The translations under genes and the position numbers were made by a program. From an uncultured archaeon (lineage in GTDB: Archaea > Asgardarchaeota > Lokiarchaeia > Sigyniarchaeales > SOKP01), in NCBI GenBank assembly GCA_964632315.1, contig CAZWEM010000006.1, positions 32,001 through 96,000 of the forward strand: a DNA stretch of 64,000 nt, given 5' to 3'. Below are positions 1 to 64,000 of this stretch, piece after piece. Numbering within the stretch: the first letter of the stretch is position 1; every line of letters starts with the position of its first letter. The notes under the pieces were generated by a model, which saw only the letters and a list, made by a program, of their open reading frames with translations, did no database searches and was not told the origin of the DNA.

Positions 1-1962
1 ATTATCAATTGTTTCTGATGCAGTATATCCAGCCAAAGCAGTAGCATTATCATGAACTGTCAATAAATCTCCATCATCAGAATAAAATGTAAATGGTTGG
101 AAAAGAGTTACATTGTAATCATAAGGTTTGTTAAATATAGAGTTTGCATCATCCCAGACATAAAATGGATCGTTATTAGGGAAATTTGACGCATAAGAAA
201 ATCCTAAAGTAGCCCAGAGGGGATGAGTCGAGTATGAATCAACAAGATAAGAAGTCATCAATAAATATCCACCAGCATCTACAAATTCTTTCACATTATC
301 GAACACCGATCCCACAAAAGCGTAATTCACAAGATCAATTACAAGTAATTCCCAGGATCCCGTATTTAGTGAATAATTCAGAAAATCGTCCGTAAATGTT
401 AAGTAAAATTCCATTTTCAGTGAGTTTAGAGCCTTGCATAGAGGAGATACATAATAATTAGCACTATAAACCTCATCAGTATATATCAACACATCAGCAT
501 CCCAAGATGTCAACCAATTCACTATATTAATAGCGAATTGCTTGTTATCCGTCGTTGCAATGTTTCCATTGTCACACCAATTCATATCACCAACCATAAT
601 TATTCGACCAGAACCTGCTTTTTGACCAGCAATAATTACATCAGCTCCATAGTTCCATATTGCGTAAGCGTCACCTGAAACATTTATGGCTCCCATTGCA
701 TTGATAGTGACAGTTGTACAACCTTCTATAGTGGGATGGTTTGTTGAAGTCAATGCATTGGTTCCTCCAAAACCAACTGTATCATTCAATTGCAGATCGA
801 AAGAATCTAAAAGCTCATTAATTCTATTATTGGTCACAATAAAACTCGACAATAGAGGACTATCTCCAAACACTAATACACTTCCCCCATTATTAATCCA
901 ATTTGTTATCGCAACTGAATCACTCGAAGTGTAACCACTATCAGGACTCACCAAGATAAGTAGATCATAAGGATTAAGCCGGGAAGCACTGAAATTGGCT
1001 ATGGAAGAGGGATATAATTTATCGAAAGTATATCCTCTACTAACTAATTCATCTCGAAAAGTATTGTAATAGCCGGGATATTGCGTTAAATCATCCCAAT
1101 CATCAACCCCTAATCTGGGATGGTGACTTAAATCATAAACAATTCTAGCTTTAGGTTGAGGACATAACCATTCTACAGCATTTATAATTATACTATCGGC
1201 ATCTAATTCATCAATTGTGAGAATATGTACCACTTTTCCTCCCCTCGTAGACGAATCATAACCTAATAGAGTTACTGCGTTTAAATCTCCAGGTTTGTTT
1301 GCTAATCGATACAAATCACTAGCAATACTTGTCCCCATTAATGCAGACCAATCAAATGTTGACCAAGAATAGGTGGATCCAAAATTAAATGTGTCACCAA
1401 CACTGTAACCCCTTGTGACAGGATGAAGAAGGCTGACATTAGCAGAAGACTGTCCTTGATTATTCCAGTATGTGTAGTATCCATCATCACTTTCTGATTC
1501 TGGAGGTAATATTCCAGACCAACATAAATAGGCAGCAACGCTGTCAAATGTTAAAAGTCCCCCACCAGAAAGCCAAAATTCTTTCACTTGATCAGTTATA
1601 TTTTCTTTAGGTAAGTTATCTACCATTATAAAAACGTCATAATTAACAGTTAGTAATTCATGATTATAGATTTCTTCTGTGGTAATATTAGTTACCTCAA
1701 ATCCAGCATCACTTAGAATAGTTTCAATAAGTGTAAAATTGTTGGTCAAAACTCCAACACTAGTATATGATGGTCTTGTAATGTTAGCATCTTCCTAAAT
1801 CGCTACTCTAATATCTGAAGGATTGTATTGTGCTGAGTTTAAACTGGATGATTCTATAGATGTATAAGCGTTCACGTTCATTGATATAGATAGTGTACTA
1901 GCGAAAAAGATAAAACTTAGGGTAAATGAAAAGATTAGTTTCTTAATTAGATTTCGTTGCAT
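1..1962 (-). CDS. Large secreted/surface protein with repeated GATase-like (DUF4350-like) alpha/beta domains; in-frame TAG at codon 56; runs off the window edge
   Basis: Hand translation from ATG 1962 gives signal-like MQRNLIKKLIFSFTLSFIFFASTLSI..., then DIRVAI*EDANITRP (TAG at 1797-1795). The frame read open thereafter towards position 1, with recurring YDVFIMVD/YDLLILVSPD, WLSGGGLL/WINNGGSVLVFGD and GRIIMVGD...NWL motifs. Not in the ORF track. Confidence 0.75.
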
Positions 1963-2065
1963 TTCTTTCACAATTTTTAGGTAAAATTAAGGATCATCTC
2001 TTGTAAAACCTATTTAATTTTATCGTGAAAAAAATGTCAAAAAGAAGCCTTAATCGACTACATTA

Positions 2066-2257
2066 TTAACTTTTAAGCTTTTCAAAGCATTCTTTACAGA
2101 AAAATATTAACCGTCCCTTGGAGGTGTCTTTAACCATGTATCCATCTACTTGTTTGGTTTCACAATTCCAGCACATTTTTGGAAAATGACCCCCAACTTG
2201 GTGAGATCCCTTTATATCAAACTGATCATCCTTTATTATCTCTTGGTAACTTTTCAA
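2066..2257 (-). CDS. Small zinc-finger protein
   Basis: CWNC...FFCKECF pair of CxxC motifs. Confidence 0.6.
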   Translation of the reverse strand: MKSYQEIIKDDQFDIKGSHQVGGHFPKMCWNCETKQVDGYMVKDTSKGRLIFFCKECFEKLKS

Positions 2258-2410
2258 TTTTCACCATCCCATATTAGTTTTTTGGATAATTATTCATTTA
2301 ATGTGTTACTTATGATTTTAGAATATTTAAGGATTGTGAATATTTATTCAAAATAAGGTTCTTAACCTCCTTATGGTGCTTCCACTTATAAAATTAAGTT
2401 TTTATAATGT

Positions 2411-2423
2411 AAAGGTTTATAAG
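2411..2423 (+). promoter_or_regulatory. Candidate BRE/TATA promoter for the downstream structured RNA
   Basis: AAAGG-TTTATAAG about 50 nt upstream of the GC-rich stem at 2472. Confidence 0.35.
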
Positions 2424-2471
2424 GCGTAATGAAAACATATATCATGTTCAAAAGATAAACAACTCAAAAAT

Positions 2472-2582
2472 GATTCCTGCCCTACCCTGGATTTTTGTCT
2501 TTTGGTAGTGCATGAAAAGTGCACTCTTATTAACTACTCCTATAATTTTATAGGTTCTTTATTGAACCACGGGGCGGGAATC
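2472..2582 (+). ncRNA. Candidate structured non-coding RNA
   Basis: 12-bp closing stem GATTCCTGCCCT/GGGGCGGGAATC with two G-U pairs on the + strand, enclosing several hairpins; lies in an AT-rich intergenic region. Confidence 0.5.
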
Positions 2583-2967
2583 TCCTATTAACCTAACTGT
2601 ATTTTTATAAAAATTAAATTAAACTTTACCTATTTAAGAACTGAACTCCGATGATCCAATAACAATTTCATTCATGGCGTAAAGAAGAAATAATTAATAA
2701 TTATTTAGAGATTTGTTACTGTGATTTTCTTAGGAATAAATTATTTAAACTAAAACTAAAATTAATAGGAAGAAGTTATAAGGAGTAAAGAAGGTTTAAG
2801 CAAGTTCTAGAAATTTACTTACACCATGAAATCGTAGAGAATGCTGAATTTACCCCATTTAAACTGCTTACTTGGATATTAAAAGATTACGATTAATTTA
2901 TAAGAGAGAATGAAATTGATCTTTTAATTTCCTTCAAATGTTTTAGTTATTATGTTTATTGGGCAAT

Positions 2968-3168
2968 TTAATTACTCAAAACTTTCATTATTTCTTCTAG
3001 CTCCTCATCAGATAATATTTCAGCGTCATCAAATTCATTAAGCCTTTTTTTATAGAACGTAAGTGTACATTGAGGGCAGTAAATATACTCATTTAGCTCC
3101 CAAACTTTAAAAGTTTTACAGCGAGGACAATGATAATGGATGATTTTATTGCACTTCTGATCTTTCAT
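2968..3168 (-). CDS. Small zinc-ribbon protein
   Basis: CPRC...CPQC, acidic C-terminus. Confidence 0.7.
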   Translation of the reverse strand: MKDQKCNKIIHYHCPRCKTFKVWELNEYIYCPQCTLTFYKKRLNEFDDAEILSDEELEEIMKVLSN

Positions 3169-3267
3169 TGGTCAAATCTAAAAAGCATATGGTTCTATTA
3201 ATAGAGGTGAGTTTTGAATTAATATTAGATTAAATTAAAAATTAGCCGAATTATATTGGATGAAATA

Positions 3268-3579
3268 TTAGATTAAAAGCCCATTTGGATTTACTTGGTG
3301 GATATAAGTATCGTGCAAAAGTTCAAAAAATTTAAAATAATTAAAAATCCTATACATTTTTGGCGATTTGGAATTAATTCGTTTTAAAACGCCTATTTCA
3401 TCCAAGGTATCCAAGTTTCTCCAATAAAAAGCAATTTTAGAATGATCTGTAGAATTGATTTCATAGAAATCTCTAATTCTCTTGATAGATATGATCGCGT
3501 TGTAATTATTCTTTGTAATACATGCGATAGCATGTATCGTTTCTTCCATGTATTTTCTATAAAAGTTCATAAATTGCAA
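3268..3579 (-). CDS. Hypothetical protein, possible winged helix; true start may be downstream
   Basis: LDTLDEIGVLKRI...PKMYRI wing-like ending. Confidence 0.5.
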   Translation of the reverse strand: MQFMNFYRKYMEETIHAIACITKNNYNAIISIKRIRDFYEINSTDHSKIAFYWRNLDTLDEIGVLKRINSKSPKMYRIFNYFKFFELLHDTYIHQVNPNGLLI

Positions 3580-3695
3580 TATGATTAAGACAAATGGTTT
3601 TTTAATTCTTTGGATTAGAATTTGATAACTAATGAAGAATTAATAAGACAAGATCACTTAACCTTTATAATTAATTATTTTTCCATGTTAATGTT

Positions 3696-3899
3696 ATGGC
3701 CAAAGAAGAGAAGAAAGAAAAGTCGAAAGCTGAAGAAATAGCTGAAATTATGATTGCTAACATGATAGCTAACATGAAGAATCCTAATTTTATTGAAGAA
3801 AGGGAGCAAATCTTGCAAGAAGCTGCTAAAAAGGCTAACGCTGAACTGCGAAATAGTGAAGATGAGACTGAAGTTTCTAAAGAAAACGAGAATTCATGA
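3696..3899 (+). CDS. Small charged helical hypothetical protein
   Basis: ORF with a TTTATAA box upstream; E/K-rich. Confidence 0.6.
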   Translation: MAKEEKKEKSKAEEIAEIMIANMIANMKNPNFIEEREQILQEAAKKANAELRNSEDETEVSKENENS

Positions 3900-3928
3900 T
3901 ATTTCTATTTTTTATCGGGTGAAGATAA

Positions 3929-4438
3929 ATGGATGATGACCTAAAGGAGTATTTGCAAAAGAATGAAATAAAGTATACTCTCCATAAACATCCCCCAGTA
4001 TTTACCGTTCCTGAAGCTATGATCCATTGTGGTTCAATTCCTGGAACTCATTGTAAAAATCTTTTCCTCAAGAATAAAAAGACGAGTCAATTTTATCTTG
4101 TTACTATACCCTATGACAAGAGATTGGATTTAAATCGATTTCGAAAGATAATTGGAGCTTCAAAAATACGATTTGGGGAGGAGGGGGATCTTTTAGGGAT
4201 TTTAGGAATAACTCCTGGATCAGTTTCGCCTATAGGTCTTGTGAATGACAAGGAAAACAAAACCGTTTTCATCATTGATGAACATATTTGGCAAGCAGAA
4301 GAAATATGTTGTCATCCAAATATTAATACCGAAACTCTTCAAATTCCTGGAAATGATTTTCGAAAACTAATGAACTCAACAGGGAATAAAATTGAAATAA
4401 GAAACCTTCCTTACTTAGAATCATCTAATGAGGAGTAA
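3929..4438 (+). CDS. YbaK/ProX-type aminoacyl-tRNA editing (deacylase) protein
   Basis: HPPVFTV, KNLFLK, LGITPGSVSP, HPNINT motifs. Confidence 0.9.
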   Translation: MDDDLKEYLQKNEIKYTLHKHPPVFTVPEAMIHCGSIPGTHCKNLFLKNKKTSQFYLVTIPYDKRLDLNRFRKIIGASKIRFGEEGDLLGILGITPGSVSPIGLVNDKENKTVFIIDEHIWQAEEICCHPNINTETLQIPGNDFRKLMNSTGNKIEIRNLPYLESSNEE

Positions 4439-4447
4439 TTAGTTTAC

Positions 4448-6106
4448 ATGAATTCCAAATTTGATTTTTTCAAAAAAGAAAGATATTTAAAGATATTCAG
4501 TAGTTTAGGAATAGGGTTTAATATTTATGCATTCATATTCATAATCTCATATTATTTCTCAACGGCTTTAAGGATCTCTTTTGATGGATTTTTTACATTT
4601 CTTTTTTTAACTAGTTGGATTTATAATATATTTATCACGTTCTTTATCGGGGTTAATTCTGATAGATATTACATTTGGAAATTAAGCGAGATTTATCTCA
4701 TTCTTACCATTTTCTCTCCTTTATTTATGCTCTTAGGTAATTTTCTCATTTCTACATCATATTTTACTCTTGAAATTTCATTGTTTTCCATTTTAAGTAA
4801 TTTTGGTTTGTTTTCACTCACAATTTGTGGATTACTAACAAATAACTTCTTAATGCTTTCAGTTTTTAGATTTAAAGAGTTAAAAGTAAGAAAAATTGAG
4901 TCTAAAAGGAGGTCTAAAAGAAGGAGTATCACATGTAAAGTCTTTTTAGTCATAGGATTCTTATATGCGATCTCATTGATTGGTGGTAGTTCAAATTACG
5001 CTGCCGCAATTTTGGCCGTAGCAAGTCAAGTTTCTTTAGGATTATTTTTTACTTTTACGTGTATTTTACTTCTATTGATTAAAACAAAACCAGGTAAAAT
5101 AAATATAATAATTTTTTCAGGAATCGGTATTTTCATAATCTCCACTTGTTTATTACCAGTGATGTCAATAAATCCATACCTCACTCGGGCAGAAACAGAA
5201 TTTAGCAATGCTTTTGGCTCCAATTGGGAGGAAAAAGTTGATGATATCAGAGCATTCTTATTAGAAAAACCTTATTCGTATTCTAAGTACTTTCTGGGAG
5301 AATTTCCCAGAAATTGTAAGATAATAAAAGATGTTTTGTATTATGATGGAGAAGGAATCAAATTATTCTTTGATGCATATTTACCTCCTTCAGATAATCT
5401 TCCTGGCAATAATTCAGTCTTGATTACTATTCATGGTGGAGGATGGAGTTCATCTGATAAGGGTTTTACTAATAAAATTCAAAACAATAAATATTTCGCC
5501 TCACTCGGGTATGTTGTCTTTGATATCCAGTATGGGTTAATTAATTCATTCTCGTTTGGATTGATCACTCCAGATCAAGTTAAAGGAAACTTTACGATTG
5601 ATGATATGGTAAGACAAATTGGAATTTTTACACGTTATTTAGAAAATCATTCTTTAGAATATCATGCAAATCTCGATTCAGTTTTTATGACTGGTGCTTC
5701 ATCGGGAGGACAACTCGCCTGTGCGGTTGCATTTGCATATAAACATCCTACATATCGTTCATTATTCAGCCAAGCAATCAAAATTAAAGGAATTATTCCT
5801 CTCTTTCCAGCGAATGGTATTGCTACCTCCGTTTTAAACATACCCGGATCAATAGATTTGGTTCAACCAGACCTTTTAATTAATGAATCAAGTCCTCCTT
5901 GTCTTGTATTTCACGGAAGTAGTGATGGTATCGTAAATCCCAGAATTTCTATTTCATTAAAAAGTAGTTATTTTCTTCACAATAATACAAAAATAGCTCG
6001 AATACTATTACCATTCGCGGGTCATGTTTTCGATTATTATTTTCCGGGAATTTACAATCAAGTATGTTTATATTACATAGAACGATTTCTTTATTTTTTC
6101 CAGTAA
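4448..6106 (+). CDS. Multi-TM membrane-anchored alpha/beta hydrolase (HSL-like esterase)
   Basis: About 7 N-terminal TM segments; IHGGGW, GASSGG nucleophile, HGSSDG, GHVFD. Confidence 0.85.
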   Translation: MNSKFDFFKKERYLKIFSSLGIGFNIYAFIFIISYYFSTALRISFDGFFTFLFLTSWIYNIFITFFIGVNSDRYYIWKLSEIYLILTIFSPLFMLLGNFLISTSYFTLEISLFSILSNFGLFSLTICGLLTNNFLMLSVFRFKELKVRKIESKRRSKRRSITCKVFLVIGFLYAISLIGGSSNYAAAILAVASQVSLGLFFTFTCILLLLIKTKPGKINIIIFSGIGIFIISTCLLPVMSINPYLTRAETEFSNAFGSNWEEKVDDIRAFLLEKPYSYSKYFLGEFPRNCKIIKDVLYYDGEGIKLFFDAYLPPSDNLPGNNSVLITIHGGGWSSSDKGFTNKIQNNKYFASLGYVVFDIQYGLINSFSFGLITPDQVKGNFTIDDMVRQIGIFTRYLENHSLEYHANLDSVFMTGASSGGQLACAVAFAYKHPTYRSLFSQAIKIKGIIPLFPANGIATSVLNIPGSIDLVQPDLLINESSPPCLVFHGSSDGIVNPRISISLKSSYFLHNNTKIARILLPFAGHVFDYYFPGIYNQVCLYYIERFLYFFQ

Positions 6107-6127
6107 TAGCATAAAAAGAGGATAATA

Positions 6128-7534
6128 ATGATAGAAAAGTTTGACCAACTTCACAATATTATTGTAAAGTTGATGCGAAGGTTTAAAGTGCCGGGTTTAG
6201 CTATAAGTATTTCTAAAGAGGGGAAAATTCTTTATGAAAAAGGATTTGGGGCACGTGATCTTGAAAAAAATCTCCCGATGACCCCAGATACATTGATTGG
6301 AATTGGTAGTGTCTCAAAATCATTTACTGCATTTTTAATACTGAAATTACAACAAGAGGGGCTTATTGATATAAATGATCCTGTAAGTAAATTCCTTGAA
6401 ATTGAGCCTTTTTTGAGTCATCCAAGCATTAAGGTAAGCAATCTATTATCACATAGTACCGGTATTCCTTCAGTAGACGGTCAATGGCTTCCTATTGCAA
6501 TTAGTTATGGAAACTATGACCATATCTATCCTATTTCATCCAAGGATGATTTTCTGTATCATATTTTCCAAACTAAAGGAGAAATTTTTTTTAAGCCAGG
6601 TGAAAAATTGTTCTACAATAATGACATGTACACTTTACTCGGAATGATCATTGAAAAATTATCCAAGAAAGATTTTGGAAAGGTTATAAAAGAAAAATTA
6701 TTTGAACCATTAGAAATGCACCGAGCTACTGTTACTCGAGAAGAATTAGAAAGTGACTCATTACAGGATTACATGAAGGGATATATTCATAAACCTCAAA
6801 AAGAAAACTCTCAAACTGTAAATAAATTTGATACTCCTCCCTTACCATTTTCCAAATATCTTCAAGCTCCAGGAGGGATTTATGCATCAATGCATGAAAT
6901 GATAAATTATGGTGATTGTCTTCTCAATAAAGGAAATTATCAGGGGGAAGAACTTTTAAATGAAGAACTTTTTGAAATGCTTTGGACTCCTCGAATTGAC
7001 TCTCCTTATGGTTTTGGGAGCAATCCGAAATATTGTTTAGGATGGGTGCGGGAAGATGATTTTTTTGATGAAACCCTCATATTCCATGGTGGTGGTCTAG
7101 GAGTAAGTACTTCATATTTTGGGTTGATTCCCAAACGGCAAATTGTAGTGAGTGTTGCTGAAAATGATGATTCAGGGATTTGTCGCTTGATTGCAGAAAA
7201 TGCAATGGAACTGTTATTAGGGAAAAATCCAGAGAAAGTGAATAAAGAGCTTAAATTACTGAAGATTAGTGAAGAAGTTAGCGGTAATTATAAATCCTCG
7301 CTTGGATTATACGAATTAAATGTTTCCTTTAAAAACTTTAATTTGTACATTAAGGTGGAATCCGATGATGGTACTTTCAATTTTCCCTTGATCGCAAAAG
7401 ATTTGGACAATTTAGAATTTACTTTATTCTCGACCATACTGAATGAAAAACAAACAATCAAATTCTATAAGGAAAAGAATACTGGACATGTTGAATTTGT
7501 AACGTATGATAGGTATTTATATCATAAACTCTAA
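6128..7534 (+). CDS. Serine hydrolase, beta-lactamase class C/penicillin-binding family
   Basis: GSVSKSF (SxxK), LLSHSTG, YNN, HGGG. Confidence 0.9.
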   Translation: MIEKFDQLHNIIVKLMRRFKVPGLAISISKEGKILYEKGFGARDLEKNLPMTPDTLIGIGSVSKSFTAFLILKLQQEGLIDINDPVSKFLEIEPFLSHPSIKVSNLLSHSTGIPSVDGQWLPIAISYGNYDHIYPISSKDDFLYHIFQTKGEIFFKPGEKLFYNNDMYTLLGMIIEKLSKKDFGKVIKEKLFEPLEMHRATVTREELESDSLQDYMKGYIHKPQKENSQTVNKFDTPPLPFSKYLQAPGGIYASMHEMINYGDCLLNKGNYQGEELLNEELFEMLWTPRIDSPYGFGSNPKYCLGWVREDDFFDETLIFHGGGLGVSTSYFGLIPKRQIVVSVAENDDSGICRLIAENAMELLLGKNPEKVNKELKLLKISEEVSGNYKSSLGLYELNVSFKNFNLYIKVESDDGTFNFPLIAKDLDNLEFTLFSTILNEKQTIKFYKEKNTGHVEFVTYDRYLYHKL

Positions 7535-7553
7535 TTAAGATTGAATGAATGAT

Positions 7554-8417
7554 TTAGACTTTGGGAAAGAGGGGAGATAATTTCTCTTCACTTAGTGATG
7601 ATTTTATTTTTTCTAATTCAAGATCATTAAGTTTAACAAATTTATTTCCTGCATCAATTACTTTCAACCATAACTTAACATCACATGGTAAAGAGTATGT
7701 ACATACCCCATCTTGTGATAAAGTAAACAATACTGCTTGATCTATTAAAGCTTGTTCTGTCATCGGTTCATACCATGTATTGTAAAAAGGATCTGCTTTC
7801 CATCTTCCTTTTGAAATAGCCTTTATCGCGGTTACTCCAATATTTTTTTCTCTTGCTATCGTAAGAACAGGACGAAAATCATTTACTGGATGAAAATCTG
7901 CAGCAGAACCTAAATACACCGGGAGAAGAACTGTATCAAAAACATCTGAAACTTCTAACGCTCTTTTCAGGACTTGCATATCTTCATGTCCTGTGATACC
8001 AATATTTTTAATAATTCCTGACTCTTTTGCTTCTCTAAAAGCTTCCATTGCCCCACCTTTCCCTAAAATTTGATTCAATTCATCAAGGGTTGAAACTGAA
8101 TGAAATTGATAAAGATCAAAATTATCTGTTCCTAATCGTTCCAGAGATCTCTTAAGTTGTCTTTCTGCAGACTTTTTTGTTCGTTTAAGCGTCTTCTCAG
8201 CCAGAAAGAACTGATTTCTATAATTCTGTATCCACTTGCTTAATCTTGATTCTGCTTGACCATAAGTAGGGGCTACGTCAATCATATTTATTCCATTATC
8301 CATAGCAAGCTGGATTGCTTTATCAGCTTCTTCTTGCTCCACATATCCAACACCACACCCTCCTAACGTGAGTATTGAAACTTGCGCTCCTGTTTTACCA
8401 AAATTACGGTACTCCAT
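7554..8417 (-). CDS. Aldo/keto reductase
   Basis: MEYRNFGKTG, IDVAPTYG, SLERLGTDNFDLYQFH. Confidence 0.92.
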   Translation of the reverse strand: MEYRNFGKTGAQVSILTLGGCGVGYVEQEEADKAIQLAMDNGINMIDVAPTYGQAESRLSKWIQNYRNQFFLAEKTLKRTKKSAERQLKRSLERLGTDNFDLYQFHSVSTLDELNQILGKGGAMEAFREAKESGIIKNIGITGHEDMQVLKRALEVSDVFDTVLLPVYLGSAADFHPVNDFRPVLTIAREKNIGVTAIKAISKGRWKADPFYNTWYEPMTEQALIDQAVLFTLSQDGVCTYSLPCDVKLWLKVIDAGNKFVKLNDLELEKIKSSLSEEKLSPLFPKV

Positions 8418-8484
8418 TGATTCACCATTTAAAGAATAATTGATAAAAAAGAATTTTTCTCATTAGATCATCCGCATCTGGAAA

Positions 8485-8835
8485 TCAATTTTGTAGATCG
8501 AGTAGAACAGTATTAAGACTATCAGAAGTAGTATAAATTGCATTTGGATGTTCCTTTTTCGCTTTTTTAACATCCTTTGCCTTTCCATCAACAAATACAA
8601 TCGGGATAGTTTGGATAGATTCTTCTTTTTTTATAAGATGAGCAGCATTACGTCCTTTTGAAGGAGAAGTGCTTAAGTAGATAATTATAATATCTGGTTT
8701 AAGACTTTGAATGTTCACTTTTGCATAAATCTCATCATTATATTCATAACCTACATTCCAACCCTCTTTTAAAAAAGGTTCAATATTTTCATACAGCTCT
8801 TCTTCATTCCAATCAATAACAAAAAGATTTACCAT
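8485..8835 (-). CDS. Receiver (CheY)-like single-domain protein lacking the phospho-acceptor Asp
   Basis: LFVIDWNEE...KPDIIIIYL (Y where D is expected)...TIPIVFV; ATG at 8835 preferred over 8895. Confidence 0.7.
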   Translation of the reverse strand: MVNLFVIDWNEEELYENIEPFLKEGWNVGYEYNDEIYAKVNIQSLKPDIIIIYLSTSPSKGRNAAHLIKKEESIQTIPIVFVDGKAKDVKKAKKEHPNAIYTTSDSLNTVLLDLQN

Positions 8836-9045
8836 AATTTTTTTCTTTGAAAAATAAACCTCTAGAACTTTTTTAGTGAATAATCTAATTATCAATAAAA
8901 AGCCCTACTATATTAATAAAATTTTTGACGATGGAAATTAAGTATTTGTTGATTAAGAAGATCTAAAATTAAAAATAATTTAAAAGAATAAAAGTCTTAA
9001 TTAGAAATATAGCAGAGTTAAGAAGAAATCGAGTAAAACATTACC

Positions 9046-9891
9046 ATGATAATTTGGGTTTTAGACAGTGAATCCGGCATAAAACTTCTATATAAATCAT
9101 TTCTCAAAACAGATGCCGATGAAGATATTGTTTCTGGTTTTTTAACAGCATTTCATCATTTTTCAGTTGAAGAATTCCATCAGTCATTGGAATCCATTGA
9201 GATGGGGGGTTTGAGATGGACTTATACTTTGGAACCAAAATTTAGGCTTCTTTTTGTAGCTGCAGACAATAAAAATATTAAGACGGAAATAATCAAGGGA
9301 AAACTTAATGTTATAAAGAACTCTTTTATTAAACAATTTAAATCAGTTTGGGAGAAACGTGGTGAAACGTGGGACGGAGATCTTAATATATTTTCACCCT
9401 TTCTAACAACTCTAGAGGATTATTATCATCAATGGGAAGAAGTAGAAAGTGTAACTCAAGTTGCAGATTTTTTTGATATTTTAGGAATTTTTCAACAAAT
9501 TCTTATCTTATTGAGAAATATGGTTGAAAAGCGGATGTATAGTAAATCAAAAACGAAAATTCTAGATCGTATTGAAGAAGAATATAATAGAATAAGTGAG
9601 AAAGATGAGTTTAAAGAGCAAGATGAACTTAATAACATCACTTTTTCAAAGGACTCTTGGTTCAACTTAATTGATATAAATTTAATAAAGTGCGAAAAAG
9701 AAATAGTCATCAATTTTTTGAAGTCTATGGTTAAATCCGTAGTAAGAATTTTAATGGAAGTAAAGGGAAGAAATAATTGCTTAAAATATTTTAGTGAAGA
9801 AAAAGTGTATGGTTATCTCTATAATAACATGAAGTTACTTAAGGATTTAGCTCTTGACATGTACTTTTTAGAAACTTTTCTCATTTTATAG
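9046..9891 (+). CDS. Longin-like domain protein with helical C-terminal domain
   Basis: IWVLDSESGIKLLYK...DEDIVSGFLTAF...LESIEMGG...LLFVAAD, typical of Asgard longin/roadblock-fold proteins. Confidence 0.7.
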   Translation: MIIWVLDSESGIKLLYKSFLKTDADEDIVSGFLTAFHHFSVEEFHQSLESIEMGGLRWTYTLEPKFRLLFVAADNKNIKTEIIKGKLNVIKNSFIKQFKSVWEKRGETWDGDLNIFSPFLTTLEDYYHQWEEVESVTQVADFFDILGIFQQILILLRNMVEKRMYSKSKTKILDRIEEEYNRISEKDEFKEQDELNNITFSKDSWFNLIDINLIKCEKEIVINFLKSMVKSVVRILMEVKGRNNCLKYFSEEKVYGYLYNNMKLLKDLALDMYFLETFLIL

Positions 9892-10046
9892 ATTTAACTC
9901 TAAAATATAAATCAAGTTTGACTTATTTAATTAATTTTCTTTATAGAATACATAAAACCTCAATTATAATACATCTTTGGGGTACATATTCTTATAAGTG
10001 CTCTAATTCCTTTTTCATATAGATTTTCTATTTAATTTTAAGATAG

Positions 10047-10163
10047 GTGAGGTTTATCGATCCTAAACAGTTATTGTTAAACATCAGCGCTGTCTTAGTT
10101 GTTATTTTATCGATTTTTATTGTAGTGTATACAGTTTTTTGGATCTTAGGATCAATACTTTAA
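10047..10163 (+). CDS. Candidate 38-aa single-TM microprotein
   Basis: GTG start; (M)RFIDPKQLLLNISAVLVVILSIFIVVYTVFWILGSIL*; AGGTGAGG at the start. Confidence 0.45.
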   Translation: MRFIDPKQLLLNISAVLVVILSIFIVVYTVFWILGSIL

Positions 10164-10295
10164 CTCATATTTACTCAAAATGCTTTTCTGAGATTTAACT
10201 TCCTTTAACTTTTAATAGATCAATCCTGTTTAATCAAACTAAGAATAAGATTATTCAGTAGAAAAATTTATAAGCAATTATGAGAAAAGATTCTT

Positions 10296-10736
10296 ATGCC
10301 ATATTGTCCACAATGTGGAACTAAAATTGAAGTCCAATGGAATGCTTGCCCAAATTGCGGATATGACTTAAAAAAAGAATCTAAATTGATCAAAGCAAAC
10401 AGTCAAGGAGCAAATCAACCTCATTATGAAAATTTCAATTCTGATCAACGACAATCAAATTATCCTTCTATAAGAACGTATTCAGCAAGTCAAAGCAATA
10501 TATATGGAATTATTTCGTTGATATTTGGACTTTTAGGACTTTGTTGCATTTTAGGAAGTTTTAATTTTATTTTTGGGGTGGTTGCTATTATTTTTGGCGC
10601 AATCGGTATGAATAAAGATGATAAACCCCAAATGGCAAAAGTTGGTCTTGCGCTTGGAATCATCGTTCTAGTATGTGGAATATTTATCTTTGCAATGATG
10701 CTACCATTTATGTTCTACTTTTTATCTCCCTATTAA
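10296..10736 (+). CDS. Zinc-ribbon plus two-TM (DUF4190-like) protein
   Basis: YCPQCG...CPNCG; GIISLIFGLLG...AKVGLALGII. Confidence 0.8.
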   Translation: MPYCPQCGTKIEVQWNACPNCGYDLKKESKLIKANSQGANQPHYENFNSDQRQSNYPSIRTYSASQSNIYGIISLIFGLLGLCCILGSFNFIFGVVAIIFGAIGMNKDDKPQMAKVGLALGIIVLVCGIFIFAMMLPFMFYFLSPY

Positions 10737-10740
10737 GAAT

Positions 10741-11811
10741 TTAAAATAAATAGGGTTCATCAATTGATAAGTATTTTTCAATAATTTCTAGTATCTCATC
10801 TTTTTTTCCAATATATCCACACAATAAATGACGAGCTTTTCCGTGGCTAGTATTCTCGATTGTTTCAAATTTATTTAATTGCAATTCTATTTCTCCGTAG
10901 TTTAATATCGGCTTATTAGGAGAGCTAGAATTGTAGGATTGAATTACGCCTATTTCTCCATCGGGACGATCTCTTGAAAGATCAAAGCAATCACCTTGCT
11001 TCTCTGGGATATCGTTGCTTAATTTGATTAGAATTCCGAATTCTTCAGAATCAGGAATTCTTATAACATAAGCGATTTTAGCATGAATTTGAAAATCTAA
11101 ATCTTCGGGACGTATAGCAAGCTTATAAATATCGTCCACATCAATTTTAAATGAAACATGATCGTTAGAAACATTCAGTCTATCTTGGGGAATAGTTCTG
11201 AAGTAAGAAAGGGGTTTCGCTTCATGTTTGGAAGGTATTAAAACCGTTCCTGGATTCTTAATACCTCCGCTTATCACGCAAGATAACGACCATCCATTTA
11301 TCTTGAGATTAGGTTTATACATCACGCAATCGTCTATTATTTCAACTCCACTATAATATTGGTAACCCGTTTTAATTGGTTCATTTATGACCCTAAATTG
11401 TCTTGTGATTTCCCCTCTTAACATTTCTTTAGTCAAGTTATTTGTCACATCTAGCGGTGTGGAAATTGTACATGATTTTTCATCTGAATCTAGTATTTCA
11501 TAATGAGCAGGATCTAATCCCTCTTGACAATACCACTCATCCCAAGTTTCTGGATTTTTATAAAAGAATTCCCTTTCAGGACTAACCCAATACCTTTCTC
11601 CTCCAATTACACGAGAATTGGATGAAATTGCATCAATAATATTTGGATTAATCCATAAAAGATTAAAATTAATATTTTGTGGAAATAGCCCTAATAAACG
11701 ACCTCCATACTCCATTATAGTGGCAGAAGAAACCTCATTTATTTCTAAATTTACTAAATTAGCTTTATTGCTTAAGGTATTGTAAAGTTTCTCTTTATCG
11801 AAGTAATTCAT
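10741..11811 (-). CDS. Hypothetical protein, probable galactose-mutarotase-like beta-sandwich (DUF6786-like)
   Basis: YGGRLLGL...LLWINP...GGERYWVSPE...YGEIE. Confidence 0.55.
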   Translation of the reverse strand: MNYFDKEKLYNTLSNKANLVNLEINEVSSATIMEYGGRLLGLFPQNINFNLLWINPNIIDAISSNSRVIGGERYWVSPEREFFYKNPETWDEWYCQEGLDPAHYEILDSDEKSCTISTPLDVTNNLTKEMLRGEITRQFRVINEPIKTGYQYYSGVEIIDDCVMYKPNLKINGWSLSCVISGGIKNPGTVLIPSKHEAKPLSYFRTIPQDRLNVSNDHVSFKIDVDDIYKLAIRPEDLDFQIHAKIAYVIRIPDSEEFGILIKLSNDIPEKQGDCFDLSRDRPDGEIGVIQSYNSSSPNKPILNYGEIELQLNKFETIENTSHGKARHLLCGYIGKKDEILEIIEKYLSIDEPYLF

Positions 11812-11880
11812 ATATTTAATAAGTTTATTGATATAATAAATTTAATTTATAAAACAAAAATAGAAAAAAAAAGAAATAAG

Positions 11881-12870
11881 TTATTCGTAATCGTCAAAAG
11901 CCCAATAATGGTCTTCTTCCTGTTCGATAATATCCTCGAACATTTTCTTCGTTTTAATATCGCCAAGTTTAGTTGCTTCACTGATTATTTTACGATATAA
12001 CATAATCGCGTAATTTTCAGCTTCTTTATCAAGCTTAATAAAATCTTCTGGGCTTGCTCCAATTTCTGGTTTTGGATCTACATCAGCAGTAGCTTCTCTA
12101 TCGATTTCATAAATTCTTTCAGCAATGTGTTCCATATGCTCCATCTCTTGCATAAATGTAGTTTTAAGAAGATCAGAAATTACACTTGCTTTATTCTTAC
12201 CAGTTGCAACTTCTAAAGCAGCTTTCTTTTTCCTTAATCCTGCTAATCCATCTGCTTTTTCATGTTGGTTGGTATATTGAATAATAGCCGAAATCTCACT
12301 AGCTAACGCCTTATTGAGCATATTAATGTATTCTTGAGTAAATATCGATCTCCACTCCGACTCAGCAGGATCAGGGATATTGGGCTCATCTTCCATTTCT
12401 GCATAATCTTGGAACACAAGTAAGTGTTCTTCTTCTTCTGAATAAATTTTAGAAAACATTTGCCATGTATCTCGGTCTCCAACTTCTCGAGCGGCTTTAA
12501 TAACTTCACGATATAACTCCAGCGCTTCTTCTTCAGCTTTAAGTGCCAATTGTGCCATCTCTTTCATTGTTTCCCCGATTTTTATCTTATCCGGTTTAGT
12601 GGTTGAGACTCCTCCCAGAATATAGATTCTTTCCATAATATCAGCTAAATGCTTCATTTCCTGAATAGAAAAATCTTTAAGTATCTTTCCAAATTCATCG
12701 TAAGTAGTTGTTTCTAAAAGATAATTCTCTTTTACAATTTTCCTAAGCAATTTTTCCATCTTTGCATGTTGAAGCATATACTGGGCTGAAACTTGGATCT
12801 CTCTTGCTACAGCTTGATTTAACAAAGCAATATATTCTTCAGTTACTTTAACTGGAACCATTTTAATCAC
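11881..12870 (-). CDS. Tandem two-domain ferritin/bacterioferritin-like diiron protein
   Basis: Two copies of LNxAxxxE..QY..QH...QEMxH...ERI...E..A...Y...EExH. Confidence 0.88.
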   Translation of the reverse strand: MIKMVPVKVTEEYIALLNQAVAREIQVSAQYMLQHAKMEKLLRKIVKENYLLETTTYDEFGKILKDFSIQEMKHLADIMERIYILGGVSTTKPDKIKIGETMKEMAQLALKAEEEALELYREVIKAAREVGDRDTWQMFSKIYSEEEEHLLVFQDYAEMEDEPNIPDPAESEWRSIFTQEYINMLNKALASEISAIIQYTNQHEKADGLAGLRKKKAALEVATGKNKASVISDLLKTTFMQEMEHMEHIAERIYEIDREATADVDPKPEIGASPEDFIKLDKEAENYAIMLYRKIISEATKLGDIKTKKMFEDIIEQEEDHYWAFDDYE

Positions 12871-12956
12871 GTTTTATCTAAATTGGATAATTAGTGATTA
12901 ATTATCATTAATTAAATTTTTACCATTATAAGTTATAATTTTTCAAAGAAGTAAAT

Positions 12957-13223
12957 TTATCCCCATTCACATCGATAACCTTTACCATTCTTTGGCCAAT
13001 TAAATTCTATAGCATTCACTTCACAAACATACCAACAAGCCGCACATTCCATGCAATTTTCAAGATTTTTAATTTTGGCTTTTTTTTCTTTTAGCTCAAA
13101 ACAACCTCCTAAGCAAATTATCACGCAATTTGCGCATCCTATGCATTTTCTCTCGTCAATATTGATAAAATCTTTTGTATTTTCATACCATTCTACCCCA
13201 GGAAATCTTTCTGAAGTTTTCAA
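12957..13223 (-). CDS. 2x[4Fe-4S] ferredoxin (FixX-like)
   Basis: CIGCANCVIIC and CMECAACWYVC; overlaps the stop of the upstream FixC-like gene. Confidence 0.9.
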   Translation of the reverse strand: MKTSERFPGVEWYENTKDFINIDERKCIGCANCVIICLGGCFELKEKKAKIKNLENCMECAACWYVCEVNAIEFNWPKNGKGYRCEWG

Positions 13224-14848
13224 TGAGTCGCACCCCTTTGAATGGATCTAATAATCTTATTACTTAATTTTTCTGCCCAATGTTGGGTTATATTAATTAA
13301 AAAATGATAAATAGGTTCTATAAACTTGAGTGACTTTTTCATCAAATTATTTGCTGATTCTGTAATTGGATACAGTATCCAAAGATATAATTTTCTAATC
13401 TTTACAAAAAACTTGAGAGTAGCATTTAATCCATTGAATAGAAGAGAAAGAGTTTTTGCTTTTTCTAAATTATTTAGGTCTTGATGATTAGAGTAATCGT
13501 ATCTTTCAAAGATCCAATTCTTAAAATATCGAAAATACATTTTTAACCATTTTGAGATAACAGTAGGATCTTGGGAAAGAGATCTTAAAATCATTTGCAA
13601 AAAAGGAGTTGTGAATGTTGTTAAAGATCCTAATCCCCATCCATCGTGTATGTATCTCTTTAACATTCGTTCATCGTGATTTTCTTGAGCGAATCTGAGA
13701 TTGTATCGATTTTTTGCTTTAATGGACCACTGTATTATTGGATGATTCTTAATCTCATCATTATATTTCGCTAAAAAATTAGCTGAGGTATCGTTTTCTT
13801 TAATCGCCATAATTGCAATCTTCGCGGCAATCTCCGCTGAGAACCAGGCTGCAGGCACGCCATCACATAATTCTGTACTTTCTAGTCCCGCTGCATCTCC
13901 GATTAAAATTATTCCATCGCCATAATTAGGCAGTTTTCTTAAATTGTCATCCAATCCCACATAAATTTCAAAACCTTCCCACATTCGAGCTCTTAGTTTG
14001 ATAAAAGGGGCTACTTCATCTTTCCACCAATCTAAATTAGAAGTAATATTTTGGTGATAAATATCAAACATTCTTTTAAGATTTTGTACTTTATTTCCAA
14101 TTTTTAAACATTGATCTTGCATGAAATGCAAGCTATTTCTATAAGGCCAGACCATTAATCCGTTACCATAACCCAACGGTGGCGAGATTTTCAATTCATC
14201 CCATGCCCAACACATTTTCACGGAATAACCAAAAACTTTATCAATGATTCGTTTAGGCATGATATAATCATAGGTATCAGCTAAGGAAATAGTCTCAGGA
14301 GGATATTTAGTTCTAATTCCCGATTTAATCGCAACTAATCCTTGAGAACCTTCTGCATCTATTACTATTTTCGAGTAAATTTTTTCTCCTTTATCAGTAA
14401 TAATCCCTATTATTTTTGTATCTTCCTTAATCACATCGATGACAGTAGTCGATGTTCTTAATTCTGCTCCTGCTTCACAAGCCTTTTTTGCTAACCACTC
14501 ACAAAAGGGTTTACAATAAGTATGATAACCAAAAGCTATTATAGGAGATAAGGGTTTAGGAATCTTTAATGAGTCATCGATCTCAATACCATCATTATTA
14601 AAATTTTTAATGATATAATTGACTATACCATCTGCTGGCCTTTCAAAGGGAGGATTTCCTTCAATAATAAATTTCGGTCCAAATAAAAATCCATAAAATG
14701 GGATTGTAAGTCCAGAAATAACTTTTTCTCCCACATTTTGGGATCTCTCTAAAATTAGAATCTTTAAACCAGCATCAGCACACAATTTAGCTGCAACTGG
14801 ACCTCCAAAACCAGCCCCAATTACGATTATATCATAATCAAAAATCAT
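13220..14848 (-). CDS. FAD-dependent oxidoreductase, FixC/geranylgeranyl-reductase family
   Basis: YDIIVIGAGFGG, IDAEG, ILIGDAAG. Confidence 0.85.
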   Translation of the reverse strand: MIFDYDIIVIGAGFGGPVAAKLCADAGLKILILERSQNVGEKVISGLTIPFYGFLFGPKFIIEGNPPFERPADGIVNYIIKNFNNDGIEIDDSLKIPKPLSPIIAFGYHTYCKPFCEWLAKKACEAGAELRTSTTVIDVIKEDTKIIGIITDKGEKIYSKIVIDAEGSQGLVAIKSGIRTKYPPETISLADTYDYIMPKRIIDKVFGYSVKMCWAWDELKISPPLGYGNGLMVWPYRNSLHFMQDQCLKIGNKVQNLKRMFDIYHQNITSNLDWWKDEVAPFIKLRARMWEGFEIYVGLDDNLRKLPNYGDGIILIGDAAGLESTELCDGVPAAWFSAEIAAKIAIMAIKENDTSANFLAKYNDEIKNHPIIQWSIKAKNRYNLRFAQENHDERMLKRYIHDGWGLGSLTTFTTPFLQMILRSLSQDPTVISKWLKMYFRYFKNWIFERYDYSNHQDLNNLEKAKTLSLLFNGLNATLKFFVKIRKLYLWILYPITESANNLMKKSLKFIEPIYHFLINITQHWAEKLSNKIIRSIQRGATH

Positions 14849-14928
14849 AATATTACCCCAATTAAATCAAAGAATAATATTATATCTCTAAATGAGTTTT
14901 TAAATGTTTCAATCGCAAATGTAGAAAT

Positions 14929-15648
14929 CTAATTTTTAGATGCTGTTTTTATTGTCATTGAAATCGATTCATCATAGGTTTGACCCTCTACTGAACAATG
15001 ACAAGGCATATCACCTGAGGTAAAAAGTTCAGTAAAATATCCTAACCAGTATTCTGAATATCTTTTATTTTGCCTATGTCTAAAGAATAAATGATATTCA
15101 TTTGGGTTATCTTGGGTTAAATCGATCGTGTAAAAATAATTCGCTACTACCCATATTTTTTGAATAGTCTTGACGATTTGCTCAATGGAAAGACTTTTCA
15201 GTGGCCTAGAATTGTTGTACCACATGATTAATTCTATCGCTACATTTTTCTTAAAAGGTCTATCTAATGAATCGGAAGGTTCTGCTGCAGCATGGATTAA
15301 TTGATTAAATGTAGTTTTTCCGATGAGCATCATTTTCATCTCATCACGAGCCCGTATCCAAATATCTCGATCAGCTGCTTTAAGTTCACCATAATATTTT
15401 ATGATTCTTTCTAAAAATTCCATGGTAGATTCATCTTGTTCTTTATATTTTTCAATTATTGCATGTACTTCAGGGGATAGAGATTCATATGCGTCATACA
15501 TCTTAACTGAATCTCTTATAAGATTTGAGATAGTTGTACCTAATTCTTTATAATTATCTATGATTGCTCTTGTTTCATCCGATACCTTCACATAAATTGG
15601 CTTGTCTTTCATTTCTGATTCTTTTAGTTCTTCTTCATCTTTGGACAA
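14929..15648 (-). CDS. Putative transcription regulator: RHH-like N-terminus plus V4R-like domain
   Basis: PIYVKVSDETRAII...TISNLIRDSV RHH pattern; C-terminal FRH...YSEYWLGYF. Confidence 0.55.
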   Translation of the reverse strand: MSKDEEELKESEMKDKPIYVKVSDETRAIIDNYKELGTTISNLIRDSVKMYDAYESLSPEVHAIIEKYKEQDESTMEFLERIIKYYGELKAADRDIWIRARDEMKMMLIGKTTFNQLIHAAAEPSDSLDRPFKKNVAIELIMWYNNSRPLKSLSIEQIVKTIQKIWVVANYFYTIDLTQDNPNEYHLFFRHRQNKRYSEYWLGYFTELFTSGDMPCHCSVEGQTYDESISMTIKTASKN

Positions 15649-16049
15649 TAAATCACCTTTTTTTATACTATTTTTACTCTCTTCTAACAGAATATATATT
15701 TTTATATTAATAAATTTTAAGCTTTTTGATTATTAGAAAAGGTGAATGAATCGATCCAAAGATAATATATATAGGTGTATATACTCTTTTTGTCGCAAAT
15801 ATTTAAAAAAAATAACTTTTAGGTATATATTCTAATATATTATTATACTCTCTAGATTATTGATTATGACACTATTATATCAAGTATTAAAAGTCATTCG
15901 AAAGATTTAAATATATGGATATATCTAATTATATATGAATCTATAAGTATTAAAAATAGAATATACCCTAAAAATAAGTAAGAAGAATTGCCCATTTATA
16001 AGGGTTTAATATTAATAAAGTAAAATTATCAAAATATATAATTTAAAAA

Positions 16050-16427
16050 ATGGCTAGAAATAATCCCGCTGCAGGATGTATTTGTGCAATGTTTGGTTTA
16101 ATTTTTATTGGCTTTTTTTTGATAAGACTGCCTTTTATGCTTTATTCTCTTTTTCCAATGGTTATCTTCATAATAATTATATTCAGTATTCTTATTAGTG
16201 CGAGTTCCCGTAGACAAAGGAAAATTAGAATTAATGAACTGAATCCTCAAATCCCAAAGTTTAATCCTTATAGGATAGATAATTCAGAGCCAAAACAGGT
16301 TCAAATCCAAAATAAGAAACTTGATTCAAACGTTAATCAAAAAGTAAGGTTTTGTCATTTTTGTGGGACTAAACTTGAACAAGACGCCATTTTCTGTCAT
16401 GCATGTGGGATCAAAATAGAGAGATGA
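16050..16427 (+). CDS. Two-TM protein with C-terminal zinc ribbon
   Basis: Hydrophobic N-half; FCHFCG...FCHACG. Confidence 0.8.
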   Translation: MARNNPAAGCICAMFGLIFIGFFLIRLPFMLYSLFPMVIFIIIIFSILISASSRRQRKIRINELNPQIPKFNPYRIDNSEPKQVQIQNKKLDSNVNQKVRFCHFCGTKLEQDAIFCHACGIKIER

Positions 16428-16640
16428 TAATATAAATGAAATCTAATTTACTAAAAAATAATGATTTTGATTTAGCAAGACTTTATTTTTATAATCCGGG
16501 GGCGGAAATCGACAATTCGTTCTATCTAAAGAAAACTTTGGATTGGGGGGTAATAAGCTTTTTTACCCCCAATCCAATTAAATCTTTACGTGAACATTTA
16601 AATATTTTAGATAACAAGCATCTTTGGAAGTGGTGTTAAA

Positions 16641-17411
16641 ATGGATCTTTATGATATTTTTTTTAACATTTGTCTTGGTCTTTTCATTGGTGGAATTATA
16701 ATGTCAATAATTTCTTTCATACTTTCTGAAATTCCTACCCATGATAATGTGGATCATATAGATCACGTTGATCACGTAGATAACTTCGACCATATTGATC
16801 ACATCGATCATATCGATCACGTGGATCATCTTGACCATGTGGACCATCCTGATCATGTGGATCACTTAGATAATTTTGACCATGTGGACCATATTGATCA
16901 CGTAGATCATCCAGATCATGTGGATCATGTAGACCACCCAGATAATTTGGATCATGTGGATTCAAATATCCAGGAAACTATAACTCCAGCACCATTCATG
17001 TTATTATTATCTTCAGGGTTATTAGTTTTTGGGATATCAGGTATCGCAAGCTACTATGTATTAAGTGGGAACTTCAGGTTATTCATGCTTATAATAGCTC
17101 CTATCGTAACAATTCTTATAACGAAACTGATTTCTAAGGTTTGGTTAAAGATTGCAAAATCAGTTCATTATACAATATCGTCTACCCAAAATCTACTTGG
17201 AAAATCAGGGGAGGTCGTATTAACAGTTGATGAGCATGGAGGAGTAATAAAAATTCCCTCAGATAATCCCATGAAAACAGAAAAACTTCACGTGATGCCT
17301 TATACAGCGGGAAATGTCTATGAGGATGGAGAAAAAGTATATATTGTTGGTGTGACTAATAAATTTTTGTTAGTAGATAAAAATTTCAAGGTAAATCATA
17401 AAAAAAATTAA
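16641..17411 (+). CDS. NfeD-like (YuaF-type) flotillin partner with His-Asp repeat insertion
   Basis: 3 TM segments, C-terminal OB-like LLGKSGEVV...GEKVYIVG; immediately upstream of an SPFH gene. Confidence 0.82.
   Translation: MDLYDIFFNICLGLFIGGIIMSIISFILSEIPTHDNVDHIDHVDHVDNFDHIDHIDHIDHVDHLDHVDHPDHVDHLDNFDHVDHIDHVDHPDHVDHVDHPDNLDHVDSNIQETITPAPFMLLLSSGLLVFGISGIASYYVLSGNFRLFMLIIAPIVTILITKLISKVWLKIAKSVHYTISSTQNLLGKSGEVVLTVDEHGGVIKIPSDNPMKTEKLHVMPYTAGNVYEDGEKVYIVGVTNKFLLVDKNFKVNHKKN
16740..16961 (+). repeat. About 24 x 9-nt coding repeat encoding (x-D-H/N)n
   Basis: HDNVDHIDHVDHVDNFDHIDH...LDHVD with synonymous codon variation between units. Confidence 0.95.
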
Positions 17412-17471
17412 TTCAATTAAGTAAAAAAAATATAAATAAAAAAAATAAAAAAATTTAGGAGGAAGGAAGAA

Positions 17472-18641
17472 ATGATATTTCAAGCAATAAATGGAGTTTT
17501 AATTGCAGTTATTGTGACTTCAATCATAATTTTCTTTCTGTTTGTAATATTCCTTGCCACGCGATATCGAAAGTTTAAAACGAATCAATTTGTGATACAT
17601 TTACGTAATGGAAAGGTAAGAAGTGCAGGTCTTGGTGGAAGTATCTGGTTATTGCCATTAATTGATGAGTATATCGTAATACCTACAACTAGTATTCAGA
17701 CGATCTTAGAAGCTCATGAGCAAGTCGTCTCAATGGAGTACCAAAACATTTCGATTGTAGGAATGTTAATTTGGAAAGTCATCGATCCTGAAAAAGCATT
17801 CAGTGCAGTATCGTGGGTTCCTAGGGATGACCATTATGTGGAAAAGATATTAAAAAATGCTGCGGAAGCAATAATTAGAACTACCTGTGCTAATATGCCC
17901 CTTGAAAAAATAATAAGAGAACGTCGTGAAATAATCGAGCATGTTAGTAAAGAATTGCATGAACTTACTGCTGATTGGGGGGTATTTATTGAATCCATAG
18001 AAATTAGGGAAGTAAATATCCTTGAACCCGAACTGAAGAAGAATATGGAAGCTACTAAACAAGCGATTGAGTTTCGGAAAGCACGGATCGCAAAAGCAGA
18101 TGCCGAGAGAGAATCAAGAATGAAAGAATTAGAAGTTCAAAACCAAGTCGGAACGCAAGAACAGGATGTTCAAAGAGATATTGAACTACGTAGAAAAAGT
18201 AAAGAAATTGCTATTGCTGAGCAAGAAAGAGAACGAAAGAAGATTGAGGCTGATGGAGATCGTCAAAAGAAGGTAATTGAAGCTGAAGCAGATGCGGCTC
18301 AGATTAGAAAGAGATTGGTTGCCCAAGCAGAGGGTGAAGCTGCAAGTATTAAACAACAAATGTTAGCTCAAGCAGAAGGTTTTCAGAAACAAGTAGATGC
18401 AATGTCCAGTGCTGATGAAAGATTTTTAGCAGTGCAATTGACAAACATCTTACCCGAGATCTTTAAAAATATAAGTCCTGATAAAATGTTTGTTATGGGA
18501 AATGGGGAAGAATCTTTTTCAAGCTTGTCAAAAGCTATTTTACCGTTTTTACAGCTCTTACCAGAATACTCAGACAAGATCAAGAAGATTTTCGGTAATG
18601 GAGAAAGTATCAAGATTGGAGAAGTATTAAGTCACAAATAA
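17472..18641 (+). CDS. SPFH/flotillin-family membrane scaffold protein
   Basis: N-terminal TM, SPFH domain (EAIIRTTCANMPLEKII, WGVFIESIEI), AEA-rich coiled coil. Confidence 0.92.
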   Translation: MIFQAINGVLIAVIVTSIIIFFLFVIFLATRYRKFKTNQFVIHLRNGKVRSAGLGGSIWLLPLIDEYIVIPTTSIQTILEAHEQVVSMEYQNISIVGMLIWKVIDPEKAFSAVSWVPRDDHYVEKILKNAAEAIIRTTCANMPLEKIIRERREIIEHVSKELHELTADWGVFIESIEIREVNILEPELKKNMEATKQAIEFRKARIAKADAERESRMKELEVQNQVGTQEQDVQRDIELRRKSKEIAIAEQERERKKIEADGDRQKKVIEAEADAAQIRKRLVAQAEGEAASIKQQMLAQAEGFQKQVDAMSSADERFLAVQLTNILPEIFKNISPDKMFVMGNGEESFSSLSKAILPFLQLLPEYSDKIKKIFGNGESIKIGEVLSHK

Positions 18642-18728
18642 TCTTTTTTTTTATATATTTAATAATTCCAGATATCAAATTACTTGAGAAATTGAAGTAA
18701 AAGTGAAATAAGAGGGGATGAAGCATAC

Positions 18729-19613
18729 ATGATTGATTATGAAAAAATCTTATTAAATGGAAATTTTGAATACCAGAATAAAATAATTAATAGAACTGAA
18801 CTTCTGCATGAAAATAAGATGCTAAAATATCCTGTACTAATTATAACATGCATGGACCCAAGAATTGATATATATCGTATATTTCAATTAAAAACGGGAG
18901 ACGTCTTTGTTTTAAGAAATGCTGGTAATATTTTCACTAATGATATGCTTAGATCAATATTAATCGCAATTCATGAATATGGAGTTAAAAATATTGTCAT
19001 TTTAGGTCATTTGGATTGTGGAATGACAAAAATTTCTCTTAAAGATCTCCAAGTAAAATTGAATAGATCAACATTAAAACATATCACTGGAAATCACACA
19101 AATATATATTTAGGGCTTCAGAGATTTTTCAGGAATTTCGCAGATGAGTTAAAGAATATTGAAAACCAAATTGAATCAATGAAAGATTCAGGCTTTTTTC
19201 CCTCTGACGTGAAAATTAATGGAATGCTATATGATCCCGCTTCAGGATGGGTATTTGATTTAGAGCATATCAAGAAATATGGAGTTAAAGCACTTTTATA
19301 TGAAAATTATGGAGTTTTGATTAAAGAAAAGGAAGAAGAATACAGAAGAATCTATCAGAAAAGCGAAAAAAACAATGATTCGACCAAAGAAGTTTTACCT
19401 GAAATAGAGGTGACTAAACCTAATCAAATTAGAGAACAAAGTGATGATAAGGAAAAGAAGCTTCCATTAGATGTAAACACTGATCTTATAAGTGATATTT
19501 CGCTTGTAAACAAAATAAAAGTACCTAAGGTGCCAAAAGTATACATTCCTAAGGTTAAAGTAAATATACCTCACATTTATAAGAAAAAGCTAGAAAAAGA
19601 CTCGCTAAATTAA
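18729..19613 (+). CDS. Beta-class carbonic anhydrase with C-terminal low-complexity extension
   Basis: TCMDPR, RNAGN, GHLDCG zinc ligands; K/V/P-rich tail. Confidence 0.88.
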   Translation: MIDYEKILLNGNFEYQNKIINRTELLHENKMLKYPVLIITCMDPRIDIYRIFQLKTGDVFVLRNAGNIFTNDMLRSILIAIHEYGVKNIVILGHLDCGMTKISLKDLQVKLNRSTLKHITGNHTNIYLGLQRFFRNFADELKNIENQIESMKDSGFFPSDVKINGMLYDPASGWVFDLEHIKKYGVKALLYENYGVLIKEKEEEYRRIYQKSEKNNDSTKEVLPEIEVTKPNQIREQSDDKEKKLPLDVNTDLISDISLVNKIKVPKVPKVYIPKVKVNIPHIYKKKLEKDSLN

Positions 19614-19687
19614 TTTTTCATATTTTTAATTCTATTTTGTTCGAAAAATTGTTAAAAATGTTAATTAATAATGTTAATTAATAATTT

Positions 19688-20971
19688 TTAAGAGATAATG
19701 TTTGGATTTAGTTCTTGAGTCTGTCCCAATAATTTACTAAAGTCGAAATTATCATTCAGTATTTCAGATTTATATCGTTTAATGTTTACTTTATTAAACA
19801 CCGCTTTTTGAATTAAAGGTTTTATTTTTTTCTTATTAATATTTTTTCCAAGGATCAACGCACCTATTAAATTGTCTTTATTGAGTACAAATTTACGGCA
19901 AAACTTATTTTGAAAAGAGATGTATGAAATTTCATCGAAATTTTTTTTAGAATGGGTGATTCCAGCGGCGATTGCTTTAAAACCAAAACCCTTTATCGAT
20001 TGGATTGGAATTGTGCCTTTATATTCTTTATTTTGACCATTCATATTTTCAGCAGCAATTTTACCTTGTTTTTTCGCATTTTGCCATGTTGGGTGAAGCA
20101 TGGGTTTCTCATAAAGAGGATCTTCAATTTGAGCAACATCCCCAGCAGCAAAAATATTAGGAATATTGGTTTTTAGAAATTTATCAACGATGATGCCTTT
20201 ATCAAGAATTATTTTGGTTTCTTCTAAAAATTCGATGTTTGGTCGTATTCCAATTGTTATAATAGCAATATCACATGGAATCTCTCGAGAACTCTTTAAA
20301 GTAACAGAGTTTAACTTGCCATCCTTACCATTGAACTTCAGTACTTCATCATTAAAATGAAGATCTATGTTGCGTTCAATAAATTCTTTTTCGAATATCC
20401 TTGATATTTTTCGATCGAACCCAACCGGCCAGAGATGTGAACTCTTCTCTATAATCGTAATTTTTAAACCTATTTTGATGAAATTCTTTACTAATTTCAT
20501 TGCAATTGACCCTCCCCCGATGATCACAACATTCTTAGCATTACAAACTTGCTCTGTAATTTTTTTAGCATCGTCGATCGTGTACAAGGTATAAATTCCT
20601 TTAAGATCAGCTCCTTCTAAAGGTAACGAGATAGGAGATCCGCCTGAAGCGACTAAAAGGTAATCATAACCTATTTTAGAATTATCTTCCAAGATAACTT
20701 GATTTTCATCTGGATTCACTTTAATTACTTTTCCATAATAAAAATTAATATTCAATTTTTCATAAAAGTCATCACCCTTAGCAAAAAGATCTTCTACAGA
20801 GCAACTACTTGATATTAAATTTATAATTTTTTTTCTCTTGTAATAAACGTAATTTTCAGTTGAAATTAAGTTAATCGTGCTCAACGGATCAAGTAACCTT
20901 AATTTTTCAGCAGCCATTGCACCTGCTGGTCCCCCACCAATAATCACATAATTATTTCCCATAATAATCAT
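19688..20971 (-). CDS. FAD/NAD(P)H pyridine nucleotide oxidoreductase (rubredoxin/nitrite reductase-like)
   Basis: IIGGGPAG, YDYLLVASG, IIGGGSIA, TNIPNIFAAGD. Confidence 0.88.
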   Translation of the reverse strand: MIIMGNNYVIIGGGPAGAMAAEKLRLLDPLSTINLISTENYVYYKRKKIINLISSSCSVEDLFAKGDDFYEKLNINFYYGKVIKVNPDENQVILEDNSKIGYDYLLVASGGSPISLPLEGADLKGIYTLYTIDDAKKITEQVCNAKNVVIIGGGSIAMKLVKNFIKIGLKITIIEKSSHLWPVGFDRKISRIFEKEFIERNIDLHFNDEVLKFNGKDGKLNSVTLKSSREIPCDIAIITIGIRPNIEFLEETKIILDKGIIVDKFLKTNIPNIFAAGDVAQIEDPLYEKPMLHPTWQNAKKQGKIAAENMNGQNKEYKGTIPIQSIKGFGFKAIAAGITHSKKNFDEISYISFQNKFCRKFVLNKDNLIGALILGKNINKKKIKPLIQKAVFNKVNIKRYKSEILNDNFDFSKLLGQTQELNPNIIS

Positions 20972-21257
20972 ACCTCGAAAGGATTTTTTAGGAATAATTT
21001 TTAACTAATAATTTTCTTTCAAAATAGGATCTAACCTGGAAAATATAATTATACTGCTTAAAGAATATAAATTAAAAGGTAGATTTGAAATTCCTTTTAA
21101 AGCTCTAAAGCATAATTGTTTATGATAATGAATTTTGTCAATTTTTTTCTTCAAGAAATTACCTTTTTTAATACTTATTCTGATGTGAATAAAATTTTTA
21201 ATTTAGAATTTATTTTTCTTCTTACATAAAATTAAATTCTCAATGATATCAAATTAA

Positions 21258-21390
21258 GCCCTAGTTGCTTAGCTGGTAGAGCGTTTTACGTTAAAATCGA
21301 TTTAATGTACGCGAAGCCTTGGTAAGGCAAAGGTCGGGGGTTCAAAATGTGATAACATCTCGTAATCACGTGAAAATCCCCCCTGGGGCT
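21258..21390 (+). tRNA. tRNA-Thr(GGT) with introns at 28/29 (21286-21315) and 59/60 (21347-21376)
   Basis: Acceptor GCCCTAG/CTGGGGC. After removing two BHB-bounded 30-nt introns: anticodon arm TTGCC-TTGGTAA-GGCAA, T arm GGGGG-TTCAAAT-CCCCC, discriminator T. Confidence 0.92.
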
Positions 21391-21402
21391 TGAATTCAAA
21401 AG

Positions 21403-21552
21403 GCCGGTGTGGCTTAGCTGGTTATAGCGCCAGACACGCATCAATCTGAAAAATTGGGTCAGACTGAAAGCGCTGGACTCATAATCTGGAGGTCGAGGGC
21501 TCGAAAAGTTGCTGGAAATCACTCCAGTAATTCGGGGATCCCTCCACCGGCA
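21403..21552 (+). tRNA. tRNA-Met(CAT), probably elongator, with introns at 32/33 (21436-21478) and 59/60 (21506-21538)
   Basis: Acceptor GCCGGTG/CACCGGC. Spliced anticodon arm CCAGA-CTCATAA-TCTGG; T arm GAGGG-CTCGAAT-CCCTC; BHB motifs at both introns. Confidence 0.92.
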
Positions 21553-21599
21553 TTCTTTTTTACTCAAATAATAATTAAATAACTCAAACTAAGATATAA

Positions 21600-22232
21600 A
21601 TGGTTATTGAATGGATTATTTTTGACGCTTGGGGTGTCATATACCAACCCGGAAACCTGATTAAAGAGATGTTAATCCCTTTTATCACAGAAAGGAATCC
21701 AAAAATAAGTGAAAATCAAATTTACAAACTATATCTAAAAGCAAGTGTTGGAGAAATCTCATCAAAAGAAATATGGGAGGCATTAGAATTTAAGTCAGGT
21801 TATCCAGAAATAGAAAATTTATATATAAGTTCTCATAGATCTATTTTGGAGCCCGATTTTATACAAGTTGCTAAAAATTTACGCAAAAGTTTCAAGTTAG
21901 GCCTAATTTCAAATGATGTGAAGGAATGGTCTCTAGCACTACTTGAGAGATTTAATATTAAGGATTATTTCGATTTGATTTTGATTAGTGGAGAGATAAA
22001 AGTTAGGAAACCAGATCAATCAATCTTTGGTAAATTTATCGAATTGTCAAATTCTAAACCTGAAAATTGTGTGTTCATTGATGATCGCCTTGAAAATTTA
22101 AGGGCCGCAAACGAATTTGGAATGAATTGCTTAAGATTCATTAAAAGAGAAACAAAAGTAGCATTTTGCTCTAAATTTGAAATTTCTAACTTTACAGAAT
22201 TAGTACATATTTTAGATAATTTCTTCACGTAA
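21600..22232 (+). CDS. HAD-superfamily hydrolase
   Basis: IIFDAWGV, LISND, RKPD, FIDD. Confidence 0.88.
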   Translation: MVIEWIIFDAWGVIYQPGNLIKEMLIPFITERNPKISENQIYKLYLKASVGEISSKEIWEALEFKSGYPEIENLYISSHRSILEPDFIQVAKNLRKSFKLGLISNDVKEWSLALLERFNIKDYFDLILISGEIKVRKPDQSIFGKFIELSNSKPENCVFIDDRLENLRAANEFGMNCLRFIKRETKVAFCSKFEISNFTELVHILDNFFT

Positions 22233-23432
22233 TTTTATTCCCTCATTTTTAGAGGGAAATCTATGAACATAACAACGAGTAGGTAAACCACTTTCTATCG
22301 CAGCTAAACACCTATTACATGAAATACACGATACTTCGCTAACTCCTTTTCGAAAATTTTTAACTAAGAAAGGCTCTCGAATAAAAGGTCTTGAAAGTGA
22401 TACAAAATCAGCTTGATTAGTAGAAATAATTGATTCCATATCTGCTACTTTACGCATGCCTCCTACTAATATTAAAGGAAAATCACCAAGCATCTTGCGA
22501 ACTACTTTCGAATCACTAACATTATAAGGAAAATCAAATTCGAATTTTCCTTTTAATTTCTTAAACATCGATTTTGCGACGGGTTTCTTCCAAGCTTCAA
22601 GAAATTCAATTATCTCTTCTGCTGGAACTTTTCCCCGACACATGTTCATGAAAGAAAACATACCTGAACCACCACTCGCTTCTAGACCATCTACACCTAA
22701 CTCTTTCATCCATTTTCCGTACTTAGCAGCTAAAGCAGGAGTTACACCATCATTGACATGATCGTTTATGTTATACTTAACTAGAAACAGCTTTTCTTTT
22801 GGTAAATCTTTCTTAACTCTTGAAATTATCTCTCTGAAAATTCTGAATCTTTTTTCATCTGAACCCCCCCATTTGTCATCCCTTCTATTGAAATAAGGGG
22901 AAAGGAATTGGCTTAATAGATATGTATGAGCAGCATGAAGTTGCATCCCATCAGCGCCAGCAGAAATGCATCTTGAAGCTGCTTCGCAAAAAGAAGTTAT
23001 AATTTCCTCGATTTGGTCCTCACTTGCTTCCTTTGCTTTTTCCAGAGTTGTTGGATTTCGAATCTTCCCAGAAGGAGCGATTGGGTCTCCATTAATTACC
23101 TTTTTTTTTGTCTGCATTCCTGCATGAGCAATCTGAAAAATAATCTTACCTCCATTCTCGTGGACTCTTTCCGCGAGTTTTTCTAATCCAGGAAGGAATT
23201 CATCTGAATATATATTAGTCTGATATTGATATGCCCTTCCTAAAGGATGTACGTTCATGTATCCTGATATTATCAAACCTATTTCTCCTTTCGCAAGAGT
23301 TTCATACATTTTTAAAAGCTTTTCAGTCACTTTCCCTTCTTTAGTTGCCATGCCTTCATAAGTAGCAGAACGCACAAACCTATTTTGAAATTTAAAAGAA
23401 CCTATCTTGAAAGGAGAAAATAATATTGACAT
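22212..23432 (-). CDS. NADH:flavin oxidoreductase (old yellow enzyme family)
   Basis: NRFVRSAT, QIAHAG, DGMQLHAAHTYLLSQFLSP, C-terminal CISCNRC. Confidence 0.92.
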   Translation of the reverse strand: MSILFSPFKIGSFKFQNRFVRSATYEGMATKEGKVTEKLLKMYETLAKGEIGLIISGYMNVHPLGRAYQYQTNIYSDEFLPGLEKLAERVHENGGKIIFQIAHAGMQTKKKVINGDPIAPSGKIRNPTTLEKAKEASEDQIEEIITSFCEAASRCISAGADGMQLHAAHTYLLSQFLSPYFNRRDDKWGGSDEKRFRIFREIISRVKKDLPKEKLFLVKYNINDHVNDGVTPALAAKYGKWMKELGVDGLEASGGSGMFSFMNMCRGKVPAEEIIEFLEAWKKPVAKSMFKKLKGKFEFDFPYNVSDSKVVRKMLGDFPLILVGGMRKVADMESIISTNQADFVSLSRPFIREPFLVKNFRKGVSEVSCISCNRCLAAIESGLPTRCYVHRFPSKNEGIKLREEII

Positions 23433-23553
23433 TTTTATCTTATATGAGACTTTAGATTAAAACGAATAATTTTTGCGTATTTTTAACTTCTTTCAAAAAA
23501 TACTAAAAAAAGTTCCAAAATCTAATTAGAAAAATAATAAATTTTGTAGAAAT

Positions 23554-24327
23554 TTAATTCTTAGCCCATTTCCAAGCAGTTGTTATAGCTCCTTGTCGAC
23601 AAGTTGCCACACAATTTCCACATAAAATACATTCTATGTTTTCCATCGAGCTATTTTGTACCATTGCAGTGACGTCAAGGCTCATTGGACAGCTTTTAGA
23701 ACACATCTTACATTTAGTGCACTTTTCTGTATCAGCTTCTAAGTGATATGAAGGATATTTAAGTTTATTTTTGATCCACGCTCCTATAATCATGAATGGC
23801 GCCATCCAACATACATAATGGCATCCTGCTCTTTTTCCAGCTGCAAAAGTAATTAAGAGTAAGCTAAACACTACCGTTAGATAAATTACATATCCACTGG
23901 GAGAATCAACTGAGATACCCGATTCAGTAAGATGAAACATATTGATAGCGCTATATCCTCCTGCCATTATAGCAAAGGTAGCGATCATTCCTATCCAAGG
24001 GATCCAAATGGCCCATTTAATTAAATTTCGTTTTCCTCCTTTGGAAGTTTTGTTATGGACCATCCCACCAAATTCCATTAATCCTCCACCTGGACACAGA
24101 TAAGAACAAAATGCCCTCCCAACAATCAAGGAGCTAATAAAGAGTCCAACAAATACAATGAAACTCCCGTTAATAATTCCTTCCATAGCGCTTTCAATGA
24201 TGACGTATGGAGAGAGATAATTCATTGTAATTGGAAATAACAGAAGTGATATAAATAAAATACCTTTTCTAAGCTTCTGATTTGGCTTTTTAGATTTTCC
24301 TTCTTCAGTTTTATTCACTTTCTTCAC
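23554..24327 (-). CDS. Membrane polyferredoxin (NapH/MauN-like 4Fe-4S protein)
   Basis: TM segments, GRAFCSYLCP, GCHYVCW, two CxxCxxCxxxC motifs. Confidence 0.88.
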   Translation of the reverse strand: MKKVNKTEEGKSKKPNQKLRKGILFISLLLFPITMNYLSPYVIIESAMEGIINGSFIVFVGLFISSLIVGRAFCSYLCPGGGLMEFGGMVHNKTSKGGKRNLIKWAIWIPWIGMIATFAIMAGGYSAINMFHLTESGISVDSPSGYVIYLTVVFSLLLITFAAGKRAGCHYVCWMAPFMIIGAWIKNKLKYPSYHLEADTEKCTKCKMCSKSCPMSLDVTAMVQNSSMENIECILCGNCVATCRQGAITTAWKWAKN

Positions 24328-24826
24328 GCCTCATCTCATTTACTCTCTTCATAATCTGTTTTGTGAATTCTATAGCTTTTTCATTTACTTCTTCTTCTCC
24401 TTTTTGCATTGGATCCTGAAAGCCAGTTTCAGCAATAATATTAGTATTTTCAAGTAATTCTTTGAATTTTTGCATTGCTTTTACCCCATCTCCTGCATAA
24501 CACATCCAGAGAGCAACATTCTTACCTGAAAGATCATGATTCTTTATGAAAGAATGGATAGGAGGTGAATATCTCCAAGCCCATACGGGGGTTCCCAATA
24601 CCAATAGATCATATTCCTCTGGTTTAATGGTATAATCTTCCAACTTTGGCTTTTTATTCATGTATGCTTGAAATCCACCCCAGAAATATCTCATTCCACT
24701 ATTTGCTTTTAGTTGTTTTATGGGTTTTAAGGGCAGTATATCTGAATTCAGCTCGGACCTTATTTTCTCCGCTATAAATTTGGTATTTCCAGTTAAGGAA
24801 TAATACACAATTAATATTTTCGTCAT
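24311..24826 (-). CDS. Flavodoxin
   Basis: YYSLTGNT, LGTPVW. Confidence 0.92.
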   Translation of the reverse strand: MTKILIVYYSLTGNTKFIAEKIRSELNSDILPLKPIKQLKANSGMRYFWGGFQAYMNKKPKLEDYTIKPEEYDLLVLGTPVWAWRYSPPIHSFIKNHDLSGKNVALWMCYAGDGVKAMQKFKELLENTNIIAETGFQDPMQKGEEEVNEKAIEFTKQIMKRVNEMRREESE

Positions 24827-24849
24827 ATTTCAACCTCTTAATCTTTTAT

Positions 24850-25515
24850 TTATTCCTTTGGTTTTAATCCTTCTGCGATGATATCGAAGGTAAATTTAAC
24901 AAGTTCATCTGGATCAATGCCATATTTTTCTATATCATTTTTATGCTGCATTAATTCCTTCATCATTCCATTGGTTAGATTAGATAGCATAAAACCAATT
25001 AATAAAGGAGGTTTATCATTTCGAATTTGCTTACTCTGAATGGCTTTTCCCAATATCACTACAAAATACTCCCCAAATTCTTCCGATTTTTGTAAGTAGG
25101 CTTTTTCAATCTCATCCAGGTCCTTTTTGTCTTTTTTATCTAAATTTGGTACTTTCTGAGCAACATCATGAAAAATATTCGCGTATGCGGGATATTTCTT
25201 AATGAAATTGTAGTAGGATAAGCCTACTTCTTTTACTTGTTGGATACCAGGTTCAATCTTTTCCATTCGTTTCTTTAGAAGATTTAAAAAAAGTTCATAT
25301 GCTTTAGTGGCTATTGCTAAATACAAGGCATCTTTAAGTTCATTAGTCTCGAAGGCATTGTATAAAGTTCCTTTGCTATATCCTGCTTCATCTGCAACAT
25401 CTTGCATTGTTGTATTTTCATATCCTTTACTTAAGAACAACTTTTCAGCAGCTTCGAGAACAATTTTTCTCCTATGTTCTTCAATTAGTAATTTTTCTTT
25501 TTCTTTTCCGCTCAT
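24850..25515 (-). CDS. TetR/AcrR family regulator
   Basis: AAEKLFLSKGYENTTMQDVADEAGYSKGTLY. Confidence 0.95.
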   Translation of the reverse strand: MSGKEKEKLLIEEHRRKIVLEAAEKLFLSKGYENTTMQDVADEAGYSKGTLYNAFETNELKDALYLAIATKAYELFLNLLKKRMEKIEPGIQQVKEVGLSYYNFIKKYPAYANIFHDVAQKVPNLDKKDKKDLDEIEKAYLQKSEEFGEYFVVILGKAIQSKQIRNDKPPLLIGFMLSNLTNGMMKELMQHKNDIEKYGIDPDELVKFTFDIIAEGLKPKE

Positions 25516-25539
25516 ATTTCATTCCTTTTTAATATGCAT

Positions 25540-25640
25540 TGACCAAGGGTCAAGAGCTTAACCATAGGTCATTAATAGATCATAGTTTATTTTACTATTT
25601 AAACTTTTGTACTAAAGGTCACTATCTTGACTCTTGGTCA
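25540..25640. promoter_or_regulatory. Four TGACCnnnGGTCA-type operator palindromes flanking the minus-strand BRE/TATA of the tetR operon
   Basis: 25540 TGACCAAGGGTCA, 25559 TAACCATAGGTCA, 25609 GTACTAAAGGTCA, 25628 TGACTCTTGGTCA; minus-strand AAAAG-TTTAAATA at about 25595-25608. Confidence 0.8.
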
Positions 25641-25720
25641 TTACAATGAAAATTAAATTGAATTCTAACATCATTGTATTTTTTATCTAATTCTTTATAA
25701 AAAGAAGAGGAAAGAATAAC

Positions 25721-26536
25721 TTACTGATCTTCTTTAACCAGAGTTCCCCCAGATCGTTTAACTGCTTTCTTTTTAAAATTTTTTTGAAATCCTGGTTTAT
25801 AATTCATATATGTAGGGATAGGATATCGTAATCCTGCTTTATGAGTTACTTTTAGTCCATCCACTAGGGAATTTATTTTAGAGCTTGGGATGGAAAATAG
25901 GACCTCATCGTCTTGAGCTCCACCCCATACACGATCTCCATTTCCTAGAATTACTAATTGAGGTTTATCTTTGAGAAAAGTTTTGATGACTCCATCGTGG
26001 CATGATCCACCTCTTCCAGCGGCAGAGAATTCGAGTACTCCACCTTCATAATAAAGATGTGCTTGTATTAGTCTCATAGCTTGAGCCGGATTGCAAAATA
26101 TTAAAATGACATCTGGGACAACTTTTGAACGAGTTAAAGGAGATATGATAATACCTAAATACGAATTGGGTAAAATTTTTAATTGTTTTGTCCATTTTTC
26201 AGCAATTTCCTCAGAATGGGAATATAGTCCAACACTAAATTGATTACCGAATTTGAGTGATTCGGGCGTTATTTCATCCCAATTATACACGGTTCGAGCG
26301 ACCTTACAAGAGCAATCTTCATTCATGACCGCGATCGTCCACCCATAGGTGCGAGCCATCTTAAAATTTTGGCAAACAAACATTTCTAAATTTAGATCTT
26401 GATGCGCTCTCTTAAAATTTTCTAAAATTTCAGATTTATCCTTGATCATTTTTACAGCTAATGGAAAAGAGGCAAGTCGTAGATATTTTTCCAATTCAAA
26501 ACCAAACTCATGGAATGTTTTGAGATCATCAATCAT
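25721..26536 (-). CDS. DUF169 family protein
   Basis: LRLASFPLAVKM, CQ...AR..G, PDVILIFCNPAQAMRL. Confidence 0.85.
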   Translation of the reverse strand: MIDDLKTFHEFGFELEKYLRLASFPLAVKMIKDKSEILENFKRAHQDLNLEMFVCQNFKMARTYGWTIAVMNEDCSCKVARTVYNWDEITPESLKFGNQFSVGLYSHSEEIAEKWTKQLKILPNSYLGIIISPLTRSKVVPDVILIFCNPAQAMRLIQAHLYYEGGVLEFSAAGRGGSCHDGVIKTFLKDKPQLVILGNGDRVWGGAQDDEVLFSIPSSKINSLVDGLKVTHKAGLRYPIPTYMNYKPGFQKNFKKKAVKRSGGTLVKEDQ

Positions 26537-26630
26537 AATTTTTTAACGCTAATTAGTATTAGTTTATAGTAGATTGAATTGTTCGATGTTTGATTATTAA
26601 ATATTAATTTAAACTATATATTACTATCTT

Positions 26631-27992
26631 ATGGTAAATTCCTTCCAACCTTTTAGATATAATTCAATTGAAGATTTAAATTCAGAACTGAATAAACTTG
26701 AAATTCAGCTTCCCATAAGTGGTGAAGTTGAGGTTTTAAAGGAGAAAGTTCAGGTTAATAATCGAATAATACAAAATCGGCTGGCAATTCAACCCATGGA
26801 AGGTTTTGATGCAGATTTAGACGGAACCCCTACTGATCTCACTTTTCGTCGGTATTTGCGTTATGCCGAAGGAGGAGCGGGTTTAATTTGGTTTGAAGCT
26901 ACTGCTATCACCAAGGAAAGCCGTTCAAATAATCATCAATTGTTATTATCTGAAGCTAACGTGGATAGTTTCCGAAATTTAGTAAGTAAAACGAAGGAAC
27001 AATGCAATACTACATTAAAAAAGTTAGGGTTTAAAAAAGAATGCATGGTTGTTCTTCAATTGAATCACTCGGGTAGATACTCGACAAAAGAAGGCGAAAA
27101 ATATCCAATAAGAGTTTTTGAATTTAAGGAATTAGATGATGCTCTTAAAGTTAACCAAAAGGTTGGAAAAATCATAACTGATACTGAGTTAAAGCTTCTC
27201 GAGGATATATGGATAAAAAAGGTTCTCCTAGCTAAAGAAGCAGGTTTTGATGCGGTTGATATCAAAGCTTGTCATGGTTACCTTATTAGTGAGCTATTGG
27301 CAGCTAGGACGCGTTCAGATTCTATTTATGGGGGGGAATCTTTAGAAAATAGATCTCGATTTTTAGTTAATATTTTCTCCAAACTAAAAAAAAAAGTTAA
27401 TTCCTCAGATAATTTTATCTTAACAACTCGATTTGGAGCATATGATGGAAATCCTTTTCCTTTAGGGTTTGGAGTAAGTTCATCTTTTGATGATGAAATG
27501 CCAATTCCAGATCTTAGTGAACCATTGGAAATTATTCGAAAACTTTATGCCTTAGGATTGCGTTTAATAAACATTACTGCTGGAAATCCTCACTTTATAC
27601 CCCAAATCACTCGGCCATTTGATATTCCTGTAAAAGGAGGAGAAAAATCAACTGAGCATCCATTATTAGGAGTTAAACGCTTAATTGATCTATGCCATCA
27701 ATTGAAGCAAAATTTGCCTGAAGATCTGGTAATAATTGGATCTGGCTATTCATATTTGAGACAATTTGCGGGTTATTTAGCTGCTGGAGCAATTAAAGAA
27801 AGCTTTGCCGATCTTTGTGGATTTGGAAGGATGGCAATAGCAAACCCTAACTTTCCAAAACAGATCTTTCAAAATGGGATTATCGATAAAAAACAATCTT
27901 GTATTGCTTGTTCTAAATGCTCGCAACTCATGAGAGAAGGTAAAAATATGGGTTGTGCAATTCGAGATCCTTTATATAAGGGAACAACTTAA
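26631..27992 (+). CDS. NADH:flavin oxidoreductase (OYE family) with C-terminal Cys cluster
   Basis: NRLAIQPMEG, QLNHSGR, GFDAVDIKACHGYL, CIACSKC. Confidence 0.9.
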   Translation: MVNSFQPFRYNSIEDLNSELNKLEIQLPISGEVEVLKEKVQVNNRIIQNRLAIQPMEGFDADLDGTPTDLTFRRYLRYAEGGAGLIWFEATAITKESRSNNHQLLLSEANVDSFRNLVSKTKEQCNTTLKKLGFKKECMVVLQLNHSGRYSTKEGEKYPIRVFEFKELDDALKVNQKVGKIITDTELKLLEDIWIKKVLLAKEAGFDAVDIKACHGYLISELLAARTRSDSIYGGESLENRSRFLVNIFSKLKKKVNSSDNFILTTRFGAYDGNPFPLGFGVSSSFDDEMPIPDLSEPLEIIRKLYALGLRLINITAGNPHFIPQITRPFDIPVKGGEKSTEHPLLGVKRLIDLCHQLKQNLPEDLVIIGSGYSYLRQFAGYLAAGAIKESFADLCGFGRMAIANPNFPKQIFQNGIIDKKQSCIACSKCSQLMREGKNMGCAIRDPLYKGTT

Positions 27993-29974
27993 TCATAAAT
28001 TTTCTTGTTCTTAAAGTCTTGCCAAACGTTTTCAAACCATGTTATATTCTTGGGAATAGGTCGAGTGTCAATCCAATTGACATTTATTTTATCATTCATC
28101 AATTGGAGGGTCTGGATTTTCTTTTTTAGATGATTCTCGTTCGAAATAAATTCAAATTTATCAAGAGGTTTTGGAGGAATTATAATATTCTCGCCTTCTC
28201 GTAAATTTTCTCTTAGTATCAGAAATGAACCTCTACTTTCCCCTCCTTGGTTGTGATAATCCTCAATAGCTTTTAAAAAAACAAAATGGGTAAGAAGAGC
28301 ATCTTTCACTTGAAAATATTCTAAAAAGTCCTCATTAGTAACAATGGAAACTGTCTCATGATATTTGGGAATAAGAGATTGAATGTTTTCTATATTTTCA
28401 TTAAGAGACTTGTAAGGTCTTATAATTGAACCGAATTTATTCATTGTTTCTTGAAGACTTTTCAAGATTGAGTTGGGTTTTAAAATTTTTTTCTTGTTTT
28501 CTAAAGCTTTTTTAACTTCAGATATTAATATTTGCGTGCCAACTTTAGCGTTATATTTAAATGTTGCATCATCAATCGACATCTCATAATTTTTATTTCT
28601 CGCAATTTTTTGAGCTGCTCTTAAGCCTCCCACTTGTCCAGAGTTTAATGCAGCTCCTCCTGGCCTGTGAATTCCATGTGAACCATTAATCTCTCCTATC
28701 GCGAAAAGATGGTTAATATTCGTCTCCCACCAGATATCTCCAATTATCCCCCCATTAAGGTGCTGATTACAAACTCCTATTTCAATTGGTTCGATTGAGA
28801 GATCTATCTCATTTTTTTGATAAAGTTTTATTGCATCCTCATTCATAATCTTAAGCCGTTCAAAAGGCGTGCCTTTAATAGCATTACAGTTTTCTAAATA
28901 GATTCTTGATTCATTTGATAGTTCATCGAAATTGAAATCTTTGGGATTGCGTCTAAAATCTAAAAATATTTTTCTATTTAGAATGTTTTGCTGATAATAA
29001 ACGGATAAATCTATTAAGGAAGAACCCCAATCCTTTATTTGGGATGCGTTGAACGGCCATTGATATCCTTTAAGAAAAATAGCATTGGAGAGTTTTTTAA
29101 AAGACGGAAAAATTTTAGTCAAAAATTCTACTTCTTGCCCCGATTCATCAATTGAGAAATACCTTGGAATAACTTGTTGATATGATCCAGATAGATTCCA
29201 TCGGAACTTTAAAGAAGCTAATCCAAATTGTGATTCTGTTAGGTTTTGAAACTTACAACCCGCTTCAATTGCCAATAGCGTTGTACCAGTTTGAGATGGG
29301 GGATAGACAGAATGTTTATATAAGATAGCAGGTCCTCCAGTAGCAAGAATAACATTACGAGCCTTAAAAAATCTTAAACTTTTCTTAAAATCCGAAAGTG
29401 AATTGCATCGTTGATCTTTTTTAAAACAAATGACACCCATTACATCATTCGGTGTTTTTGATTTGTCAATTATCAACTTGAGAGCATAATGTTGATCATA
29501 GATTTGAATTTGATTCTGTTTTACTTCCTTTAAAAGACAATTTCCCATTTCTTGAGAAGTTAATGGCCCAACGGAAGTTGCTCTTTGTCGAGGATCATTA
29601 TCAGTTTTATATCCTACATAAGCACCGTATTTATCATGAGGGAATTGCACTCCCAGGTTAACTAAATGAAAAAATTCTCTCACGGAATTTGTTGCTTCAA
29701 TTAAAGCTATATCCCCATGCATCGCTCCACCTTGAAAAAAGTCTTTCGCCATTAAATAAGGAGAATCTAAATTTTCTCCGATTGTCGAGAGTTTATAATA
29801 GGTTTGTTTATCAGAACCAGTATTGAATGAAGTACCTCCTCCCAGTTGATCAGTTACAATTGCAATTTTTTCAGGAGACAATCCTTCCATAACCAAATGT
29901 AATGCACAATTTAACCCCGCTGCTCCTGAGCCAATGATTATAGTATTAAATTCTTCAAATTCATTTTCCATCAT
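27989..29974 (-). CDS. FAD-binding oxidoreductase, SdhA/NadB-like flavoprotein
   Basis: IIIGSGAAG, VILATGG, QHLNGG, LFAIGE..GSHG..RPGGAAL; ATG at 29974 follows AGGAGGAG. Confidence 0.85.
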   Translation of the reverse strand: MMENEFEEFNTIIIGSGAAGLNCALHLVMEGLSPEKIAIVTDQLGGGTSFNTGSDKQTYYKLSTIGENLDSPYLMAKDFFQGGAMHGDIALIEATNSVREFFHLVNLGVQFPHDKYGAYVGYKTDNDPRQRATSVGPLTSQEMGNCLLKEVKQNQIQIYDQHYALKLIIDKSKTPNDVMGVICFKKDQRCNSLSDFKKSLRFFKARNVILATGGPAILYKHSVYPPSQTGTTLLAIEAGCKFQNLTESQFGLASLKFRWNLSGSYQQVIPRYFSIDESGQEVEFLTKIFPSFKKLSNAIFLKGYQWPFNASQIKDWGSSLIDLSVYYQQNILNRKIFLDFRRNPKDFNFDELSNESRIYLENCNAIKGTPFERLKIMNEDAIKLYQKNEIDLSIEPIEIGVCNQHLNGGIIGDIWWETNINHLFAIGEINGSHGIHRPGGAALNSGQVGGLRAAQKIARNKNYEMSIDDATFKYNAKVGTQILISEVKKALENKKKILKPNSILKSLQETMNKFGSIIRPYKSLNENIENIQSLIPKYHETVSIVTNEDFLEYFQVKDALLTHFVFLKAIEDYHNQGGESRGSFLILRENLREGENIIIPPKPLDKFEFISNENHLKKKIQTLQLMNDKINVNWIDTRPIPKNITWFENVWQDFKNKKIYD

Positions 29975-29987
29975 CCCTGCTCCTCCT

Positions 29988-30785
29988 TTAAAGACGATGT
30001 AAGTGAAAACCTCCATCGATGTCTATTACGCACCCAGTAGCAAATGGGATCAAACCCTTTACTATTGCGACTACTGGTTTGGCCACGTCAATCGGTTTCC
30101 CCCATCTCTTAATGGGTGTTAATCCCTCGTTAATTAATTTTTCATATTTGTCGTGTACCGTTTGCGTCATTGGTGTATCAATGATTCCTGGAGAAATTTC
30201 AAAAACCGGAATGTTATACTCAGATAATCTATCAGCAAACAGTTTTGTTATCATTGAGACTCCAGCTTTAGAAATACAATACTCACCACGTGAAGTTGCA
30301 GAAGTATATCTATTAATAGAAGATATATTGATGATGTAAGGTTGATATTCATTTATTTCATTCTTTAAATCTATCATCCAATTAGCAACATCTTTAGTCA
30401 AAAAGAAAGGGCCTTTTAAATTTATGGTCATCACGTGATCATAAGATGTTTCTGAAGATATTAAGATGTCTTGTCGAAGTTCCGGTGCTACACCAGCGTT
30501 ATTAACAAGAACATCAATTCTATTGAACTTATACTGGATTTCTTCTAAAAGTCGGGTGCGATCTTCCTTTTTACTAATATCAGCTTGAATAAATAGTATT
30601 CTCTCTTCAATTTTTTCTCCAAAGATAGATTCAAGCGATGCAATGTATTCATTTGCTAATTTGTTTGTCGAGGCTCCATTAATAACGACCGAAAAATCTA
30701 TTTTTGCCAATTCTAAGATAATTGCTTTTCCAATCCCGTGTGTACTACCAGTCACTAATGCAACTTTATTTTGATGCCGTTCCAT
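29988..30785 (-). CDS. Short-chain dehydrogenase/reductase
   Basis: VTGSTHGIG, NNAG, YCISK. Confidence 0.92.
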   Translation of the reverse strand: MERHQNKVALVTGSTHGIGKAIILELAKIDFSVVINGASTNKLANEYIASLESIFGEKIEERILFIQADISKKEDRTRLLEEIQYKFNRIDVLVNNAGVAPELRQDILISSETSYDHVMTINLKGPFFLTKDVANWMIDLKNEINEYQPYIINISSINRYTSATSRGEYCISKAGVSMITKLFADRLSEYNIPVFEISPGIIDTPMTQTVHDKYEKLINEGLTPIKRWGKPIDVAKPVVAIVKGLIPFATGCVIDIDGGFHLHRL

Positions 30786-30863
30786 AGGTTATATTTTGGA
30801 TTGATGTTATTAAAATTATTACTAGTTATCCTTTTTTATTTAATTAACTTAAACTAGTATGTC

Positions 30864-32429
30864 ATGGAGCGATTCATATCTGATAAAATTTCCTCTGAAG
30901 AATTATCAATTTTAGATAATAATTCAGAGTGGTTGGGAATTTCAAAGTTACAATTAATGGAGTGTGCTGGATATTCATTTTCTAATCATATAAAAAGTCA
31001 ATTTGAGCTAAATAAAGACTCAAGAGTCCTAATTTTTTGTGGGAGAGGAAATAATGGAGGAGACGGATTTGTCATAGCTAGACATTTAGCATCTTTTAAT
31101 ATTCCGACTTCCGTTTTTTTACTTGGAATGCCCACGAAGATAAGTACCAAAGAAGCACTTCACAATTGGGATATATTAGCCTCATTAAGTTACCTTGTTG
31201 ATACTAAAGTTATAAAAGATTCAAAGGAGCTTACTCAAGTTTACATCGATAATGAAAAAGTGGATGAAAAATTGATCATTATTGATGCCTTGCTTGGTAC
31301 TGGAATTGAGGGAAAACTTCGAGAACCGATATCGACTTGTATTGAGGTTATAAATAAATTAAAAGAAACCACAAATAAAAATGTGAAAGTTGTTTCGGTA
31401 GATCTTCCTTCTGGAATGAATCCCAATACAGGAAAAGTTGTTGATAAAGCTGTTAAGGCAGATTTAGTTATTACTTTTCATAGATCTAAATATGGATTGA
31501 AATCTAAGACAGAATACATTAAGGAATTATTAGTGAAACCAATAGGAATCCCATTAGAAGCAAGCATTTTTGTAGGCAAAGGCGATTTACTTCCAACACT
31601 GAAAAAAAGAAAGACAGATTCCCACAAAGGCGAATTTGGTAAACTTTTAATCATTGGAGGCTCAAAAAATTACTCAGGGGCACCAGCTTATGCTGCAATG
31701 ACTGCAATTAACTTTGGATGTGATTTAGTAATAACTTATACTCCATCTGTGGTGGGGGATGTCATAAGATCCTATTCCCCTAACATGATTGTGAGAACTT
31801 GTAAGGGAGATTGGCTTAATATCAAGGCTTTCGAAGAAATATCATGGTTAATTGATTGGTCAGATTCGATTTTAATTGGTCCTGGAATGGGGCAAGAAGA
31901 GGAAACCGAGGAATTATTCGTTAAAGTGTTACAAAAGTTAAAAACAAACCAAAAAAATTTGGTGCTTGATGCTGATGCCTTGAAGTTAGTGAAAAATCAC
32001 TTGGATTTAATTAAAGGAAAAGAGGTTATTCTGACTCCTCATGTGGGTGAATTGAAAATTATCAAGGATTTTGAATTGTACAATTTTGATGAAATTGAGA
32101 AACGTGGAAACTCAATTCATAATTTTGCTGGTGAAATCAACTCAATATTATTAGTAAAAGGTCCCTATGATTATATCAGTGATGGAAAGTCTCTTAAAAT
32201 AAATAAAACTGGTTGTCCAGAGATGTCTATTGGAGGCACGGGGGATGTTTTAGCAGGATTATGTGCTTCTTTTTTAACTACAGGAAATCCTGCTTTTAAA
32301 TCCGCCTGTTCAGCGGCATTTCTCAACGGATATCTGGGGCAATATTGCCTTGAAAATGTAGGAACACGATTTACTACGATGGATATGATCCATAATCTTA
32401 ATAAATGCATCTTGGATATCCAAAAATAA
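30864..32429 (+). CDS. nnr: Bifunctional NAD(P)H-hydrate epimerase/dehydratase (YjeF)
   Basis: GRGNNGGDG, DALLGTG, VDLPSG, HKGEFG, LDADAL, GGTGDVLAG. Confidence 0.93.
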   Translation: MERFISDKISSEELSILDNNSEWLGISKLQLMECAGYSFSNHIKSQFELNKDSRVLIFCGRGNNGGDGFVIARHLASFNIPTSVFLLGMPTKISTKEALHNWDILASLSYLVDTKVIKDSKELTQVYIDNEKVDEKLIIIDALLGTGIEGKLREPISTCIEVINKLKETTNKNVKVVSVDLPSGMNPNTGKVVDKAVKADLVITFHRSKYGLKSKTEYIKELLVKPIGIPLEASIFVGKGDLLPTLKKRKTDSHKGEFGKLLIIGGSKNYSGAPAYAAMTAINFGCDLVITYTPSVVGDVIRSYSPNMIVRTCKGDWLNIKAFEEISWLIDWSDSILIGPGMGQEEETEELFVKVLQKLKTNQKNLVLDADALKLVKNHLDLIKGKEVILTPHVGELKIIKDFELYNFDEIEKRGNSIHNFAGEINSILLVKGPYDYISDGKSLKINKTGCPEMSIGGTGDVLAGLCASFLTTGNPAFKSACSAAFLNGYLGQYCLENVGTRFTTMDMIHNLNKCILDIQK

Positions 32430-32606
32430 AAAATAAATTAGTTTCCAAAGGACTTTAAGTTTATAAAAAAAATCACTAGGAATTAGTTTGGTTATTTCAT
32501 CCAACTATTTTCTTTTAAAAAAAATTTATTAACACTAAACCTATTACTCTAATATAAAATTATCTTCTTTATTATAACAGTGAAAATTGAGTGGTTGAGA
32601 GAATAG

Positions 32607-33452
32607 ATGGGTACACAAGTTTTTAAAATTAATCCCGACGGTACTACTACGGAAATAACTACGGAGGGACCAATTAAAGATATTTTAAATACCGAGGATT
32701 GTTATGTTTTAGTCGCTGATGATATCAGAAAAGTTTTTTTATGGAAAGGAATAGCTAGTAATGTGAGGTCAAAATTTATCGGTGCTAAGAGAAGTCAAGA
32801 GATTCGCGGACAAGTTGGAATGCACTATGCCGTAGTTCCCCAAGATGAAGGTGAAGAGGATCCTGATTTTATTCAGATTATCGGTGGAAAAACAGAAAGT
32901 GGTATTGCAAAAGAAATTAAAGCTGAAGAGAGTGCAGCTAAGGGAGCGCCCCCATCCATCCATCCTTTAAGAGAAAAAGACCCTTTTGGCATACCAGAAC
33001 CCGCAGAGGGTATGAATATAGCAGGAAGTAAACAAAGAACCGCTCAAAATAGTGGTCCATTATATAGAGGGCCGGAATCAATGCCTTCAATAATGTCAGA
33101 TGAAACACATGCCAATTTTGAGCAAATAATGCAAAAACTAGAAGAAATTAAGATCCCCGATGGATTTGAACGAGAGATTATCATAATAGGTAATCACGCA
33201 TATTCAGTTGTCGAAAAGGTCCAAACATTCCTTGGAAAAAGGGAGACAACTAAGGAAATTTCAAAAGTCGGAAACATTCCCGAAGGTGTATTCTTTGCTG
33301 AAGATTATTCGCCACGAATTCTTTCAGAAAATGGTAAAATTTTAGCCATTGAATTTCTTAAAAGGATTGGAGGCCCAACTGATGCTAAAGTAGAATACAA
33401 GTCAAAAAAAGAAATATTGAAGGATCAAATTAAAAGTCAACTTGAAGGCTAA
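32607..33452 (+). CDS. Gelsolin-domain protein (single gelsolin domain, linker, C-terminal X domain; 1DGelX-like)
   Basis: LNTEDCYVL...VFLWKG..SNVRSKF....A...QDEGEEDPDF gelsolin-repeat signature. Confidence 0.82.
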   Translation: MGTQVFKINPDGTTTEITTEGPIKDILNTEDCYVLVADDIRKVFLWKGIASNVRSKFIGAKRSQEIRGQVGMHYAVVPQDEGEEDPDFIQIIGGKTESGIAKEIKAEESAAKGAPPSIHPLREKDPFGIPEPAEGMNIAGSKQRTAQNSGPLYRGPESMPSIMSDETHANFEQIMQKLEEIKIPDGFEREIIIIGNHAYSVVEKVQTFLGKRETTKEISKVGNIPEGVFFAEDYSPRILSENGKILAIEFLKRIGGPTDAKVEYKSKKEILKDQIKSQLEG

Positions 33453-33611
33453 GTAGTTTCAAATATATAATCTTCTTATTTTATTATCATCTGTTTTAAA
33501 TATTAGAGCCTATATTTCGTTTAAATATAAATTTTTAAGTTCGTAGTATATAATTATATTAATTAATAAAATGAAATTTAAAAAATCAATTACCAACGAA
33601 CGAGTGCGCAC

Positions 33612-33995
33612 ATGAGCAATCTAACTCCAGAAGAAGCACATAATTTATCAAAATTCCTCGGGAATATCACAGAGCATACAGAATTAGAAGCATTAGCTTT
33701 AGTAACTCGTGACGGGTTAAGATTAGCATTTTCTTGCATCCCGGATTATAATGTTGACCCAGATCTATTTTCGAGTCTTTCAGCTGTTGTGATGCAAAGT
33801 GGTCATGATTCAATTGAATCCTTAGGATATACTAATCTTCTAGAAGTGGTGTTAAGAGGAGATGATGCATTCATCATTCTCAGTGCTGCTGGAAGGTTTT
33901 TTCTTATGGGAGCGAGCCGGAAAATAGGAGATTTGGGAAAGATCGTAACCGTATTTCGATATTACGCTTCAGAAATTGCAAAACGGTATCCGTGA
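33612..33995 (+). CDS. Roadblock/LC7 (MglB-like) domain protein
   Basis: ALALVTRDGL...DPDLFSSLSA...LEVVLRGDDAFIIL. Confidence 0.85.
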   Translation: MSNLTPEEAHNLSKFLGNITEHTELEALALVTRDGLRLAFSCIPDYNVDPDLFSSLSAVVMQSGHDSIESLGYTNLLEVVLRGDDAFIILSAAGRFFLMGASRKIGDLGKIVTVFRYYASEIAKRYP

Positions 33996-34132
33996 AAAAT
34001 TTTAAACACTTATGGATTAAGATTTTATTTTTTAAATTATTAAAAATTGATTTTAAAAAAACAAATTATTAATATAAACCCATTAGTATTATATTATTTT
34101 GAAAAAGCGATAAAATAAAGAAATGATGTAAG

Positions 34133-36403
34133 ATGAGTGAAATAAAAATATTTGTTGACATCAACGAGGAATCCAATGATAAAGTAGTAATTTGCCAAGA
34201 AAATGCAGAAAAACTAGGAATTTCTAATGGATCAAGCATTGAGATTGAGAATCCAGATAATGGAATGAAAACTTCTGGAAAAGTTGAAATTTCAAACATG
34301 GTTTTAGATTTTGCTGCTCAAATTTCAAAAAATATTATCGATACTCTTCAATTTACTGGTGTGGAATTAATATTACGCCCAGCCGGTAGCGCAGGATTAG
34401 CTGCACCTAAGCTTCAGATCCCTAAGGTTCCTTCTCCAAAACCTCAAGAATCCCAAAGGGGTTCCTCATTTACTCCCTTACCCTCACCTCCACCACAAAT
34501 GGATTCGTCTCGACCTGTCCCACAGCCTACGACGGCTCCAATTCCTTCCAAACCACCTCAAACAACCATTTCTCCAGTTCCAAGACCAGTATCTCAACCA
34601 TCTACCCCCACTCCGCCAGTAACAAAACAGCAGAATCCGTCAAAACCAGTACAAATTCCACAACCAGTTCCTAAACCATCACCACAACCCGCTCCCACTC
34701 CACAACCATCATTTGCACCTCCACCACCCGGAATTAAACCAACCCCAACCCCTACTATGGGAGTTCCCCCTCCACCGCAATCAGTTCCTTCTCAACCTGG
34801 TACAATTCCTCCTGCTACTTCATCACAACCAGAAGTATCTTATTCAAATCAAATAGATGTGTTTACTCTTCAAGGTCAAAAAGGAGGTTTGGTGCTAACA
34901 CCCGTCGTTAGTGATAATATAGAAGGGGGTAGAATTCAGTTAAACAGTTCTATTATACAACAACTCGGCCTTGTTAAGGGCATGCTTGTCGCTTGGGAAG
35001 ATCCATTAACAAGAGCAGTTGGATCTGCAAGGATTGATGAAGCAATGATCAATGCTTCCGAAATTAGGATGAGTAGAGATACAAAAGAAGACACGAACAT
35101 ACAATCTCAGCAAATCCTGGTTTATTCTACCGAACCCCCAATACAAAAAGTTTCAGAATTAATGTTAGAAGTCCAGTCCCAACCTAACTTGATGGGATAT
35201 TGTCTAGTGAGTCCAAGAACTCAATATTCACTCTCAGTCAATCAAAATGATATTTTAGCATTTGAGGATGAATTAACGGGTGCCATCGGAGCTGGAAAAG
35301 TAGATTTGCTAGAAGAAATTCCTGATAATACCATAGTAATAGACAGTGAAATTCTAGAAGCATCGGGAATCGGTAGTTTCGAAGTAAAGGTTTATAAAAA
35401 TAATCGACCAATTATTCCTTTACAAAACATATCCTTGGGGATTTCTCCGATCTCTGGTGAGAATATGTGGGAGATCATTTCTACCGCACGTCAAAATGTT
35501 GAATCATTGAAAGGATGGCTTTCCAATTACGTCATTTTCAAGGGTATTAAATTAAGATGGAGTGCCGTCAATATTGGTTGCTCTATCTTGTCAACCACTC
35601 CGGATCTCACGGGAGATATATTAGCTCAGGTGACTGCCAATACAGCCATTAATTTAACTCCTACTGGTTTAGTCCCCTTCAATGCAATTCTTATTATTGA
35701 TATCAGCCGTTCCATGATGGCAAGAGACGTGCTCGTTACGAATATAGCTCCTGCTATTGAGGGGATTAAAGCAGCAATGGAATCACGAGAGATTCAGGAA
35801 TTTTTGAAGAATTTTAAGCCCAATATCAATATTCCAAGAAGAATTGCTGCTGCATTCGCTGCAGTCCTTTTCTTAAGCGAAAAGGTTGGAAGAGGATTTG
35901 GTGAGAAAGTTAGCGTCATTCGTTTTGCTGACGAGGGCCAGATTTTGCCTTTTGGTGATGGATTTTACATGGATTCTGCCAGTGGTAAGAAAGGAGTATT
36001 GGAGGAAGCCGCAAGATTAATTGTTGATAGAATCGGCAATGCTTACGGTCAAGCTACCAATATGGCAAGCGCGATGGAAAAGGCCTATTTGGTACTTCAA
36101 GAATTTGAAAGAATGAGTCAAGGGGGGCAAAGCCAGCCCACAATGGTGGTACTCCTAACCGATGGGGTACCTACCGACCCAGACGCATTCTTAAGGAGTA
36201 TAAAACAGTTTTCAGGGATGGAAAACGTCATCTTGTACATTGTTGGTTTAGGCAATCCGGATCGAGAAATGATGAGTCGAGCGGCTTCGCTATGTGGCGG
36301 CGAATATTTCGAACCTGCTGATGCGGGTGAATTATTAGTTTGGTACTCAAAGCGAGCTCGCGATTTGACCGTCAAGATGAAAGCTCATAAACATGAATTG
36401 TAG
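34133..36403 (+). CDS. Multidomain protein: CDC48-N-like barrel, Pro-rich linker, two further barrels plus CDC48 Nc-like subdomain, C-terminal vWA
   Basis: Three repeats resembling double-psi barrels (AEKLGISNGSSIEI, IQQLGLVKGMLVAW, QYSLSVNQNDILAF); P/Q/S/T-rich aa ~90-235; vWA MIDAS DISRSM, ATNM, LLTDG. Confidence 0.75.
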   Translation: MSEIKIFVDINEESNDKVVICQENAEKLGISNGSSIEIENPDNGMKTSGKVEISNMVLDFAAQISKNIIDTLQFTGVELILRPAGSAGLAAPKLQIPKVPSPKPQESQRGSSFTPLPSPPPQMDSSRPVPQPTTAPIPSKPPQTTISPVPRPVSQPSTPTPPVTKQQNPSKPVQIPQPVPKPSPQPAPTPQPSFAPPPPGIKPTPTPTMGVPPPPQSVPSQPGTIPPATSSQPEVSYSNQIDVFTLQGQKGGLVLTPVVSDNIEGGRIQLNSSIIQQLGLVKGMLVAWEDPLTRAVGSARIDEAMINASEIRMSRDTKEDTNIQSQQILVYSTEPPIQKVSELMLEVQSQPNLMGYCLVSPRTQYSLSVNQNDILAFEDELTGAIGAGKVDLLEEIPDNTIVIDSEILEASGIGSFEVKVYKNNRPIIPLQNISLGISPISGENMWEIISTARQNVESLKGWLSNYVIFKGIKLRWSAVNIGCSILSTTPDLTGDILAQVTANTAINLTPTGLVPFNAILIIDISRSMMARDVLVTNIAPAIEGIKAAMESREIQEFLKNFKPNINIPRRIAAAFAAVLFLSEKVGRGFGEKVSVIRFADEGQILPFGDGFYMDSASGKKGVLEEAARLIVDRIGNAYGQATNMASAMEKAYLVLQEFERMSQGGQSQPTMVVLLTDGVPTDPDAFLRSIKQFSGMENVILYIVGLGNPDREMMSRAASLCGGEYFEPADAGELLVWYSKRARDLTVKMKAHKHEL

Positions 36404-36523
36404 TTTAAATTCTTCTTTTTCTCTTCAAATTTTATTAACTGAAATAAAAGATTGTAACTTTTTCTTATTTAAAAAAAATGAGTATCGAAGATTTTAAATA
36501 GTGAGGTTTTCTATGTAATACTC

Positions 36524-36961
36524 ATGGCTACACACGAAAAAGGGAGGGCTTTACTAATAATTATTGGTTTTATCTTGTTAATTATTGGAATTCCATTGGT
36601 TATTGTTGGGTTCAGTTCCTTTCTTCAACTTCAATCAGACTTCTTTTCATTATCGTTTGAAGAAAATTCCGCTCTTAGCACTCAAGCTTTTGGCAGTTTA
36701 GTACCAGGTATGTTCCTCGTCATTATTGGTGCAGGAGTATTGAGGTTCGGATTTATCGGAAGGGTCTCTAAGTACATTGCGGATGAGACGGGCCCTGCAA
36801 TAAGCTCTGTAAGTGAATCAATAACAAGAGGAGTAAAAGAAGGGGGAGGGATTGATATAACAGTACATTCCGAATCAAACATACGGATCAAGTGCCGAAA
36901 CTGTGGAACTCTCAACGATGAAAATGCTACGTATTGTGATAATTGTGGATCTCAGCTTTAA
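36524..36961 (+). CDS. Two-TM protein with C-terminal zinc ribbon
   Basis: CRNCG...YCDNCG. Confidence 0.8.
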   Translation: MATHEKGRALLIIIGFILLIIGIPLVIVGFSSFLQLQSDFFSLSFEENSALSTQAFGSLVPGMFLVIIGAGVLRFGFIGRVSKYIADETGPAISSVSESITRGVKEGGGIDITVHSESNIRIKCRNCGTLNDENATYCDNCGSQL

Positions 36962-37169
36962 TTCTATTTTTTTACTTTTTTTAAAATTTAGTTAGATTTA
37001 CTTTTTTATATCCAAAAAGTGATGATGACAAATTATAATTTTGGCTATTGAGCTTAATAATTACCGATGTGTTCCTTTTCTAATTTTCCAAACAAAAATC
37101 TAAAAACAAAAGTGTAATTTAGGATAGATTGATATAATCTTCAAAATTAAAAGTTATAGTTGATCTATT

Positions 37170-39326
37170 ATGAAAGAGAAACCTCTATACTTGGATCCCT
37201 CGAAATCATTAGAAGAAAGAATTGATGACCTCGTTTCAAGATTAACGCTTGAAGAAAAAATTTCTCAGTTGTTAAATGATGCCGTAGGAATTGAGAGATT
37301 ACACATACCGAAATATAATTGGTGGAGTGAGGCTCTTCATGGAGTTGGTTTCTCTGGTATCGCAACTGTGTTTCCCCAAGCCATTGGATTAGCTGCGTCT
37401 TTTGATTTGGATTTGATGTACGATGTAGCAAGCGCGATATCAGACGAGGGAAGAGCCAAGCACCATGAAGCAGTGAGAAATAATCAAAGAAAAATCTTTC
37501 AAGGTTTAACTTTTTGGTCTCCCAACGTCAATATTTTCAGAGATCCTAGATGGGGTAGAGGACAAGAGACATATGGAGAAGATCCTTATTTAACTTCTCA
37601 AATGGGAGTCACATTTATAAAAGGATTGCAGGGAACTGATCCTAAATACTTGAAATTGGTTGCTACTCCAAAGCATTATGTAGCTTATAGTGGATTAGAA
37701 TCTGAACGACATGAGTTTAATGCTATAGTAAGTAAAAAAGATCTTTACGAAACTTATTTGCCCGCTTTTGAAGCTTGCATTAAGCAAGGAAAAGCTGAAG
37801 CAATTATGGGAGCATATAATCGAGTTAATGGAGAACCTTGTTGTGCAAGTAATTTCTTACTTAATGAAATTTTACGGAATGACTGGAAGTTCAAGGGACA
37901 TGTGGTATCAGATTGTGGGGCAATAATGGATATTTTTAACGGGCACAAGGTGGTTGGAACTGGTGCTGAAGCCGCTGCAATGGCATTAAATGCGGGATGT
38001 GATCTTTTTTGTTGCATTGGAATCAGGACAAAAATGAGGAAAAAGATTAGGTGGGAATGGATCCAACATGCTATTGAGGAGGGGTTTCTAAAAGAAAAAG
38101 TGATAGATGAAACTGTGAGCCGATTATTTAGAGCTAGGTTTTTGCTTGGAATGTTCGATCCACCAGAACTAGTACCTTATGCTAGTATTCCATATGCGGT
38201 GAATGACTGTGAAGAAAATAGATCCTTGGCTTTGGAGGCAGCAAGAAAAACAATCGTTCTTTTAAAAAATGAAACAAACATCCTTCCATTAAGTCAAGAC
38301 ATTAAGAGTATTGCCGTTATTGGTCCAACTGCCGACAATTTAGATGTGCTCTTGGGTAATTACAATGGAAAACCTTCTAAATACACTACTATTCTCCAAG
38401 GAATAAGGGAGAAGGTTTCAGAAAAAATATCTGTAACCTATAATCTTGGTTGTCCTCTCAAGCAAGAGTCAAGGGAAGGATTTCAAGAGGCCATTGAAAA
38501 TGGGAAAAAGTCGGACGTTATAATCTTAGTATTAGGCATATCTCCTCGCCTCGAAGGTGAGCAAGGTGAAGCCGTAGAATCAGATTTGCAGGGAGATCGG
38601 CTTGATATTAAACTACCAGGGAGTCAAGAAGACTTATTGAAAGAGCTATACCACTTAAAAAAGCCAATTATTCTCATTTTGACGGGAGGGAGCGCATTAT
38701 CTTTCTCTTTTGCTAAAAAAAACATCCCATCAATTTTATATGCTTGGTATCCTGGAGAGGAAGGAGGAAAGGCTGTTGCTGATGTGATCTTTGGAGATTA
38801 TAATCCAGCAGGGCGGTTACCAATTACATTGTATAATTCTATTAGTCAACTTCCAGATGTTCGTAACTATAGCATGGAAGGAAGGACGTATAGGTATTTT
38901 AAAGGGAATGTTTTATATCCATTTGGGTTTGGTTTAAGCTACACTCGTTTTACATACGATTCAATGAAAATCACACCAAATAAAATCAGACCGGGAGAAA
39001 AAGTAACAATTTCTGTAGATGTAAAAAATGTTGGAGACCTAAAGGGTGAGGAAGTAGTACAACTTTATCTAAAGTATCCTGACGTAGATTTTCGCGTACC
39101 GATTCACCAGTTAAAAGGATTTCAGAGGATAAAGTTAACTCCAAATCAAAAAAAGACAATTAAATTTACTTTAGATGAAAATTCCTATTCAATCATAGAT
39201 ATACAAGGAAAAAAAGTTATAAAAGATGGAAAGATTATTGTCAGGATTGGTGGTTGCCAACCTAAAACGCCTTTTTCAAGGATGATTCAAGAAGGAGAAT
39301 TTTTTATCGAATCACAAAATGAATAA
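37170..39326 (+). CDS. Glycoside hydrolase family 3 (beta-xylosidase/glucosidase) with Fn3-like domain
   Basis: WWSEALHG, RDPRWGRGQETYGEDP, KHY, VVSDCGA, YPFGFGLSYT. Confidence 0.95.
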   Translation: MKEKPLYLDPSKSLEERIDDLVSRLTLEEKISQLLNDAVGIERLHIPKYNWWSEALHGVGFSGIATVFPQAIGLAASFDLDLMYDVASAISDEGRAKHHEAVRNNQRKIFQGLTFWSPNVNIFRDPRWGRGQETYGEDPYLTSQMGVTFIKGLQGTDPKYLKLVATPKHYVAYSGLESERHEFNAIVSKKDLYETYLPAFEACIKQGKAEAIMGAYNRVNGEPCCASNFLLNEILRNDWKFKGHVVSDCGAIMDIFNGHKVVGTGAEAAAMALNAGCDLFCCIGIRTKMRKKIRWEWIQHAIEEGFLKEKVIDETVSRLFRARFLLGMFDPPELVPYASIPYAVNDCEENRSLALEAARKTIVLLKNETNILPLSQDIKSIAVIGPTADNLDVLLGNYNGKPSKYTTILQGIREKVSEKISVTYNLGCPLKQESREGFQEAIENGKKSDVIILVLGISPRLEGEQGEAVESDLQGDRLDIKLPGSQEDLLKELYHLKKPIILILTGGSALSFSFAKKNIPSILYAWYPGEEGGKAVADVIFGDYNPAGRLPITLYNSISQLPDVRNYSMEGRTYRYFKGNVLYPFGFGLSYTRFTYDSMKITPNKIRPGEKVTISVDVKNVGDLKGEEVVQLYLKYPDVDFRVPIHQLKGFQRIKLTPNQKKTIKFTLDENSYSIIDIQGKKVIKDGKIIVRIGGCQPKTPFSRMIQEGEFFIESQNE

Positions 39327-39506
39327 TGTGATACAGAAAAATGAAAAGATACAAGCATTGGATAATCCTTCAAACAAATTTTTATCAATAGTCTCAATTT
39401 TTATAACTAAATACATTGTTAAGTAATATTTTTATATTTATAATTTAATTAGAAATGTAAGAAAAAGATTTGAGTAATAAATAACTCGTTAAATGGCGGG
39501 ATTATT

Positions 39507-39908
39507 ATGAGAATAAAGAAGATAATAACTATTGACGAGAGAGGTCGTATTGTCATCCCGAAAGAAGCCCGAAATGCTCTTGGGATTACGACAGATTCTC
39601 AATTAATGATGATAAGTGATTCAGAAGTAAAAGAAATAAGAATTACTCCAATTGGGCTATCGGGGGAAAAACATCCCATCAAATTACGTGTTACGATGTC
39701 TGATGCACCAGGAGCCTTAGCAAAACTAGCAACATTATTTGGGACTTTTGGTCTTAGCATGATGTATAGTGAAGCTGTAATCGTAGAGAAAGACAAATCA
39801 GCCATATGGACCGTAATTTCAGAAAAACCAGAAGATTTAGAAGATTTAAGAAGGAGCTTGATTGAAAAGGGAGGAGCCTTAAAGGTTGAGATACTCCCCC
39901 TAGAATAA
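39507..39908 (+). CDS. AbrB/MazE-like DNA-binding domain fused to an ACT domain
   Basis: IDERGRIVIPKEARNALG; DAPGALAKLA. Confidence 0.88.
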   Translation: MRIKKIITIDERGRIVIPKEARNALGITTDSQLMMISDSEVKEIRITPIGLSGEKHPIKLRVTMSDAPGALAKLATLFGTFGLSMMYSEAVIVEKDKSAIWTVISEKPEDLEDLRRSLIEKGGALKVEILPLE

Positions 39909-39934
39909 AATTGAAAGACGCTGAAGTGGTATAG

Positions 39935-40708
39935 GTGGCTAAAAAGAAAAAGAAAGAGGAAAGTGAGGATGCTGTAGCTTCTTATTCCTTAGATAGTGCC
40001 TTAAAGTCGTCAAAAAAAACTGAAACCGATTTAAAAGGTCTGCTTAAAACCTTCATAGATGAAGACGATTTTATAGCCCCAAAAATGGGATCAGAGAGAA
40101 AAGCCCCTCAATTATCCCATGAATCGAAGAAAAAAATCGCAGAAGCTTATGTGTTAGAAGATGTTCCTATAACAAAGAGAACGAAAGATACTACTGTACC
40201 TCCCAGCGAGGAAGTAAAGAAAGAAATAAAAGTTTCTAAATCTGCTGAAGAAACAAAAGTTGAAGACAGTATTCCGTCACCAGAGAAAAGTGTTGAGCAA
40301 TCCGTACCAACTACGGTGAAAAAACCATCATTCTCGAAAAAAGATAATATTTATGTAAAACTCAATGAATTTTTTGAAAGCATGTATGAGGGCTATACAG
40401 ATCGTTATGATAAATGGGAAAATTCCGTTTCATCAATTCTTACAATATTAAGAAAGATGAGGAAAATAACTAAGAAAAATACAGAGGATCTGGTTGGGTC
40501 CATCAATAACATGCACTCAAAAATCCAAGAATCTTTAGAACAATTTAAAATAAAGCGTCAAGAAGTGGAAAAAATAGCTGGAGTGGACGTTCAGTTAATG
40601 TCAAGCGAATTCAAGAAAGTTTTAGGTTTACTAGAATTACAAGTTAAAGAATACCAATTAAAAAAATTAACTGATGAATATATTCATTTCTATAACTTGA
40701 TTTCATAG
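39935..40708 (+). CDS. Hypothetical protein: disordered charged N-half, coiled-coil C-half
   Basis: GTG start; K/E/S/P-rich aa 1-135 followed by heptad-like helices. Confidence 0.75.
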   Translation: MAKKKKKEESEDAVASYSLDSALKSSKKTETDLKGLLKTFIDEDDFIAPKMGSERKAPQLSHESKKKIAEAYVLEDVPITKRTKDTTVPPSEEVKKEIKVSKSAEETKVEDSIPSPEKSVEQSVPTTVKKPSFSKKDNIYVKLNEFFESMYEGYTDRYDKWENSVSSILTILRKMRKITKKNTEDLVGSINNMHSKIQESLEQFKIKRQEVEKIAGVDVQLMSSEFKKVLGLLELQVKEYQLKKLTDEYIHFYNLIS

Positions 40709-40748
40709 AGATTTTGAATGATCTTAACAGACTTTTTATATATAAATT

Positions 40749-41906
40749 ATGTCATCTTCAATCAAAGAACAAGACAGACCATTAATACTCGATATCGGAA
40801 GTAATTACTTCCGAATGGGATGGGCAGGGGATGATTTTCCTGATATTATTGCTCCCAGTATCTTTGTTGAGCCGATGGATTTTTTATTTACTTCAGATGA
40901 AATAGCAGGATTAGAAGAAATTTTTCTTAACAATATCACCTTAAAACAACTCGTTGGACACGAAGCTGCAAGGTACCAAAATATTTTAAAGATTCATGAA
41001 TTCGTTAAAGAGCAAAATTACAAAATGTTAATAAAATTTTTCAATGAATACTATTATAGCCTCGAGATTTCAGATGAGTTTCGATTCAAACAACCTATAA
41101 TAATTTTAACACCTTTTTACATCTCTGAATTAGAGAAGGAAAAATACAAAGACGTTTTTTTAAACCATTTTAATTTTCCCGCTTTATTGTTTCTGTCTGA
41201 AAGCCAGGCTATTTTAGCCACCTTGCAAAAGTCTAGTGGAGTAGTTATTAATTTAGGAGAATCACACACCTCCATTACTACAATATTTCATGGTTTTACA
41301 AACATTATGGCGAAAGATATTTTTCCCATCTCTGGTAAAGACTTAACTGGTTATCTATTAAAATTATTGTTGAGTAAAAAAGGAGTAGATGAATCAATTT
41401 ATCTTGATGAAATCATTGCTAAAGAAATAAAAGATAAATTATCTTTATGTGTCTTAAATCCAGAGGAAGAAGTGAAAAGAGTTAAAGAAGGATTCACTAA
41501 GTATGACAGAATTATTGATCTACCAGATGGTAATAAGCTCAAGATAAACAAAGAAAGGATTTTACTTTCAGAACCATTGTTTGATCCAAAAATTATTCAT
41601 ATGGATTATGTAAGTTTAGCAAATGCAATTGCGAATGTTATTAAAATTTGGGAAAGAGAAAATTGGGAAGCTTTACTTTCAAATATTATCTTAGCTGGGG
41701 GTACAAGCTTGATTCATGGTTTACAGAAACGCTTAAAAGATGAAATAGCGTCTTTTTTCTCTGATATGTTAAAACCTAAAATTGAAGTGATTGCAGCATC
41801 TGGAAGAGAAAACATGGGATGGATAGGTGCATCGATTTTATATTCTTCTGGAAAGTTGGAAAGAGGCTGGATTTTCTCTTCTGAAAGAGAAATCAATATT
41901 GAATGA
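40749..41906 (+). CDS. Divergent actin-related protein
   Basis: PLILDIGSNYFRMGWAGDDFP, SGVVINLGES, GKDLTGYL, IKDKL, LPDG, ERILLSEPLFDP, NIILAGGTS, WIGASIL. Confidence 0.93.
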   Translation: MSSSIKEQDRPLILDIGSNYFRMGWAGDDFPDIIAPSIFVEPMDFLFTSDEIAGLEEIFLNNITLKQLVGHEAARYQNILKIHEFVKEQNYKMLIKFFNEYYYSLEISDEFRFKQPIIILTPFYISELEKEKYKDVFLNHFNFPALLFLSESQAILATLQKSSGVVINLGESHTSITTIFHGFTNIMAKDIFPISGKDLTGYLLKLLLSKKGVDESIYLDEIIAKEIKDKLSLCVLNPEEEVKRVKEGFTKYDRIIDLPDGNKLKINKERILLSEPLFDPKIIHMDYVSLANAIANVIKIWERENWEALLSNIILAGGTSLIHGLQKRLKDEIASFFSDMLKPKIEVIAASGRENMGWIGASILYSSGKLERGWIFSSEREINIE

Positions 41907-44503
41907 ATAATAAATTGAGAAAAATGGCAGTGAGTTTAGCAACAAGGAAAAAATTTTTAAAAGCCTTCCAAGAGGGAATTATCCAAGGACGTAAGTTGTT
42001 ATTCGCTGCAAATCATCATTGGGGTGATCGTTTGCTAACGGATCTTTATTTTAAAATTGAAAAGAGTGATTGGATCGACATTCAAAAAAAGCATCAACTC
42101 ATTATGGTCCTTGCAAATTCATGGTGGATGTATGTAAATTCTCTATCCAAAGAAATAAGAGAGAATGATGTGGATCTTATTAAATACATTGACGCTTACA
42201 AGAGATTTTATTCCTTTCTAATAAAAGTGGATGATTTTTACTTATTGAATAATTTCTTCACCAAACTCTTAAAAGACTTCATAAAAATGGATGAGTTATC
42301 ACTTTCTGGAATTACAAGCTTCATAAATTCGTTTTGTTTCAAGGTAAAAGAGAAAAATGAAGATCAAAAACTTATCGAGTTACAAATTCTTCTCACATAT
42401 TTAAGAAAATCAGTTTTTCCACAAGATTTTTTCCATTTAAGCATGGAATTAATCGGTCGCACTATATTTAAAATAGAACCGGGAAAGAGAGCATTGTTCC
42501 TTTACGTGCTTTTAGAAAATACCAATCTAGAATTTAATCTCATGGAAGATTCAGATGAGTTTGTAAAATACATATCAAAAACTCTAGTGAATCGAATTCC
42601 TAGCTATTTGAAAACTAATTTGAGCAACGTTGCCAAAATTCAATTTAATGATAGAAATTATCAATCTTATATTGACGAACTCAGCGAATTAATATATTAT
42701 TTAAACAATATTGCTGAGGATTCTTGGATTATACTCATAATTAAAAATATTTTTTCAAAATTAAATAGATTTGCTTCTTTTGGAGAAGCCATCACCTACA
42801 TTCGCAAATTTATTGATTTTGCTGTAAAACGTAATCGATTCGAGTTAGCTTTTGCAATTTATGATTATTTAGAAGATTTATTTTTATCTCAGTCTGATTT
42901 AGGATATGATAATGTTTTAATAGAGCTTTGGCTTGAAGCCTCCAAAAAGTTCGTTATTATGAACGAAAAACGTTTTCTCTTACAATCATTAGAGAAGTTA
43001 AACAACTATCTTAAAATTCCACAGACTAATCCTCAAATCTTTCATTATTTCTATACAAGTGATATTTTGTGGCAATTTAAATCAAGATTTTTTTCACTGG
43101 ATCAAAGAGATTTTTGGCGAATGATGTTCCATCGCGCCCTTTTCGAAGAGAACGATATTGAATTAGCTATAAAATTGCTACCATATTTAGATAAGCAGAT
43201 TCAATCTGTTCTTCCAGATCTAGATATATTGCTCAATGATGTGAAATCTCTCGTTAATGATGTTAAGTTTTTTGATGATGAAGATAACATTCCTAAATCT
43301 TTAATTGAACCTCTTGATATAAAGCAAATGATATTTAGAATTGACTCACATGGATTAATTTCATATCACTTTATTTTTACTAAGGATGAAATTGTTGAGG
43401 GTCAAATTTTTAGTGAATATTGGAATGATGCACAATTATTTGAAATATTTAATAGTATTTACTCTGAAATTAAAGAATCAAGATTTGACTTTTCAATAAC
43501 AGATTTAGGAAAATTAATGTATTTATTCTTAAACAAGTCCATTAGAACTTTATTTAAGCAATTTAAAGTTCAATCTTTGGGCCAGATTCCTGAAATATAT
43601 TTCATTCTTGACCAAATGACGATCCCATTTGAATTAATATTTGATAATAATTTTTTCTTATTAAAATATTCAATTGGGTATATAATAGGAGAACCTCCAT
43701 TAGAAGGTATTTCTTTTGAGAAGAGAGAGAGATTAGAATCAATTAATAATGAGAAAAAATATAAGGTTTTAATAATTGAAAGTACTAATTCTTCAAATCC
43801 TTTAGTATGGAATGAACAACTGAAAAAGAAAGAATTACTTTTTAGCTTTCCAAATGGGCAAGAAGAACTGAGCTACATTCTTAATTTATTTAATAATAGG
43901 GATGAAATTGGTGAGATTTCGGTATTAGTTGGAATAGATGCAACTCGCGAAAAAATATTATCTTCTCTAAGAAGTGGAGATTATTCAATAATACATTTTG
44001 TAGGAAATGTTTTTTACTCTGAACTAAATCCTTTCCATAGCTATTTCTTGACAAATGATAATGAATTAATCACTTTTTATGATATAAATAAGTTGTTCAA
44101 ATCAATAAATAGATTACGTAAACCCTTGATTTTCTTTAATACTCAATTATTTGATACTAAAGGAGAAAGATTAGCTAATGCAATGAGAGCTTTTGGAGAA
44201 ATTATGAAGAATTTTGATTTAAATTTAACTTGTGGAGTTTTAGCAAAAGTGATTCCGATCTTTGATGATGAAACTCAAACAATTACTTCTAATTTCTATA
44301 TTCATTTTCTCAATGAGCTAAGTCAAGGAATATCGCTTCTAAAAGCTCGCCAAGAATGCATGGTAAATAGATTAGAGAGATTAATTGAGCAAGATTTAAA
44401 AAGTTTAGATGATGCTGAGGGAAGTAAACACATAACAATCCAAAATTCAAAATCTATCTCTAGCTTCATTCTTTATGGGAAACCTTGGAAAAAAATAAAT
44501 TAA
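41903..44503 (+). CDS. Helical-solenoid protein with C-terminal CHAT (caspase/separase-like) domain, catalytic residues absent
   Basis: LGKLMY, IPFELI, ATREKIL, IIHFVGN (usual HFxGH), LIFFNTQ (usual LxxLNAC), FY..F...LLKAR, FILYG. Confidence 0.85.
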   Translation: MNNKLRKMAVSLATRKKFLKAFQEGIIQGRKLLFAANHHWGDRLLTDLYFKIEKSDWIDIQKKHQLIMVLANSWWMYVNSLSKEIRENDVDLIKYIDAYKRFYSFLIKVDDFYLLNNFFTKLLKDFIKMDELSLSGITSFINSFCFKVKEKNEDQKLIELQILLTYLRKSVFPQDFFHLSMELIGRTIFKIEPGKRALFLYVLLENTNLEFNLMEDSDEFVKYISKTLVNRIPSYLKTNLSNVAKIQFNDRNYQSYIDELSELIYYLNNIAEDSWIILIIKNIFSKLNRFASFGEAITYIRKFIDFAVKRNRFELAFAIYDYLEDLFLSQSDLGYDNVLIELWLEASKKFVIMNEKRFLLQSLEKLNNYLKIPQTNPQIFHYFYTSDILWQFKSRFFSLDQRDFWRMMFHRALFEENDIELAIKLLPYLDKQIQSVLPDLDILLNDVKSLVNDVKFFDDEDNIPKSLIEPLDIKQMIFRIDSHGLISYHFIFTKDEIVEGQIFSEYWNDAQLFEIFNSIYSEIKESRFDFSITDLGKLMYLFLNKSIRTLFKQFKVQSLGQIPEIYFILDQMTIPFELIFDNNFFLLKYSIGYIIGEPPLEGISFEKRERLESINNEKKYKVLIIESTNSSNPLVWNEQLKKKELLFSFPNGQEELSYILNLFNNRDEIGEISVLVGIDATREKILSSLRSGDYSIIHFVGNVFYSELNPFHSYFLTNDNELITFYDINKLFKSINRLRKPLIFFNTQLFDTKGERLANAMRAFGEIMKNFDLNLTCGVLAKVIPIFDDETQTITSNFYIHFLNELSQGISLLKARQECMVNRLERLIEQDLKSLDDAEGSKHITIQNSKSISSFILYGKPWKKIN

Positions 44504-44558
44504 AATATTCTCTCTATGATATAATATCTATTAAAAATAATAATTAGAAGGAAAATTT

Positions 44559-45095
44559 ATGTCTGAGAGACTCATTGAACTTAGAGTTGAAAATCAAAGG
44601 TTAAAGGAACAAGTCAAAGATTTAGAAAATAAAGTCCTATCTCTCGTGGGAATGGTGAAATTTGAATCGTCTGGAGGACCTGAAAAAAAGAACGTATTAA
44701 ATAATCAACTTATTGAACTATTCAACACTACGAAAAAACAGCTTAATATAGTTACTCCAAAAGTAGATAAATTCTTTTCTACAGAATTAAAAAACTTGTC
44801 CAAGAAAGGAATACCAATTTTATTAATAATGAATGACAGAGGAAATCTCTCAAAACAATATCAACAAGTATATGATGAGTTAAAGTTAATTCCAGGAATA
44901 AAGATAATTAATAACCCCAATGTTCGGTATCTACTAGCTTTTAATTCAGAAGAAGCAATTTATGCGGGAGGATCTCTAGATAAGGAAGAACTTGAAAAAT
45001 CAATTCTAATTGTAACCATCATTCGGGAGGCTTCTAAATTACGAAAAATTGCAGAAATTTTCTCTTTAATGCTCCCCTCATTCATGCGAACATAA
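44559..45095 (+). CDS. Coiled-coil plus PLD-like fold protein without HKD motif
   Basis: N-terminal leucine zipper; KKQLNIVTP...LKNLSKKGIPILLI...NVRYLLAFNSEEAIYAGGSL where HxKxxxxD...GSxN is expected. Confidence 0.65.
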   Translation: MSERLIELRVENQRLKEQVKDLENKVLSLVGMVKFESSGGPEKKNVLNNQLIELFNTTKKQLNIVTPKVDKFFSTELKNLSKKGIPILLIMNDRGNLSKQYQQVYDELKLIPGIKIINNPNVRYLLAFNSEEAIYAGGSLDKEELEKSILIVTIIREASKLRKIAEIFSLMLPSFMRT

Positions 45096-45169
45096 TTTAA
45101 TCGTAAGTTAAGAACCCTCTATGTTTTAAATAATCTAACGAGAAATTTCAAGGTTAAAATGAATGAAAT

Positions 45170-47311
45170 ATGTCAGGTAATGAAAAAGCGGATAAAAAGA
45201 GTCAAATTGCTTTAGAATTTGGATTAGGCACAAAGAATTATAAAGCTCTTACGAAACTACTTTCTCAAAATGTTAATAATACAAATAAAGAGTATATCAA
45301 AGCATTTAACGCTTGGAAATCCATTTTTAAGCCAATCTATGGGAATATTATCTCAAAAGAACTCTTTTTAAAGCATACATATTATTTTCTTTTACTCAAA
45401 TTTTTATTAGCTTACAAGTTAGAGCAAAAATTTTTAGATTTAGATTCATACTTTAGTGAGGAGGGCAAGATTTTTAATTGGGCTCAAATAAGGTATCAAA
45501 ATATCCTAAAAGTTTTGGATTTATCAATGGACATAGAATTTAAGGAAGAAGATTTGTTTAATCAGCTCTATCAGCAGATTTTTTCATCTAAAACTCGTCA
45601 TTTAAGGGGAGAATATTACACGGGCTCTGAGTTAGCAGGAAAAATGGTCATCGATTCGTATGAATTTGGCGATAGAGTTTTGGATCCTTCTTGTGGATCA
45701 GGAATCTTTATTATTGAAGTGCTTAAATTAATTTTATCATCTGATAAAGATCATGAATCTATAATCAAAGCAGTCCAAAATGTATTTGGTTTTGATATAA
45801 ATCCTTTAGCTATCTTTACTTGTAAGGTGAATGGCTTATTAATCCTTTCGAACCATCTTGGTGAAAAAGATCTTTTTAATATTAATTTAAATTTCATTAG
45901 ATTAGATTCTCTATTCCCAAATGAGAAAGAAGTTGAAAAGTTGAAGCACAAGTTTAATTTAGTCATAGGAAATCCACCTTGGCTTACATACAAGGATCTT
46001 AAAAGTAAAACCTATCAAACAAAAGTAAGAAATTTAGCAAAAGATTTAGAAATCAAGCCTGCGAGTCAATATACAACTCATATAGAATTAGCTGCTATTT
46101 TTTTCTATCATGTAGCCATGGAATTCTTAAAAATCAATGGAACAATCTTTTTTGTAATGACTAAAAGTTGTTTAAATGGCGATCATTGTCAAAAATTCAG
46201 AGCATTCAAAAAATTTAAGAATCTTGAGATTTGGGATTTTCCCGATAATTATTTTTTCAATGTTAATCACGTGTGTTTGAAAGCTAGATACATAGGGGAT
46301 GAGGATAAAAGTGAAATTTCAGAAAAATATCCTATATCAACTAAAATTTTTGATGATGTTTTAAATCTGAAAAATGAATCCTATTATGATTCTATTGAAA
46401 TCGTTAAAAATGGAGCGAGAGTAATACTTCCTATAACGAAGATAACTAAGTTACGCAAAGCTAAACAAAGTATTTATAATAAACTGTTTTGGCAGGGAGC
46501 GACGCTAGTTCCAAGATCACTTATTTTTTTTGAAATAGAGAACAAAGAGAGTGATTTTTATACAATCAAGCCAGATTTAGATGTTATTTCTCGAGCTAAG
46601 CAAAATTGGAAATTTCCCTTTAAACCAACAAAAATTGAAAAAAATTTTCGATTTATCACTTTTTTAAATAAAGATTTGGTTCCTTTTTGTATAAAGAGGT
46701 TTAGAAATGTATTTCTTCCCGTAGATCGTGATGACTATGAATTTCATCTTAATAACCTTGAAGCTAATCCCTTGGCTAATAAATTCTATAAAGAACAAGA
46801 CGAGGTTTATAAAAAGCATAAAAAAACAACAAGTGCAATTAATACGTTATTCGACAATTTAAATTATTGGAATAAACTCACGAAACAATCTGAAAACAAG
46901 AGTTTTATAGTAGTATATAATGCGAGCGGTTCAAATCTAAAATCTGCTGTAATAATCAATACCAAGAGAAAGATAATAATAGGTTCTGAAAATTATTATT
47001 TCTCGACTTCCTCCCAGTATGAAGCATATTACTTATCTGCTATCTTAAATTCGCCTGTGTTATCAAAAAATATAAAAATAATAAAGTCAAGCCGTCATAT
47101 CCATAAAAGACCCTTTTCATTTGCAATACCACAATATGATGACACTAATTCCATCCATCGAGGATTGGGAACAAAAGCTAAAAAATATCACACGGTTGTA
47201 CAAGATTTAGTTTTAAACAATCCAAAAATAAGCGCAGAAAAAATAAGGATGTTTATTCATCCTAAGTTAGATAAGTTGGACTCGTTAGTTAATGAGATTG
47301 TGTTTAATTAA
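45170..47311 (+). CDS. N6-adenine DNA methyltransferase with C-terminal target-recognition region
   Basis: GEYYT, VLDPSCGSGIF, GFDINP, VIGNPPW, YYLSAILNS. Confidence 0.88.
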   Translation: MSGNEKADKKSQIALEFGLGTKNYKALTKLLSQNVNNTNKEYIKAFNAWKSIFKPIYGNIISKELFLKHTYYFLLLKFLLAYKLEQKFLDLDSYFSEEGKIFNWAQIRYQNILKVLDLSMDIEFKEEDLFNQLYQQIFSSKTRHLRGEYYTGSELAGKMVIDSYEFGDRVLDPSCGSGIFIIEVLKLILSSDKDHESIIKAVQNVFGFDINPLAIFTCKVNGLLILSNHLGEKDLFNINLNFIRLDSLFPNEKEVEKLKHKFNLVIGNPPWLTYKDLKSKTYQTKVRNLAKDLEIKPASQYTTHIELAAIFFYHVAMEFLKINGTIFFVMTKSCLNGDHCQKFRAFKKFKNLEIWDFPDNYFFNVNHVCLKARYIGDEDKSEISEKYPISTKIFDDVLNLKNESYYDSIEIVKNGARVILPITKITKLRKAKQSIYNKLFWQGATLVPRSLIFFEIENKESDFYTIKPDLDVISRAKQNWKFPFKPTKIEKNFRFITFLNKDLVPFCIKRFRNVFLPVDRDDYEFHLNNLEANPLANKFYKEQDEVYKKHKKTTSAINTLFDNLNYWNKLTKQSENKSFIVVYNASGSNLKSAVIINTKRKIIIGSENYYFSTSSQYEAYYLSAILNSPVLSKNIKIIKSSRHIHKRPFSFAIPQYDDTNSIHRGLGTKAKKYHTVVQDLVLNNPKISAEKIRMFIHPKLDKLDSLVNEIVFN

Positions 47312-47434
47312 ATTCCTATGAGAATAAACAGTTGAATTTTCTTTAAAACTGTAGTTGATTTTCGAAAGGTTTTTCAATTTTAAATTATTTAATTAAATGA
47401 GTTAAACTGTGAGAAATATTAGGGATTAACAAAA

Positions 47435-48583
47435 TTGAAATTTAAAGATATAGGCATTAGCAATCATTTTATTGATGCTTTAAATAAGTTAAACATTACG
47501 ACGCCAACTCCCGTCCAACTTAAAGCAATACCCCTCCTTTTAAAAGGACAACACGTAATGGCACAAGCTAGGACAGGAAGTGGAAAAACTTTGGCTTACC
47601 TTCTACCAATATTGGAAAACCTTGATTCCGCTTTCAATGAGGCTTTAATCTTGGTACCAACGAGAGAACTTGCTAAACAAGTTAATCGAGTTATAAAAGA
47701 TCTTAAACTCCACAAAGTACGATCCATGACAATTTACGGTGGAGTCTCCATTAACAATCAAATAAGAAAATTGGAGAAGGGAGTCAATATTATAGTAGGA
47801 ACACCCGGTCGAATCATCGACCTGTATAAAAGAAGAAAATTAAATTTACGGAAAATAAAATATATTTGTCTCGATGAAGCAGATCGGTTATGGGATTTTG
47901 GTTTTGCTCCAGATGTCAAATATATATTAAATCAAGTGAAGTCAAATTATCAATTCATGTTGTTTTCAGCAACATTACACTCAGAAATTAGAGATCTGGT
48001 TAAAGAGTATTCCAAAAATAAATTTGTGTTCATAAATTTAAGTAAGGATGATCTTACTGTTCATAATACGCGCCAATACTATTACCTTATAGACTTTTTC
48101 AAGGATAAATATAAATCATTTATGAAAATTTTGAGAAATGAAAAGCCAAAACATGCACTTGTATTTGTCAATACAAAAAAGACGGCTAATTGGCTGGGAA
48201 GAAGGCTGAAGTCCCAGAAAAACATCAATTATAAAGTAGATATAATTTCAGGAAACTTATCTCAATTCCAGAGAGAAAAAATACTTAAAGGATTCAGAGA
48301 ACATAAAATCAATCTCTTAGTTGCTACTGATGTTGCTGCGAGAGGATTAGATATCGAGAATATCTCTCACGTTTTTAATTATGACATTCCCAAATTTCCT
48401 GAAAATTACGTTCATCGTATCGGGAGAACTTCAAGAATGGGTAAGGATGGTGTGGCAATTACTTTAGTATTAAAAGATGAATATGAATATCTATGCCACA
48501 TTGAAGGGATTATCGATAAAGAAATTCAAGAAAGGACGTTATTTATTCCACAAAAAAAGCATTATCATAACCCTTTTTATTAA
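47435..48583 (+). CDS. DEAD-box RNA helicase
   Basis: TGSGKT, PTRELA, TPGR, DEAD, SAT, ARGLD, HRIGRT. Confidence 0.96.
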   Translation: MKFKDIGISNHFIDALNKLNITTPTPVQLKAIPLLLKGQHVMAQARTGSGKTLAYLLPILENLDSAFNEALILVPTRELAKQVNRVIKDLKLHKVRSMTIYGGVSINNQIRKLEKGVNIIVGTPGRIIDLYKRRKLNLRKIKYICLDEADRLWDFGFAPDVKYILNQVKSNYQFMLFSATLHSEIRDLVKEYSKNKFVFINLSKDDLTVHNTRQYYYLIDFFKDKYKSFMKILRNEKPKHALVFVNTKKTANWLGRRLKSQKNINYKVDIISGNLSQFQREKILKGFREHKINLLVATDVAARGLDIENISHVFNYDIPKFPENYVHRIGRTSRMGKDGVAITLVLKDEYEYLCHIEGIIDKEIQERTLFIPQKKHYHNPFY

Positions 48584-48657
48584 GTAAAAGGAGTATCAAT
48601 TTACGATACTTTAAAAATTTCTATAATGATAATTAAATTATATATCAAATTTTAGGG

Positions 48658-50046
48658 TCATTTCTTTAATATTTGTCCACATTGTATACAAAAATCTGCA
48701 TCTTCTTCATTTAAATACCCACAGTAATTACATATGATTTTATTGGAATCTATTATTTGAACTTTTAATTCCGCCTCTTGTTCTCTGGTTTCTAATCTAC
48801 TATCTGGTTGGTTCTTATTAGATTCCATCTCTAATGCAGGAGAACCTAAATCTTCATCGGAAACCAAAGATATTTCTTCCATTTTCTTTTTCATTTCTTC
48901 TTCCTGCAATTTCTCTCCTCTTAGTTCAAAATTCTGCAGTGAAAATGCATCTGATCTATCTTTTTCTTCAGATTTTAATTCTAAATTTAAAAGATCTCCT
49001 TTTTGCTGTTCTGATTCTTTAGCTATTATTTCTTCTTCAATTTTTTGCTTTTGAGCTGTAGTTGTACCTACTTGGCTAGGTTTCTGTGTGGATGGGTACA
49101 TCTCTTCCATATCTCTTTCTTTTTTAAATATTGATTTTTCTTCTATCTGTAAGTTTTGGATGGAAGGAGTTACTACACTAACTTTTTTGCGATGTGCTAT
49201 TTTTCCTCTTTTAATAAGAATTATTACTAAGACTAAAGTAATAATTAGTACAATTGTTATGGCTCCGATTGTAATAGGAAGTATTAAATATTTGCAAAAT
49301 TCTTGTTCACCAGCTATATCTACACCATTATTACTAAAAATATTGTTAGAGATTATATTACATCTAGATTTTTCTCCAATATTAATTCCTACATCATTAT
49401 TCCTTATGCTATTTCTTACTACTTGATTATCATTCATAATCCAAGAATTTATTCCGTGATTATTATTTTCTAAGGTATTCTCCGAAACTTGATTATTATC
49501 AGAAAGATCGATTCGGATTCCAGACTCACAGAAAGTCGCTAAATTGCCAGTTATTATATTACTATCCGCATTATCAAGGTATATGCCAGTATCTTGATTT
49601 TGATTTATAAAATTATCTTTTATTGTGTTATAACTACTTCGCCATGCATAAATCCCTTGAATATTATGTTGAATATCATTCCCCATAATTTTTCCATGTT
49701 GTACATTTTGTAGTACTATAGCTTCATCAGCATTGAAAAGAGTGCAATTCTGAATTATAAAATAGATGTTTTTAGAATCAATCGTAATACAAGCCCCAAA
49801 ACCTTGCCCATCAATTTCTAAATCTTCAATTATATATGGATCTAAAGAAGTCCCAACTCCTGTACAAAGTCCATCGTCTTTTAAAGCGAGCCAATCAGGG
49901 ATTGAATCAACATGAATCTTACTGGATATTCGTGAAAGCTTTGGATTTATTTCAGTCATAGTTTTTTGAGATATATTAGCCATTCTTGACGTAAAGACAG
50001 TATTAATTGGGATTATGATAATGGCCAAAAATACAATCCGAACCAA
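48658..50046 (-). CDS. Membrane protein: NosD/CASH beta-helix, TM, acidic linker, zinc ribbon
   Basis: GTSLDPYIIEDLEID, GIY...NN repeats, TM, CNYCG...FCIQCG. Confidence 0.85.
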   Translation of the reverse strand: MVRIVFLAIIIIPINTVFTSRMANISQKTMTEINPKLSRISSKIHVDSIPDWLALKDDGLCTGVGTSLDPYIIEDLEIDGQGFGACITIDSKNIYFIIQNCTLFNADEAIVLQNVQHGKIMGNDIQHNIQGIYAWRSSYNTIKDNFINQNQDTGIYLDNADSNIITGNLATFCESGIRIDLSDNNQVSENTLENNNHGINSWIMNDNQVVRNSIRNNDVGINIGEKSRCNIISNNIFSNNGVDIAGEQEFCKYLILPITIGAITIVLIITLVLVIILIKRGKIAHRKKVSVVTPSIQNLQIEEKSIFKKERDMEEMYPSTQKPSQVGTTTAQKQKIEEEIIAKESEQQKGDLLNLELKSEEKDRSDAFSLQNFELRGEKLQEEEMKKKMEEISLVSDEDLGSPALEMESNKNQPDSRLETREQEAELKVQIIDSNKIICNYCGYLNEEDADFCIQCGQILKK

Positions 50047-50355
50047 AACTTTCTGATTATATCTTATGATAATCGCACCCTAAATTTTAATGATGATGAT
50101 GTTACTTATAAATTTTCTATATATTAATTCAAATATTTTAAAAAAAGAATCACCAACAATAAGAACTTCATAAATTTGGCTGATAATCCATATCGAATTT
50201 GATCCTCTTTACTAAATATCAAAGTAGGAAGAATTATCACGATAGTATTGAAGGGATATTCGATAATAAATTCACGAAAAGTTCCGTAAAGAATATAATA
50301 ATTATGTGTTTATTTATAATTTGAGAAGTCCAGATATGACTAAATATAAACTTAT

Positions 50356-51183
50356 GTGATGTTCAAAATGGCGTTTGATGTGGAGCAATTCTTAGCAGAT
50401 TGTAAAACCAATGCAGTTGAGTTTGATCCCAATTTTCTTAATTTTCTCACTAAGATTGATTCAGAGTGTGCAAAAATTAAAGAAGTGTACTTTAAATATT
50501 CTGAAATAATTGAAATTGATGAATTGTATGAAAAAGATATCGAAAGATTATCGAATTATCTTAGAGAAATAGAACAAATATTTAATCGTTTGAGATCATT
50601 AATCGAATCTTATTTTAAAGAATTCACACTTCTTGAAGAAATTGGAAATAAATTCAAGCAGATTTTTGTGAAAGTTACGTACGTGTCCGAATTAGGATAC
50701 ATAGGATTGCGCGTATCCGGAGGTTTAGAAAAGGATTTTATAGCTTTAGATTTGGAAAATCTTCAAGAAGCGATTGAAACCCTTCAATCAACCATACAAT
50801 TTCAAAGTAAGAATCCACCTACTTCCTATTTAACTGATACAGCTCTTGAGCTAGAGGGATTTTGTGAAGTGTTAGGATCATTAAATCGTCAGTTTCTACC
50901 CAATGTCATCCTATTGAAGCTTCCACCAAGATTATTACTACTCTATAATTCCATTGAAAGGATTACAAAGAGAATCCGAATGTTTTCTTCTTGTGTGGCT
51001 GATGATTATCTTACCAATTACATCTCTAGCGCTATAAAATCCTACAATAAAATTCAAAAAAAATCGAGATCTGAAAATAAAGAAGTGATTAGGATCAGAG
51101 GGAGTTCAGGATTGAAAATGAGACACCTTCCTCTTCTAGATCTTGCAAGTACCATCAAATTCCATTTTCTTCCTATATTTTAA
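50356..51183 (+). CDS. Hypothetical helical protein
   Basis: 275-aa ORF, no recognised motif. Confidence 0.65.
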   Translation: MMFKMAFDVEQFLADCKTNAVEFDPNFLNFLTKIDSECAKIKEVYFKYSEIIEIDELYEKDIERLSNYLREIEQIFNRLRSLIESYFKEFTLLEEIGNKFKQIFVKVTYVSELGYIGLRVSGGLEKDFIALDLENLQEAIETLQSTIQFQSKNPPTSYLTDTALELEGFCEVLGSLNRQFLPNVILLKLPPRLLLLYNSIERITKRIRMFSSCVADDYLTNYISSAIKSYNKIQKKSRSENKEVIRIRGSSGLKMRHLPLLDLASTIKFHFLPIF

Positions 51184-51250
51184 TGATCTCTCATTTAATA
51201 TATCTATTTTTGATAAAGATTAAGAAATAAATTTTTAAATTATATAAAAA

Positions 51251-52978
51251 TCAATTTTGTGAGTGCTTCACTTTCTTGCCAAGAATGAATGTAACAATAG
51301 ATATAACTGCAAGAAGAATGATTGCACTGTAGCCTGGAATCAGTGGCTCATTTTGCCCGTATGCACATTCCCCATTATCGTTAAATTTATTTCCGTGGCA
51401 ATTCTCTTCATGGATGCATTCTGCATTTCCCAGTAAGGTATTTCCTTGAATGGTATTATAATCGCTTTCTAATAATTGTATCCCGTAGAATAGATTGTTA
51501 TTTGCGGTGTTTTCTGAAATAATATTGCGATCACTACTTTCTGAATAGATTCCAGCTTTACCGTTATTATTGGCAATGTTTCCCAAGATGATGTTTAAAT
51601 CACTATAATAAACATTTATTCCATACTCAGAGTTGTCATTTGCAATGTTACCCACAATGGTATTGGCATAAACTATATCTAAAAATATTCCATACTTATT
51701 GTAACTTGCGATGTTTCCCCTAACTACAATATCATAGCACCAGACTATAAATATCCCCCATCCATTACTATTGCTTACGATGTTTCCCGAAATGGTGTCA
51801 TTATGGCAATGCCATAACGTTATCCCATATTGATTATCATTTACGATATTTCCCAATATGATATTGCCAACACAAAGAGCATTTCCCAAAATGTCGTTAT
51901 CTTCATAAGAGGTAAAGAATATTCCCCATACGTTATTATTACTTACGGTGTTTCCCGAAATGGTGTTATTATCACAAGCTATTAAATTTATCCCATAATA
52001 GGTGTTATTATATACCATATTTCCCGAAATGGTGTTATTAAGGCAATCTAGTAACTTTATCCCATAATTGTGATTATAATTAACGACATTTCCCGAAATG
52101 ATGTTGCCAACACAAGAATTTAATTCTAACCCACAATTATTATTGTTTGCGATGTTTCCCGAAATTGTACAATTATTACAATAATACAATGAAATTGCTG
52201 TATCACAAAATGAAATGTCCAAATTATTCAGTAATGAATCGTTACAGTTAACCAATATTACTTGTCCCGCATTTAAAAAGCTATCTGGGTTAAGATTAAC
52301 CTCATTTTTATAATAATATAGCGGTTTTCCATTCACTAAGTTTGATGCGCTTATCTCATAAGACTTCAAATGGTCGAGTGTACCACTAATGGATAAACTA
52401 CATTCATTCATGACATTCTCTGAAAGGCTAATATCATAACAATCAGATAATCTTATGCCATAATAATTGTTTTTGTTTACATTATTTCCCGAAATGGTAA
52501 TGTTATAACAATTACTTAAATATATACCATAGAAATTGCCAGATGTGCAATTGTTCATGATTAATTTTCCTCTTGTAATATTTTTTAATCGAATAGTCGC
52601 ATCTGGATGTTCACTGCTATTATAAAGCGTGCAATTCTCAATTTCGAAATATTCTTCAGAATTCTCAATCAAAATGCAACTTCCTATCCCACCACCATTT
52701 ATTATCAAATCCTTAATGATATACGGCTCAGAAAACGTGCCATTCCCTGTACAAATTCCCGCAGCCTTCGCAACCGTCCAATTATCATTAACATGAATTC
52801 TTCCCGACACACCCGAGATGCTAAATTGAGGTTCATACACGGTAAAATCTTCGCAATAGCCCGAATAAGTGTTGGTCTTGTTCTTGTTGTCACTATCACC
52901 ACACGCTAAAAAGAATGAAAACAAAAACAGAAGACCTATAAAACAAAGAATTATCCTTGGATTGATAATGGATTTCAT
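51251..52978 (-). CDS. NosD/CASH parallel beta-helix surface protein with IPGY-TM-basic C-terminal sorting signal (Loki-CTERM-like)
   Basis: GNGTFSEPYIIKDL, many NNTISGN..NN..GI repeats, IPGYSAIILLAVISIVTFILGKK. Confidence 0.9.
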   Translation of the reverse strand: MKSIINPRIILCFIGLLFLFSFFLACGDSDNKNKTNTYSGYCEDFTVYEPQFSISGVSGRIHVNDNWTVAKAAGICTGNGTFSEPYIIKDLIINGGGIGSCILIENSEEYFEIENCTLYNSSEHPDATIRLKNITRGKLIMNNCTSGNFYGIYLSNCYNITISGNNVNKNNYYGIRLSDCYDISLSENVMNECSLSISGTLDHLKSYEISASNLVNGKPLYYYKNEVNLNPDSFLNAGQVILVNCNDSLLNNLDISFCDTAISLYYCNNCTISGNIANNNNCGLELNSCVGNIISGNVVNYNHNYGIKLLDCLNNTISGNMVYNNTYYGINLIACDNNTISGNTVSNNNVWGIFFTSYEDNDILGNALCVGNIILGNIVNDNQYGITLWHCHNDTISGNIVSNSNGWGIFIVWCYDIVVRGNIASYNKYGIFLDIVYANTIVGNIANDNSEYGINVYYSDLNIILGNIANNNGKAGIYSESSDRNIISENTANNNLFYGIQLLESDYNTIQGNTLLGNAECIHEENCHGNKFNDNGECAYGQNEPLIPGYSAIILLAVISIVTFILGKKVKHSQN

Positions 52979-53261
52979 TTCAACATGCCCTTAAAACTTC
53001 TTCAGCAATGATTACTAGAATCGTAACTTTCCTTAAAATAGTTTTGTCTTAACTAGTTCTGTTTCAATCTTAGGACGGAATTTTTCAATGTTCACATCAT
53101 ATCCTACATCTTATCCACATTGATTAAAAAAACTTCTCCTATCGCTTAAAATGTAAGAATAAGACGGAATAGTTCAAGAGGACTAATTTGTATAAATATA
53201 TTTAAATTCAAATAGGGTTACAAATATATATTGAAATTCAAACCGTACAATCGTGTAAAAT

Positions 53262-53522
53262 ATGGTTAGAAGACTATCTCCTTTTGCAATTTATTTCATC
53301 GTAGTAGTTGCCTTGGTATATGTTGTTTGGTTCGTGTTTTGTCAACCAGTCATTCAATACATCTTGGAAAATGCCATTTCAACGTTCGGAGGCGCTCATC
53401 CTAGCCCTCTTAATGGATGGCTTGGTGTGTTTTTCCTCCCGCTTTTAATTGCTCTCGCTATAATAGGATTGACCGGCCTTATCATGTATGCGTGGAAAAA
53501 ATTGAAGAAAAATCCTTCCTAA
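53262..53522 (+). CDS. Small two-TM membrane protein
   Basis: Two hydrophobic segments, basic tail. Confidence 0.7.
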   Translation: MVRRLSPFAIYFIVVVALVYVVWFVFCQPVIQYILENAISTFGGAHPSPLNGWLGVFFLPLLIALAIIGLTGLIMYAWKKLKKNPS

Positions 53523-53634
53523 AAAAAAAATTTTCTTTTATTTATGAAAGAGACGGATACCTTAATCTATACCTGGCTAAATTTTAATGCAATCCAGTGG
53601 AGCTGAAGGGAAATCTTTAGCTATAGAAGCGCGA

Positions 53635-53910
53635 TCAAATTTCAAGGCATCCTGTGGGACTATTCTCACAGTCTATTGACAAATTTTTCCTTTCGAATTT
53701 GAAATCTTCTAATGTTTCTAATTGTTCAATTTTGAAGATTGCATCTTTTGCAATCCAAATGAGTTCCTTATTATTGGTGATCCCAATGAAATTTTCTTTA
53801 CCCGATAAAAATTCGTCCAACTTTACTTCGGAAATGTCTCCATAAGCGAAAGTTCGCAAACCCTTGAGATCATATTCTATCCGAATAATAATGCTATCTT
53901 TATCATTCAT
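53635..53910 (-). CDS. Hypothetical protein
   Basis: 91-aa ORF preceded by GGAGGAG. Confidence 0.65.
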   Translation of the reverse strand: MNDKDSIIIRIEYDLKGLRTFAYGDISEVKLDEFLSGKENFIGITNNKELIWIAKDAIFKIEQLETLEDFKFERKNLSIDCENSPTGCLEI

Positions 53911-53969
53911 GCTATATTCTCTCCTCCGAAGTATTTAAAGAACAATCGACTTTCATCTCGTATGGACGT

Positions 53970-54248
53970 TCATAATTTCTGGGCATAATTCAAGTGATCC
54001 ATGAACTCCTTGTACTCATTCACTTGTCTAAATCTCTCCGTGAATCTTAGATGGGATTGAAAGAAATAGGGTTCAAAAACTCCCTTAGAGATGAGTTTCA
54101 TTACATTTCCTTCAATTTCCTCAAGTCTATACTTGTATTTAAGAGTGCTTTGCAGTCCCTCAATGCAAGGTTCAGGAGTACAGTTCGGATCTTCTTGAAA
54201 TTTATAGACTACTTTAATGATATCTTGTTGGATTTTTGTAAAAGTCAT
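53970..54248 (-). CDS. Small winged-helix-like hypothetical protein
   Basis: TKIQQDII...LEEIEGNVMKLISKG...LRFT. Confidence 0.6.
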   Translation of the reverse strand: MTFTKIQQDIIKVVYKFQEDPNCTPEPCIEGLQSTLKYKYRLEEIEGNVMKLISKGVFEPYFFQSHLRFTERFRQVNEYKEFMDHLNYAQKL

Positions 54249-54496
54249 TCTATCACACTTACAAAAGCAATCCTATTTAAAGATGAGCCCTTTGAACTCG
54301 GATTAGACTTTGATCAAATTGTAAATTTTCTAATCTATAAACATAAAGCAATTATAATTTTCCAAGAAATAACCATTCCTACAGAATATGTTTCAGTGAA
54401 TTATGCCTGAATAACCTAAATATAAGTAACTCTTTTTTTGGCTGTCAAATAGTAAACATTTTTATAGAGAAAAATGTAAACTAGAAGTGAACAAAA

Positions 54497-55303
54497 ATGC
54501 AAGGGCAAAATAATACCGACGTTAGTCAGCAAGAGTATTCCGTCCCCATTAATGAAGCTTTAAAAGAAATAATCCCTTTTGACCAAAAAGTAGTTTTAAG
54601 TACCCAAATTGGCGTTAATTATAAAATAGATAAACCTAAGGGTGTAGGAGCAAAAAAAGGAGCGTTAACTTGGTTGCTTACAGGAAACGTAGCGGGTGCA
54701 ATAGTCACGTCAAAAATGGCTTCTAGTTTTCAAGGTATTTATTCTACTGATGCTTTAGTCACGAAAAAAGGTCTAGCTTTAAACTTACCTTCTTTTTATT
54801 GGGTAAATAACGGGAAAAAAATGAAGCGTAAACCACCCAATCCGAAATATATCTCTTGGAGGAATATCCATTTTCCATCAACTGATGACCTGCAAGGATC
54901 GTTTGAAATAGATCCAATTTATAAATGTTATCTCATCCATAATAAAAACCATGGATCTCGCGAACATTTTAATGTCCATAAAGAACAGTTTTTTAAATGC
55001 GTCCAAAAGTTTAGAGAGGCATGTGTAATACAATACATGAAAAACACTCAATCTGCTGCGGATTTAGATAATACACGGATAGAAGATGTGGATTTGCTTG
55101 TACTTGATTTCCTGAAAGGACATCCAGGAAAAGCATTCACCCATGAAAGTCTCATGAAACGTCTAAGAACTGAAATAAGTATTCAAGAATGGTTGGGTTA
55201 TTTACAAATATATCTTAGACAAATTTTAAATAAATTCTTACTCACTGGAGAAATAGAGTTCAATGAACATGAAGGGAATCTATTTTATTTTGCTTCAAAT
55301 TAA
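54497..55303 (+). CDS. Hypothetical protein, possible C-terminal winged helix
   Basis: VLDFLKGHPGKAFT...LRQILNKFLLTGEI...LFYF. Confidence 0.65.
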   Translation: MQGQNNTDVSQQEYSVPINEALKEIIPFDQKVVLSTQIGVNYKIDKPKGVGAKKGALTWLLTGNVAGAIVTSKMASSFQGIYSTDALVTKKGLALNLPSFYWVNNGKKMKRKPPNPKYISWRNIHFPSTDDLQGSFEIDPIYKCYLIHNKNHGSREHFNVHKEQFFKCVQKFREACVIQYMKNTQSAADLDNTRIEDVDLLVLDFLKGHPGKAFTHESLMKRLRTEISIQEWLGYLQIYLRQILNKFLLTGEIEFNEHEGNLFYFASN

Positions 55304-55855
55304 TTACTTTTTATTTACTAAATTTTATAATTTTTGATTATAGCTTTCGGTAAGCCGAAAGGAGGTGCTAACCTCACTCATTTTTCACGTATAATGTTAA
55401 GGATTCCTCAGACCGAATGATATCGGGAAGGCTTGTCTCTTTGAATAGAAATTGCGTATTAAATTCAGGATGACCTTTAAATGGAGCCTAATTAAATCAA
55501 TTTCTGATTCCTCCAAAAAAGTCGTTAAAGTTGCTGTTTTATTATATTCTGGCATAATGTTAATTTTTGCGATATATTTTTCATAGAGATCGGGTAGCTA
55601 ACTTGTCTGTTTAGCGATATCAAGTAAAGATTTAAATTCAGTATTTCTAACATCTTGCAATAAATTTGAGATGCAATATTTAATCTCTAACGAATATTCT
55701 TTTGCCAGTTCTTATGGAAAAAAGCATGATCCGGCGGACATCGCAAGAATTTTAAACCGCAAAGCCCAAAAATTAAGAAAACCAAAAATTATATAGGTAT
55801 CTGGGAGCATTGATCTCCTTATATTGATTATAAAAAAGTAAAATTTAAATAAGAA

Positions 55856-56383
55856 ATGACAGAATATTTCAATGATATTCAGAATGCTCAAAATATAACT
55901 GAGATAAAAGAAATACTGTATTATATTCAAAAAAAGTATCGAACCCCTCTCACTAAAATCCATGGTTTATTAAATTCATATCAAGGAAGACATCGTCAAG
56001 TGGGACAACGGTTTAAATCATTGAAAGATGAGATACTAAAGGAACTGCGAGCAATTTTCTGGAAAAAAACACAAAAAATCTACTATTTTAACCATCATTT
56101 CTCCAAGTTTGAACCTTATTTTCATAAAAGTAATAAGTCAATAAAACTCATCCAAGATGATTTTCAAATTTTTCTTTTTGTAGTTCCTCATATAAATCGC
56201 ATTTTAATGTGGTTTGGATTGCGAGTTAGTCAACAAGATAAAAATAATGCTAGAAAGGATGCCTTACGGATCATAAAATTAACTGGAGGTATATCAGAAT
56301 TAATGGAATCAAGCAAGGTTCTTGGAGATAAAGAATTTAACAAAATATTAGATTTAGAAGAAAGAAAGAATATTTACTATTAG
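55856..56383 (+). CDS. Basic hypothetical protein
   Basis: 175-aa ORF, no recognised motif. Confidence 0.6.
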   Translation: MTEYFNDIQNAQNITEIKEILYYIQKKYRTPLTKIHGLLNSYQGRHRQVGQRFKSLKDEILKELRAIFWKKTQKIYYFNHHFSKFEPYFHKSNKSIKLIQDDFQIFLFVVPHINRILMWFGLRVSQQDKNNARKDALRIIKLTGGISELMESSKVLGDKEFNKILDLEERKNIYY

Positions 56384-56598
56384 TTATACACTTTCATAAA
56401 CTTCCCTCCTTCACTAACATTCTAGTAATAATTTCTAAATAGTAATCCTAAATTTATTAATTAACGCGGAATGTGTTGAGTAAGAATGACAAAATTTATG
56501 ATTTACAAAATTTAATATATAATTATTGTTATTAGTTTATAAAATCAAACTACAGTATTTCATAATAAATTTTTTAAACGAATTGAGGTAAAAGAATT

Positions 56599-57219
56599 AT
56601 GCCAAGTCGACGAGGAGATGGCACTCTCGTATTTAAGATATGTTTTTACGGTCCTTCTCTTGGGGGAAAAACAACAGCTCTGGAATGGGTATATCATCGG
56701 GAAGGTTTAGCAAGTGGTGATATGCAACAGATTCAAGATCCTACTGGACGCACTCTTTTTTTTGATAGAGTGGTTGCAAGAGTTTCAAATGTAGTTTTTC
56801 AGGTATATACCGTGGCAGGTCAACGCAGGCATAAATTCCAGCGTCAGACTGTATTAAAAGGCACCGATGCTGTGATTTTCACGTGGGACTCCCTAATCGA
56901 TCAGTGGCAGGAGAATATTTGGTCTCTAAAAGAACTGCTCAAGTTTTATGGCGACAAATTGATCCCCGTAAAAGCTTTCGAACCTCCGGAGGTCCCATTG
57001 GTAGTGTTAGCTAACAAGAGGGATTTAGAGGATATCGTAGAAATCTCGAAGATTAGACAAGTCTTAGACACGGCAAAGTTGAATCACACGCTTATTTATG
57101 AAACTATCGCCATTACTGGTGTTAATGTCAAGCGGGCATTTGTCTATGCCGCACGTCAATCGGTCTTGAACCACTATAAGAAATTAAGTGGCAAGGCGAT
57201 GGAAGAGAGCTCATTTTAA
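56599..57219 (+). CDS. Small GTPase, MglA-like
   Basis: G1 YGPSLGGKTT, switch I RTLFFD, G3 YTVAGQ, G4 NKRD, G5 TIA. Confidence 0.9.
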   Translation: MPSRRGDGTLVFKICFYGPSLGGKTTALEWVYHREGLASGDMQQIQDPTGRTLFFDRVVARVSNVVFQVYTVAGQRRHKFQRQTVLKGTDAVIFTWDSLIDQWQENIWSLKELLKFYGDKLIPVKAFEPPEVPLVVLANKRDLEDIVEISKIRQVLDTAKLNHTLIYETIAITGVNVKRAFVYAARQSVLNHYKKLSGKAMEESSF

Positions 57220-57327
57220 AAGCAACCTACCTTTTTCATTCTTATTCTCATTACTCTTATCTTTAAGGTTTATCAATTTTGAGTATTATCTTTAAGAATT
57301 GAAAGATCTTTTCTGAATCTAAATTGT

Positions 57328-57705
57328 TTATCCGCCAGTCGGTTGGGTTGTACTTTGTTCAATTACTAACAATGAAGTACGAGTTGGAGCCCTAGTTCGA
57401 TGCTTTACACCTTTAGGCACAGTAAAACCTTGATGTTGTCTCAACTCAACTGTTTTTTCTTCTAAATCAATTAAAAGTAAACCTTCAATAACGAAAAAGA
57501 ACTCATCTTCCTTTTCATGCTCGTGCCAATGAAATTCTCCCTCAATGACCGCAAGTCTAACTATACTATCATTAACAAGACACAGAGATAGATTTTGCCA
57601 TTTTTTATCAGACGTAGCAATGATTTGAGGGATGTTAATAAGCTCAAGAGGTTTAAATTTTACCTCAGGATCAATAGCATATTTATCATAATCATGCATT
57701 TTCAT
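57328..57705 (-). CDS. Cupin domain protein
   Basis: GEFHWHEHEKEDEFF, VPKGVKH. Confidence 0.9.
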   Translation of the reverse strand: MKMHDYDKYAIDPEVKFKPLELINIPQIIATSDKKWQNLSLCLVNDSIVRLAVIEGEFHWHEHEKEDEFFFVIEGLLLIDLEEKTVELRQHQGFTVPKGVKHRTRAPTRTSLLVIEQSTTQPTGG

Positions 57706-57841
57706 GCCCTTTTTTTAATTTTTTTCTCACAAGCTATTGCTTTAATACATAGTGGTAAGCAAAATTTAAAAAGAAACAGATAAAAATATTCACTATACCC
57801 ATCAAGAAATTTCTTTAAATTTAAAAAAAGTGAAAAAAAGC

Positions 57842-58603
57842 ATGACAAAGGAAGTTCTAAGTTACGAGGTCAAAGATCAAATCGCATATATTACAATAGA
57901 CAATCCAGAAAATAATTGATTGGATCCCCCTTTATGCAGAGTTTTAGGAGAAGCATGGGAGCGCTTTGCGAAAGATATGGAAAGCAGAGTTGCAATTCTC
58001 AGTGCAAAAGGCCCCGATTTCAGTCGCGGCGCAGATATTTTTGTCGAGGGCTTGTTAAAAGATCTTCTTAAAGCGTTTCCTCCAAATGGTACAAAAATCC
58101 TGAAACCAATCATCGGAGCAGTCCATGGAAATGTAATTGGAAGTGGATATGGGCTTGGAGTTTTAAGCACGGATATTACCTATGCGACAGAAGATACGCA
58201 GTTTATTTTTGGTGAGGTTTATGTTGGAATAGTTGGTACTGTTGTAGAATATAAACCATACATGCCTTTCAAGGCGTCCATGGAATTTTACATGTCAGGG
58301 AAACCGATGAATGCTAAACGAGCCAATGAATTAGGTTTAATCAATCATGTAACAAAAAATAAAGAAGAACTCAAGATAGAAGCTACTAAAATAGATCAAA
58401 TATCACGGGATAAAGCACCATTCTCGCTAAGAGCAATTAAATATGGTCATTACAAAGTCATGGAGAGTGAAGGACGAAAGACCATGCGTTTAGCACAAGA
58501 GGAATTTAATACTTTTATTCAACCTCAATTGGTTAGCGAAGACTTCAAAGAAGGAAAGGCAGCGCTTAAGGAGAATAGGAAGCCCATATTCAAAGGTCAT
58601 TAA
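57842..58603 (+). pseudogene. Enoyl-CoA hydratase/isomerase family gene interrupted by TGA at codon 26
   Basis: MTKEVLSYEVKDQIAYITIDNPENN*LDPP (TGA at 57917-57919); FSRGAD, KPIIGAVHG, SEDFKEG..RKPIFKG. Confidence 0.75.
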
Positions 58604-58869
58604 TAATTCGAAATTATATATCTTTTTTATCTCTTTTTAAAAACTCAATTTAAACGTTTTGAATTAATTATTTGATTTATTTACCGAATGGATTAAATGA
58701 CAAATATCTTTTATTCTAAATTCAAAACTGAATGTTTCACATGTTATTCTTACACATCGATTGAATAAAAATAATATGCATTTATAGAAATCGATTGCAT
58801 AATGAAATCACGTATTTCATTTACTAATCTTTCTGATTTGTTTAGTCAAGTAATACACTTACAATTTAT

Positions 58870-59040
58870 TCAGTCATATGCTTCCATTCTCCAGAAAACT
58901 GAAATATTTTTCACTGAGGTGGAAAAAGAGAAGATCTGATAATTCGGATTTTCTTCTCGAAATATGTAAATATCTTCATTAAGCCTTCTGCGTGTTGTAA
59001 ATAATATTTTAAATTCCTCTGGATAATCCCTTTTATTCAT
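58870..59040 (-). CDS. Candidate 56-aa hypothetical protein
   Basis: MNKRDYPEEFKILFTTRRRLNEDIYIFREENPNYQIFSF...; below the ORF-track cutoff. Confidence 0.35.
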   Translation of the reverse strand: MNKRDYPEEFKILFTTRRRLNEDIYIFREENPNYQIFSFSTSVKNISVFWRMEAYD

Positions 59041-59229
59041 ATTTATTATGAACCCATAATGATTTTCAATATTTTCTATCGCTTATTTGAAAAAAAAGTT
59101 TTATTCTAAAAGATTCAAGCTTTTTGATGAATCATTTTGATTCATTTTAAGCTTTTATTTGATTTATTTACCTAATAGATCTTCTCAAAATAACTAACCT
59201 TCTTGATATTATAATCATAAAGCATGGAT

Positions 59230-59796
59230 TTATAAGTCATCAGTATTAGCTTTATTTCGACGTATAAACTCGGGAGGGATATAATCAGCTAAAAACATAT
59301 CTCCAGATTGATAAAATTTTATTCCACTTTCTTGCGCTTTTATTACGTCAATTTCTAAAATTGTAGGGATTGGAGTTCGACGTTTGCCAACTATAACGGC
59401 ATCCCTCACTTTGTCGGAAAGATGAACATATTGTCGATTTTGTTTAGTTATACCCTCTTGAAGTATTTTCTTGCATGCTTTTTTAGTTGTCCCATGATAT
59501 AAAATGGAGGGTACTGCTGAGGTTTCTTTAAAGTCAATTTTCTTTTCTATACTATGACCATAAAATGCTCTTATTTTATCCTCTACAATTTCAAATCGAG
59601 TTTTCTTAGAATTTTGAATCATAAATTCAATAGTTTCTTTTAAGATCTTTTCATCTTTAAATCGATTAGAAAGCAGGTTTAATACGGTTGTTAAATCTGC
59701 ATATCCGTTTTTATCAAGTTTTAAGTTAAACTTATCAGGATGATGTCGTAAGATATATGATAAAAATTTTGATATTCTAATATACAAATCTTTCAT
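59230..59796 (-). CDS. kptA: RNA 2'-phosphotransferase (Tpt1/KptA)
   Basis: SKFLSYILRH, IRAFYGHS, LYHGT, RQYVHLS. Confidence 0.95.
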   Translation of the reverse strand: MKDLYIRISKFLSYILRHHPDKFNLKLDKNGYADLTTVLNLLSNRFKDEKILKETIEFMIQNSKKTRFEIVEDKIRAFYGHSIEKKIDFKETSAVPSILYHGTTKKACKKILQEGITKQNRQYVHLSDKVRDAVIVGKRRTPIPTILEIDVIKAQESGIKFYQSGDMFLADYIPPEFIRRNKANTDDL

Positions 59797-59945
59797 GATA
59801 TTTCATTGCGGTTAATCTTAAATTATTGATCCTCCAGAAAGTTGCGAAACAAACTTCGCTCATTATAAATACACCTTATCTTTTTAATTCTATTTCTTGT
59901 TTCAAGTATCAATTAATTTAAAAAAAAAATGAATTAATAGATTAA

Positions 59946-61166
59946 TTATCTATCTCTATGAGATAATGTACTAGGAATCCTTTTTTCAGGTTCGCTTTTG
60001 GTTTCGGATGATTCACTACCGCTGTGTATTACTATAGGTCTCCAAGTTTTTTCTTTAGAACTACTTTCAGGCATTTGAATATTTTCTGCAGATGATGTCG
60101 AACTACTTATTGGTTGATATTTCACTCGTCCAGGCTTTTTTCGAGCAGCTTTCATGACTGCAATGCTAACCGCTACCAATGAAAGAGAACCGATTGCAAG
60201 ATAGTTCCAAGGAATATCAGTAAATATGTTAAATTTAGGGGTACTTGGTATATGCCAGCTTAATCGTGGATCATAGGATCCATTTATTACACTCCCAAAA
60301 TTCACGTAAATTTGACCAGTATTAATAGGGACAGCAGAGCTTGGCGTAGTCGTGTTTACTATTGTTTCAAGATCGTTTATTATCGCAGTATCATACCATA
60401 GATATCCTGCTTTAAAGTTTCCACTCGAAGTGGTCGCCGATAAATCCAAGTTTGAAAAAATGATATCTTGATTTGAAGTTAACGAAAGATTTAACGCAAG
60501 TTGAGTTCCTCCAGTTATCGGTGTATAATTTGTAATTGTTATAGAAGATTTCAGTTCATTTGGACTTAAAGATCCGACTTGACGACTGAGGAGAACGTGT
60601 TCTTGAGTTGTATAAAAGTCAACTTTAAATATTCCATCAATTGTAGAATAGCTTGAATAATACGCGGGTTTTCCGTCAACTCCATATCCAAATCCTAAGC
60701 GTAACATGTTGTTTAAGCTTGTTTTTCCGACCACGGTATCAGTAGTAGGATCAAAAAAACCATTATCATTTCCATCAACAAACTCTATTAACGAATCATA
60801 CTTAATTTTAAAATCAAGGAGGGGTATTGCTGTAGAAACGTCATCATAAAGACCTAATTCAACATTTACATTCGAACTAAATCCACCATGAGAGAGTCCC
60901 AAATTATGACCGACTTCATGGCCACCAGTGCCAGTTTCGTAAGTCCGAAAAAAGAGAGTGTTATCTAAAATTTCGAAATATAAGGAGTTATCAGCACTTC
61001 CCTCTTCAAGATCAGGGATCGAATCTCCATCACTGTCTTGCGTTTTCATGATATCTATATATATAATCATGCCAAGTGAAATTGCAGAAGTAATACTAAA
61101 TATAATTAATAGAGTTGTTCCAATATTCACATGAGGTTTATCCCTCACAAATTTTTCTTTTGACAT
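59946..61166 (-). CDS. Two-TM membrane protein with beta-rich ectodomain, carrying short segments resembling EF-Tu, zincin and tail-tube/Hcp motifs
   Basis: MSKEKFVRDKPHVNIGT, TM, DSDGDSIPD, HEVGHNLGLSHGG, ectodomain (SLIEFVDGNDNGFFD...YDPRL), TM, RKKPGRVKYQPI. Confidence 0.8.
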   Translation of the reverse strand: MSKEKFVRDKPHVNIGTTLLIIFSITSAISLGMIIYIDIMKTQDSDGDSIPDLEEGSADNSLYFEILDNTLFFRTYETGTGGHEVGHNLGLSHGGFSSNVNVELGLYDDVSTAIPLLDFKIKYDSLIEFVDGNDNGFFDPTTDTVVGKTSLNNMLRLGFGYGVDGKPAYYSSYSTIDGIFKVDFYTTQEHVLLSRQVGSLSPNELKSSITITNYTPITGGTQLALNLSLTSNQDIIFSNLDLSATTSSGNFKAGYLWYDTAIINDLETIVNTTTPSSAVPINTGQIYVNFGSVINGSYDPRLSWHIPSTPKFNIFTDIPWNYLAIGSLSLVAVSIAVMKAARKKPGRVKYQPISSSTSSAENIQMPESSSKEKTWRPIVIHSGSESSETKSEPEKRIPSTLSHRDR

Positions 61167-61477
61167 TTTAAATCGCTTTTTATATTATTCGTTCAAGTAA
61201 GATGAGTCATAAAATTCAATAGAAAAAGCTGAGGATTATTAAAAATTTGAAAGGAAAGTGAAAGCCTTATTGATTTTTTGACTTTTCTGAAAAAGATTTT
61301 TATTATATAATTTTTGCTTCTTATCTCGTGTAAAATCCAGCTATCATTTATTCTATAAGGTTCAATGGATATTGATTTATTATACTTTGGTCAAACAACA
61401 CTAATAACTTTTAATTTGAAACCCGAATCCTTTTTAGAAGATTCAAACATGTATGATAAGCTCAATTATTAATATAA

Positions 61478-62653
61478 GTGATAGTTTTGAATAAGAAAAT
61501 ATGGATTATCGTCATAGTTATTATCATAATTACTGTAGGTTTTGGAATCTTTTTTTTCCTAAACATTCCTAATCTTATTTCATACTCATATTCATACGAT
61601 TTAAAAACAGTCTTTCCAAACTTGTCGTTTTCCAGTCCAGTTGGATTATATGATCCGAATGATGGAACGAATCGGTTATTTGTGGTGCAACAAAACGGTC
61701 TAATTAAAGTATTCGAAAATAATGCAAATGTTACCGATGCTTCAACCTTTTTAGATATAAGTTCCGAAATCACCTATGGTGGGGAAAGAGGCTTATTAGG
61801 TTTGGCATTTCATCCAAATTATACTTCTAACGGATATTTTTATGTCGATTATACTGATACTTCGGGAGATACAATTATCTCACGATTTAACGTCGATGGC
61901 ACTAATCCAAATACGGCTAATCAAACGAGCGAAGTTGAAATACTAAAAGTCAATCAACCTTACTCCAATCATAATGGAGGACAGATTGCTTTTGGACCCG
62001 ATGGATATTTATATATTGGATTAGGAGATGGGGGGAGTGGGGGAGATCCTGAGGGTAATGGTCAAAATCGCCAAACTCTTCTTGGTTCTATACTAAGAAT
62101 AGATGTTGATTCTGGTTTGCCTTTTGCAGTTCCCACGGATAATCCTTTCTATGGAAATGTTAATGGATATGCTGAAGAACTTTTTGCTTTTGGATTCCGA
62201 AATCCTTGGAGATTTAGTTTTGATGCAATTACTGGAGATCTATGGGCTGGAGATGTTGGCCAGTCTCTTTGGGAAGAGATTGATATTGTCGAAAGTGGAA
62301 AAAATTATGGTTGGAATACAAGAGAGGGGGCACATGATTATGATCCTGGGACAAATACAACTACTGTAATAGATCCAATCTATGAGTACAGCCATTCGCT
62401 AGGAAATGCTATTACAGGTGGTTTTGTTTATAGAGGCAGCTCCTTAAGTAATTTAATAGGAAAATACTTGTATGCAGATTATGGATCGGGAAGAATTTGG
62501 GCATTAGAATTCCAAGATGGAACAGCGGTAAATAATACACTACTTTATGATGCCTCTTTCAGCATTCCTTCCTTTGGAGTGGATTCTAATAACGAGTTAT
62601 ATATCTGTGCTTTTGACGGCAAAATATACCAATTATCAGAGAAAATTTCTTAA
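61478..62653 (+). CDS. PQQ-dependent glucose/sorbosone dehydrogenase family beta-propeller, N-terminally anchored
   Basis: GERGLLGLAFHP, NHNGGQIAFGPDGYLY, GFRNPWRFSFD, NYGW. Confidence 0.92.
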   Translation: MIVLNKKIWIIVIVIIIITVGFGIFFFLNIPNLISYSYSYDLKTVFPNLSFSSPVGLYDPNDGTNRLFVVQQNGLIKVFENNANVTDASTFLDISSEITYGGERGLLGLAFHPNYTSNGYFYVDYTDTSGDTIISRFNVDGTNPNTANQTSEVEILKVNQPYSNHNGGQIAFGPDGYLYIGLGDGGSGGDPEGNGQNRQTLLGSILRIDVDSGLPFAVPTDNPFYGNVNGYAEELFAFGFRNPWRFSFDAITGDLWAGDVGQSLWEEIDIVESGKNYGWNTREGAHDYDPGTNTTTVIDPIYEYSHSLGNAITGGFVYRGSSLSNLIGKYLYADYGSGRIWALEFQDGTAVNNTLLYDASFSIPSFGVDSNNELYICAFDGKIYQLSEKIS

Positions 62654-62673
62654 TTTTTTTTATTTTTTTATAT

Positions 62674-63228
62674 TTAAGCTTTTTTATCCAAATAAACGAT
62701 TTCGGGTTCGATTTTCTCTCTCGAGATTTTTAAATATCCATATGAACTTACCACGGTAAACTTATTATCAATAGGAGACGTGGTACCTGGATTAAAAAAG
62801 AGAATTCCATGTTGCTTTTCATTTTCAGGTCTATGAGTATGCCCAAAAATCACGAGATCATAATCAGAATTGAGTAAGTCTAGCTTTTTAATCAACCGTT
62901 TAATGATCATGTTTGGACCACCCATTCCATGTAACATCAGTATTTTATGACCAAAGATTTCAAATTCTACTTTCTCTGGCAATTTTTTCTTAATCTCTTG
63001 GTCGAAATCCATGTTTCCTCTCACTGCAATTACTTTATCCTTTCCAAATTCATCAATAAGTCTCTTGTAGACGTTGAATGTAGTAAAATCCCCTAAGTGG
63101 AATATATAGTCAACTTTTCTTTTTTTAAAATTTTTTATAACATCTTCTGGAAACTTGGATGTTCTGTGAGCTATGTGAGTATCCGAAAGGAGTCCTATTA
63201 ATAACTCTTTTTTATCAGTTTTAATCAT
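62674..63228 (-). CDS. Metallophosphoesterase, YfcE/MJ0936 (Vps29-like fold) family
   Basis: LSDTH, HLGD, VRGNMD, HG, FGHTH, NPG. Confidence 0.92.
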   Translation of the reverse strand: MIKTDKKELLIGLLSDTHIAHRTSKFPEDVIKNFKKRKVDYIFHLGDFTTFNVYKRLIDEFGKDKVIAVRGNMDFDQEIKKKLPEKVEFEIFGHKILMLHGMGGPNMIIKRLIKKLDLLNSDYDLVIFGHTHRPENEKQHGILFFNPGTTSPIDNKFTVVSSYGYLKISREKIEPEIVYLDKKA

Positions 63229-63271
63229 TTAAAGCACTAATCCTAAAAAAAGTTAGGATTAATTAAAATTT

Positions 63272-64000
63272 TTACTTTATAAAACCAGTAGCTTTTAAGC
63301 AATGGATGTGTTGCTCGATAAACCATTGGATGCCCCCCAGATTCTCTTTAGGTAACGATTTTGAATTTGGAATGATATTTTCCTGATATTTCTTGGTTAC
63401 ATAAAGGGGATCTGGATTTTCATTATACCATTTTATGATTGAATCTTTAGCAGTAAGGTATTTTTCTTTAACGTTTCCTACTAAGTTTTTAAAATCACTT
63501 CCAGTATAAACTCCGAAATGTGCTAGAGAAATCGATTCCAATTGATCTTTTATTCCATTTAACTTCTCATAGGTTTTAAATAAGGAGGCTTCATCAAAAT
63601 GAGGTCCGTACAAAACAGGCGTATACGTGTCTAAATCAATATGATCTATTATTGCATCTCCAACAACGATGTTTTTATTAGTAGTGTCAATAATACCAAT
63701 AGAATCTTGGGTATGGCCAAATAGTTCAATTATTTGTAATTCTAATCCATTTAAATCGATAATATCTTTTTCTTTTAAGGGTGTTACCCCAGTAATTGGT
63801 TCCACTGGATATTCAAAAAATGAATTTAACTCTTCTGGATTTTTTAATACATTTAAAGCGTTCTTATGGGCTAAAACCTCGATTTCTTTAGCTTCCAAGT
63901 ACTTCAAGACCCTCGGAAGTGCTTGGATATGGTCCCAATGTGCATGAGTAAATAATATCTTTTGGATTGGAACTAATTTCAAGGCGTTAAGTTTTTTGGC
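63272..64000 (-). CDS. Metallo-beta-lactamase fold hydrolase, 5' end beyond the window
   Basis: THAHWDH, GHT, VGDA, LAHFG. Confidence 0.88.
   Translation of the reverse strand, partial: AKKLNALKLVPIQKILFTHAHWDHIQALPRVLKYLEAKEIEVLAHKNALNVLKNPEELNSFFEYPVEPITGVTPLKEKDIIDLNGLELQIIELFGHTQDSIGIIDTTNKNIVVGDAIIDHIDLDTYTPVLYGPHFDEASLFKTYEKLNGIKDQLESISLAHFGVYTGSDFKNLVGNVKEKYLTAKDSIIKWYNENPDPLYVTKKYQENIIPNSKSLPKENLGGIQWFIEQHIHCLKATGFIK

What the first reader, a model, noticed from the sequence alone, without database searches (positions are those of the whole stretch)
61116..61166. Bacterial EF-Tu N-terminus (elf18-like epitope) fused directly to a TM helix
Seen: the gene begins MSKEKFVRDKPHVNIGT and then switches abruptly to hydrophobic TLLIIFSITSAISLG, just before the position of the P-loop GHVDHGKT. 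Knowledge: E. coli EF-Tu begins MSKEKFERTKPHVNVGTIG, giving 14 of 17 identical by my alignment. Archaeal EF-1alpha does not have this KEKFxRxKPHVN form. The same stretch is the elf18 pattern sensed by plant EFR and contains the Lys methylated by EftM. Inference: a captured or mimicked bacterial epitope serves as the n-region of a signal anchor.
Basis: partly seen in the sequence, partly recalled or inferred. Interest (0 to 1): 0.8.

Follow-up and report, generated by a model that had tools for sequence, protein, structure and literature searches.

The report
Bacterial EF-Tu start heads archaeal membrane proteins
An Asgard archaeon's surface membrane protein begins with an exact copy of the first 16-18 amino acids of the bacterial translation factor EF-Tu; selection has kept this short cytoplasmic tail almost unchanged while the rest of the protein diverged, which points to an unknown cellular reader of that peptide.

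Summary
The minus-strand gene 59946..61166 (406 aa) starts MSKEKFVRDKPHVNIGT and then enters a membrane helix. The consensus of its roughly 90 Asgard homologues, MSKEKFVRDKPHVNIGTI, matches real EF-Tu of Myxococcota and Chloroflexota at 18 of 18 residues. The genome's own EF-1alpha starts differently.

The tail is the most conserved stretch of the protein. Its pN/pS is 0.06 against about 0.5 elsewhere, while its synonymous sites are saturated. It is therefore translated, selected as a peptide, and not a recent transfer, an RNA element or an assembly chimera; contigs from three independent studies bridge the junction.

Distant paralogues carry ordinary Sec signal peptides, so the EF-Tu piece replaced a normal n-region. 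The outer domain has a GLMP-like beta-sandwich fold, and the HExxH motif does not belong to a protease.

New here: the same tail heads an unrelated 91-aa two-helix protein in Thorarchaeota. In bacteria the same peptide forms the mature N-terminus of exported proteins that always sit beside a TraX-type N-acetylase gene.

This scan met the same family before in another genome (e1-5505043). I found no paper describing it.

The parts
59946..61166 (-). Whole gene: 406-aa two-pass membrane protein (P0001). It is single-copy in the genome and belongs to an Asgard family of about 90 sequence clusters.
   Evidence: ORF and translation; homologues; no Pfam family at E<=0.1.
61116..61166 (-). EF-Tu-type N-terminal tail, residues 1-17 (MSKEKFVRDKPHVNIGT). 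It is the predicted cytoplasmic n-region, and residues 1-16 are nearly invariant in the family.
   Evidence: Residues 1-16 are the most conserved 16-residue stretch: 0.95 mean column identity against 0.70 for the ectodomain. pN 0.049, pS 0.78, pN/pS 0.06. M1 S2 K3 E4 F6 R8 K10 P11 H12 are invariant. 18/18 identity of the consensus to real EF-Tu. PDB hits are EF-Tu only.
61047..61118 (-). TM1, about residues 17-40. This is the hydrophobic helix of the signal anchor and begins where EF-Tu would have its P-loop.
   Evidence: AlphaFold2 helix 15-42; hydropathy and charge flanks; paralogues have a cleavable-type signal peptide at this position.
61011..61037 (-). Acidic DSDGDSIPD motif just outside TM1. 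It corresponds to the poly-Asp/DDDGxDD stretch after the signal peptide in the paralogues.
   Evidence: D44, D46, D48 and D52 are invariant; paralogue N-termini.
60240..60995 (-). Extracellular all-beta supersandwich domain (residues 58-309) with a GLMP-like fold, carrying 4 NxS/T sequons in this protein.
   Evidence: Model pLDDT mostly 80-97. GLMP luminal domain 6nyq_C: Foldseek E 5.6e-10; VIA-align Z 19.5, rmsd 3.6, 232 residues aligned, next unrelated fold Z 13.8. Sequons.
60888..60920 (-). HEVGHNLGLSH (residues 83-93). It is conserved in the family but lies in a beta strand of the model and is not part of a zincin protease fold.
   Evidence: H83, E84, G86, H87 and H93 are >=90% conserved; modelled as strand 86-93; no protease among the fold matches; absent from the 27%-identical member P0090.
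60144..60209 (-). TM2, about residues 320-341.
   Evidence: Helix 320-341; hydropathy.
59949..60143 (-). Cytoplasmic C-terminal tail: a conserved RKKPGRVKY next to the membrane, a disordered Ser-rich middle, and a conserved C-terminal end (...RIPxTLxHRDR).
   Evidence: R342, K343, P345, G346, P398 and R406 are >=90% conserved; pLDDT <50 for 344-394; net charge about +5.4 after the last TM.
61215..61245 (-). AT-rich upstream motif (ATAATC..AG.TTTTTCTATT type) shared with genus-level homologues. It is a candidate promoter or leader element and is not tuf-like.
   Evidence: Upstream regions printed side by side; seen by eye only.

Best explanation
The gene encodes a two-pass Asgard surface glycoprotein with a GLMP-like beta-sandwich outside the cell and both ends inside. 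Its first 16-18 residues descend from the 5' end of a bacterial tuf gene. That fragment replaced the ordinary positively charged n-region of a Sec-type signal sequence, and the membrane helix starts where EF-Tu's P-loop would be.

The peptide is translated and has been kept almost invariant by protein-level purifying selection, over a time long enough to randomise synonymous sites and to let the rest of the protein fall to 27-50% identity. The same peptide also heads an unrelated two-helix mini-protein in Thorarchaeota.

Most likely the tail, after removal of Met1 and probably N-acetylation of Ser2, lies on the cytoplasmic face of the membrane. There it would work as a short linear recognition motif, read by a cytoplasmic binding partner or modifying enzyme.

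Shown: identity to EF-Tu starts, translation, selection on the peptide, its position as the n-region, and its modular reuse. Inferred: origin by capture, cytoplasmic location, and N-terminal processing.
For: Identity to EF-Tu:
- The family consensus is 18/18 identical to genuine bacterial EF-Tu starts.
- 53 of 53 PDB hits are EF-Tu, aligned from residue 1.

Selection on the peptide:
- The tail is the most conserved stretch of the family.
- pN/pS is 0.06 for the tail against 0.46-0.57 for TM1, the ectodomain and the C-tail, with pS about 0.75-0.78 everywhere. The fraction of codon differences at identical residues is 0.445 against 0.511.
- A member only 27% identical, from a GC-rich genome and starting with GTG, still reads MSKEKFVRDKPHVNFG.

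Start and assembly:
- In-frame stops lie 2-7 codons upstream in most homologues.
- Independent contigs span the junction.

Position and topology:
- Distant paralogues have ordinary signal peptides.
- Charge pattern and sequons place the tail in the cytoplasm, and a helix covers residues 15-42.

Modularity:
- The Thorarchaeota 83-102-aa two-TM family (about 30 clusters in two subfamilies about 40% identical) carries the same invariant tail, with pN/pS 0.05 against 0.58.
- A third archaeal architecture is P0139.
- In bacteria the peptide forms the mature N-terminus of exported proteins next to TraX in 9 of 9 loci (L169-L173, L175-L179). L170, L171 and L172 encode the same protein, as do L176 and L179.
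Against: - No reader was found. There is no conserved neighbour gene, no TraX above cut-off in this genome, and no orphan or truncated EF-Tu body. An EF-Tu-like pseudo-GTPase does not co-occur with the gene.
- From my own knowledge, the EF-Tu N-terminus has no described stand-alone binding partner inside prokaryotic cells, and EftM needs the body of EF-Tu.
- The tail is modelled with low confidence (pLDDT about 55).
- The gene is patchy: the ATG-anchored pattern was found in 13 of 400 Asgard genomes and 5 of 42 in the genus including G000. The function is therefore accessory.
- The bacterial exported versions are extracytoplasmic, so a single shared cytoplasmic reader cannot explain every context.
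- Whether TM1 is cleaved is unresolved.
Confidence: 0.5

Rival explanations
1. The tail is a specialised targeting or insertion signal. It would be a conserved n-region motif read by the membrane-targeting or insertion machinery, working like the twin-arginine, YSIRK or ESPR extensions of bacterial signal peptides.
For: It occupies exactly the n-region of a signal sequence. It is followed by a hydrophobic helix in all three archaeal architectures. A scan note describes a CPR bacterium where the tuf start fronts an export signal (e1-1071615; not checked here).
Against: Only one gene per genome carries it, whereas dedicated routes normally serve many substrates. Paralogues with the same ectodomain manage with ordinary signal peptides. 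It has no twin arginine and no [KR]G pilin-type site (read directly from the sequence). In the bacterial exported proteins the peptide comes after the signal peptide.
Confidence: 0.17
2. TM1 is a cleavable signal peptide, and the released N-terminal fragment (EF-Tu-like tail plus half a helix) has a function of its own after targeting. From my own knowledge, some eukaryotic signal-peptide fragments do this.
For: S30 and G32 are >=90% conserved in a ...SLG motif that fits the -3/-1 rule. It lines up with the ...VLG|S-poly-Asp sites of the paralogues.
Against: The hydrophobic stretch is about 25 residues long and is modelled as one continuous helix 15-42, which is typical of an uncleaved anchor. 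About 11 partly hydrophobic residues follow SLG. The Thorarchaeota family has no such site.
Confidence: 0.1
3. The tail acts during translation. The nascent peptide borrowed from a very highly expressed gene would improve early elongation or yield, with no binding partner involved.
For: [quoted passage not shown] Selection acts on the amino acids, not the nucleotides.
Against: Invariance reaches residue 12-16 (R8, K10, P11, H12, V13), far beyond the few codons known to affect early elongation. The bacterial exported proteins keep the same peptide 25-40 residues downstream of their start codon.
Confidence: 0.08
4. The resemblance to EF-Tu is convergent or due to chance, and the tail was never part of a tuf gene.
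For: Synonymous sites are saturated, so no DNA-level trace of a donor remains. The best bacterial tuf starts match 42 of 48 bases, which is uninformative for an identical peptide.
Against: The consensus is 18/18 identical to natural EF-Tu and anchored at Met1. Every PDB hit is EF-Tu. Among the EF-Tu fragments recovered, the variable positions (2, 7, 9) are also the ones that vary in the tails; that sample is biased by the search profile.
Confidence: 0.03
5. The feature is an artefact: either a chimeric assembly joining bacterial tuf reads to an archaeal gene, or a mis-called start.
For: The genome is a metagenome bin with 8.6% estimated contamination.
Against: About 120 distinct sequences from NCBI, JGI, ENA and Logan carry the tail, some on contigs up to 411 kb. 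Contigs from three studies bridge the junction. Codons are AT-rich and archaeal in style and differ synonymously between relatives. Stops lie just upstream.
Confidence: 0.01

Closest known systems
N-terminus of bacterial elongation factor EF-Tu (the elf18 region; TIGR00485 / PF00009 proteins)
   Same: Residues 1-18 of the family consensus are identical to the start of real EF-Tu from Myxococcota and Chloroflexota. The window's copy is 14/17 identical to E. coli. Ser2 follows Met1, so from general knowledge the mature end is probably the same as in EF-Tu.
   Different: There is no P-loop, G domain, domain 2 or domain 3. A membrane helix follows instead. The host is an archaeon whose own factor is EF-1alpha with a different start.
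GLMP / NCU-G1, the glycosylated lysosomal membrane protein of animals (PDB 6NYQ; 8R8Q in complex with MFSD1)
   Same: The outer domain has the same beta-supersandwich fold (Z 19.5, 232 residues aligned, rmsd 3.6; Foldseek E 5.6e-10). It is glycoprotein-like and is followed by a C-terminal membrane helix and a short basic cytoplasmic tail.
   Different: Sequence identity is only 12% and there is no Pfam hit. The protein has an extra N-terminal anchor carrying the EF-Tu tail. No transporter partner is known, and it comes from an archaeon.
Conserved n-region motifs of signal peptides (twin-arginine Tat motif, YSIRK-G/S, ESPR of autotransporters)
   Same: It is a short, strongly conserved motif placed before the hydrophobic core of an export or anchor signal. 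This is a comparison of how it might work.
   Different: The sequence is unrelated. It occurs on one gene per genome rather than on a class of substrates, and it is identical to the start of a housekeeping protein from another domain of life.
Capture of the tuf start by an exported-protein gene in a CPR bacterium (scan note e1-1071615; unpublished AI note, not checked here)
   Same: The first ~14 codons of tuf serve as the front of an export signal for an unrelated membrane or exported protein.
   Different: That case is a recent 129-bp duplication lying inside the tuf locus. Here the genome has no tuf, the event is ancient (synonymous sites are saturated), and the peptide is under strong selection in two families.
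TraX-linked exported proteins with an EF-Tu N-terminus
   Same: The same (S/A)KEKFVRDKPHV peptide sits at the predicted mature N-terminus of an otherwise unrelated protein.
   Different: These are bacterial. The peptide follows a cleavable AxA signal peptide and is therefore outside the cytoplasm. A divergent TraX gene is always adjacent. This archaeal genome has no TraX above cut-off.

Membership tests
Bacterial EF-Tu (PF00009 G domain + PF03144 + PF03143) | P-loop GHVDHGKT and a GTPase domain after the N-terminal strand | tested here: not met
   After GT the sequence continues as a hydrophobic helix. Pfam finds no family at E<=0.1.
Bacterial EF-Tu (PF00009 G domain + PF03144 + PF03143) | Conserved N-terminal motif M-[SA]-KEKF-x-R-x-KPHVN-[IV]-GTI | tested here: met
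   14/17 identical to E. coli. The family consensus is 18/18 identical to Nannocystaceae and Promineifilaceae EF-Tu.
Bacterial EF-Tu (PF00009 G domain + PF03144 + PF03143) | Beta-barrel domains 2 and 3 | tested here: not met
   No Pfam hit in the protein. In the whole genome, domain 3 is found only in aEF1A and domain 2 only in translation-factor paralogues.
GLMP / NCU-G1 (PF15065) | Sequence match to the family profile | tested here: not met
   A Pfam scan of the protein returns 0 families at E<=0.1.
GLMP / NCU-G1 (PF15065) | Luminal/extracellular beta-sandwich fold of GLMP | tested here: met
   6nyq_C gives Z 19.5, rmsd 3.6, 232 residues aligned, and 8r8q_B gives Z 17.6. The next unrelated fold gives 13.8. 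Foldseek E 5.6e-10. This rests on a predicted model.
GLMP / NCU-G1 (PF15065) | Works with an MFS transporter partner (MFSD1) | not tested
   No conserved neighbour was found within about 1.5 kb in homologous loci. No partner search was made.
Metzincin / zincin metalloprotease | HExxHxxGxxH lying in the active-site helix of a protease fold | tested here: not met
   The motif is present and conserved, but it is modelled in beta strand 86-93 of a sandwich domain. No protease appears among the fold matches. This test is model-based.
Sec-type signal peptide / signal anchor | Positively charged n-region followed by a hydrophobic h-region, with the domain after it outside the cell | tested here: met
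   Tail net charge about +2.2; helix at 15-42; about -6.2 after TM1; 3-8 sequons in the domain; paralogues carry classical signal peptides at the same place.
Sec-type signal peptide / signal anchor | Cleavage by signal peptidase | not testable with these tools
   A conserved SLG fits the -3/-1 rule, but the hydrophobic stretch is of anchor length. Mass spectrometry is needed.
Tat signal peptide | Twin-arginine motif in the n-region | tested here: not met
   The tail holds a single Arg (R8) and no RR.
Class III (type IV pilin-like) archaeal signal peptide | Charged residue at -2 and Gly/Ala at -1 immediately before the hydrophobic stretch | tested here: not met
   The sequence before the helix is N-I-G, with Ile at -2.
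EFR ligand elf18 / EftM substrate | Exposed N-acetylated 18-mer sensed outside the cell; Lys5 methylation by EftM | not testable with these tools
   The tail is predicted to be cytoplasmic. EftM does not modify the isolated peptide. elf18 is defined as the N-acetylated first 18 residues (PMC8408165).

The most novel reading that the evidence does not exclude
The first 12-18 residues of EF-Tu act as a portable recognition tag used across two domains of life. The tag has been captured repeatedly and kept at the mature N-terminus of unrelated membrane and exported proteins. These include two, possibly three, archaeal architectures, and bacterial exported proteins paired with a TraX-type N-acetylase. 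If so, prokaryotes possess an undescribed system (a receptor, enzyme or quality-control factor) that reads the probably acetylated EF-Tu N-terminus, much as plants do with EFR.
Probability: 0.3. Interest if true: 0.9.

Novelty: categorically new. Interest (0 to 1): 0.74.

Why it matters
[quoted passage not shown] I know of no described precedent for this.

It gives a concrete, testable handle on an unknown interaction at the archaeal membrane: a 16-residue peptide that can be synthesised and used as bait.

It also changes a common assumption. The EF-Tu N-terminus is usually treated as a passive, flexible end that only plants happen to sense. Its repeated reuse, including the bacterial TraX-linked exported copies found here, suggests that microbes themselves read it.

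The GLMP-like outer domain adds a candidate eukaryote-like membrane protein to the Asgard repertoire.

Tried and rejected
1. RNA or DNA element in place of a peptide: rejected, because synonymous sites in the tail are as saturated as elsewhere.

2. Split EF-Tu, or docking of the tail on an EF-Tu-like body: rejected.
- All translational GTPase paralogues keep their own first strand and P-loop.
- Domain 3 occurs only in aEF1A.
- The one extra domain-2 protein is an EF-Tu/SelB-like pseudo-GTPase found in 28 of 42 genomes of the genus. Most of these lack the tail gene, and it was not found in G272, which has the tail gene.

3. Metzincin protease: rejected on the model.

4. Conserved neighbour as a hint to a partner: none found within about 1.5 kb in 14 homologous loci.

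5. Family libraries: no Pfam hit for the long or the short proteins. The ESM Atlas look-up of the short protein gave only unnamed archaeal clusters.

6. Donor clade: the exact peptide occurs in several bacterial phyla, and the best DNA match of the first 48 bases is 42/48, so no donor can be assigned.

7. Family of P0139: the search was flooded by EF-Tu candidates and returned only P0139 itself.

8. Transcription of the start: the single RNA-library contig (X11) covers only 60496-60912, so it says nothing about the 5' end.

9. TraX in this genome: the best hit scores 17.7 bits, below the 25-bit cut-off.

10. Literature: no paper holds the peptide string, and none links GLMP with Asgard.

11. 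Complex prediction was not used, because no candidate partner was well enough motivated.
Full report
**What is there.** The finding lies at the 5' end of a minus-strand ORF, 59946..61166, which encodes 406 residues. Pfam finds no family in it. The neighbours are a KptA/Tpt1 RNA 2'-phosphotransferase, a glucose/sorbosone dehydrogenase-like protein and a YfcE-type phosphoesterase. The genome is a 4.4-Mb bin of 119 contigs. Its homologues and sister contigs are labelled Promethearchaeota/Lokiarchaeota, so it is an Asgard archaeon. Its own elongation factor is an archaeal EF-1alpha that starts MKMPTQKDHLNLVIIGHIDHGKST. The EF-Tu-like peptide occurs only once in the genome.

**Is the resemblance real?** Yes.
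- Against the E. coli EF-Tu start printed, the window's peptide is 14/17 identical.
- A blind PDB search with the first 40 residues of a family member returned 53 chains. All were bacterial or mitochondrial EF-Tu, aligned from residue 1.
- A degenerate-codon scan of one genome per prokaryotic species found at least 119 places encoding M-x-KEKFVRDKPHVNIGT. Apart from two Promethearchaeota contigs, these are tuf genes or tuf starts cut by contig ends.
- Full-length EF-Tu of Nannocystaceae/Enhygromyxa, Polyangia and Promineifilaceae begins with exactly MSKEKFVRDKPHVNIGTI. That is 18/18 identical to the consensus of the archaeal family.

**Is it an artefact or a wrong start?** No.
- The family has about 90 sequence clusters from NCBI, JGI, ENA and Logan assemblies, some on contigs of 300-411 kb.
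- In-frame stop codons lie 2-7 codons upstream of the ATG in most homologues, and 7 codons upstream in the window.
- Contigs from three independent DNA studies bridge the start and the tail/helix junction.
- The upstream DNA is AT-rich archaeal intergenic sequence with a motif shared among genus-level homologues. It is not tuf-like.

**Selection.** This is the central result.
- In 73 full-length members, residues 1-16 are the most conserved 16-residue stretch of the protein. Mean column identity is 0.95, against 0.61 for TM1 and 0.70 for the ectodomain. M1, S2, K3, E4, F6, R8, K10, P11 and H12 are invariant.
- On nine genes with DNA in hand, Nei-Gojobori proportions for the tail codons are pS 0.78 and pN 0.049. 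The rest of the gene has pS 0.74-0.75 and pN 0.35-0.42. That gives pN/pS of 0.06 against about 0.5 (the simpler count agrees).
- A relative only 27% identical, from a GC-rich genome and starting with GTG, still reads MSKEKFVRDKPHVNFG.
- The tail is therefore translated and held by strong purifying selection on the peptide. It is not an RNA or DNA element, and it is not a recent transfer.

**Anatomy and topology.** An AlphaFold2 model built on 41 family members (mean pLDDT 78) shows:
- a disordered tail;
- one helix at residues 15-42;
- an all-beta domain at about 58-309;
- a second helix at 320-341;
- a disordered C-terminal tail.

Across the family the tail carries about +2.2 net charge. The 20 residues after TM1 carry about -6.2, and the 20 after the last helix about +5.4. 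The domain between the helices holds 3-8 NxS/T sequons. Both ends are therefore predicted to be cytoplasmic and the beta domain external.

The external domain matches the luminal domain of animal GLMP best: Foldseek E 5.6e-10; Z 19.5 with 232 residues aligned at rmsd 3.6. Carbohydrate-enzyme sandwich domains follow at Z <= 13.8. The conserved HEVGHNLGLSH lies in a beta strand of this sandwich, so it does not mark a metzincin. The cytoplasmic C-tail has conserved elements of its own, RKKPGRVKY and the extreme C-terminus.

**Where the tail came from.** Distant paralogues of the same ectodomain are 22-30% identical and often occur as tandem pairs in related genomes. They begin with ordinary Sec signal peptides: MKKK, a hydrophobic core, a small-residue site, then poly-Asp. 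In one subfamily the EF-Tu fragment therefore replaced a normal n-region, and the membrane helix starts where the P-loop of EF-Tu would be.

No donor can be named. The exact peptide occurs in several bacterial phyla, and synonymous saturation has erased any DNA signal. A scan note on a CPR bacterium, where an exported-protein gene sits in the tuf start and borrows its first 14 codons (e1-1071615), offers a plausible route. I did not check that note.

**The tail is a module.** A codon-pattern scan of 400 Asgard genomes found it in 13 genomes, always once per genome. This is a lower bound, because GTG starts are missed.
- Nine hits are the long family.
- Four hits, in another Asgard family, are proteins of 83-92 residues: the same tail, a helix, a short loop, a second helix and a short basic end. 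The wider family runs to 102 residues.
- This small-protein family has about 30 clusters labelled Thorarchaeota, in two subfamilies about 40% identical. The tail is again the most conserved part, with pN/pS 0.05 against 0.58.

An exhaustive profile search with tail plus TM1 against 1.84 billion representatives gave 833 hits at E <= 0.001. I classified 143 of the listed hits:
- 106 were EF-Tu N-terminal fragments.
- P0139 is a 432-residue protein on an archaeal-looking contig, with MSKEKFQRTKPHVNIG, a helix and an unrelated body. It is a singleton.
- Three were small bacterial proteins in which a classical signal peptide ending in AxA is followed directly by (S/A)KEKFVRDKPHVNIG.

A metagenome scan for the peptide preceded by Ala found five more loci of this bacterial kind, two of which encode the same protein. 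All nine loci of this kind lie divergently next to a TraX-family gene. L170, L171 and L172 encode the same protein.

[quoted passage not shown] Bacteria therefore appear to export a copy of the EF-Tu N-terminus that is probably acetylated. This archaeal genome has no TraX above cut-off.

**How it most likely works.** The tail is under peptide-level selection far beyond what a generic positive n-region needs. It sits at the extreme N-terminus in every context and is carried by unrelated proteins. The best reading is a short linear recognition motif on the cytoplasmic face of the membrane, read by a binding partner or modifying enzyme.

- there is no conserved neighbour;
- no truncated EF-Tu body exists for the tail to complement;
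- an EF-Tu/SelB-like pseudo-GTPase does not track the gene across the genus;
- EftM needs the EF-Tu body.

Rivals that remain open are a dedicated targeting motif, a cleaved signal peptide whose fragment acts on its own, and a nascent-chain effect on translation. Convergence and artefact are practically excluded.

**Comparison and novelty.** The protein is not an EF-Tu, since it has no P-loop and no EF-Tu domains. It is not a metzincin. By sequence it is not a Pfam GLMP member, although it shares the GLMP fold. No paper in the searchable library contains the peptide string or links GLMP with Asgard archaea.

The same family was met earlier by this scan in another genome. That follow-up reached the same reading: a GLMP-like protein with an EF-Tu-like start conserved for an unknown reason (e1-5505043). 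My results reproduce this independently. They add the exact identity to natural EF-Tu, the selection test, the replaced signal peptide, the second archaeal family, and the TraX-linked bacterial proteins.

Noticed in passing
L170:1971-2420 (+) with TraX at L170:1200-1880 (-); also L173:4620-4979, L169:242-586, L175-L179: In GC-rich bacteria, small exported proteins have a signal peptide ending in AxA that is followed directly by (S/A)KEKFVRDKPHV and then a Lys-rich disordered tail. In all 9 loci seen (L170, L171 and L172 encode the same protein, as do L176 and L179) the gene lies divergently next to a TraX-family gene, the F-pilin N-acetylase family. In one lineage a LolA-like/FtsX/FtsX/ABC cluster follows. 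This looks like an undescribed gene pair that makes an exported, probably acetylated copy of the EF-Tu N-terminus.
   Followed up: partly
L044:1264-1536 (-), L045:1261-1536 (-), L046:481-753 (-), L047:438-686 (+): Thorarchaeota two-helix mini-proteins of 83-102 aa start with the same invariant MSKEKFVRDKPHVNIG. The family has about 30 clusters in two subfamilies about 40% identical. Their neighbours differ between loci.
   Followed up: yes
L167:6001-7299 (+): A 432-aa protein on an archaeal-looking contig (TFIIB zinc ribbon, GHMP kinase, UbiA and ThrRS nearby) starts MSKEKFQRTKPHVNIG. This is another EF-Tu flavour, followed by a helix and a body unrelated to the window's protein. No relatives were found.
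   Followed up: partly
window 60240-60995 (-): The external domain has the fold of the animal lysosomal membrane protein GLMP (Z 19.5). The wider superfamily, which includes tandem paralogues with ordinary signal peptides, is common in Lokiarchaeia-type genomes. It is a candidate eukaryote-like membrane protein family with no Pfam model match.
   Followed up: partly
window 60888-60920 (-): A perfect HExxHxxGxxH (HEVGHNLGLSH) is conserved in the family but is modelled as a beta strand in a sandwich domain. It may be a metal site but is not a zincin active site. It is absent from the most distant tail-bearing member (P0090).
   Followed up: partly
window 59949-60143 (-): The cytoplasmic C-tail has two conserved islands: RKKPGRVKY next to TM2, and the extreme C-terminus ...RIPxTLxHRDR. 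A disordered Ser-rich stretch of variable length separates them. This is a second candidate docking site on the same face of the membrane as the EF-Tu-like tail.
   Followed up: no
window 61215-61245 (-): An AT-rich motif of the type ATAATC..AG.TTTTTCTATT lies about 50-80 nt upstream of the start and is shared by genus-level homologues. It is probably a promoter or leader element.
   Followed up: no
L181:1115-2293 (-) = G000:C4:134114-135292: A 392-aa EF-Tu/SelB-like paralogue has a degenerate P-loop (VVGILGDNFDLRQ, with no GxxxxGK[ST]) and an EF-Tu domain 2. It was found in 28 of 42 genomes of the genus and is unrelated to the distribution of the tail gene.
   Followed up: partly
L001:1483-2724 (+) = G000:C1: The genome's EF-1alpha gene runs off the end of contig C1, so the last residues are missing from the assembly.
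   Followed up: no
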